From a bacterium (GTDB taxonomy: Bacteria; Patescibacteriota; Patescibacteriia; UBA1558; S5-K13): a stretch of DNA of 30,534 bases. This document shows positions 1 through 30,534 of the stretch, in pieces (within the stretch, counting starts at the first letter, position 1; the number at the start of each line of letters is the position of its first letter). Made by a program: the position numbers and the translations under genes. The stretch covers positions 1-30,534 of the forward strand of contig JAKPTO010000051.1 of NCBI GenBank assembly GCA_029555085.1, written 5' to 3'. Under the pieces are notes generated by a model. The model was not told the origin of the DNA and did not search any database. It saw only the letters and a program-made list of their open reading frames with translations.

Positions 1-631
1 TAATAATATTTATCCGGCACAGAAACCTTTTTTATTTAACAATAATCATACGAACCAAGTACAAAAATTATTAAATATAAAAGTCCTAATAAATTCTGTA
101 AAATAAAAGTATCCTAAAAAATAAAATAGGATTACTATTTATTTGCGCGAACCAAATAAACAATAAGTTCTGCGCCAAATAAATATTATTAAGATTTTGT
201 CAAAGAACATTTAAACCTCAAAGCTTGGTTTTAATTCCTCAGTATCAGATTACTATCTTTTGATAATAATCTGATTAAAGGGTGGGAAGCGAGCGACCAA
301 GCACGCTTCCCATAACCATTGCTGATACGGATTTCTGGTATTTATGTCATAGCGCCCCAGAAGATATTGACTCAGTGGGTCAAATATCACACGGCGCTTG
401 AAGCAACAGCTTCATTCTTCCTCCTTTTCCCGTTGGGGAATGGCGGGGGCGTAGCAGGGTTGAGCTAGCCCCCTCTTTAAACCTTGTGGTGTTAACCTTT
501 TTTATCCCACGCTAGCCACACCATTTAACCAGCGGGGAATAATTGTTTAGAGGTGAAGGAGGGTGCGGAGAAGTCCCTTCCCAGATTTCCTCGCTCACAT
601 GGAGCAGGAAGCTGGGAGTGGAGGTAGGGGT

Positions 632-1060
632 CTAGGCCTCTTCGACCAAGACCTCCACCGGAGACTCATCCGGCAGATCCTCTGGGATCTCGTTGTCGGG
701 ATCCCGAGGCTCTTCATCCGGAACCTCCAAATTTTCCACGGAGGAGTCCAATCGGACCACCTCCAACCTGAATGAAGAAAGGGAGATCTTGAATCCCCCA
801 ATCTCCATTTCAAAGCTTTCATGTGTGAAAGCCTTGAAAAAAGTTTTAAATCTCTCTCTACCGTCCAGTAGGACGATAGAGAATGGGTTTCCATCCACCT
901 CCTGGATGGAAACCCAGGGATCTGCCACGTACCGAAGTACGAGGCAGATTCTCAGGGTCGGGGTGAGCTGGATTATCCAGCCCTCCCCTAACTTTTCTGT
1001 TTCCTGAGGGCGTATTACCAGGCCCTCAGACAAATTCAGATCAAGGCCTCTCAAAATCAT
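632..1060 (-). CDS. Orphan hypothetical protein (142 aa) with acidic Pro/Asp/Glu-rich C-terminal tail; GC-rich relative to host
   Basis: ATG at 1060 preceded by GGAAAAGGAGGAGAC (strong SD); TAG stop at 634-632; about 50% GC versus about 25% in neighbouring genes (by eye); no recognisable family. Confidence 0.7.
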   Translation of the reverse strand: MILRGLDLNLSEGLVIRPQETEKLGEGWIIQLTPTLRICLVLRYVADPWVSIQEVDGNPFSIVLLDGRERFKTFFKAFTHESFEMEIGGFKISLSSFRLEVVRLDSSVENLEVPDEEPRDPDNEIPEDLPDESPVEVLVEEA

Positions 1061-1290
1061 GTCTCCTCCTTTTCCCTTTTTTAACTCCTATTATATTTCA
1101 AATAGTGAGTTGGCTAATTATAGCCAGGGAAACAGAGACTTGGTTATTCACCGCTTCTTATGACTAAATTAATAATCACAAAAAGCGGTGAATAACATTT
1201 GAACCTCGAGGCCTGGTTTTATATATTTTTGTCAAAGAGCTATTTCCTTCCCCTGACCCCGGAGGTCCTTTAGACCCCGGGGTCTTTGAT

Positions 1291-1319
1291 AAAAAAAGTC
1301 CCAGTTTTTTACCCGGGAC
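1291..1319 (-). terminator. Intrinsic terminator-like hairpin inside the leader of the minus-strand unit
   Basis: Minus strand GTCCCGG-GTAAAAAA-CTGGGAC (7 bp, one G.U) followed by T7. Confidence 0.65.
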
Positions 1320-1704
1320 CTTAATAAGGAAATTCCTGAGAGCAAAAGGTGGTTAGTCTTTTACTTCCCAGCCGATCTCCTTATTAAAGATATCGGGCGA
1401 TGTGGCTTTTGTTCGACGGTCACAAATCCTTTATTTAGAATTTAATGACACATATCTAGTAGAAAGAACATTGGTTATCAGATTTGTTCGCGAAATCTGC
1501 CAATGCTTGACCCTGTTTTTTTGGATCTCCTCATCTTACGAACAAGCGGATTCAAGACCTTGATTTGACAAGCTAATCAAAATACTCAAATACGCGCTTA
1601 TTTCACTACCCATTTAAATACTTGATTTATCTGGGTAGCTTTATGTAGTTTTTTAAAGTTCTTTTCTTATCAAGATATTTTTGTCTTCTTTATCTTGATT
1701 AATC

Positions 1705-1733
1705 ATCATAGCATATCTAATTTTATTTGTCAA
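1705..1733 (-). promoter_or_regulatory. Sigma70 promoter driving the leftward structured transcript
   Basis: TTGACA (1733-1728), 17 nt, TATGAT (1710-1705), with extended -10 TGn; predicted start near 1698. Confidence 0.7.
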
Positions 1734-1873
1734 GAGCTAATGACAATATATTAATAAAAAAATAATAAAATGCCCATTTTTACTATATTATATTAATATT
1801 TTTATATACTAAATACTATCACTATTTAATGACATATACATATAAAATATATTATTTATTTTGTCAATTTTAT

Positions 1874-1902
1874 TTGATAAAATTTTTTAAATATGATATA
1901 AT
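1874..1902 (+). promoter_or_regulatory. Sigma70 promoter of the TrmB-family gene
   Basis: TTGATA (1874-1879), 17 nt, TATAAT (1897-1902), with TG at 1894-1895. Confidence 0.6.
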
Positions 1903-1955
1903 ATAGATATAATCCCATAAATAAAGGGTTTTATAAACATTTTAATAATCAAAAC

Positions 1956-1964
1956 TTATCCACA
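1956..1964 (+). promoter_or_regulatory. Perfect DnaA box
   Basis: TTATCCACA in the predicted 5' UTR of the TrmB-family gene. Confidence 0.5.
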
Positions 1965-2021
1965 GCTCTATCTTGCAATAAAGATAGATATGTGAATATT
2001 AAAAAATCAATAAATAAATAT

Positions 2022-2774
2022 ATGCATAAAGATCTATTCATGGAGCTTGGACTCTCCCAAAACGAAGCAATTGTATATGAATATTTACTTACAAATGGAA
2101 ATTCCATAGCTAGCGATATAATCAAAAAAACCCCATTAAAAAGAGGGGTTATTTACAATACATTGTCTGATTTAGTCAAAAAAAACCTCATAAAACAAGG
2201 GAAAAAGAACAAAATCCTCTCTTTTTCACCAAATCACCCAGATAAACTACGAGAATATGTAGAAAACAGACAAAGAGAAGCAAGAAAAGCTGAAATCTCT
2301 TTAGAAGCTCAAATGCCAATGCTAATATCAAGTTTTAATCTTATATCAAACCAACCCGGAGTAAGAATATATGAGGGAAAAGATGGATTAGCCAAAACTC
2401 TAAACGACTCCTTGTCTTCTAGAACTGAAATTCTGACTTATGCTGATATATATGGAATGGAAAAATATTTAGGTCGCGCAAATGATAAATATGTAGAAAA
2501 AAGAAGAGAATTGAATATCAAAAAAAGAGGAATTGTTCCTAACACAGAATATGCAAGAAAATATTTGAAAAATTATGACAAATTCGTAACTGATATAAAA
2601 TTTATTGATGGAAAAAAATATCCAATGTTTCTTGAAATGGAAATTTATGATAACAAAATTTCTTTTATGACTTTTTCCGACAAAAAATTAATTGGCGTAA
2701 TTATAGAAAATGAAGAAATTTATAAAACACAGAAATCTATTTTTGAAATTGTTTGGGAAAATGCGAAAGAATAA
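2022..2774 (+). CDS. TrmB-family transcriptional regulator (N-terminal winged HTH plus PLD-like C-terminal domain)
   Basis: ELGLSQNEAIVYEYLL...KRGVIYNTLSDLVKKNLI HTH; VRIYEGKDGL and EMEIYDNKISF motifs typical of CPR TrmB proteins. ATG at 2022 preferred; in-frame GTG at 1992 is an alternative. Confidence 0.85.
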   Translation: MHKDLFMELGLSQNEAIVYEYLLTNGNSIASDIIKKTPLKRGVIYNTLSDLVKKNLIKQGKKNKILSFSPNHPDKLREYVENRQREARKAEISLEAQMPMLISSFNLISNQPGVRIYEGKDGLAKTLNDSLSSRTEILTYADIYGMEKYLGRANDKYVEKRRELNIKKRGIVPNTEYARKYLKNYDKFVTDIKFIDGKKYPMFLEMEIYDNKISFMTFSDKKLIGVIIENEEIYKTQKSIFEIVWENAKE

Positions 2775-2775
2775 T

Positions 2776-5700
2776 TTAAACAATGATACAATAAGCATTC
2801 CGTGTCTCATTTATAATTTTTTCTTTAATAAACAAAAGTGAATCGATTGGCGAATTAATATCTTTAAATTCTTCTAAAAATTTATTTCCTGCAATTTCCT
2901 TATCCTTATAAATTGCAACATAATAGTTTATTATTATTGGCTTTATAACACTCTCAAAATATTCTAATTGCGCCTCTCTGCTTAAAACAGAAAACATAGC
3001 TAAAGACGCTTCTGGATCAGCAATTATTTGATTTGAATAAACCCAATCTTGCCTGTTTCCAGTGTGAGAACTATAAAATTCCCTAAAACCAATTTTTTCT
3101 TCTTCATCTTCTGATTTCATTGCAAAACTCATACCTGTAATACTTTTTGGATAATAAAATTCTGGAATCTTTGATTCATCAAACCATGGTTCTTCTTTTA
3201 TTTCTTGCGAAAGTTCAGAATATGTACTTGATAATCTTTCCTGATTATATTTAAATAACCCAGAATTATAAAATTTATTAAGTGTTTTGTTAATATTTAA
3301 AATATCCGGATTGTCATTTAAATATTTTTCTAAATTTGATTTTACTCGTTGTTGTTCTTTTTGTAATATAGTCAAATCCGAACTTTTCTCTGACAAGGTA
3401 TTGTTGTTACTTAAAATTTTATCATCTTTAGTTTTTATTTTTTTATTTATCATTTCGTGCTTTACATCTCCAAAATCTGATTTTTTATTTAATTCTTTTT
3501 TTAATGATTTTATTGATTGCTCTAATCCATAATTAGAATCATTTAATCTTCTTATTTCTACTATATGTTCTTCAATTTGACTATTTATATTAAAAAGTTT
3601 CTGTAAAAAATTACTATATTCCTCATCTTCCAAACAAGACAAACAAACAGATAAATTCATTATGGCATCTTCCAGATTAAGTCCTCTTAATTTATTCTGC
3701 CTGAGAAGAACATCAACAGCTTCTCTATTTTCATTTAATTGTTTGTAAACGCTTATTATTTTCGCCAAAACATCATATTTAAATTCTTTTTCGTGACTTA
3801 TTTTTAATCCATTTTTTGCTAAAATTATTGCAACCTCTTCTTTAGGGTATTTTGATAATTTAAATAATAATTCTTGTTCTGGCGTCTCTGGATTAACTTC
3901 TTTCGCTTTTTTCAAAATACTCGTCTCTACTATTTTCTCAAATGCATTTGAAACGCCCTTGTTTTCTTTGCACAAATTTTCTACATAATTTAATTCATCT
4001 ATAAAACTCTCATCTTTTTCCCTTGGATATTTTGATATATTCAAATCAAGATTAAATGTTTTTCTATACTTATCATAAAACATTGCATCGTGCTCTCCCA
4101 TTGTTTCCGCAACTGAAAGAGGATCTCTGCCAACAAATCCTTTTGGAAAATTTTCTCCATTATTATAAAGAACCTCATAGTTACTTTGTTGAATAGAATC
4201 CACCACAACAAGATCAGATCCCTTCTTTTGATTATTTAACCAAAATAAATAAGCCAAAGAATCAATAGGTTTTTCAAGCCATTCCTCTGGTTTACTTGTT
4301 ATTCCAACTGGTAAATATATTTCTCTTTCTGTATCTGGAATTTCTTTTTTGTATTCAGATATTTCTTTATAAATACCCTCTCTAAAATTTTCTGGTAAAT
4401 TAATTACCTCTTTCTCAAATATTAAATCAATAATTCTTTCCTTTGCGTTTTCAATTAGCGTATTTTTCTTTGTATTATCATCTCTTGTCCCGTATAAATT
4501 TTCAATTTTTTCCAATTTATCAAATTCACCTTTCAATAAGGCAATGGTCTGGGTTTTTTGCTTTGATATATTATCAAAATTATTTAAAATTTCTTCTATG
4601 GAACTTTTTAAATCTTCTTCGCTTTTGTTTTCTCGAAGTATTAAATAAAGATTATTAAGCTCGCCTGAAGAGTTCTTTAATAATTTTATTCTTAGCTCTC
4701 TTTCATTGAAATCTTTTTCGTGATATTTTTCAAAAAATTCTTGCGCGCTATCAACAATTTTATCAACCAAAGATATCATATTAGCATATCTTTCAAATAC
4801 CATTTTATTAAAATTTTTATCTGCAATTTTTTCATCTAACAATTCCCCTGCTCGTAATATAATTTCTGCATTTTTTAAATCTGAATCACAACTTAAAAAT
4901 GCTTTTATCTTATTAATTTTATTTTCTGGAAAATCCTCAACATCTTTCTCTAAAAAATCTATTACTCTATCTAGTTCCTTTTCTGATTTTTCAGATAAAA
5001 ATTTTAATAAGTAAATTTGATAACGAAAAGGTAAATCTTTCAATTTAATACCAATTTTGTTCTCTATATATTTTCTCATTTCTGGTCTATAAAAATGCTG
5101 AAGTATTAATTCAAAATCTCTAGAACCTATCTTTTCTGGAGATATATATTTAAACTGACGCACAAAATTGTTGTAATCACTAAAAACTATTTCTTGTAAA
5201 TTTTTAGTCGATTCGTTTTCTATATTTATTATTTCTTTCTCTAATCCAAATAAAATATTTTTTTTATTTTTTAAAAACATATCAACTAAATCTGATTCTT
5301 TTTCTATGGTAGGAAGAATTTTTTTTCCTACGCTCATTTTGTAATTATGAATATCTTGATCTGCCATTTTAAAATTATTTATATGTTTACCTTGTAACAT
5401 TTCATATTTATCAAATAATATTAGGATGTTTTTATCCCTAATCTCATCTAAATTCAATTCTTTATTATCAATAATGTGGTTTAAAAAAATATCCATATTA
5501 GAATGAGCGCCATCATAATCTTTTTCATTATAATATTTTTTAAATGAATCATAGAGTTCTTGTAGTTGAATTTTTTGATCATTTTCTAATAAATTCAAAA
5601 TATCTGGAGCTGTGTCTATAAATAACTTGTAACACTCTTGGGATAGATTATTATTATCTTCCAATGCCTTATTTATTCTCTCACTCCTATATTTATTGAG

Positions 5701-6930
5701 CTCTGACACTGATTTTTTAACCTTAACAATTTCATTAAAAAAATCCACCCAGGTATTTTTATCAATATCTGGATAAAATTCAGACCATTTTGAAGCTAAA
5801 AATTCAATATCGTCTATATCGCAATTATAATATTTTGTTAAAATTTCCTCATTTACATAATCAAACACCTTGTAAAAAATTCCACCTCTTAAATTTGAAT
5901 CTATGCTAGAATTTCTAAAATCAGATATAGCAATTTTAATCTGATCAAATTTATAACAAGGAATTGATGACAATTTTTGATTAATTATTTTTTCCTGATT
6001 TATTTTTGAAAATTTAACAGGGGTGTTGCTATGATCAAAAATAGCAATTGCATCTTTTGCAATAAAAAATAATTTTGCTCCGGGGATATCTTCTTTATCA
6101 AATTTTACTGATCTTTCCAACATATCAGAATCATTCTTATCTTCTTGAGAAATAAAATCAACCAACCTGGCATTATATGGACTTCCGAGTCTTGTAACTA
6201 CGCCTCTAGTGGGATGTTCTTTTTCTAAATTGATTCTTTCTTCTAATATCTCTAGATAGGACAAAACAAATGCATTTTTTTCTTCTCGCTTAAGTTGTTG
6301 AAATAAATTATTTAATTTTTCAACACCATTGTGAGCATATCCTTGGGCTATTAAATCTGCCATCAGAAATTCTAACAAATTAAGTTTATCTAATTTCTCT
6401 GCCACAGAACTATCTTTAATATTTTCTAACAAACTATCTCCAAAATTTTCAAAATTCATTCTATACACAAGTTCGGGATTAAGTCCTTGACCCATTATAT
6501 TTCTTGCATTTAAAGATCTAGTGGATTCTACAGCTATATTAAAATGATCATTGATTTTTAAAGCAGATGCGATATTTGGACTTCCAGCAAAAAATGCTTT
6601 ATAAATTTTAACATCAAATTCATATAATTTATCTTTATCATCAATATTATTATAAAAATTCAACATTTCTTCAATAAATATCTTAACTCCTTGTCTCAAA
6701 TCCTCATAATAATACCCATCAAATTCAAAATCTTTATTTCTCGTAATAGATAAAATTTTAGAAAATATTTCATGGTTAAAATCAAACATATATGCGTCAG
6801 ACGCACGCTCTTTATCATCTAGAATCTTGTTAAATATTTCATTAGCAAAATCACGAATTTTTTGTTCCATAGCTTCATTCAATTCGTAATCTTCATTATT
6901 CTCTTCTTTTTTAAAATTTTCTTTCAACAT
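2776..6930 (-). CDS. Large hypothetical protein (1384 aa), mostly helical or coiled-coil, with a possible CDPS-like Rossmann domain in the C-terminal third
   Basis: 4.1 kb uninterrupted ORF with host-like composition; the domain guess comes from motif resemblance only. Confidence 0.85.
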   Translation of the reverse strand: MLKENFKKEENNEDYELNEAMEQKIRDFANEIFNKILDDKERASDAYMFDFNHEIFSKILSITRNKDFEFDGYYYEDLRQGVKIFIEEMLNFYNNIDDKDKLYEFDVKIYKAFFAGSPNIASALKINDHFNIAVESTRSLNARNIMGQGLNPELVYRMNFENFGDSLLENIKDSSVAEKLDKLNLLEFLMADLIAQGYAHNGVEKLNNLFQQLKREEKNAFVLSYLEILEERINLEKEHPTRGVVTRLGSPYNARLVDFISQEDKNDSDMLERSVKFDKEDIPGAKLFFIAKDAIAIFDHSNTPVKFSKINQEKIINQKLSSIPCYKFDQIKIAISDFRNSSIDSNLRGGIFYKVFDYVNEEILTKYYNCDIDDIEFLASKWSEFYPDIDKNTWVDFFNEIVKVKKSVSELNKYRSERINKALEDNNNLSQECYKLFIDTAPDILNLLENDQKIQLQELYDSFKKYYNEKDYDGAHSNMDIFLNHIIDNKELNLDEIRDKNILILFDKYEMLQGKHINNFKMADQDIHNYKMSVGKKILPTIEKESDLVDMFLKNKKNILFGLEKEIINIENESTKNLQEIVFSDYNNFVRQFKYISPEKIGSRDFELILQHFYRPEMRKYIENKIGIKLKDLPFRYQIYLLKFLSEKSEKELDRVIDFLEKDVEDFPENKINKIKAFLSCDSDLKNAEIILRAGELLDEKIADKNFNKMVFERYANMISLVDKIVDSAQEFFEKYHEKDFNERELRIKLLKNSSGELNNLYLILRENKSEEDLKSSIEEILNNFDNISKQKTQTIALLKGEFDKLEKIENLYGTRDDNTKKNTLIENAKERIIDLIFEKEVINLPENFREGIYKEISEYKKEIPDTEREIYLPVGITSKPEEWLEKPIDSLAYLFWLNNQKKGSDLVVVDSIQQSNYEVLYNNGENFPKGFVGRDPLSVAETMGEHDAMFYDKYRKTFNLDLNISKYPREKDESFIDELNYVENLCKENKGVSNAFEKIVETSILKKAKEVNPETPEQELLFKLSKYPKEEVAIILAKNGLKISHEKEFKYDVLAKIISVYKQLNENREAVDVLLRQNKLRGLNLEDAIMNLSVCLSCLEDEEYSNFLQKLFNINSQIEEHIVEIRRLNDSNYGLEQSIKSLKKELNKKSDFGDVKHEMINKKIKTKDDKILSNNNTLSEKSSDLTILQKEQQRVKSNLEKYLNDNPDILNINKTLNKFYNSGLFKYNQERLSSTYSELSQEIKEEPWFDESKIPEFYYPKSITGMSFAMKSEDEEEKIGFREFYSSHTGNRQDWVYSNQIIADPEASLAMFSVLSREAQLEYFESVIKPIIINYYVAIYKDKEIAGNKFLEEFKDINSPIDSLLFIKEKIINETRNAYCIIV

Positions 6931-7063
6931 ATTAATATTTTACATTATTTATAATCTTATAGCAAAAAATATATTCACAATTGTAAGACTCCGCGAATTC
7001 TAAATTTGCTTCTTTTTTACACAAACTCTTGTAAACAATAGCTTTTAAGTATAGAATAATTTT

Positions 7064-7672
7064 ATGGTAATAAAAAAGATTAATCTAAAAAATCCAGAAC
7101 AAGAAATCATTCAAGGCGCAATTAAAATGTTAAAAGATGGAAAAATAATAGTGTATCCAACAGACACTATTTATGGAATTGGATGCGATATTTTAAATAA
7201 AAAATCAGTCCAAAGCATTCAAACAATAAAAAATAGAAAAAAACCAAAACCACTTAGCATAATCTGTAGTGATTTAAAAGATATTAGTCGCTGGGCCATT
7301 GTTTCAAACATCCAATATAAAATTTTAAAAAAATATCTTCCCGGTCCATTTACATTTATTTTAAAAGCCTCTAATGATGCACCTAAAATTCTTCAAGATC
7401 CCAAAAGAAAAACAATTGGAATCAGAATTCCTGATAATAAAATTTGTCTTGAAATTACTTCGGGATTAGGAAATCCGATTGTCACAACAAGTGTAAATTT
7501 AACCGGAGAAATAAATTACATAAATCCAGATGATATAAAAAAAGATTGGTACGGAAAAGTTGATTTAATTCTTGACGCAGGACAAATCAGCAATGATCCA
7601 TCTACAATAGTAAGTTTATTAGATGATGATGTTGAAATTTTGCGCCAAGGAAAAGGAATATTTGATTTTTAA
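7064..7672 (+). CDS. tsaC: L-threonylcarbamoyladenylate synthase (Sua5/YciO/YrdC family)
   Basis: VYPTDTIYGIGC, KNRKKPKPLS, LPGPFTFIL, IGIRIPD, TTSVN, STIV, ILRQG motifs. Confidence 0.9.
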   Translation: MVIKKINLKNPEQEIIQGAIKMLKDGKIIVYPTDTIYGIGCDILNKKSVQSIQTIKNRKKPKPLSIICSDLKDISRWAIVSNIQYKILKKYLPGPFTFILKASNDAPKILQDPKRKTIGIRIPDNKICLEITSGLGNPIVTTSVNLTGEINYINPDDIKKDWYGKVDLILDAGQISNDPSTIVSLLDDDVEILRQGKGIFDF

Positions 7673-7674
7673 TT

Positions 7675-7893
7675 ATGAGATATTCGATTAAAATAATTCC
7701 AAAATCATCAAAAAATGAAATCATAGAGCAACATGATGATTTTTTAAAAATAAAAATAAAAGCAATTCCAGAACATGGAAAAGCAAATGAAGAATTAATT
7801 AAATTTCTTTCTAAATCCTTTAAAATTCCAAAATCTAATATACAAATTATAAAAGGAAACAACAGTAGAAATAAAATCGTTGAAATAAATTAA
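7675..7893 (+). CDS. DUF167 / YggU (UPF0235) family protein
   Basis: IKIIPKSSKNEI...KAIPEHGKANEELIKFLSK...IIKGNNSRNKIVEI. Confidence 0.9.
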   Translation: MRYSIKIIPKSSKNEIIEQHDDFLKIKIKAIPEHGKANEELIKFLSKSFKIPKSNIQIIKGNNSRNKIVEIN

Positions 7894-8678
7894 AAACTCT
7901 TTTTATTATATAAATAGTGTAAAATAATAGTAGCCGCACTTGCAACATTTAAGGACTCAATATCATCTGTCATATTTATTCTTATAAATCCATCCGACAA
8001 TTCATAAATCTCATTATCAATTCCATGCGCCTCGCTCCCAAAAACAATACAAAATTTGTTTTGTTTTTTTAATACTTCAATTCCGTCTGAATCTTCCAAT
8101 CTTGTAGAAAATATTTTCATGCGCTTTTTAATTTTTTTTAATAATTCTCTGTTATTATCAATTTGTATATTTAATTTAAAAATTGCATCTTTTGCGGAAT
8201 TTATTGTTTTGGGATTATAAATATCAACACAATCGCTATCAATTACTATATTTTTTACCCCAAATGCAAGCGCGCTTCTAAAAATTGTTCCCAAGTTTCC
8301 GGGATCATTTATTTTATTTAAATAAATAATATTATTATCAAAAACAATATTTTTTGCCTTTTTATTATAAAGTGCACAAATTCCAGATGGTGTTTCTAAA
8401 TTAGAAAATGATTCATTAATGCGCTCATCAATTAAAAAATATTCATCTAATTTTAAATCATTTATAAGCTCATAAAATTTTTCTGAATTTTTTTCTATAA
8501 AATTTTCAGTAACAAAAATTTCTTCTATTCCAGTATCGCAATTTCTTGAATCATAAATTATCTTAAAATTTTCTACGAAAAATTGTCCATTTTCTTGTCT
8601 ATATTTTTTCTTATTTAAACTTTTGAGATATTTTATTCTCTCATTGTTTATACTTTTTATAACAAATGCTGTTGCCAT
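7890..8678 (-). CDS. TrmH/SpoU-family RNA 2'-O-methyltransferase
   Basis: DPGNLGTIFRSA, FGSEAHGI, ESLNVASAA SPOUT motifs. Confidence 0.92.
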   Translation of the reverse strand: MATAFVIKSINNERIKYLKSLNKKKYRQENGQFFVENFKIIYDSRNCDTGIEEIFVTENFIEKNSEKFYELINDLKLDEYFLIDERINESFSNLETPSGICALYNKKAKNIVFDNNIIYLNKINDPGNLGTIFRSALAFGVKNIVIDSDCVDIYNPKTINSAKDAIFKLNIQIDNNRELLKKIKKRMKIFSTRLEDSDGIEVLKKQNKFCIVFGSEAHGIDNEIYELSDGFIRINMTDDIESLNVASAATIILHYLYNKKSF

Positions 8679-8710
8679 AATTATATATTATTAATTTCTT
8701 TTATATTAAC

Positions 8711-8740
8711 AAAAAACCGTCCTTTATAAAAGGACGGTTT
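8711..8740 (-). terminator. Intrinsic terminator after the DUF1015 gene
   Basis: AAACCGTCCTTT-ATA-AAAGGACGGTTT inverted repeat with a T-run on the minus strand. Confidence 0.75.
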
Positions 8741-8751
8741 ATAGAAAAGTT

Positions 8752-9999
8752 CTAATCTAATAAGTGTATAAATAAAGCTGAGCGAAGTTTTGGCTCAAAC
8801 CATGTTGATTTAGGTGGCATAGTTTCCCCTGCATCGGCAATTTTCATTAATTCCTCAACAGAAGTTGGAAACATTGAAAAAGCTACTGCCTCTCCATTAT
8901 CAACTCTTTTCTTTAATTCATCTAATCCCCTGATTCCGCCAACAAAATCAATTCTTTTATCTTTTCTAGGGTCTTCTATTCCTAAAATAGGATAGAGTAA
9001 ATTATTCTGTAATATTGAAACATCGAGCGATCCTATAACATCACTGCTATCATATGAATCATTTTTTGCTGTTAATTTATACCAAGCGCCATCAATATAC
9101 ATTCCAAAAGTATGTTGCTCACTTGGTTTAAAAGCATCAGTTGTAGAATATTCCTCTATATCAAATTTTTCTTTTACTTTTTCAAAAAATTCTTCTTTTG
9201 ATAAGCCATTTAAATCTTTTACTATTCTATTATAGTCCATGATGTATAATTGATTATGTGGAAAAATCACTGACATAATAAAATTATATTCCTCATTACC
9301 CGTATGATTTGGATTTTTTTCTCTTTTGCGTTGCCCTAAAATTGCACCAGCGGCACTTCTATGATGACCATCAGCAATATATAAATAATCAATGTTAGAA
9401 AATATATTTTCTATTTTTGAATTTACTTCATCATCATCAATTTTCCATAAAGTATGCGATATTCCATCATCTGCCGTAAAATCATAAACTGGTTCATTGC
9501 TTTTTATAAAATCATTTACAAGCATATCCATATCTTCTCTTGCGCAATATGTTAGAAAAATTGGTTCTGTATGAGCATTACAAGTTTCTATATGTTTAAT
9601 CCTATCTTCTTCTTTATCAACTCTGGTTTTCTCATGTTTTTTTATAATATCATTTTCATAGTCAACTACACTTGCTCCACCAACAATTCCAATTTCAGTA
9701 ACACTTCCCATAACTAATTTATAAATATAAAAGACTGGTTTTTCTTCTTGAAAAAAAATTCCATCTTTAATCATCTTTTCAAAATTTTCTTTTCCTTTTT
9801 GATAAACTTCTTCACTGTATGTATCAATTCCTTGCTCCAAATCAACTTCTGCTTTTGTAACATGAAGAAAACTGTTTGGATTGCCATTTACTAATTTTCT
9901 TGCCTCTTCTGAATTTATAACATCATAAGGAACGCAGGCAACATCGCTCACTAACTCTGGTTTTGGCCTTAATGCCTTAAAAGGTTTTACTATTACCAT
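8752..9999 (-). CDS. DUF1015 family protein
   Basis: PFKALRP, PYDVI, KKHEKT, YIADGHHRSA, MPPKSTWFEPKLRS motifs. Confidence 0.92.
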   Translation of the reverse strand: MVIVKPFKALRPKPELVSDVACVPYDVINSEEARKLVNGNPNSFLHVTKAEVDLEQGIDTYSEEVYQKGKENFEKMIKDGIFFQEEKPVFYIYKLVMGSVTEIGIVGGASVVDYENDIIKKHEKTRVDKEEDRIKHIETCNAHTEPIFLTYCAREDMDMLVNDFIKSNEPVYDFTADDGISHTLWKIDDDEVNSKIENIFSNIDYLYIADGHHRSAAGAILGQRKREKNPNHTGNEEYNFIMSVIFPHNQLYIMDYNRIVKDLNGLSKEEFFEKVKEKFDIEEYSTTDAFKPSEQHTFGMYIDGAWYKLTAKNDSYDSSDVIGSLDVSILQNNLLYPILGIEDPRKDKRIDFVGGIRGLDELKKRVDNGEAVAFSMFPTSVEELMKIADAGETMPPKSTWFEPKLRSALFIHLLD

Positions 10000-10051
10000 A
10001 ATTTTTTTATTTAATTATAAGTATTTTATATTTTAACATAAATAAACTAAT

Positions 10052-10086
10052 AAAAACAACCCCAAATAGTTAAATTTGAGGTTGTT
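10052..10086 (-). terminator. Terminator of the 23S-5S transcript
   Basis: Minus strand AACAACCTCAAAT...ATTTGGGGTTGTT followed by a T-run immediately after the 5S gene. Confidence 0.7.
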
Positions 10087-10091
10087 ATATA

Positions 10092-10199
10092 ATTGGCAAT
10101 GACCTACTTTCTCACTGACGTAATATCATCGGCGCTGGTGAGCTTAACTGCCAGGTTCGGAATGGAACTGGGTGTTGCCTCACCGCTAAAATCACCAAA
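10092..10199 (-). rRNA. rrf: 5S ribosomal RNA (short, about 108 nt)
   Basis: Minus strand TTTGGTGATTTTAGCGGTGAGGCAACACCCAGTTCCATTCCGAACCTGGCAGTTAAG...GCGCCGATGAT...AAAGTAGGTCATTGCCAA; ends approximate. Confidence 0.93.
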
Positions 10200-10287
10200 T
10201 TGCTAATATGAAAATAATTCATATTAGAATATCTAATGATTTTATTACAAAATATTACCATTTCTTAAAAGAAATGCTTTATGTTTC

Positions 10288-13391
<3,104 letters not shown>

Positions 13392-13483
13392 CACTGAAAC
13401 ATAAAATATTCCTTTATGTATTCAGTAATACCTTGTAATGTTTAATTAAAAGTCATTTAATTAAATTTTACTCTGTTAATAAA

Positions 13484-13495
13484 TTTTCAAAGAAC
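13484..13495 (-). promoter_or_regulatory. rrn antitermination boxA, preceded by a boxB-like hairpin at 13500-13517
   Basis: GTTCTTTGAAAA about 95 nt upstream of the mature 23S 5' end. Confidence 0.7.
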
Positions 13496-13667
13496 TTTTT
13501 TGCCTAAATATAAGCAATAATTAGTAGTAAACAGCACATAAAGTGCAAGAAATTCCGCATAAGATTTCCCTAGTTTAGAAATTGATTTCCACCAAAAAAA
13601 TCTCAGAAAGAAAACCCGATATTACTACTAGTTACTGATTATATTTGTTAATATGCTTAATTGAGAT

Positions 13668-13691
13668 AAAAAAACCGCTCTATCGAGCGGT
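13668..13691 (-). terminator. Intrinsic terminator in the 23S leader (candidate attenuator)
   Basis: Minus strand ACCGCTC-GATA-GAGCGGT plus T-run, between the predicted promoter and the 23S gene. Confidence 0.65.
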
Positions 13692-13804
13692 GACTAAAAT
13701 TAGATTTAGAATAATTAAAATCCGCTCGGTTTTATAGTTATTGAATTAATTTTTTTCACTATTTTCGACAAGTTTTTATCTTAATTTTTAAATTATTTTA
13801 TCTC

Positions 13805-13813
13805 TGTGGATAA
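13805..13813 (-). promoter_or_regulatory. Perfect DnaA box at the predicted 23S transcription start
   Basis: TTATCCACA on the minus strand. Confidence 0.5.
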
Positions 13814-13821
13814 CTTATATA

Positions 13822-13849
13822 AGTATACACCATTTAAAAAATTTGTAAA
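13822..13849 (-). promoter_or_regulatory. Predicted promoter of the unlinked 23S-5S unit
   Basis: TTTACA (13849-13844), 16 nt, TATACT (13827-13822); lies just downstream of the 13855-13883 hairpin. Confidence 0.6.
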
Positions 13850-13854
13850 GAGGC

Positions 13855-13883
13855 AAAATACACCCAAAAAATGGGCGTATTTT
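13855..13883 (-). terminator. Hairpin or terminator separating the pil-cluster transcript from the rRNA promoter
   Basis: Minus strand AAAATACGCCCA-TTTTT-TGGGTGTATTTT. Confidence 0.55.
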
Positions 13884-14001
13884 TAATAAAAATATATTTA
13901 TATATTTATACAGGCGCTATTTAAATTTAATTATTCCATAATTACAGTAAATTATTTTGTCAAAATAACGCAAAACAAAATAGTGAATCCCTCTATAATA
14001 A

Positions 14002-14682
14002 CTATTTAATTGACTCAAAAGTTTGAGCCACTTCGTTCAATTTAACACAATACATTGAACCTACATCACAATGATAAATAACCTGATAAATATCTCTACC
14101 TATATTAATTATATAATTTTTAACAAAAATATTATCTTTGCTACTTTCCGTTGACCAAAAAACGATACTGTTAATTGTTTCTTTATTTAATTTTTGAATA
14201 TCAAAATGTTTAACCAGCCAATCATCAAATCTTTTTTCTTTAAATGTTTCCTTTTTAATATCTAAAAAATTATTATCATCATATTTAACTATTATCTTGC
14301 CAGATTTTTCATCAAAACTCTTTGAAGAGTCATTAAAATAAGAAATTTTTATTTTCCATGGTTCGTAAATGTATTCTATTTTTGTTTCTTCTAGTTGCTT
14401 CTTTACGCCATTCTCTACGGCAGTTGTTAAATTATCATCATCATTATTATTTATACCATTTTTAATTGCTGATTTTATAGTTTCAACATCATCACCCGGA
14501 GAATAATCATTAAAAATTTCAGTATCAGAATTCCAAACATCCATAAAAGATGTTTTTATATCAGACATTTCTTCGCCCACTAATTTTAAATCAAAAGATG
14601 AAAGTTGTTTTATAAACAACCATATCAAAAAAATAGAAAAAACAACTAGAAAAAGAATAAATAATTTAAATTTTGATTTCAT
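14002..14682 (-). CDS. Hypothetical membrane-anchored protein
   Basis: 226 aa with an N-terminal hydrophobic helix; 2 nt from the upstream gene. Confidence 0.8.
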   Translation of the reverse strand: MKSKFKLFILFLVVFSIFLIWLFIKQLSSFDLKLVGEEMSDIKTSFMDVWNSDTEIFNDYSPGDDVETIKSAIKNGINNNDDDNLTTAVENGVKKQLEETKIEYIYEPWKIKISYFNDSSKSFDEKSGKIIVKYDDNNFLDIKKETFKEKRFDDWLVKHFDIQKLNKETINSIVFWSTESSKDNIFVKNYIINIGRDIYQVIYHCDVGSMYCVKLNEVAQTFESIK

Positions 14683-14684
14683 TT

Positions 14685-15323
14685 CTATTGTTTATTTAAA
14701 ATAACGAGTTTCATGTCGTTTTGTGGAAGACTCTCTTTAGAAATTTTAAATTCATCCAATTTTTCAGGACTAAGTCCAATTTCATTTATAAATTTATCAA
14801 CGCCATCAAGTGAAATTTTTACACCTGGGCATTTATAATGCATTGGTATTATTACTCTTGGCTCTATTTCATTTATAATTTTTATGGCTCCATCAGAATT
14901 CAATGAATATGTGCCACCAACTGGGACAAGTAAAACATCTACATTCTTTAAAAATTCCATTTGTTCATCTACTAAATCATCTTGATTAAAATCTCCCAGG
15001 TGAGCCACGGTTATCCCAGCTTCTTCTATTAAATAAATGGTTATTGCACCTCTTTCAAGACCATTCTTATTATCATGATATGCTCTTTTACCATAAATAA
15101 ATGTTCCTTTCATTTCATATTCTCCGGGTCCATTTATTATAAGTGGATTGCCTGTTATTGCGGAAATATTGTTATGATCATCATGGTTATGTGTCACCAA
15201 AACAGCATCTGCTTTTACTTTTGGCATTTTAATACCTATGGAATCAGAATATGGATCTATCACCAAATCTATTTCTTTACATTTTATTTTGAAACATGAA
15301 TGTCCTAACCAGCTTATCTTCAT
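14685..15323 (-). CDS. MBL-fold metallo-hydrolase
   Basis: WLGHSCF, IDPY, THNHDDH (HxHxDH), HLGD, PVGG, IPMHY. Confidence 0.92.
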   Translation of the reverse strand: MKISWLGHSCFKIKCKEIDLVIDPYSDSIGIKMPKVKADAVLVTHNHDDHNNISAITGNPLIINGPGEYEMKGTFIYGKRAYHDNKNGLERGAITIYLIEEAGITVAHLGDFNQDDLVDEQMEFLKNVDVLLVPVGGTYSLNSDGAIKIINEIEPRVIIPMHYKCPGVKISLDGVDKFINEIGLSPEKLDEFKISKESLPQNDMKLVILNKQ

Positions 15324-15383
15324 AATTTTAATTTTCTGGACTTCTATATTTTCTTAAAAGGAAAATGAACAAGCCCAGGTTTG

Positions 15384-15689
15384 TTAATTATTAAATACAT
15401 CTTTAAAATTAGTCATTGGTTCAATATTTTTCTTTGCATTAAAATTTTTCTCTATTTTTATAATATTAGACTCTAATTTATTGAACTGTAAACTATTAGT
15501 TTCCTTAGTGCTCGCATCGTCAATTATTAAATCCTTTTGTTTATTTGAATATATAGATGAATATACATTGGTCTTTAAGAAAAAAAATAGTAATATTAAC
15601 AATCCAATAAATACTAAAATAATAACAATATAAAGATACTTAAGTATTTTTATTAATGATATTTTGTTGAAAACACTAATCTTTTCCAT
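15384..15689 (-). CDS. Hypothetical single-TM protein downstream of pilO (PilP-position gene)
   Basis: 101 aa with a TM helix at about residues 20-38; position in the pil operon. Confidence 0.7.
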   Translation of the reverse strand: MEKISVFNKISLIKILKYLYIVIILVFIGLLILLFFFLKTNVYSSIYSNKQKDLIIDDASTKETNSLQFNKLESNIIKIEKNFNAKKNIEPMTNFKDVFNN

Positions 15690-15698
15690 ATAATTAAA

Positions 15699-16277
15699 TT
15701 ATTTCCAATATGTTTCCGCTAATATATCGCAAGAAACTTCGCTCATTTCTTTTGAGTCCGAATCGTCAGATAAAAATTTTCCGCCAACTTTTGTTATATT
15801 AATTGATTTTATATTAATATAATTAGGCAAGGACTCAATTTCAACTATATAATTAAAAACATTTTTAAAACTACCAGTTAAGGTTAATTTTAAATTCATA
15901 GTACTAAAAGAGTTGTCTGTATTTTCTTTCTGCGTTTCAGGAACGATGGTCTGATTTATATTATTTTTTAAAGCTATTGATTCTAACATTTTTATAAAAT
16001 CTAATTCTTCTCCTTTTTTCAAAAAAGTAGACTCTATAGGAGAAAGTCTCTTTTTTAAAACACCTATATTCTCTTTTGAATCTGATGAATCGCTTGTTAA
16101 ATCCATAGCCATATTCAATTCCAATCTCTGTTGTTTTATTTCTTTGCTCTTTTCTTTTATGGATTTAATTGTTGGCATAATTAACAATAACACTAAACAA
16201 AAAATAAAAATTAAAAACAAAATTATTGTTAAAAAAATTTTATTTTTAGAATTGCTGATTTTTTTATTGATATTCAT
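15699..16277 (-). CDS. pilO: Type IV pilus assembly protein PilO-like
   Basis: N-terminal TM, coiled coil, LTGSFKNVFNYIVEIESLP motif; follows pilM and pilN. Confidence 0.8.
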   Translation of the reverse strand: MNINKKISNSKNKIFLTIILFLIFIFCLVLLLIMPTIKSIKEKSKEIKQQRLELNMAMDLTSDSSDSKENIGVLKKRLSPIESTFLKKGEELDFIKMLESIALKNNINQTIVPETQKENTDNSFSTMNLKLTLTGSFKNVFNYIVEIESLPNYINIKSINITKVGGKFLSDDSDSKEMSEVSCDILAETYWK

Positions 16278-16797
16278 AAGACTTTATTTCAAAAGAAATG
16301 CTAAATGGAATTTTTTCCTTTACTAATAAATTTTCAATTGGTAAATTTACATTAGCATAATTTTTAGATGGCGATAATTGGTTCTTAAAATTTAAAAGAT
16401 CGTCTCTGGTTGTTGCAAAACCGGAAATAAAAGCCTTGTTTGATGCTTTATCTATACTTAAACTGGTAAATGATATACTATCTCCGGATAAATTAATCAT
16501 GTCCATTAAAAACATAGAGGGTTTGAAAAATTTTGACTGAATCGTTAAAATCTGATCTACAGAAGAAGCAATGTCAACTGCCTCTTTGTATGAATCATTT
16601 TGCGTGGTCACATTATGAACAAATCTTTTCCTAATCTTTAAATTATCTACAAGCATAAAATTTGAATATAGCAATACCACAGTACAAAAAACAATAAATA
16701 CACAAACAAAAATTACAATTTTTTGTACAACTTCATAAAGTTTAGAAAATTTAATTTCTTGTTTTAATTCTTTTGGCAATATATTTAAATACAACAT
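16264..16797 (-). CDS. pilN: Type IV pilus assembly protein PilN-like
   Basis: LNILP (INLLP-like) N-terminus, TM helix, ISGFATTRDDLLNF; between pilM and pilO. Confidence 0.8.
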   Translation of the reverse strand: MLYLNILPKELKQEIKFSKLYEVVQKIVIFVCVFIVFCTVVLLYSNFMLVDNLKIRKRFVHNVTTQNDSYKEAVDIASSVDQILTIQSKFFKPSMFLMDMINLSGDSISFTSLSIDKASNKAFISGFATTRDDLLNFKNQLSPSKNYANVNLPIENLLVKEKIPFSISFEIKSYEYQ

Positions 16798-16801
16798 TTT
16801 T

Positions 16802-17929
16802 TTATTTTTCTTTTTGTAAAATTTCTCTAAGCGCTAGTCCTATCGCTAAACAATAAGTCAAGCTGTCGTTTTGTAATATTGAAAATCCTTTTTTATTTGA
16901 TGTTTGATTTTTTGATAATTTATATTCGTCAAACATCTTTTTTAATGCTGTTGCCGAAATAATATCTATATTATTGAATGGATCACCTATGTATGATTTT
17001 ATACCAGTGAATCTTTCTATTTCTTTTTCTAAACCATTTATATTTGCACCACCACCACAAATAATTATATTATGAATATTACCATATTTGAAAAAATTCT
17101 CAGAATGAAAATCAATTACTTCGCCTACTCTTTCCAACATTTTTTTTATTGATTCTGAAATTTTATCCCAAACCAAACCATCGCATTTATTCTTATCAAC
17201 TCCACAAATTATTTTTGCGAGCTCGGCCTTCGATCTAGTCACATTTAACTCCTTAGCAATTTTATCTGTAATTTTTTCACCAGAAATTGGGATGCTAACA
17301 TTAAAAAGTATGGAATCTTTAGAAGAAACAAACATTGAAGATCTATTGGCTCCAATATCCAGTATTCCATAATTTTTCTGTGATTCTTCTGTATTGTCAT
17401 TTTTTAAAAGCGCTCTTGATATAGCCACGGATTCAATTTCCGCAGCAATTAAGGAAAGTTTAGCTTTTTCTAATGCTTCTATATATTGATCAACAAAAAC
17501 TTTTGGACATACACCAACTAACACAGTTTTACTCTCTTTATTTTTTGAAATTACTTGCCAATCATAGTATGTGTCTTCAACTGGAATTGGAACATATTTT
17601 TTTATTTCATCTTGTATGCTTTCTTCGTTTAATTTCTGATCTCCTGGGATGGTAATTAATTTTATAAATGTTTTGGATTCTGGTAAACAAATAACTACTT
17701 TTTTTGAAGAAATTTTTCCAAATTTTGGATTATCTAAAAGTTCTTTCAATTTTACAACAAAAGCATTCATATCTTTTATCAGATTATTCTCTATTATATT
17801 TTTATCTAAAAAAATTTTTCCAAAAGATTGCAATTCTATCTTATCTTTTTTTTTAGACAATTGAACAACTTTAATAGAAAAATCTGAAATATCTAAACCT
17901 ATTGGATAATCTTGTGTTTTAAGCAACAT
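16802..17929 (-). CDS. pilM: Type IV pilus assembly protein PilM (actin-like ATPase fold)
   Basis: IGLDISDFSIKVVQL, LDIGA, ICGGGANINGL, AIGLALR. Confidence 0.92.
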   Translation of the reverse strand: MLLKTQDYPIGLDISDFSIKVVQLSKKKDKIELQSFGKIFLDKNIIENNLIKDMNAFVVKLKELLDNPKFGKISSKKVVICLPESKTFIKLITIPGDQKLNEESIQDEIKKYVPIPVEDTYYDWQVISKNKESKTVLVGVCPKVFVDQYIEALEKAKLSLIAAEIESVAISRALLKNDNTEESQKNYGILDIGANRSSMFVSSKDSILFNVSIPISGEKITDKIAKELNVTRSKAELAKIICGVDKNKCDGLVWDKISESIKKMLERVGEVIDFHSENFFKYGNIHNIIICGGGANINGLEKEIERFTGIKSYIGDPFNNIDIISATALKKMFDEYKLSKNQTSNKKGFSILQNDSLTYCLAIGLALREILQKEK

Positions 17930-17995
17930 ATATTATATTAAAAAATTATTTTATTTATAGTATACAGTATAGCATTTTTATAATATTAAATAAAT

Positions 17996-19525
17996 TTAAT
18001 TCTCCCTCCAAGAAATAAATCTATAATCTCCTGTTGTTGGAAAATTTGGCGGTGGATATAATCTCAAATTTCCATCATAATTTAATTCAATATTTCTATA
18101 GCCAGATAAAAAATTACCAGAATCATCATAATACGAAAACCCATAACTATTTCCATTGTTATTTCCAAGCATTGCCATTGATCCAAATATTGTTAAACTT
18201 AATTTTTTATTTCCCAAACAATAATCTGGGTAATTTTCTCTTCCTATTTTTCCATCTCTTGCAACCATAGCCGCATTTATTTCTAAATTGTTTTCACTAT
18301 CAAGACCAAATATTATGTCATGTTGAGCCACAAAACCAAAAGCACTTGTAGCATCTGCGCTTTTATAATTAACATCTTTATTTAAAATAATATTTGCATT
18401 CCCAGTAGCAAATGGTTCTTTAAAAGCTAAAATCGTAACTCTCGTCGCATTTGTGTGTGAAATCGTATCAACCCAAACATTATCTTTTACAAATATAATT
18501 CCATTTGCCGGAACATCATACTGACTATTACTTGGTCCGCCAGGAACCTTACCCTTACCAACTGCTCCATATGTTGGAAAAGACTCACCCCACTGTCCAC
18601 ACGACTGACAAACACCATGTTTCCATTTTAAACAATTTAAACAGGTTCTACATGGATCAGTAATTGATGTTACTCTATAAATTTTCATTTTCGGCTGATT
18701 ACCTGGAGGCATTAATTCTATAAAATATCCATACGCGCCTGAGCTTTCCAAAACAAGCCCATCTTGCTGAGCTAATGTATACATTCCATCCACATAACTA
18801 TCCAAACTTCCTATATTAATTTTAGGTACTGGAAAAAATCTACCAGCTAAAAAAACATCATCTCTTGTCGGTACACTTGCTGGCGGTAAAGGATCGATTG
18901 TTGTTTTATGTGTATGAACACCAAATTCATTGTCTCCAGAATGAGACGGATCGCTATACTCTGAAACAGCTGAACTTATTGAACTGTTTGCAGTTCCGTC
19001 AAACCTTATTCCACTATTAGAATGAATCATACCGGTTGTTTCTGTGTTCTGAGTTATTCTTAAACTATCATTTGTGAGTATCAAATGAGAAGCTAATGAA
19101 AGTTTTCCTAATTGTACTTCTATGCTTCTTTTTATATTTGGATATTCATTCACCCACCCAACTGATTTTATCTTAACAATTCCAGAACCATCTTCTGGCG
19201 GAAAAATATATAACTCATACTTTCCATTTATAGTATCTGATTGATCGGAATAATCGTATGGACCATATGGACCATAATCTGGACCTGATTTACATGTTTC
19301 ATTATTACAATATTCAGTAGGATCGTGATACAAAACCCACTTATAATAATTTATTCCTGCTTCAGATATATGAAGCGCTTGAGCTCCTGCAGTTTTTAAT
19401 TTATTGAATCTCATTTGTAAAAGTCCGAGAGATATTGCCCCAGACACAAGAGTAATAAAAATTGCCGTGGCAACAAGAGTTACAACTAAAAGCGATGCTG
19501 ATTTTTTAATAAAATATTTATTCAT
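17996..19525 (-). CDS. PilX-like minor pilin / pilus-tip protein
   Basis: N-terminal hydrophobic helix lacking E5, QALHISEAGINYY PilX motif, HSNSGIRFDG, C-terminal YDGNL...PPPNFP...SWRE. Confidence 0.8.
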   Translation of the reverse strand: MNKYFIKKSASLLVVTLVATAIFITLVSGAISLGLLQMRFNKLKTAGAQALHISEAGINYYKWVLYHDPTEYCNNETCKSGPDYGPYGPYDYSDQSDTINGKYELYIFPPEDGSGIVKIKSVGWVNEYPNIKRSIEVQLGKLSLASHLILTNDSLRITQNTETTGMIHSNSGIRFDGTANSSISSAVSEYSDPSHSGDNEFGVHTHKTTIDPLPPASVPTRDDVFLAGRFFPVPKINIGSLDSYVDGMYTLAQQDGLVLESSGAYGYFIELMPPGNQPKMKIYRVTSITDPCRTCLNCLKWKHGVCQSCGQWGESFPTYGAVGKGKVPGGPSNSQYDVPANGIIFVKDNVWVDTISHTNATRVTILAFKEPFATGNANIILNKDVNYKSADATSAFGFVAQHDIIFGLDSENNLEINAAMVARDGKIGRENYPDYCLGNKKLSLTIFGSMAMLGNNNGNSYGFSYYDDSGNFLSGYRNIELNYDGNLRLYPPPNFPTTGDYRFISWREN

Positions 19526-19543
19526 AAATTAAATATATAAAAA

Positions 19544-20122
19544 TTAATTATCTTTTAAATTTCTAAGCTGTACGCTTGATTCTAATATATAATCATCTGG
19601 TGCTCTTTGTGGTGTAACATTTATTTTCAAACTAACATTTATAGACCTAACGCTGTTTATATTATCAGTTTCAAACATATTGGAATCATAATATCTAAAA
19701 ATTGGAGCTGATAAATTATTTACATAATCTGCTACTGTTGTTATTGTCGGAGCTTCAGTATACAAATTAGAATCGCCCGGCTCCATAACACTTCTCTTTA
19801 ATTGTACACCATCTAAATAATATTTCACTTTTTCCATTTTGTGATCAAAGTCCGGATCTGAATAAAATTCAATTTCCTGCGCGTTTATTGTACTCAAAAC
19901 ATAGTCTCCGTTTTCTGAAAAATTTGCAGCTCTAATCATTCTTGTCATCTCACCTACCCCATCTCTTGCGTGCTCTATTGCCTGTTCTTGCTCTTCATTA
20001 AATTTGGTTGATTTGAATCCAGTAATTAAAAATTGTGCCACAATACCAGCTATAATACAAAGAATAAAAACTACAACAAGAATTTCTATTAATGTAAATG
20101 CGTTTTTATTAAAAACTTTCAT
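19544..20122 (-). CDS. Prepilin-type minor pilin (PilW-like)
   Basis: Class III signal NKNA|FTLIEILVV. Confidence 0.88.
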   Translation of the reverse strand: MKVFNKNAFTLIEILVVVFILCIIAGIVAQFLITGFKSTKFNEEQEQAIEHARDGVGEMTRMIRAANFSENGDYVLSTINAQEIEFYSDPDFDHKMEKVKYYLDGVQLKRSVMEPGDSNLYTEAPTITTVADYVNNLSAPIFRYYDSNMFETDNINSVRSINVSLKINVTPQRAPDDYILESSVQLRNLKDN

Positions 20123-20128
20123 AAAATA

Positions 20129-22291
20129 TTATTGTAAATAAATCATTATATCCCTGGTTTCCCCTGGTGCAATTTTAACAGGCGAACTCGGATCTATCAT
20201 TAAAACGTTTGCTGCGTCTATTATATAGCCTGAACCATCTGCGTCTACGTCGTAATTACTAATATAACCACTCGCGCCAGTATTTATAGTTGAATTATCA
20301 AAGTTGTATTTAAAAACATCCGGAGCTGTTCCTGTTTTTTTTGTACCCTGAAGTCCTACATCTATATAGGTTGCTGTTGCTGGATTGCTGTATTCTAAAA
20401 ATTTTGAAAAGTATATATCGTGTTTATCGTTTCTATTGTCAGACCATACAACAATGGGATAATTATTGTTAATTGAAATATCCACCATATTTTGTGATGA
20501 TGCATCATTGTTAATATTGACTCTATAATCTCTCGAAAATTTGGATCCATCTGTATTTAACTTCTGTAAATAAATGTCATCGTTTGAATTATTGTTTACA
20601 TTTCTATTATCTACCCACACAACATAAATATTATCACTATCATCAATTGTTATTTTAGGAGAATGTTGATTAGCATATGTTTCTACATTTACTCTTTTAT
20701 CTGCACTCCAAATATTATTTCCACTTGAATCTAGTTTTTGCATATAAATACCGTCATCACCGCTTCTATTATCAGTCCAAACAACATAAATATAATTATT
20801 GCTATCTACTGCTATTGCGGGAGAATTCTGACCATTGTTAGTTTCTATATTAATTATTTTATCAGAAGTCCAAATCCTATTACCATTTGAATCTAGTTTT
20901 TGCATATAGATATCCTCATCGCCATTTCTTTCATCAGTCCAAACAACATAAATATTACCATCTGAATCAACAACTGAATCCGGATCGTATTGATTAAACG
21001 GAGTATTCGCATTAACTCTATTTATTGAGCGTGTCGTAAAATCATCATTGTATATTTTTATATATACATCATTTGAATTAGACGCAAAATCTCTTTCATC
21101 GTCCCATACTACAATAGTAGTGCTCGCTGAATGTGAGTATGACAATCTACAATTTGCTTGATTTGTAATTTGAGAATCTGCGAAACCAGAACTTAAAATA
21201 CCACCAGATGAATCCAAAAACGAAACATAAATATTATTATGATCAATCATTTTTTTTGTAAAACACATAGACAAATTCAAATCTTTAATTACTTTTATAT
21301 CTGGAGAAAATCCCGAAGATTCAATTGATAAATCTTCTCCTCCTACAAACTGACTATTTCCGCCTAAATCCAATTTTTGTAAATATATTATACTTGTAAC
21401 TGAATTATCCCAAACAAAATATGAATATGTTCCGTCTGAATCTACAGATGGATTTTGTCCATCAAAAGAAGAAAAATTAACAATACGATTTTCAGGTAAT
21501 GTCGCTCTAACAGTTCTAATATTAAATTTACTTATTTCATCTATAACAAATGACGCCTCTGTTGTTTCTCCCATTCCAACTTCTAAATTTAATTTTACTG
21601 GTGTTGATGGGGACAATTCTGAAGATGAATATGTTCTATCTGTTGAATAAGCGCTTTTTGAAACAGTGATTTCATAAGAATCGCTTGGTATTACTGGGAG
21701 CCTCAATATATTTGTATCATAAGTAGAATACGATGCATCAATAATTGGTGGATCTATTGCGGAATTATTAATAGTAATATTTGCATTATTTACAGGATTT
21801 CCATTAGAGTCCACAACTGATATTTTTAAAAGTCCCCAACCCTCTGGAATCTCCTGTGTTGGTGGAATAAAAACAGAAGACATTATAACCTGTTTTTCGC
21901 CAGCCCTACCCTGCCAAGTCACCCTTACTGTTACCTTTTTATAGTCAATAAAGTCATCATTTGCATCCTCTAATAAACCATCGTAATCATCATCAAAAAA
22001 TACAACTGTTGTATTTATGTTAAATTTACCATTTCTTATAATCACCTCACTATCTGGTATAACTCCCGGAACAACTCCATCAATAGTTCCAATATCATTA
22101 TAAGGAAGGTTTCTTATTTGTTCTAATTTTTGATTTGCTATATTTATTGCTTGAACTTGATTTTTATTATCTGCGGTAATTTGTAATGAAAAATTAATAA
22201 GTGGATAAACACTTAAAACTAAAATCATAATTATAAAAAGAGACACTAAAACCTCTATTAATGAAAAAGCTTTAATAAATTTTTTTTTCAT
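20129..22291 (-). CDS. Large minor pilin (PilV-like) with a carboxypeptidase-regulatory-like beta-sandwich and beta-propeller-type repeats
   Basis: KKKFIKA|FSLIEVLV signal, KLEQIRNLPY, YKKVTVRVTW, LKISVVDSNGNPVNNANITI, repeated DSxGNIYVVWTDxRxGxxDIYMQKLDSxG. Confidence 0.85.
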   Translation of the reverse strand: MKKKFIKAFSLIEVLVSLFIIMILVLSVYPLINFSLQITADNKNQVQAINIANQKLEQIRNLPYNDIGTIDGVVPGVIPDSEVIIRNGKFNINTTVVFFDDDYDGLLEDANDDFIDYKKVTVRVTWQGRAGEKQVIMSSVFIPPTQEIPEGWGLLKISVVDSNGNPVNNANITINNSAIDPPIIDASYSTYDTNILRLPVIPSDSYEITVSKSAYSTDRTYSSSELSPSTPVKLNLEVGMGETTEASFVIDEISKFNIRTVRATLPENRIVNFSSFDGQNPSVDSDGTYSYFVWDNSVTSIIYLQKLDLGGNSQFVGGEDLSIESSGFSPDIKVIKDLNLSMCFTKKMIDHNNIYVSFLDSSGGILSSGFADSQITNQANCRLSYSHSASTTIVVWDDERDFASNSNDVYIKIYNDDFTTRSINRVNANTPFNQYDPDSVVDSDGNIYVVWTDERNGDEDIYMQKLDSNGNRIWTSDKIINIETNNGQNSPAIAVDSNNYIYVVWTDNRSGDDGIYMQKLDSSGNNIWSADKRVNVETYANQHSPKITIDDSDNIYVVWVDNRNVNNNSNDDIYLQKLNTDGSKFSRDYRVNINNDASSQNMVDISINNNYPIVVWSDNRNDKHDIYFSKFLEYSNPATATYIDVGLQGTKKTGTAPDVFKYNFDNSTINTGASGYISNYDVDADGSGYIIDAANVLMIDPSSPVKIAPGETRDIMIYLQ
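20725..20955. repeat. Intragenic tandem duplication with 162-bp (54-aa) period
   Basis: TTGAATCTAGTTTTTGCATA at 20725 and 20887; ATCAGTCCAAACAACATAAATAT at 20771 and 20933. Confidence 0.85.
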
Positions 22292-22293
22292 AT

Positions 22294-23502
22294 TTATATT
22301 GCCGATGATAGCGAATACATTGGTAATAATATAGAAACAGCCATAAAAGCAACACCCACTCCTAAAAATAAAATTAGCATTGGTTCTATTATTGATGGCA
22401 AATCTGTCATAATTTGATCAATTTCTGTTTCATAAAAATCTGCTAATTCTGCCAATATATTATCCAAATCTCCGGTCTCTTCTCCAATTGCTATCATTTG
22501 CACAACCATAGGTGGAAACAATTTTGGATATTTTTTTACAGATTCGCTAACCGTTACTCCTTTTTTTATATCATGACCGACATTTGACATAGCTTCTTTA
22601 TAATGTGAATTTCCTAAAATAGAAGCAACTATCTCAAATGAATTAACAATCATTATTTCCGTTTTTAAAAGCGAGCTAATATTTCTAGAAAATCTCGCTA
22701 AGTTAATTTTTTTAATAATTGATCCAAATACTGGAAAGCGTAATAATATCCCATCAAAAATTCTTTTTCCTTTTTTAGTTCTAATTATTCTAATTAAAAC
22801 AAAAATGAGAATAATTAAAATTATGGCTACTAGTATGCCTTTTTTCGCTAAAATATCGCTGATTGCTATAAGTATTTTTGTTGGTAATGGCAACTCTGCA
22901 TCCATTTCTTGAAAATTAGCCATCATTTGAGGAACAACAACAATCATCATAAAAATTCCAATACCTACCATTGCAAGTAAAATAGCAGCTGGATAAGTAA
23001 GAGCTCCCTTTACTTTTGATAAAAGTCCATGCTCTTTTTTCATCTGTATGTAAAGCTGTTTTAATACATCTTCTAATTGCCCAGAACTTTCACCAGCTTT
23101 TATCATGTTTACAAAAAGCTCATTAAATACTTTTGGATAAGATTTCAAACATTCTGCAAAAGATTCACCACCATCAACTCTTTCGGATATAGCCACTAAA
23201 ATCTCTTGAAAATATTTATTAGTGGTTTGCAAAGATAATGTAAATAATGCCTTTGATAAAGAAATTCCAACCCTCAACATAACCGCTAAATGTTGAACGA
23301 AAAATAATTTCTCCTTAAGCGGAACACCTGTTATTTTATTAAAAAATTGATTTATATTTTCTAAATTTATAGATTTAGAAATAGATTTAGAAACAGAAGA
23401 TGATTCTTCTTCTTTTTTAGAATAATCAAAAATTTTATTGGATTGATTTTTTGTTATTTTGGATTGATTTTTTGTTGTTTTTGTTTTTGTTTCCATATTC
23501 AT
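22294..23502 (-). CDS. pilC: Type IV pilus platform protein PilC (T2SS F family)
   Basis: AGESSGQL, ALTYP, MIAIGEETGDLD, IIEPMLI...ILLPMY. Confidence 0.93.
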   Translation of the reverse strand: MNMETKTKTTKNQSKITKNQSNKIFDYSKKEEESSSVSKSISKSINLENINQFFNKITGVPLKEKLFFVQHLAVMLRVGISLSKALFTLSLQTTNKYFQEILVAISERVDGGESFAECLKSYPKVFNELFVNMIKAGESSGQLEDVLKQLYIQMKKEHGLLSKVKGALTYPAAILLAMVGIGIFMMIVVVPQMMANFQEMDAELPLPTKILIAISDILAKKGILVAIILIILIFVLIRIIRTKKGKRIFDGILLRFPVFGSIIKKINLARFSRNISSLLKTEIMIVNSFEIVASILGNSHYKEAMSNVGHDIKKGVTVSESVKKYPKLFPPMVVQMIAIGEETGDLDNILAELADFYETEIDQIMTDLPSIIEPMLILFLGVGVAFMAVSILLPMYSLSSAI

Positions 23503-23525
23503 ATAAATAGTAAATAAATTCTAAA

Positions 23526-25256
23526 CTACTGTTTTGTAACTCTTAATATTTCTTCGATTGTTGTTATCCCGCTTTTCGCTTTTAAAAATCCGTCTTCTAT
23601 CATTGTTATCATATTTTTTGTTTTCGCATGTTCTCTAATTTTTTCTGCTCCGGCATTGTGCATAATTAAATCAGACAACTTCTCATCATTTTCTAATATT
23701 TCATATATTCCTATTCTACCCTTATAACCAGTTTTTTTACATTTATCACAACCCTTGCCTCTATAAAATAATACATCCTTTAATCCATTTTTTGCACTAG
23801 ATATTGCTTTTTCTCTTTCTAGTGTATTCAAAATCGATTGTATATCCATTTGTTTCTCTAATTCTTTAATCAATTTATCATCTATGGTGTAACTTGTTAT
23901 ACAATCTGGACAAATTTTTCTCAATAATCTCTGCGCTATTATTATATTAAATGTTGAAGCGAGTAAAAAAGTAGGCACTCCCATTTCTAAAAGACGAGGA
24001 ACTGAAGTTGGAGCATCATTCGTGTGAAGAGTTGACAAAACCAAATGTCCAGTAAGCGCAGAGTGAATTGCTATCTCAGCAGTTTCTTGATCTCTAATTT
24101 CTCCAACCATTATAATGTTTGGGTCTTGTCTAAGCAAAGCCCTGAGTCCAGATGCAAAAGTAAATCCTATTTTTGGATTAATCTGAGATTGATTAACGCC
24201 TTTCATTCTATATTCAATAGGATCTTCAATTGTTGAAATATTTACCTCAGGAGTATTTAATATATTTAAAATAGTATAAAGAGTTGTAGTTTTACCACTT
24301 CCCGTAGGTCCGGTTACCAAAATCATTCCGTGTGGTTTTTCTATGTTTCTTTTTATAATTTCAAGTGCTCCCGGGTTTAATCCTAATTGCTCCAATGACA
24401 AAACTTTTGACTTTTCATTTAAAAGACGCATTACAATTTTTTCTCCATCAAAAGTTGGAATTACAGAAACTCTAAACGAAACTTTAAATTTATCAGAAGA
24501 AATTTTAAATCTACCATCTTGTGGCATTCTATGTTCGTCGACTTTCAAATTAGCTAATATTTTTATTCTACTTATTATTCCTGATTGGATATATTTAGGA
24601 AATTTCATCATGTTGTATAATATTCCATCCACTCTAAATCTAATTAAAACATTCTTTTCTTCTGCTTCTATATGTATATCAGAAGCGCCTTCTAAAATTG
24701 CGTGTTCTAATAGTGTATCAACAACTTTGGTTATTGGAATATCGTATGCTAATTTTTCAAGATCGCTGGAGTCCTCTTGATTAACTTTTTTATCGTCTTC
24801 TGTTAAATATTTAAATTCTGCACTAAGACTCTTTCTGTAATTTTTAAGAGCTTCTTTTATGGCTTCTGGAGTTGCAATATTTTTAGCAATTTTAAAATTT
24901 AAACTTTTTTCTAAAAATTCAAAAATTTCTAAATTATATGGATTGGAAGTGGCTACTTGAATTGTTTTCTCATCACTATCAAATGCTATTATATTATTAT
25001 TGACAGCTATGTCTTCTGAAATAAGAGATAAGGTATCTTTTCTAATTTTAATTTTTTTTAAATCTACAAATGGTAAATTCAAAAATGTAGCGCATGCGCT
25101 ATAAAATATATCTGGCTTTATAATTCCATTATCGAATAAATATTGTAGAATGTCTTTTTTTTCTTTCTTCGCTTTCTCTTTGGCTTTTAAAAATTCTGCC
25201 TCCGGAAGAATTTGTGAAAAAATTAAAATATCTCTAACTTTTTTTTCTGGGAACAT
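23526..25256 (-). CDS. pilB: Type IV pilus assembly ATPase PilB (GspE/PulE family)
   Basis: ASDIHIE, PQDGR, Walker A GPTGSGKTTTLY, TIEDPIEY, LRQDPNIIMVGEIRD, TGHLVLSTLHTND, tetracysteine CPDC/CDKC. Confidence 0.95.
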   Translation of the reverse strand: MFPEKKVRDILIFSQILPEAEFLKAKEKAKKEKKDILQYLFDNGIIKPDIFYSACATFLNLPFVDLKKIKIRKDTLSLISEDIAVNNNIIAFDSDEKTIQVATSNPYNLEIFEFLEKSLNFKIAKNIATPEAIKEALKNYRKSLSAEFKYLTEDDKKVNQEDSSDLEKLAYDIPITKVVDTLLEHAILEGASDIHIEAEEKNVLIRFRVDGILYNMMKFPKYIQSGIISRIKILANLKVDEHRMPQDGRFKISSDKFKVSFRVSVIPTFDGEKIVMRLLNEKSKVLSLEQLGLNPGALEIIKRNIEKPHGMILVTGPTGSGKTTTLYTILNILNTPEVNISTIEDPIEYRMKGVNQSQINPKIGFTFASGLRALLRQDPNIIMVGEIRDQETAEIAIHSALTGHLVLSTLHTNDAPTSVPRLLEMGVPTFLLASTFNIIIAQRLLRKICPDCITSYTIDDKLIKELEKQMDIQSILNTLEREKAISSAKNGLKDVLFYRGKGCDKCKKTGYKGRIGIYEILENDEKLSDLIMHNAGAEKIREHAKTKNMITMIEDGFLKAKSGITTIEEILRVTKQ

Positions 25257-25392
25257 ATTTTTATTTTATTTATAATATTATTTTATCATAATTTTTAATA
25301 TAAAAATAGATGCGATATTTTATTTTCTATGGTTTTATTTTTAATTTCTTGATAAAATTAATCTATTAAAAAAATAATTTTATATTAACAAA

Positions 25393-25641
25393 ATGAAAAA
25401 TATACTTTATGGAATTTTAGTATTAGCCTGCGGATTTCTAGTTGTTTGGAAGGCTAAGTGGATAGTTGATAATTTTGGAAGAAATGCATGGGCCGAAGAA
25501 AAATTAGGAACATCCGGTGGAACAGTATTTCTATATAAAGTAATTGGAATATTGGTTGTGTTTTTTGGAATGTTAATGATCACTGGATTAAAAAATGATT
25601 TTTTAATGGCAACTCTTGGTAAAATGTTTTTTCTAAATTAA
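25393..25641 (+). CDS. Small two-TM membrane protein
   Basis: 82 aa with two hydrophobic helices flanking FGRNAWAEEKLGTSGG. Confidence 0.8.
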   Translation: MKNILYGILVLACGFLVVWKAKWIVDNFGRNAWAEEKLGTSGGTVFLYKVIGILVVFFGMLMITGLKNDFLMATLGKMFFLN

Positions 25642-25815
25642 AAAAATTAGAAAAATTTTTATTTATATATAGATTTTTTTAAAAAAATAGTTTATAATTA
25701 ATATACACTTTTAAAAATAAAAATTTATGGAGATGCATGTCTTCACAAATAAATAAAAATTAAAAATTAATTAATTTTCCTGCTAATTTTAAAAATTAGT
25801 GGGAGCCGAAAAAAA

Positions 25816-25962
25816 ATGGCTACTAAGAAAAAAGCAAAAAAGACAGTAAAAAAAGCCACAAAAAAACCTGCAAAAAAGGTTGCAAAAAAACCTGTTAAAA
25901 AGACAGTAAAAAAAGTTGCAAAAAAACCTGCAAAAAAGGTTGCAAAAAAAGGCAAAAAGTAG
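25816..25962 (+). CDS. Histone H1-like Lys/Ala/Pro-rich basic protein (48 aa), not in ORF track
   Basis: MATKKKAKKTVKKATKKPAKKVAKKPVKKTVKKVAKKPAKKVAKKGKK*; GGGAG at 25801-25805; terminator downstream. Confidence 0.8.
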   Translation: MATKKKAKKTVKKATKKPAKKVAKKPVKKTVKKVAKKPAKKVAKKGKK

Positions 25963-25986
25963 TTTGTGGTAAATTGTCTATAAAAA

Positions 25987-26023
25987 GTAAAAATCCCTAA
26001 CCTTGTCGTGTAGGGATTTTTAC
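25987..26023. terminator. Bidirectional terminator between the H1-like gene and EndoQ
   Basis: GTAAAAATCCCTA / TAGGGATTTTTAC perfect 13-bp inverted repeat between convergent genes. Confidence 0.75.
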
Positions 26024-26042
26024 ATTATACAAAAAATATAAA

Positions 26043-27308
26043 TTAAAATAATTTTTCTTGAACTTTTTTATTTTTAATTTTTTCTAAATCAGAAAAAATT
26101 TTTACAATTCCATATTCTCCATCATATCCCGGTATAACACTCATCTCTCCTTTACGCATTCTTATTATTGCATCAACTATTGTTTGATTTTTTATTAAAC
26201 TTCTAAGCTCGTCTTCTGTTTTGTTTAGAAGTACATCAAATTCATTGCCAACATTTTTAATAATATCAAAATAAATAATATCAACTTTCTTGGTAGTGGA
26301 TCTCTGATTGATTGCTTCTCCGATAACTTCTTTTAAACCAACACAATGTTTATATGGAATAAATTTATTTTTATTTTTTTCTACTTCTTCTTTGTTTCTA
26401 TCTGATAAAACAGAAACTCTATTCAAAACTCCGAATGTTAATTCTTTTTTACAGACAGGACAAATTTTTATTTTTTTAGATGTTAATGGATCAATACTTA
26501 CACCGCAAGCTCTATGTCCATCAAAATGATATTTGCCTTCTTCGGGATAAAACTCTATTGTATATAAAAATTTTTTCTTATCTTTATTTTTTATTGTTTC
26601 ATATATTTCGTCATAGCTAAAATTTTGTAAATCAAAAACATTTGCCTCTCTGCCTATTCTTTCTAAACTATGAGAATCAGAATTAGAAACAAGCGTATAT
26701 TTATCAAGCGACGAAACAAACCAATTCATATATGGATCTGATGAAAGACCAGTTTCAAGAGCATAAATATTTTTTGCATACTTACCAAAACATTCTTCAA
26801 TAGAATCAAACCCAGATTTAGAACCAAGTACTGCAAACCACGGAGTCCAAATATGCGCAGGAATTATTAAACTTTTTTTATTTACTTCAAGTGCAATACC
26901 AGTTAATGTTTCAGCTGAGAGTCCTATAATTGGTCTCCCATCTGATTTCAAATTACAACCCCTATCACAAAGCTCTTTGTTAAATTTTTTAACCGACTCT
27001 ATGTCTGGCATCAAAATTACAATATGAACTCTTCTGGTTTTATCATTTTGTTTATAAATACATGAAATTTCAGATGACAAAACAAATCTTACATCACTGT
27101 CATCATTTCTTAATTTATAAAAACCGTTTTCTAAATCAATCATTTCGTCTTCAAACTCTTTTAACCACAAAGAGTGAGTAAAGTCTCCTGTGCCCAATAA
27201 ATTAATACCTTTTATATTGCACCAGTGTGATAAATTTCTAAAATTAATTTGTTTAGAACATGACCTAGAAAATCTAGAATGTATATGTAAATCCGCCACA
27301 ACTATCAT
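26043..27308 (-). CDS. Endonuclease Q family protein (PHP domain plus Zn-binding region)
   Basis: DLHIHSRFS, GTGDFTH, PAHIWTPWF, ETGLSSD, SNSDSHS, EEGKYHFDGHRAC, CPVC, PGYDGEYG. Confidence 0.9.
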   Translation of the reverse strand: MIVVADLHIHSRFSRSCSKQINFRNLSHWCNIKGINLLGTGDFTHSLWLKEFEDEMIDLENGFYKLRNDDSDVRFVLSSEISCIYKQNDKTRRVHIVILMPDIESVKKFNKELCDRGCNLKSDGRPIIGLSAETLTGIALEVNKKSLIIPAHIWTPWFAVLGSKSGFDSIEECFGKYAKNIYALETGLSSDPYMNWFVSSLDKYTLVSNSDSHSLERIGREANVFDLQNFSYDEIYETIKNKDKKKFLYTIEFYPEEGKYHFDGHRACGVSIDPLTSKKIKICPVCKKELTFGVLNRVSVLSDRNKEEVEKNKNKFIPYKHCVGLKEVIGEAINQRSTTKKVDIIYFDIIKNVGNEFDVLLNKTEDELRSLIKNQTIVDAIIRMRKGEMSVIPGYDGEYGIVKIFSDLEKIKNKKVQEKLF

Positions 27309-27397
27309 ATATTTGTATATTTATTTATTCTTTTGATATAATAATATCAGAGATACATTAATAGTTCAAAATTCAATATAATTAATATATAACTAAA

Positions 27398-27709
27398 ATG
27401 GAAAATCCAGAAGGTAAAACAATATGTCCAGAATGTAATTTATACAAAGATATTTTTGTTACCGGAATTTGTCTAGATTGTTTCAAAAAAAAGCAAGGAG
27501 AAGAACAAGAAGAAAATCCATTAGATAAATATACATTTGAAGAAGATGAATATGAAAAACTAGAAAATGACTTCATAGAAAAAGATAATAGAGAAAAAAA
27601 TTCTAACAATATGGTAGTTCATCCAAAACCAAATAAGACCGATAGGGAAAGAGCAATTGATAAAATGATAAAATTAGAAAGAGAAATTGGAAAAAATAGA
27701 AAAAAATAA
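27398..27709 (+). CDS. Hypothetical protein with N-terminal CxxC-x11-CxxC zinc ribbon
   Basis: CPECNLYKDIFVTGICLDC; acidic middle and basic C-terminus. Confidence 0.7.
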   Translation: MENPEGKTICPECNLYKDIFVTGICLDCFKKKQGEEQEENPLDKYTFEEDEYEKLENDFIEKDNREKNSNNMVVHPKPNKTDRERAIDKMIKLEREIGKNRKK

Positions 27710-27867
27710 TGGAACAATACATAGAATCAGAACAAGCAAAACAATTATCATACGCTGAACCACAGGATGAATATGTTTGTATTAGGTGCGGAAATAAAGT
27801 TGAATTAGTAATAGACGGAATATGTCTCAGGTGTTCCAATGAGCTAGACACCCAAGAACAAAAATAA
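27709..27867 (+). CDS. 52-aa CxxC-x11-CxxC zinc-ribbon mini-protein, not in ORF track
   Basis: MEQYIESEQAKQLSYAEPQDEYVCIRCGNKVELVIDGICLRCSNELDTQEQK*; TAATG stop/start overlap with the upstream gene. Confidence 0.7.
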   Translation: MEQYIESEQAKQLSYAEPQDEYVCIRCGNKVELVIDGICLRCSNELDTQEQK

Positions 27868-27882
27868 AACATAGTTTTATAA

Positions 27883-27909
27883 AAAAATTCGGACACAATC
27901 CGAATTTTT
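27883..27909. terminator. Bidirectional terminator
   Basis: AAAAATTCGGA-CACAA-TCCGAATTTTT between convergent genes. Confidence 0.7.
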
Positions 27910-27920
27910 ATTTATTAATT

Positions 27921-28049
27921 TTATTTTTTGGTCTTTTTTTTATTAGCTCGGGACTTAATCATTTCTCTTTTTATTGCTAATCTTTTTTTTGTTTTGTGAG
28001 AAGTTGTTCTTTTCATTTTTCCCACAGCGTGTCTTCTTTTTGCTGGCAT
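27921..28049 (-). CDS. Small highly basic protein (42 aa)
   Basis: MPAKRRHAVGKMKRTTSHKTKKRLAIKREMIKSRANKKKTKK*; ATG at 28049 preferred over the TTG start in the track. Confidence 0.7.
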   Translation of the reverse strand: MPAKRRHAVGKMKRTTSHKTKKRLAIKREMIKSRANKKKTKK

Positions 28050-28198
28050 AAATTTAAAAATAAACTTTATTAATATAAACATATTACACTGAAAACTAAA
28101 TAAAATCAACGAAGTGTAAATATTTTTTTTATTCTTGCATGAATTATAATATTAATAATGATGCTTTTCAATTTAACAAAAAAAATAACACTCAAACA

Positions 28199-28227
28199 TT
28201 GACTTTTTGTAAATTTTTGTTTATATT
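28199..28227 (+). promoter_or_regulatory. Predicted promoter of the tRNA pair
   Basis: TTGACT, 17 nt, TATATT, ending 24 nt upstream of tRNA-Arg. Confidence 0.55.
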
Positions 28228-28251
28228 TAAAAAAGTTTTTATTACTTTTAT

Positions 28252-28326
28252 GTCCTGGTAGTTCAATGGATAGAACAACAGCCTTCTAAGCTGTGGATCT
28301 AGGTTCGATTCCTAGCCAGGATACCA
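28252..28326 (+). tRNA. tRNA-Arg (anticodon TCT)
   Basis: Cloverleaf with acceptor GTCCTGG/CCAGGAT, anticodon arm ACAGC-CTTCTAA-GCTGT, T arm CTAGG-TTCGATT-CCTAG and encoded CCA. Confidence 0.96.
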
Positions 28327-28327
28327 T

Positions 28328-28402
28328 GGTGGCTATAGTTTAGCGGTAGAACAGCGGGTTGTGGTCCCGTTGGTCTGGGTTCGACTCCCAGTAGCCACCC
28401 CA
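28328..28402 (+). tRNA. tRNA-His (anticodon GTG) with encoded G-1
   Basis: G-1:C73 pair, acceptor GTGGCTA/TAGCCAC, anticodon arm GCGGG-TTGTGGT-CCCGT, TTCGACT loop and encoded CCA. Confidence 0.96.
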
Positions 28403-28405
28403 TTC

Positions 28406-28438
28406 AAAAACATTGATTATATCAGTGTTTTTTTGATT
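28406..28438 (+). repeat. Terminator-like hairpin; copy 1 of a 33-bp direct repeat
   Basis: AAAAACATTGATTATATCAGTGTTTTTTTGATT; 31/33 identical to 30304-30336. Confidence 0.85.
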
Positions 28439-28539
28439 ATAGAGTTGTAGGTACGAGATCTTTTTTCATTTCATCAAAACAAGCTGTGGCCATATTGTGG
28501 CCAATATTGTTTTTTGATTTTACATTTATATAGATAGAA

Positions 28540-28704
28540 TTATTCAATTTTTGTGTTATTTATAACAGAGTAACTGAGATGAATATAAGAATTATTTAAC
28601 TTTTTTATATTAAGCAATTTTAATGCTTTTATATTTTTTAATTCTTTTATAGATGATAGTGATTTTCCATCAATTAAAGTTGGAGTATCTTTTCCACCAA
28701 TTAC
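28540..28704 (-). pseudogene. 3' fragment of a RibD C-terminal / dihydrofolate-reductase-family gene
   Basis: VIGGKDTPTLIDGKSLSSIKELKNIKALKLLNIKKLNNSYIHLSYSVINNTKIE*; the IGGKDTPTLIDG motif is typical of RibD reductase C-termini; in-frame TAA directly upstream and no start codon. Confidence 0.7.
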
Positions 28705-28909
28705 TTAAAAAGTTTTTTATTTATATAAATTTTAATTTTAAAATTTTTAATTACAAAAATTACAAAACAAATTTAAAATGAATAATTTTTTTTAAAAAAT
28801 TTCCAAATTATAAATGTATTTTTAAATCTTGTTCCATATTTTAATTCTAGAGTAAAATAATATTTATTTTTGTGATATAATTAATTTATTACAATTAATA
28901 AATTCATTT

Positions 28910-30241
28910 ATGTTTTCAACTTTATTTTCAACCTTGGCTGGGAAACTAGCACTCTCAATTTTATTGGGAGCTGTGATTGGTCTAGAAAGAGAAAGCGGTT
29001 ATGGGGGAAGTGGATCTGCTGGGGGATTACGCACATACTCAATTATAGCTTTGATAGGTTCTATTGTTGGAATTTTGTATTCTAGTGGATTTTCATTATT
29101 TGCGGCTCTTTTATTAGGTGCTTTTTTGTTGCTTATTCTGGTGTATTATTTAATGGGTTCAATTACTACAAAACGCTTTGGATTAACAAGTGAATTAGCT
29201 ATAATATTTACATTTTTGATTGGCTTATTTATATCGCTTGAAATTTTGGATCTTCATTTAATAATCGCATTGTTTGTTGTCTTTGTTTTAATTCTATCAA
29301 TAAAACCAGCAACACAAAAATTAACAAAAAGTGTTTCGAGAAAAGAATTGCAATCTTTTATTAGCTATGCAATTATAGCTTTAATTATTTTGCCATTCTT
29401 GCCAAATTTTGGATATAAATTGATAGATATTCCTTTTTTGTCAGAGATTTTCAAAAATTTAAATATCGATCTAGGGCAATTTGCTGTTGTTGAACTAATA
29501 AATCCAAGAAAAATTTGGATGATTGTCGTCTTAATTACAGGAATAGATCTTTTTGGATATTTTCTTGGAAGGTTGGTGGGTAACAAAAGTAGTTTCGGTC
29601 TCACAAGCTTTGTTGGTGGTTTTGTTTCTTCAACTGCCACCACTCAATCCCTGGCTCAGAGAAGTAAAAAATCGTCAATAGTTAATTATTTATTAGGAGC
29701 GGCTATTTTAGCAAATTTAGCAAGTTTTTTACAAATATTTTTACTAGTTGCTCCAATTAATGCGAAATGGCTTGTGTCCATAACGCCAAGTATTTTAATC
29801 ATGATATTTTCGGCAGCCATTATAACTATTATATTTTTCCGTAAAAAAGAAAAAGCAAAAAAACAAAAAGAAGAAGAATCAAAAAATGATAAAATATTTG
29901 TTCTTGTACCAGCGCTTAAATTCGCGGGAATTTTGATAGTTATTAAAATAGTTACCAAGGTTTGTTTGGTATTATTCGGAAAGGTAGGATTTATATTAAG
30001 TTCTGTTATAGCTTCTTTTGCTGGAATTGACGCTATTATTGTTTCACTTGCTGAAATGGCAGGAGTAGATATTTCTTTCGGATTTGCGGCAATTGTTTTT
30101 TTGATAGTGAATGCTACAAATTTATTTAGTAAAAGTTTTTATTCTTACATACAGGGCAGTCGTAAATTTGCCTTGAAATTTTTTATTTCAGTTGCAATAA
30201 TTGTCGCCACTAGTTTTCTAGGACTAATATTTATTAGATAG
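28910..30241 (+). CDS. MgtC/SapB-family membrane protein with DUF4010 domain
   Basis: IGLERE, GGLRTY, GLTSE, LIILPFLPN, INPRKIW, GGFVSSTATT; many TM helices; TGnTATAAT at 28873-28881. Confidence 0.9.
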   Translation: MFSTLFSTLAGKLALSILLGAVIGLERESGYGGSGSAGGLRTYSIIALIGSIVGILYSSGFSLFAALLLGAFLLLILVYYLMGSITTKRFGLTSELAIIFTFLIGLFISLEILDLHLIIALFVVFVLILSIKPATQKLTKSVSRKELQSFISYAIIALIILPFLPNFGYKLIDIPFLSEIFKNLNIDLGQFAVVELINPRKIWMIVVLITGIDLFGYFLGRLVGNKSSFGLTSFVGGFVSSTATTQSLAQRSKKSSIVNYLLGAAILANLASFLQIFLLVAPINAKWLVSITPSILIMIFSAAIITIIFFRKKEKAKKQKEEESKNDKIFVLVPALKFAGILIVIKIVTKVCLVLFGKVGFILSSVIASFAGIDAIIVSLAEMAGVDISFGFAAIVFLIVNATNLFSKSFYSYIQGSRKFALKFFISVAIIVATSFLGLIFIR

Positions 30242-30303
30242 AAAAATTTTAATCGCTAAAAATTAGCCCATGATAAGCTCAAAATCATTTTAATATTACT
30301 ACT

Positions 30304-30336
30304 AAAAACACTGATCATATCAGTGTTTTTTTGATT
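30304..30336 (+). repeat. Terminator-like hairpin; copy 2 of the 33-bp direct repeat
   Basis: AAAAACACTGATCATATCAGTGTTTTTTTGATT. Confidence 0.85.
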
Positions 30337-30399
30337 GATTTTTAACTAAGAATATAATAAGATTATAGTATTATTGATATAATATAAATATTAAAAAAT

Positions 30400-30534
30400 A
30401 TGAGAGAACAAGAATATTTTCCAAATACAGATCCACAGGTAGATATTTCACAAGAAATAGATCAACAAGCAATCGAGCAGGAAATGATAAAAAAATTATC
30501 AAGAGGCTTCAATATAGATGAAGCTATAAATGAA
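30400..30534 (+). CDS. Partial hypothetical protein running off the window end
   Basis: MREQEYFPNTDPQVDISQEIDQQAIEQEMIKKLSRGFNIDEAINE... open for 45 codons to the end of the window. Confidence 0.6.
   Translation, partial: MREQEYFPNTDPQVDISQEIDQQAIEQEMIKKLSRGFNIDEAINE

Follow-up and report, generated by a model that had tools for sequence, protein, structure and literature searches.

A candidate rRNA-operon-like, hairpin-dense transcription unit with boxA-like elements beside a TrmB-like regulator gene in a patescibacterial genome

Organization of the locus

The start of the window (the whole stretch of DNA that was analysed, 30,534 nt, from a Komeilibacteria-like genome of the Patescibacteria) carries a minus-strand unit in which a strong promoter is followed by a 415-nt structured RNA and a GC-rich, hairpin-dense cassette, an arrangement that looks built like an rRNA operon. 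The features of the unit and of the neighbouring regulator gene are as follows:

1992–2774, plus strand: gene for a TrmB-like winged-helix regulator (Pfam TrmB, E = 1.8e-11), divergent from the unit
1733-1705, minus strand: strong sigma-70 promoter, TTGACA-17-(TG)TATGAT, 11/12 matches plus the TG extension, kept in 4 genomes
1288–1702, minus strand: conserved structured RNA of ~415 nt, a new RNA gene or a long leader, assigned by homology, folding and covariation
1661-1650, minus strand: weak boxA-like candidate 1, GAACTTTAAAAA, kept in 3 of 4 genomes (G009 has GAACATTTAAAA)
1326–1380, minus strand: 3' hairpin, the most conserved of the RNA (GGAGATCGGCTGG...CAGGAATTTCC), invariant in 4 family members
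1288–1322, minus strand: canonical intrinsic terminator with a 7-bp GC stem, an 8-nt loop and U7 (stem 1322-1295, then T7)
1255–1284, minus strand: hairpin before boxA 2, in a boxB-like position, read in the sequence
1240-1228, minus strand: boxA-like element 2, GCTCTTTGACAAA, one of 3 genome-wide matches
1191–1221, minus strand: direct repeat D1, copy 1, quasi-palindromic, 31 nt, 84% identical to 203-233
1143–1196, minus strand: palindrome module with 24-nt arms, 88% complementary, from an inverted-repeat search
1061–1142, minus strand: cassette translation leader, with GGAGG at 1069-1065, of a type shared with relatives
632–1060, minus strand: orphan ORF of 142 aa, probably coding, 51% GC, with a hyper-structured mRNA
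236–631, minus strand: structured 3' trailer of ~400 nt (z = -7.65)
208-196, minus strand: boxA-like element 3, GTTCTTTGACAAA, from the genome-wide motif count
203–233, minus strand: direct repeat D1, copy 2, predicted to pair with copy 1
1–195, minus strand: conserved leader-like block, 6 copies in 5 genomes

A first-pass annotation had described a near-consensus minus-strand promoter and a hairpin-dense unit that might extend beyond the window start. The promoter was borne out by its matches and its conservation; it alone scores 11/12 on the minus strand in this genome (G000), and promoters of the same type lie at C41:31356 and at C20:453, the latter upstream of the nusA region. In the 8.5-kb array of the relative G009, the promoter of the RNA is likewise the best sense-strand match (10/12 plus TG), with all other sense matches at 9/12. 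The hairpin density also stood, being well above chance as judged from the folding z-scores of the RNA, the ORF and the trailer (see below). Between 1 and 2100, 5 terminator-like hairpins were found (2.3 ± 1.6 expected). Four are sense-oriented, and two hairpins, accounting for 3 of the sense entries, lie inside the 142-aa ORF; the G009 array has 18 (7.2 ± 3.0 expected), 10 of which are in sense orientation. As to its extent, the unit does not run far past the window start: contig C7 shares 141 identical bases with the window start, a convergent zinc-ribbon gene ends 57 nt beyond, and the overlap places the end of the unit ~60–100 nt outside. The GC content is 0.41–0.57 over 201-1400, as against 0.14–0.29 in the flanks and 0.29 in the genome.

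Orthologues of the TrmB-like protein with 82–85% identity adjoin the same RNA in G001, G006 and G009, and orthologues with 41% (G072), 37% (G038) and 33% (G051) identity adjoin similar units. The latter three genomes represent two further families of the same order, and they too show the layout of TrmB gene, promoter, structured RNA and GC-rich, Shine-Dalgarno (SD)-led cassettes with GTTCTTT-type junctions. A supposed paralogous locus on contig C5 was rejected on reading its sequence.

The 415-nt RNA and its terminator

The RNA at 1702-1288 is kept in 4 genomes of 3 genera, next to the same TrmB-like gene, with a DNA identity of 70–78% in G001, G006 and G009. It includes the 5' hairpin (1699-1669), boxA-like candidate 1 and the invariant loops TTTCGCGAACAAA and TAACCAC, and its predicted fold has an energy of -120.5 kcal/mol (z = -7.43). 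The 5' hairpin, already noted from the sequence, is part of the minimum free energy (MFE) fold and is retained in G006 via a compensatory A-U to C-G change. Using an alignment of the 4 full-length homologues, which are all that exist and from which the tested structure was itself derived, we found 90 pairs with 96.9% of cells paired and compensatory changes in 24, compared with 11.5 ± 2.2 in shuffles (0 of 500 reached 24) and 1–5 in slid controls. Since no minus-strand ORF of at least 60 aa lies between 1700 and 1061, the earlier description of ~640 nt of non-coding, hairpin-rich sequence holds in that respect, but its first ~415 nt are a discrete conserved RNA with its own terminator and not a generic spacer.

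The 3' hairpin also occurs outside the family: G072 (46.4 bits) and G051 (29.3 bits), members of another family, both have it, with compensatory changes in the stem. Its exact 19- and 20-mers occurred only in G001 and G009, apart from chance matches in a Micromonospora contig and one metagenome contig with dissimilar flanks, and a degenerate pattern of it matched no viral contig and, of 401 class-level genomes, only G000 and G006. When 15 other loci were searched with a covariance model of the 5' half (R2), no credible match emerged (the best, of 22.7 bits, was in the wrong place), and the 5' domain thus looks family-specific. The intrinsic terminator, previously placed at 1319-1291, was upheld and is retained with compensatory changes in 3 relatives; in G001, for example, the stem covaries (ATCCCG/CGGGAT). 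In the RNAalifold structure of the 4 sequences, columns 312–316 pair with columns 397–401, overlapping the 5' arm of the terminator, with a weak helix in G001. Judged by sequence, this arm could pair with 1392-1388 instead, forming a possible antiterminator.

Rfam, which had been named as a source that might assign the region to a known element, places it in no family: the covariance models of Rfam 15 gave no match at the gathering score on 1702-1288 or the trailer, and none of 15 matches at E ≤ 10 was credible, the best being RNAI (22 bits, cut-off 47) and a miRNA model. Nor did Rfam detect a hammerhead or any other ribozyme in the region. The 415-nt RNA is neither tmRNA nor RNase P RNA, both of which are encoded elsewhere in the genome. 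ARAGORN detected two tRNAs only in the window, and no 16S rRNA is assembled in G000.

The cassette and the boxA-like elements

The 142-aa ORF starts 5 nt after GGAGG, has GC1/GC2/GC3 of 0.58/0.34/0.61 and is of a length found in just 1.05% of 2000 shuffles. These sequence properties suggest that it is probably coding and that the hairpins therefore sit within an mRNA. The proposal of a largely non-coding structured RNA is accordingly valid for the first ~415 nt but not for 1060-632. As first noted, the ORF is a GC-rich orphan: among 5.8 billion proteins its sole match is a 98-aa fragment of itself, it belongs to no family in Pfam, PHROGs or PADLOC, and a protein atlas yielded only sub-threshold leads (0.83 or lower) with a poor model (pLDDT 0.39).

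The modules surrounding the ORF recur in the relatives. The palindrome module is found at cassette starts in G009 (twice), G001 and G006, and leaders of the same type (...GGGAGGAGAT-ATG) stand before unrelated ORFs, three of them in G009 and others in G006; within the window, the RBS block of the leader is repeated at 434-412 (D3). In the MFE fold of 1290-190, the two D1 copies are predicted to pair with each other over 13 bp as a long-range helix. The trailer contains a mini-ORF (414-379) preceded by a strong SD, as well as conserved hairpins at 312-283 and 275-244; its portion 427-230 is 76% identical in G001, and 317-236 is conserved in G009 and G006. All the trailer hairpins listed earlier (617-579, 475-446, 399-353, 312-283 and 275-244) occur in the MFE fold of 631-236, and the one at 137-185 was recovered as inverted repeats. 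An alternative genetic code for the 11-codon mini-ORF was considered and dropped, as long standard-code ORFs flank the locus (judged by eye).

The distal block (1–195) has a hairpin at 185-137, a hairpin with a T-run near 128-105 and long-range arms (191-168 with 24-1). It is 83–86% identical over ~210 nt in G009 (96–98% in the first 55 nt) and 82% identical in G001, and in the relatives it runs up to the RBS of different genes. No gene follows the block in G000, where the C7 overlap consists of a hairpin/terminator and then the convergent gene. A 16S leader was ruled out as its identity, since no 16S gene lies downstream of the block in the loci of the relatives. The relatives thus carry different genes between the same linker modules, in line with the cassette array originally envisaged.

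The RNA of the cassette is unusually structured, also in its coding part. The ORF RNA has an MFE of -217.4 kcal/mol (antisense strand, -188.1) and a z-score of -10.9, compared with -7.4 for the 415-nt RNA, -7.7 for the trailer and -1.3 for the TrmB gene. In six relatives, z was -5 or lower in 15 of 20 array ORFs (range -2.1 to -12.7), and 5 control genes, labelled from GC content and annotation before scoring, gave +0.5 to -3.2. In 19 of the 20 array ORFs the sense strand was the more stable one, which is what selection acting on the RNA, through G-U pairs, would produce. The locus thereby combines a GC-rich body in an AT-rich genome, z-scores far below those of native genes (coding parts included) and boxA-like elements.

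Counted over both strands of the 1,024,725-bp genome, the 12-mer GYTCTTTGAMAA has exactly 3 copies, where mononucleotide composition predicts 1.1: in the 23S leader boxA at 13495, at 1240-1228 and at 208-196, all on the same strand within 13.3 kb. The genome-wide count proposed in the first-pass annotation, which had allowed that its boxA-like 12-mers might be at background frequency, thus removes this objection for elements 2 and 3. Both are sense-oriented downstream of the promoter and share G[CT]TCTTTGA[AC]AA with the genome's own 23S-leader boxA, GTTCTTTGAAAA. At element 2, AG[CT]TCTTTGA is an invariant island in a stretch otherwise poorly conserved among 4 genomes. The copies of element 3 in G009(b), G001, G006 and G011 have the sequence G[TC]TCTTTAACA and agree at every position with GYTCTTTAANA, the gamma-proteobacterial consensus (PMC5725501); the G000 elements have G at position 8, where this consensus has A. 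Elements 2 and 3 are therefore non-random, matching the rRNA-leader boxA of their own lineage and being conserved at junctions in the relatives. Candidate 1 does not match that boxA: its sequence is present as annotated, but it has two mismatches to the boxA core and is at background frequency, with 3 genome-wide copies versus 1.4 expected. The boxB-boxA order ascribed to the unit by analogy with the 23S leader is also seen at elements 2 and 3, which are preceded by a hairpin as in that leader; equivalent hairpins, differing in sequence, precede boxA 2 in G009 and G006. Strict 12-mer matches inside the arrays are all on the array strand, and the looser motif also gives some antisense matches. 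For the looser GYTCTTTRAMAA, 4 of 11 genome-wide matches in G009 lie on the array strand within 7.8 kb of the locus, and in G006 this applies to 2 of 5. Counts of the looser pattern resemble those of a reversed-pattern control (11 vs 8 in G009, 5 vs 8 in G006 and 6 vs 7 in G001), and its non-random features are clustering and conservation only.

Antitermination and competing readings

Antitermination by Nus factors at boxA is textbook knowledge for rRNA, with a few mRNAs and CRISPR arrays as further known cases. The genome encodes NusB (PF01029, C36), S10 (NusE; PF00338, C41), NusG (PF02357, C21) and NusA (PF08529, C20). No Rho RNA-binding domain was detected in the genome, which is 99.4% complete, and the best-documented job of boxA, blocking Rho, may for this reason not apply. 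We propose, with about even credence, that the region is one rRNA-operon-like unit in which polymerase is modified at boxA sites to traverse hairpins and terminators. The strong promoter would fire divergently from the regulator gene, its first product being a heavily paired 415-nt RNA that ends at the intrinsic terminator; polymerases passing the terminator would enter a variable array of cassettes, each composed of a linker (hairpin, boxA, palindrome and conserved SD leader) and a GC-rich gene, with an mRNA that would be a chain of stable hairpins. The boxA RNA, having the same sequence as the 23S-leader boxA, would load NusB-S10 with NusA and NusG on RNA polymerase as in rrn operons, and the modified elongation complex would ignore hairpin and terminator signals and help the RNA fold. 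The high GC content would then result from selection for RNA structure and would not indicate newly acquired foreign DNA. From this arrangement we infer that Nus factors bind, that the terminator is read through and that TrmB controls the unit, and also what the structure is for.

The unit resembles rrn antitermination systems (boxB-boxA-boxC with NusB/NusE/NusA/NusG/SuhB) in its strong promoter, in the hairpin followed by a boxA with identical core, in the structured transcript, in the repetition of boxA along the unit, in a possible end-to-end helix around the cargo and in the presence of Nus genes. The likeness is read from sequence, and there are differences: the cargo here is a novel 415-nt RNA plus SD-led protein-coding cassettes, an intrinsic terminator stands between the promoter and the first good boxA, and no boxC was identified. 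CRISPR arrays led by BoxA were reportedly described by Stringer et al. in 2020. Other non-rRNA units with boxA are the suhB 5' UTR and further genes, according to Baniulyte et al. (2017, PMC5725501). With these cases the unit shares a consensus-type boxA upstream of non-rRNA sequences and long transcripts with little or hindered translation, which would benefit from Nus modification. However, they act through Rho, for which no RNA-binding domain was found here, and the present unit has boxA at every cassette junction and hairpin-saturated mRNAs as transcripts. Lambda nut consists of boxA-spacer-boxB, and other processive antitermination RNAs are HK022 put and Bacillus EAR. Similar to these are a boxA followed by a hairpin (the palindrome module) and a promoter-proximal structured RNA before terminators, but there is no N-like protein here, and the 415-nt RNA is dissimilar to put and EAR (no Rfam match) and several times larger.

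RNA contigs from 4 metatranscriptome studies, assembled and carrying no strand information, cover 1683-1395 and 1139-315, including the 142-aa ORF in 4 runs (492-1139 in X15) and the trailer, which has the highest contig depths in run X15 (326–516). None of the contigs of these studies bridges 1395-1140 or covers 1240-1228 or 208-196. Adapter-marked contig ends lie at 1681 and at 1139, the latter just 3' of the palindrome module, and are as compatible with two RNA species, or with processing, as they are with a single long precursor. Other contig ends fall at ~1395-1407 (3 runs) and 315-326 (4 runs); these may be RNA ends or hairpin-related assembly breaks and are at most weak hints. The separate contigs with marked ends could also mean that there are two or three independent RNAs, the 415-nt RNA being stable, self-contained and trans-acting and always stopping at its terminator, which, being canonical and conserved, may simply end an independent small RNA, with the cassette transcribed or processed apart and the boxA-like elements acting locally, for instance in Nus-dependent folding or processing or in translational repression like that in the suhB 5' UTR, instead of in processive antitermination starting at the upstream promoter; boxA-mediated repression of suhB is documented (PMC5725501). 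We consider such separate RNAs possible but unlikely, because no sense promoter of at least 9/12 lies between 1290 and 1139, the G009 array is without a strong internal sense promoter, and in G072 and G051 there is no terminator between the conserved 3' hairpin and the first cassette.

The variability of the arrays raises the possibility of a role at the DNA level, with the GTTCTTTGA-type motifs, D1 repeats and palindrome serving as recombination sites or homology arms for cassette swapping, by integron-like or homologous exchange, and the likeness to boxA being incidental. No two genomes have the same cassette content, yet the linkers recur; the 31-nt D1 repeat brackets the G000 cassette, in G009 two copies of the distal block flank a two-gene insert, and palindromes of ~54 nt recur at cassette starts. 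Integron arrays and CALINs also have a divergent constant gene, a single upstream promoter and variable, mostly orphan, promoterless cassettes between imperfect palindromes. However, the constant gene here encodes a TrmB-type HTH protein and not an integrase, no recombinase gene is present in any locus examined (nor a Pfam recombinase domain among 33 array-region proteins), and the cassettes have conserved RBS leaders and hyper-structured coding regions. The core of the integron attC site is GTTRRRY. The junction motif here is the boxA-like GTTCTTT, and on this definition of attC an integron/attC array was rejected as the identity of the locus. Since the motif is moreover identical to the rRNA-leader boxA and strand-biased in its strict form, we regard an exclusively DNA-level role as distinctly improbable, although cassette exchange and a role at the RNA level can coexist.

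A perfect TTGACA is present in both G000 elements, the regulator gene is a neighbour in every case and the palindrome module could be a dimer operator, so that the motifs might serve as -35 elements of promoters or as operators to which the TrmB-like regulator binds, each cassette having its own regulated promoter. This we find very improbable, as TTGACA varies in the relatives (TTGAAA, TTGATA, TTTAAC) while GYTCTTT upstream of it is invariant, and no -10 hexamer lies 16–18 nt downstream of any copy. Recent horizontal transfer out of a GC-rich donor, or a chimeric assembly, with motif matches by chance, could be suspected from the GC content and the orphan ORF, but is barely credible, being largely refuted by synteny across 3 genera, by the presence of 99–100% of sampled words in 14 DNA runs and by the GC-rich structured cassettes at the same locus in every relative, with the boxA motif statistics and the absence of matches in phage or plasmid collections also against it.

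Returning to the rRNA-operon-like unit, what sets it apart is that boxA punctuates protein-coding cassettes with mRNAs as base-paired as stable RNAs, in a genome where no Rho was found. If the reading is right, transcribing and folding hyper-structured messengers would be a second use of the rrn machinery, and GC-rich, "foreign-looking" islands of CPR genomes would reflect selection on RNA structure rather than horizontal transfer. The 415-nt RNA itself is new, expressed and supported by covariation, always has the regulator gene beside it, and offers a tractable way into a mostly uncultured lineage. No description was found among the papers listed on structured or non-coding RNAs of Patescibacteria, or on GC-richness, mRNA structure or boxA in this group, which is weak evidence of absence. 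A broader and rather doubtful proposal is that the unit is a dedicated "rRNA-mimic" platform of this order, in which accessory genes are carried in GC-rich, hairpin-saturated RNA made by Nus/boxA-modified polymerase from a strong promoter of the kind that also precedes the nusA region, the 415-nt RNA is a sensor or chaperone gating its terminator under TrmB, and the structure resists single-strand-specific RNases; these would be, for example, collateral RNases, whether from the host of the bacterium or from the bacterium's defence systems. Many of the array genes in the relatives are orphans, and some are related to type III CRISPR signalling accessories, namely a DHH/NrN-like hydrolase, a small protein sometimes fused to CARF, a DEDD exonuclease and a DEAH helicase.

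Conservation and structure of the 415-nt RNA

The features reported in the first-pass annotation were all located at the positions given; with those added here, the unit and its surroundings are as follows.

Features of the unit and its surroundings
13395-10091, minus: 23S and 5S rRNA (Rfam)
2776-6930, minus: ORF of 1384 aa immediately downstream of the TrmB-like gene, Pfam family none
1992-2774, plus: TrmB-like gene
1733-1705, minus: promoter TTGACA-17-TATGAT (11/12 matches plus TG)
1702-1288, minus: 415-nt RNA
1661-1650, minus: first boxA-like element
1322-1295: terminator-like hairpin, then T7
1240-1228, minus: second boxA-like element
1221-1191 and 233-203: 31-nt direct repeat bracketing the cassette, 84% identical
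1196-1143: palindrome with 24-nt arms
1060-632, minus: cassette ORF
631-236: trailer
379-414, minus: 11-codon mini-ORF
209-1: leader-like block headed by the third boxA-like element (208-196, minus)

The sequence from the 5' end of the TrmB gene to about 1140 shares 70–78% DNA identity with G001 of the same genus and with G006 and G009 of two other genera; in these the TrmB orthologue adjoining the RNA is 82–85% identical. No conserved ORF was found in 1702-1288, and its fold (-120.5 kcal/mol, z = -7.43) was not equalled in stability by any of 100 shuffles. RNAalifold predicted 110 pairs from the four-sequence alignment (mean identity 81%), 25 of them with compensatory changes. For the covariation test, pairs competing with the 5' hairpin and the terminator were dropped, leaving 90 pairs in 12 helices; in this set, whose structure derives from the same four-sequence alignment, 96.9% of the cells were paired and 24 pairs had double changes, compared with 11.5 +/- 2.2 in shuffles (0/500 reaching 24) and 1–5 in slid controls. 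The terminator stem also covaries (ATCCCG/CGGGAT in G001), and its 5' arm is overlapped by a possible antiterminator pairing (RNAalifold, four sequences only). Judged from these comparisons, 1702-1288 is a new structured RNA, conserved and covarying. It is neither tmRNA nor RNase P RNA, both of which map elsewhere in the genome, and window 1-2100 gave no Rfam match even at E <= 10.

A covariance model of the 3' half scored 199–206 bits for the four family members, 46.4 bits for G072 and 29.3 bits for G051 (both of one other family), in total matching 6 of the 86 genomes of the order. The element conserved in G072 and G051 is the long 3' hairpin, preserved via compensatory changes. The 5' half was not detected outside the family; G038, of a third family, retains the promoter and the AATCAAG...CTTGAT 5' hairpin. 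No further members emerged when large collections were scanned for exact words, nor from a scan of viral sequences or a pattern search at class level.

A near-twin of the promoter (TTGACA...TAGATATGCTATTATAAT) lies at G000:C41:31356-31423 (locus L003 1500-1800) and is followed by about 300 nt that are ORF-free and GC-richer, end in a T-run and lack an Rfam match at E <= 0.01; this may be one more unannotated RNA. The same promoter type occurs at C20:453-483 (90% identical over 31 nt), with a tRNA upstream and nusA (C20:761-1213) about 280 nt downstream. Paralogous TrmB-like genes (32% identity) at G009:C13:11356 and G005:C3:123799 have GCTCTTTGACAA about 235 nt off on the divergent side; the GC-rich island is absent there.

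boxA-like elements and the cassette array

The 12-mer GYTCTTTGAMAA has exactly 3 copies in the genome under study, G000 (mononucleotide expectation 1.1), each of them in the window's contig and in minus orientation (13495, 1240 and 208). The copy at 13495 is the 23S-leader boxA, preceded by a small hairpin and an A-run. The first of the three boxA-like elements proposed for the unit, GAACTTTAAAAA (1661-1650), proved to be background, with 3 found genome-wide against 1.4 expected. G009 has four boxA 12-mers within 7.8 kb on the array strand, of 11 matches genome-wide, and G006 has 2 of its 5 at the array locus. Since genome-wide counts of this looser boxA pattern did not exceed those of a reversed-pattern control, the signal lies in clustering, fixed strand and conservation, not in abundance. 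In the alignment of the relatives, AG[CT]TCTTTGA is an invariant island in otherwise divergent post-terminator sequence. Equivalents of the third element in other genomes read G[TC]TCTTTAACA and perfectly match GYTCTTTAANA, the boxA consensus of Baniulyte et al. 2017 (PMC5725501).

Downstream of the RNA, gene content differs in each genome, with recurring modules in between: a hairpin, a boxA-like motif, the palindrome and a conserved leader ending GGAGG-N5-ATG. In G009 the same linker precedes three unrelated ORFs. The block forming the unit's final 209 nt in the window has 6 copies across 5 genomes; in G009 and G001 it is 82–86% identical to the window along some 210 nt, and in G009 its first 55 nt reach 96–98%. 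In the relatives it runs up to the RBS of various genes.

The first-pass annotation allowed that the unit may extend beyond the window start; it does continue past the edge, and it stops just outside. The window is the start of its contig (G000:C22:1-30534), and window 1-141 is identical to G000:C7:3199-3339, which suggests from sequence overlap that the two contigs adjoin. Beyond the block, C7 carries a hairpin with a T-run and then a zinc-ribbon gene in convergent orientation, whose end is reached after another 57 nt, which places the end of the unit. The genes flanking this end are the same in G001 and G006. At the other end of C7 (1-141), 140–141 bases are common to the ends of C25, C36, C5 and C3 and also match parts of C27, C41 and C20, suggesting a dispersed repeat.

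The G001 array (L013 3379-6770) has three ordinary low-GC genes (a class-V aminotransferase, one of no assigned function and a radical SAM protein) with the palindrome module on one side and the boxA block on the other, so arrays can also hold native-looking genes. Some cassette proteins of the relatives match families associated with type III CRISPR signalling, namely DHH_CorA (E = 3e-33) and, at E = 6e-16, a small protein "sometimes fused to CARF"; a DEDD exonuclease-like protein is common to G009 and G051 (43% identity); these CRISPR-linked and DEDD proteins lie at L012 6230-7453 and 5712-6233, L044 2771-3220 and L045 3643-4212.

Coding potential and RNA structure of the cassettes

GC content is 0.41–0.57 across 201-1400 versus 0.14–0.29 in the flanks. 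The ORF at 1060-632 has no family in Pfam, PHROGs or PADLOC and no relative among 5.8 billion proteins, the atlas leads being sub-threshold only. By its sequence it looks coding: GGAGG stands 5 nt ahead of the ATG, GC1/GC2/GC3 are 0.58/0.34/0.61 with G at 38% of first positions, and an ORF of at least 142 codons arose in just 1.05% of 2000 dinucleotide shuffles of 1139-236.

Its RNA folds into a chain of near-perfect hairpins (MFE -217.4 kcal/mol, z = -10.9), the antisense strand being 29 kcal/mol less stable. The trailer has z = -7.65, and the first 429 nt of the TrmB gene have z = -1.26. Across six relatives (first 500 nt per ORF, 25 shuffles each), 15 of 20 array ORFs had z <= -5 (range -2.1 to -12.7), including a DEDD exonuclease (-11.4), a DHH hydrolase (-8.5) and a DEAH helicase (-5.4), versus +0.5 to -3.2 for five control genes classed as native from their GC content or annotation; the sense strand was the more stable in 19 of the 20. 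Because of these low values and the strand asymmetry, selection for RNA helices, rather than recent import, is the best explanation of the high GC of the cassettes. The halves of the direct repeat pair as a candidate 13-bp leader-trailer helix in the MFE structure of 1290-190.

A copy of the RBS block of the cassettes (GGGAAAAGGAGGAAGAATG) precedes the mini-ORF, and a hairpin comes after it; a leader peptide and the decayed start of a cassette are both possible readings. The equivalent element in G001 has a 5-codon ORF. Other GC-rich stretches (0.44–0.48) at C31:11001-14200, C48:48201-49150 and C10:51-600 may be more structured cassettes.

Transcription and the proposed antitermination

Sampled words of 100-1760 were 99–100% present in 14 DNA runs and 34–60% present in 6 RNA runs. 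RNA contigs from four runs of four studies, which carry no strand information and no reliable levels, cover the 5' part (1683/1681-1395/1407; 1660-1440 in X17) and also 1139-315; the TrmB gene has contigs in X15 only.

RNA contigs over the cassette
X15: 492-1139, 326-516
X16: 326-529, 534-882
X17: 320-799
X20: 315-522, 494-723

In X15, adapter sequence abuts positions 1681 and 1139, so RNA fragments end there. None of the unstranded contigs of the four runs bridges 1395-1140.

In the simplest model, boxA RNA would load NusB-S10 onto elongating polymerase, as in rrn operons, and the polymerase would turn insensitive to hairpin-dependent pausing and termination. The rrn antitermination complex doubles as an RNA chaperone, and the modified polymerase might also aid RNA folding. 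The TrmB-like protein would set promoter activity, and the 415-nt RNA would serve as the first stable product or else as a leader, with its terminator controlling access to the array. Terminator-like hairpins number 5 in the unit of the genome under study (2.3 +/- 1.6 expected) and 18 in the G009 array (7.2 +/- 3.0 expected; 10 of 18 sense-oriented), and the array has only one strong sense promoter. Rival readings are i) separate RNAs, with boxA elements of local function, ii) DNA-level recombination sites, and iii) promoter or operator elements, the promoter version being the weakest since GYTCTTT is conserved, TTGACA is not, and no -10 hexamer follows the motifs.

If antitermination applies, the unit would work like an rrn leader or spacer. 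CRISPR arrays are further BoxA-led non-rRNA units that resemble it. The array logic is similar to that of integrons, although the unit has neither an integrase nor attC cores. A likeness may also be drawn to suhB and other BoxA-led genes (PMC5725501). The boxA/Nus logic is the known part; what we propose as new is its use for coding cassettes that are saturated with hairpins and have a new RNA at their head. Our literature search found no description of such a unit, though this argues only weakly that none has been published.

The genome (1.02 Mb, GC 29%, completeness 99.4%) has no assembled 16S rRNA in a search of the whole assembly, the gene probably being unassembled; a tRNA scan of the window gave two tRNAs. 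No Rho RNA-binding domain was found in the genome by a search that was positive in 9 of 14 control genomes. Domain searches of the genome showed that NusB, S10, NusG and NusA are all encoded.

Follow-up and report, generated by a model that had tools for sequence, protein, structure and literature searches.

The segment of the minus strand at about 13849-13668 is, with a probability that we put at roughly 0.6, a ribosome-dependent transcription attenuator controlling entry into the 23S-5S rRNA unit that lies downstream of it. The window, by which we mean the whole 30,534-nt stretch of DNA that was analyzed, carries on its minus strand, in this order, a promoter, a 5' motif, a short ORF, a 7-mer, a terminator with a run of seven U, a long hairpin, a boxA-like motif and the 23S gene (Table 1). 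The parts, their order and conservation, the two mutually exclusive pairings and the position of the ORF relative to the antiterminator strand are all legible in the sequences compared. The first-pass annotation of this DNA had proposed a terminator/antiterminator switch here, with the 7-mer at 13728-13722 and the hairpin and T-run at 13691-13668, and the sequence has both elements at these positions. It had overlooked the ORF, which is conserved and overlaps the antiterminator strand, and for this reason a translating ribosome appears to be the likeliest sensor of the switch.

Table 1. Features of the 23S-5S unit, its leader and the upstream neighbor in the window.
Feature	Position	Strand	Details
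Upstream protein gene ORF	14682-14002	minus	listed ORF end 14002
Intrinsic terminator of upstream protein gene	13855..13883	minus	-16 kcal/mol, z = -5.6
Sigma-70-type promoter	13822..13849	minus	-35 at 13849-13844, 16-nt spacer, -10 at 13827-13822; 10/12
5'-terminal leader RNA motif TTATCCACA	13805..13813	minus	invariant
Predicted leader ORF	13715..13771	minus	TTG start 13771-13769, TAA stop 13717-13715; 18 sense codons
Antiterminator 5' strand CGAGCGG	13722..13728	minus	exact complement of CCGCTCG at 13690-13684
Intrinsic terminator (putative attenuator), ACCGCTC / GATA / GAGCGGT + U7	13668..13691	minus	7-bp stem, GATA loop
Long leader hairpin, ~145 nt	13505..13648	minus	-42 kcal/mol, z = -6.1
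boxA-like motif	13477..13495 (approximate)	minus	read from sequence
23S rRNA gene	10286..13395	minus	Rfam RF02541, 2501.7 bits
5S rRNA gene	10091..10199	minus	Rfam RF00001, 82.5 bits
Terminator closing the 23S-5S unit	10055..10086	minus	terminator-like site, 13 pairs

No 16S gene was found in this 53-contig, 99.4%-complete genome, and in five relatives the 16S is either 8-15 kb distant or on a different contig, from which we conclude that the 23S-5S unit is solitary. Its protein-coding neighbors have no relation to it (a metallo-beta-lactamase-fold protein, a DUF1015 protein and two ORFs without a Pfam match), and a scan of the window at the Rfam gathering thresholds returned the 23S, the 5S, two tRNAs and nothing else. 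The terminator at 13883-13855 insulates the rRNA promoter from the upstream protein gene. Both arms of the long hairpin are kept in the alignment of the window's family; between the attenuator and boxA, this hairpin is either in a boxB-like position or a processing stem. The motif at about 13495-13477, which is boxA-like by the rrn consensus, lies downstream of the terminator, in agreement with the first-pass annotation. The stretch is contained in 20 sequencing runs, all of them DNA metagenomes.

The promoter at 13849-13822 is the top promoter-like site on the minus strand within 9500-15000, and it aligns with the consensus promoters of the relatives, which score 11-12/12. Judged from the position of the promoter, transcription would start at about 13816-13814. 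The switch is below this only consensus promoter and above boxA, in a layout that is conserved, which supports the earlier claim that it precedes the unlinked 23S-5S pair. A true 23S promoter downstream of 13668 had been raised as an alternative, and we found no separate conserved promoter for the 23S gene: across the 48 order-level rows with a correct hairpin, the best promoter-like site between the hairpin and the 23S scores 8-10/12 at a position that is not conserved, and the score of 12 shown as downstream in L024 and L065 is that of the leader's own promoter. The window does contain a second-promoter candidate, whose -10 hexamer, at about 13651-13646, is perfect but whose -35 is poor (9/12). 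The last T of this hexamer varies within the family, and the site was therefore not counted as a conserved promoter 3' of the terminator; a weak P2 may be present at this position in the window's genome.

The terminator consists of a stem and loop at 13691-13674 and a run of seven T that ends at 13668. A consensus scan ranks it as terminator-like (7 pairs, 5 of them G-C), and the hairpin alone folds at -12.6 kcal/mol (z = -4.3), a value equaled by none of 200 shuffles. Its 5' arm at 13690-13684 is indeed the exact complement of the 7-mer, as had been claimed, and doubles as the 3' strand of a second helix, giving the strand in common with the terminator that marks an antiterminator. The antiterminator helix alone reaches -12.0 kcal/mol (z = -3.9), again with 0/200 shuffles equal, and since both helices use 13690-13684 the two structures are mutually exclusive, as the first-pass annotation held. 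When the nascent RNA is cut at 13684, the antiterminator helix is present in both the MFE and the centroid structures, from which we expect the antiterminator to be the first helix formed in a nascent leader that is not being translated. The remark that these GC-rich 7-mers stand out was also well founded. Counting both strands, the 30.5-kb window has two copies, both inside the switch element, compared to 0.27 expected from shuffles, only 1 of 100 of which had two or more. The switch is the one place in the 1.02-Mb genome with the wider pattern of GCGG...CCGC...GCGG followed by a T-run. A Rho RNA-binding domain was not found in the 99.4%-complete genome, leaving intrinsic termination as the available route.

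Upstream of the terminator, the fold of the RNA spanning 13815-13692 is no more stable than that of its shuffles (z = 0.07), and a permissive Rfam scan of 13396-14003 gave weak matches at chance level, of which the highest reached 21 bits where 70 would be required. Conservation is poor in the stretch separating the 5' motif from the antiterminator, and the conserved structured aptamer of a riboswitch was not found in this leader. The upstream stem described earlier (TCG/ATAGT...ACTAT/CGA) is present in the letters but weak, given the fold of the same region. The suggestion that it sequesters the antiterminator did not hold up: in eight of the nine family sequences (L006, with a 100-nt insertion, was omitted), 40.6% of cells are paired versus 40.8% in shuffles, and pairing was no better slid. 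We likewise found no evidence in support of the sensors first suggested, a free ribosomal protein or a 16S-derived signal.

We examined conservation in regions upstream of the 23S gene, collected by a DNA search of 61 related genomes and then from further regions. The compared sequences are mutually related, and the counts given here therefore overstate their independence. The shared layout is a consensus promoter, a leader of ~105-215 nt, a CCGC/GCGG hairpin with a U-run, a long hairpin, boxA and the 23S gene. At the level of the order, the hairpin and U-run lie between the consensus promoter and the 23S in all 53 genomes read, with 48 hairpins called by script and five by eye (L004, L024, L065, L077 and L079); the promoter upstream scores 12/12 in most genomes, and the U-run of L004, a member of the window's family, is interrupted. 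At the level of the class, with one genome taken from each of 28 other families, the hairpin is found between an 11-12/12 promoter and the 23S in 23, and the hairpin scan returned none in the other five. A comparison of this kind upstream of unlinked 23S genes had been proposed as a check on the original idea; the terminator and antiterminator are kept, but the upstream stem is not.

A species-wide scan for the pattern, using one genome per species, gave at least 120 matches, 80 of which were listed. At 51 of these 80 loci, a 23S gene begins on the same strand 50-555 nt further downstream. The record titles of the 51 name many Parcubacteria-type candidate groups and Saccharibacteria, and a few are labeled otherwise, for example as Gammaproteobacteria MAGs. 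No 23S start is present in the sequence retrieved for the other 29 listed loci, a few of which are truncated by a contig end (one, L136, has a 13-codon ORF); the remaining listed loci, in Vibrio, Acinetobacter and similar, look like chance matches or unrelated terminators. A covariance model of the type with a 10-codon ORF (R1) gave exactly one match per genome in 42 of 86 genomes of the order. Applied to the class, the same model found 2 of 151 genomes because it is too narrow, and the class-wide picture was drawn instead from reading the 23S upstream regions.

Covariation supports the antiterminator in the 10-codon type (17 sequences, alignment A1), where it is an 11-bp helix that directly adjoins the stop codon and extends with its 3' strand into the 5' arm of the terminator. 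In this alignment 83.8% of the antiterminator cells are paired, as opposed to 56-58% when slid by one column, and the helix has 17 compensatory cells, a score reached by 0/500 shuffles; the terminator has 88.8% of its cells paired. In the 22 sequences of the window's own type (alignment A2), each of the seven core antiterminator pairs is present in 19-22 of them, compared to 27-46% when slid. Here 229 of 500 shuffles pair equally well and changes on both sides occur at 2 pairs only, covariation being weak because the core is nearly invariant (GCGG/CCGC is unvarying in 22/22); the sequence could be conserved for another reason. One compensatory difference is at columns 14/70, which are G/C in the window's genus and A/U in most relatives. 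The A2 terminator has 85.4% of its cells paired and 7 compensatory cells, and in one genome it is altered on both sides with the antiterminator pairing retained via G-U. We also considered a trp-like strand 1, formed by the 5' motif and the antiterminator region, and rejected it for the window's family, where it reaches -4.6 kcal/mol and is equaled by 25% of shuffles; one sister family does have a strong pairing of this kind, at -7 to -9 kcal/mol in six genomes and with no more than 4.5% of shuffles equal.

The leader ORF is the part of the element that points to the ribosome. In the window the antiterminator strand forms its codons 15-17, and in the nine members of the window's family the frame is open over 14-18 codons in every case, versus 0-9 codons, with one exception of 16, in the other two frames. 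The family is without an ATG; past the preceding stop, a start-type codon first appears as TTG in seven members and as CTG, a rare start codon, in two. From this presumed start to AGC the spacing is 45, 45, 42, 45, 42, 42, 39, 39 and 45 nt, all multiples of three, and the stop codon follows three codons past AGC in 9/9. The product of the shuffle probabilities of the ORF over six lineages of this family is ~1.5e-5. Shine-Dalgarno sites are found at 8.3% of crude gene starts in this genome against a background of 5.3%; the genome hardly uses them, and the absence of one at the leader ORF is therefore no objection. Its gene starts are A-rich upstream, and so is the start of the leader ORF. Short, close to the promoter and with a start codon in a usable initiation context, the ORF is predicted to be translated.

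Outside the window's family the ORF is more conventional in its start. All 44 order-level leaders have an ATG ORF that stops 22-41 nt before the hairpin, with a length of 10 codons in 29, 9 in three, 13 in four and 14-21 in eight (four of these leaders were read by eye). An ATG ORF is present in 22 of the 23 hairpin-bearing leaders of the class sample, and in about 12 of the 22 (output read by eye) the ATG is exactly 13 codons before the stop; most of these ORFs terminate in AGC-GGN-stop, AGCGG itself being the antiterminator strand. Among the loci listed from the wide species scan, an in-frame ATG ORF was counted by hand in 48 of the 51 with a 23S downstream and was lacking in three. A scripted count with slightly different criteria, covering all 70 loci with the pattern and a stop, gave a 10-16-codon ORF at 49, exactly 13 codons long at 36; 3.5 were expected from shuffles. 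The leader peptides themselves have no conserved residue or codon beyond the Met and the Ser-Gly that is fixed by pairing, and no codon is enriched, so that the run of regulatory codons of an amino-acid attenuator is not seen in this ORF. Two genomes of the same genus, L075 and L078, read by eye, differ from each other by a frameshift inside the ORF, which is still open in both but has its stops 10 nt apart; the exact frame is therefore not sacred.

What is retained is the position of the ORF end. In the relatives the antiterminator strand is within the last 2-3 codons or starts 0-5 nt past the stop, so that the ORF overlaps or adjoins the competing strand in these leaders as it overlaps it in the window. 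The 5' arm of the terminator is always >20 nt beyond the end of the antiterminator or ORF (23 nt in the window). The footprint of a terminating ribosome would span the antiterminator strand and would not extend to a terminator arm more than 20 nt further on. With the antiterminator inside this stretch and the terminator arm outside it, a ribosome finishing the ORF would be expected to favor the terminator.

These features weigh against two explanations that dispense with regulation by translation. According to the first, the element is an independent small gene, encoding a terminated RNA of ~146 nt or a micropeptide that acts in trans, which shares its promoter with the rRNA unit, and the 23S is transcribed by constitutive partial read-through with no regulated choice. 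The element does have a consensus promoter and a terminator of its own, and trans-acting attenuator-derived RNAs and leader peptides are described in Sinorhizobium (PMC6614838, PMC7298713). We consider this explanation quite improbable, as the peptides are not conserved, the element is found solely before the 23S and once per genome, the 23S has no separate conserved promoter, and a conserved, covarying helix that destroys the terminator would have no role.

The second explanation is a constitutive co-transcriptional device, in which the hairpin and U-run serve as a pause or folding checkpoint that times Nus loading, RNase III processing or leader folding, with no conditional termination and an ORF that is incidental. 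The E. coli rrnB leader contains a terminator-like pause region, and the element in the window sits just 5' of a very stable conserved hairpin and boxA. Leaders of rrn operons are also known as RNA chaperoning devices (PMC10250234, PMC8632103). A purely constitutive role appears very unlikely to us: it leaves both the ORF statistics and the conserved competing helix unexplained, and in five of five relatives the 16S leaders have a promoter and a boxA-like motif but are without such a hairpin after the promoter.

Ribosome-dependent attenuation, the reading that we prefer, would work as follows. RNA polymerase would start at the only consensus promoter and first make an A-rich 5' UTR of ~44 nt, then transcribe the 18-codon ORF, whose last codons contain the antiterminator strand. 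If this strand is free of ribosomes when 13690-13684 emerges, the two would pair, no terminator would form and polymerase would read through via the long hairpin and boxA into the 23S. A ribosome on the last codons or the stop codon would instead cover the antiterminator strand and leave the terminator arm, 23 nt on, free; the terminator would then fold and transcription would stop at about 13668. A lagging ribosome or an untranslated leader would thus give read-through into the 23S. Fewer polymerases would reach the 23S when initiation-competent ribosomes are plentiful and fast, and more when they are scarce or slowed, which would make the attenuator a direct negative feedback from translational capacity to rRNA synthesis. 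Translation of the ORF, termination at the hairpin in cells, the polarity by which translation leads to termination and the physiological meaning of the switch are what we infer from the arrangement. Since it is costly to place a terminator before the gene that is transcribed most heavily, its efficiency in vivo may be low. The attenuator was also considered as a replacement for a missing stringent response and this was rejected, as one protein with a RelA/SpoT domain and another with a DksA/TraR-type zinc finger are encoded in the genome; conventional control of rRNA may therefore exist, leaving no gap that the attenuator would have to fill.

The 5' end of the leader holds a further conserved element. 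An 11-nt block at TTATCCACA is unchanged in 9/9 members of the window's family, and the motif is found in 10 of the 28 class-sample leaders, in the sense strand only (antisense 0). Its letters are those of a DnaA box and are also complementary to the 3' strand of 16S helix 45. Perfect copies of the DnaA box number 25 genome-wide against 12.6 expected, and a single copy in the leader is therefore unremarkable alone; a DnaA box was rejected as the meaning of the motif, and this does not account for the invariance and the strict sense orientation. A dispersed repeat was rejected as well, since the genome contains the 11-nt motif no more often than the reversed motif used as a control. The complementarity to 16S involves nine bases overlapping the motif (13812-13804), with one wobble pair, and the 3' strand of helix 45, next to the anti-Shine-Dalgarno tail, does not differ among the four relatives read; this is a single observation, without covariation.

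The motif bears on another explanation, that the switch is set by a trans-acting factor, such as a ribosomal or assembly protein or the 16S 3' end in the 30S subunit, that binds the AGCGGAU-type strand or the invariant 5' motif, and not by translation. Conservation in this element extends to the sequence itself and not just to its pairing, as seen in the fixed GCGG/CCGC core of all 22 A2 sequences and in the invariance of 13813-13805, and the match of 13812-13804 to helix 45 would supply the 16S 3' end with a binding site. Sequence conservation is, however, to be expected in any strand that has two pairing partners, the 16S match lacks covariation, and we found neither a structured aptamer-like domain (z = 0.07) nor an Rfam match. 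A trans-acting factor would also leave the start codon, the length of 10 or 13 codons, the open frame and the multiple-of-three spacing unexplained. We therefore regard control by such a factor as unlikely.

The 5' motif can also be joined to translation of the ORF in a broader reading, which we put forward tentatively and at less than even odds. According to this proposal, a direct feedback from ribosomes to rRNA would be spread Patescibacteria-wide, in Parcubacteria-type groups and Saccharibacteria. An ORF of 10-18 codons that is free of sensor codons would gauge how readily free ribosomes load and how fast they finish, and the three-strand switch would set the fraction of polymerases that enter the unlinked 23S-5S unit. 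The 5' motif, through its complementarity to helix 45, may recruit the 30S subunit, so that finished small subunits would set the output of large-subunit rRNA and coordinate the two genes.

Among known systems, the closest are the attenuators of amino-acid operons, such as trp, his, leu, thr, pheA and ilv of enterobacteria. Like these, the 23S leader combines a short ORF near the promoter with an intrinsic terminator and a second, competing helix that has a strand in common with it, and the position of the ribosome would decide between the two. The first-pass annotation had likened the switch to riboswitches and ribosomal-protein leaders; this holds for the choice between terminator and antiterminator, but given the conserved overlapping ORF, the leader-peptide attenuators are the closer comparison. 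In contrast to them, the 23S leader ORF is without a run of regulatory codons, its peptide is free except where pairing fixes it, and the switch would control rRNA instead of a biosynthetic operon. Amino-acid attenuators also have four strands, whereas the window's family has three and no conserved anti-antiterminator; the predicted default of an untranslated leader is therefore read-through and not termination.

Leader ORFs that sense the state of the ribosome have been reported for bmrCD (PMC4191407), mef/mel (PMC4335068), yxjB (PMC6851288) and the E. coli toiL uORF (10.1101/682021). In these systems a short ORF reports on translation and not on one amino acid, and a ribosome that is held up favors read-through, as we propose for the 23S leader. 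Their ORFs are reported to have specific stalling peptides, resistance or toxin targets and, in some cases, action via Rho; the 23S leader has no conserved stalling motif, the genome yielded no Rho domain, and the gene controlled would be that of 23S rRNA. Ribosomal-protein leaders, of which the B. subtilis rplJL leader with L10(L12)4 is an example (PMC4538822), resemble the element in tying a choice between terminator and antiterminator to ribosome supply. They need a structured mimic of rRNA and precede mRNAs, whereas no such domain is seen in the 23S leader (z = 0.07), in which short likenesses to 16S helix 45 were noted.

The comparison with rrn leader antitermination, in which boxB-boxA-boxC act with Nus factors (PMC10250234), is one of location. 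The element is likewise in an rRNA leader, and a hairpin and then a boxA-like motif are both found downstream of the attenuator. In the window it is the long hairpin at 13648-13505 and the boxA-like motif at 13495-13477 that would correspond to a boxA preceded by a hairpin, and not the switch. The rrn boxA system suppresses termination for all transcripts and involves no ORF, whereas the terminator of the 23S leader is coupled to one; located upstream of boxA, this terminator is out of boxA's reach.

The first-pass annotation knew of no described example of such a switch, and a full-text search, with subscription journals outside its range, likewise found no paper describing a leader ORF or a regulated terminator before an rRNA gene. 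To our knowledge, leader ORFs combined with terminator/antiterminator switches are known only for protein-coding operons, and we know of no case in which the 'ribosome feedback' idea developed for E. coli was tied to a direct cis-acting device. How rRNA synthesis is matched to translational capacity is an old question, and the candidate device described here sits on the rRNA gene itself and is spread through a radiation of ultra-small bacteria with a single, unlinked 23S gene. If the model is true, the element would provide a mechanism for ribosome homeostasis and for the coordination of unlinked rRNA genes, as well as a compact natural sensor of the level of 'free ribosomes', and inhibitors of translation should raise read-through into the 23S. 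Some Saccharibacteria can be grown in co-culture, which makes the model directly testable.

The 5' motif of the 23S leader is found only in the sense strand, where it is present in 10 of the 28 class-sample leaders (other families) with no antisense occurrence, and the 16S leaders that were inspected for the same motif are without it. Nine bases overlapping the motif could pair, through one wobble and otherwise Watson-Crick pairs, with the 3' strand of 16S helix 45; this strand directly precedes the anti-Shine-Dalgarno tail. The complementary 16S stretch is identical across four relatives (loci L039-L042). We found that Shine-Dalgarno cores are almost unused in the window's own genome (G000), occurring at 8.3% of crude gene starts versus a background of 5.3%; the gene starts are A-rich at positions -6 to -2 and carry T at -1. 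A genome-wide search for a Rho RNA-binding domain gave no match, and RelA/SpoT and DksA/TraR-type domains are encoded.

Features of the 23S leader, the 23S gene and the skew switch region
Feature	Position	Strand	Remarks
Invariant leader motif	13805-13813	-	letters form a perfect DnaA box
Bases complementary to 16S helix 45	13812-13804		overlap the leader motif
Long hairpin, ~145 nt	13505-13648	-	-42 kcal/mol, z = -6.1; between attenuator and boxA
23S gene	10286-13395	-	
Two tRNA genes	28.2-28.4 kb	+	right of the skew switch

In one family member (L006, genome G010), ~100 nt of inserted sequence separate the 5' motif from the leader ORF, and the element is otherwise intact. At ten loci (L125, L128, L137, L150, L163, L167, L172, L180, L186 and L193), the leader ORF, the terminator and the 23S that follows them are the same as in Patescibacteria records. 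These loci come from public MAG records that bear the names Gammaproteobacteria, Thermoplasmatales, Omnitrophica or Thermodesulfobacteriota, and their contigs may be mis-binned. Further downstream in the leader, the sequence at the base of both arms of the long hairpin is conserved family-wide and a related form of it is found order-wide; a boxB-like role or a role in processing is possible for this hairpin. The match to the 23S gene itself extends over 3110 nt compared with a model of 2925 positions, indicating ~185 nt of extra sequence in the form of insertions or expansions.

At the level of the window, the GC skew switches sign at about 25000-27000, with the minimum of the cumulative curve near 27 kb, and minus-strand ORFs surround the rRNA unit to the left of the switch. 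The switch may mark a replication origin or terminus. Positions 1-1000, where no Rfam family was detected at threshold, have a G+C content of 0.44 versus about 0.26 in the remaining non-rRNA window.
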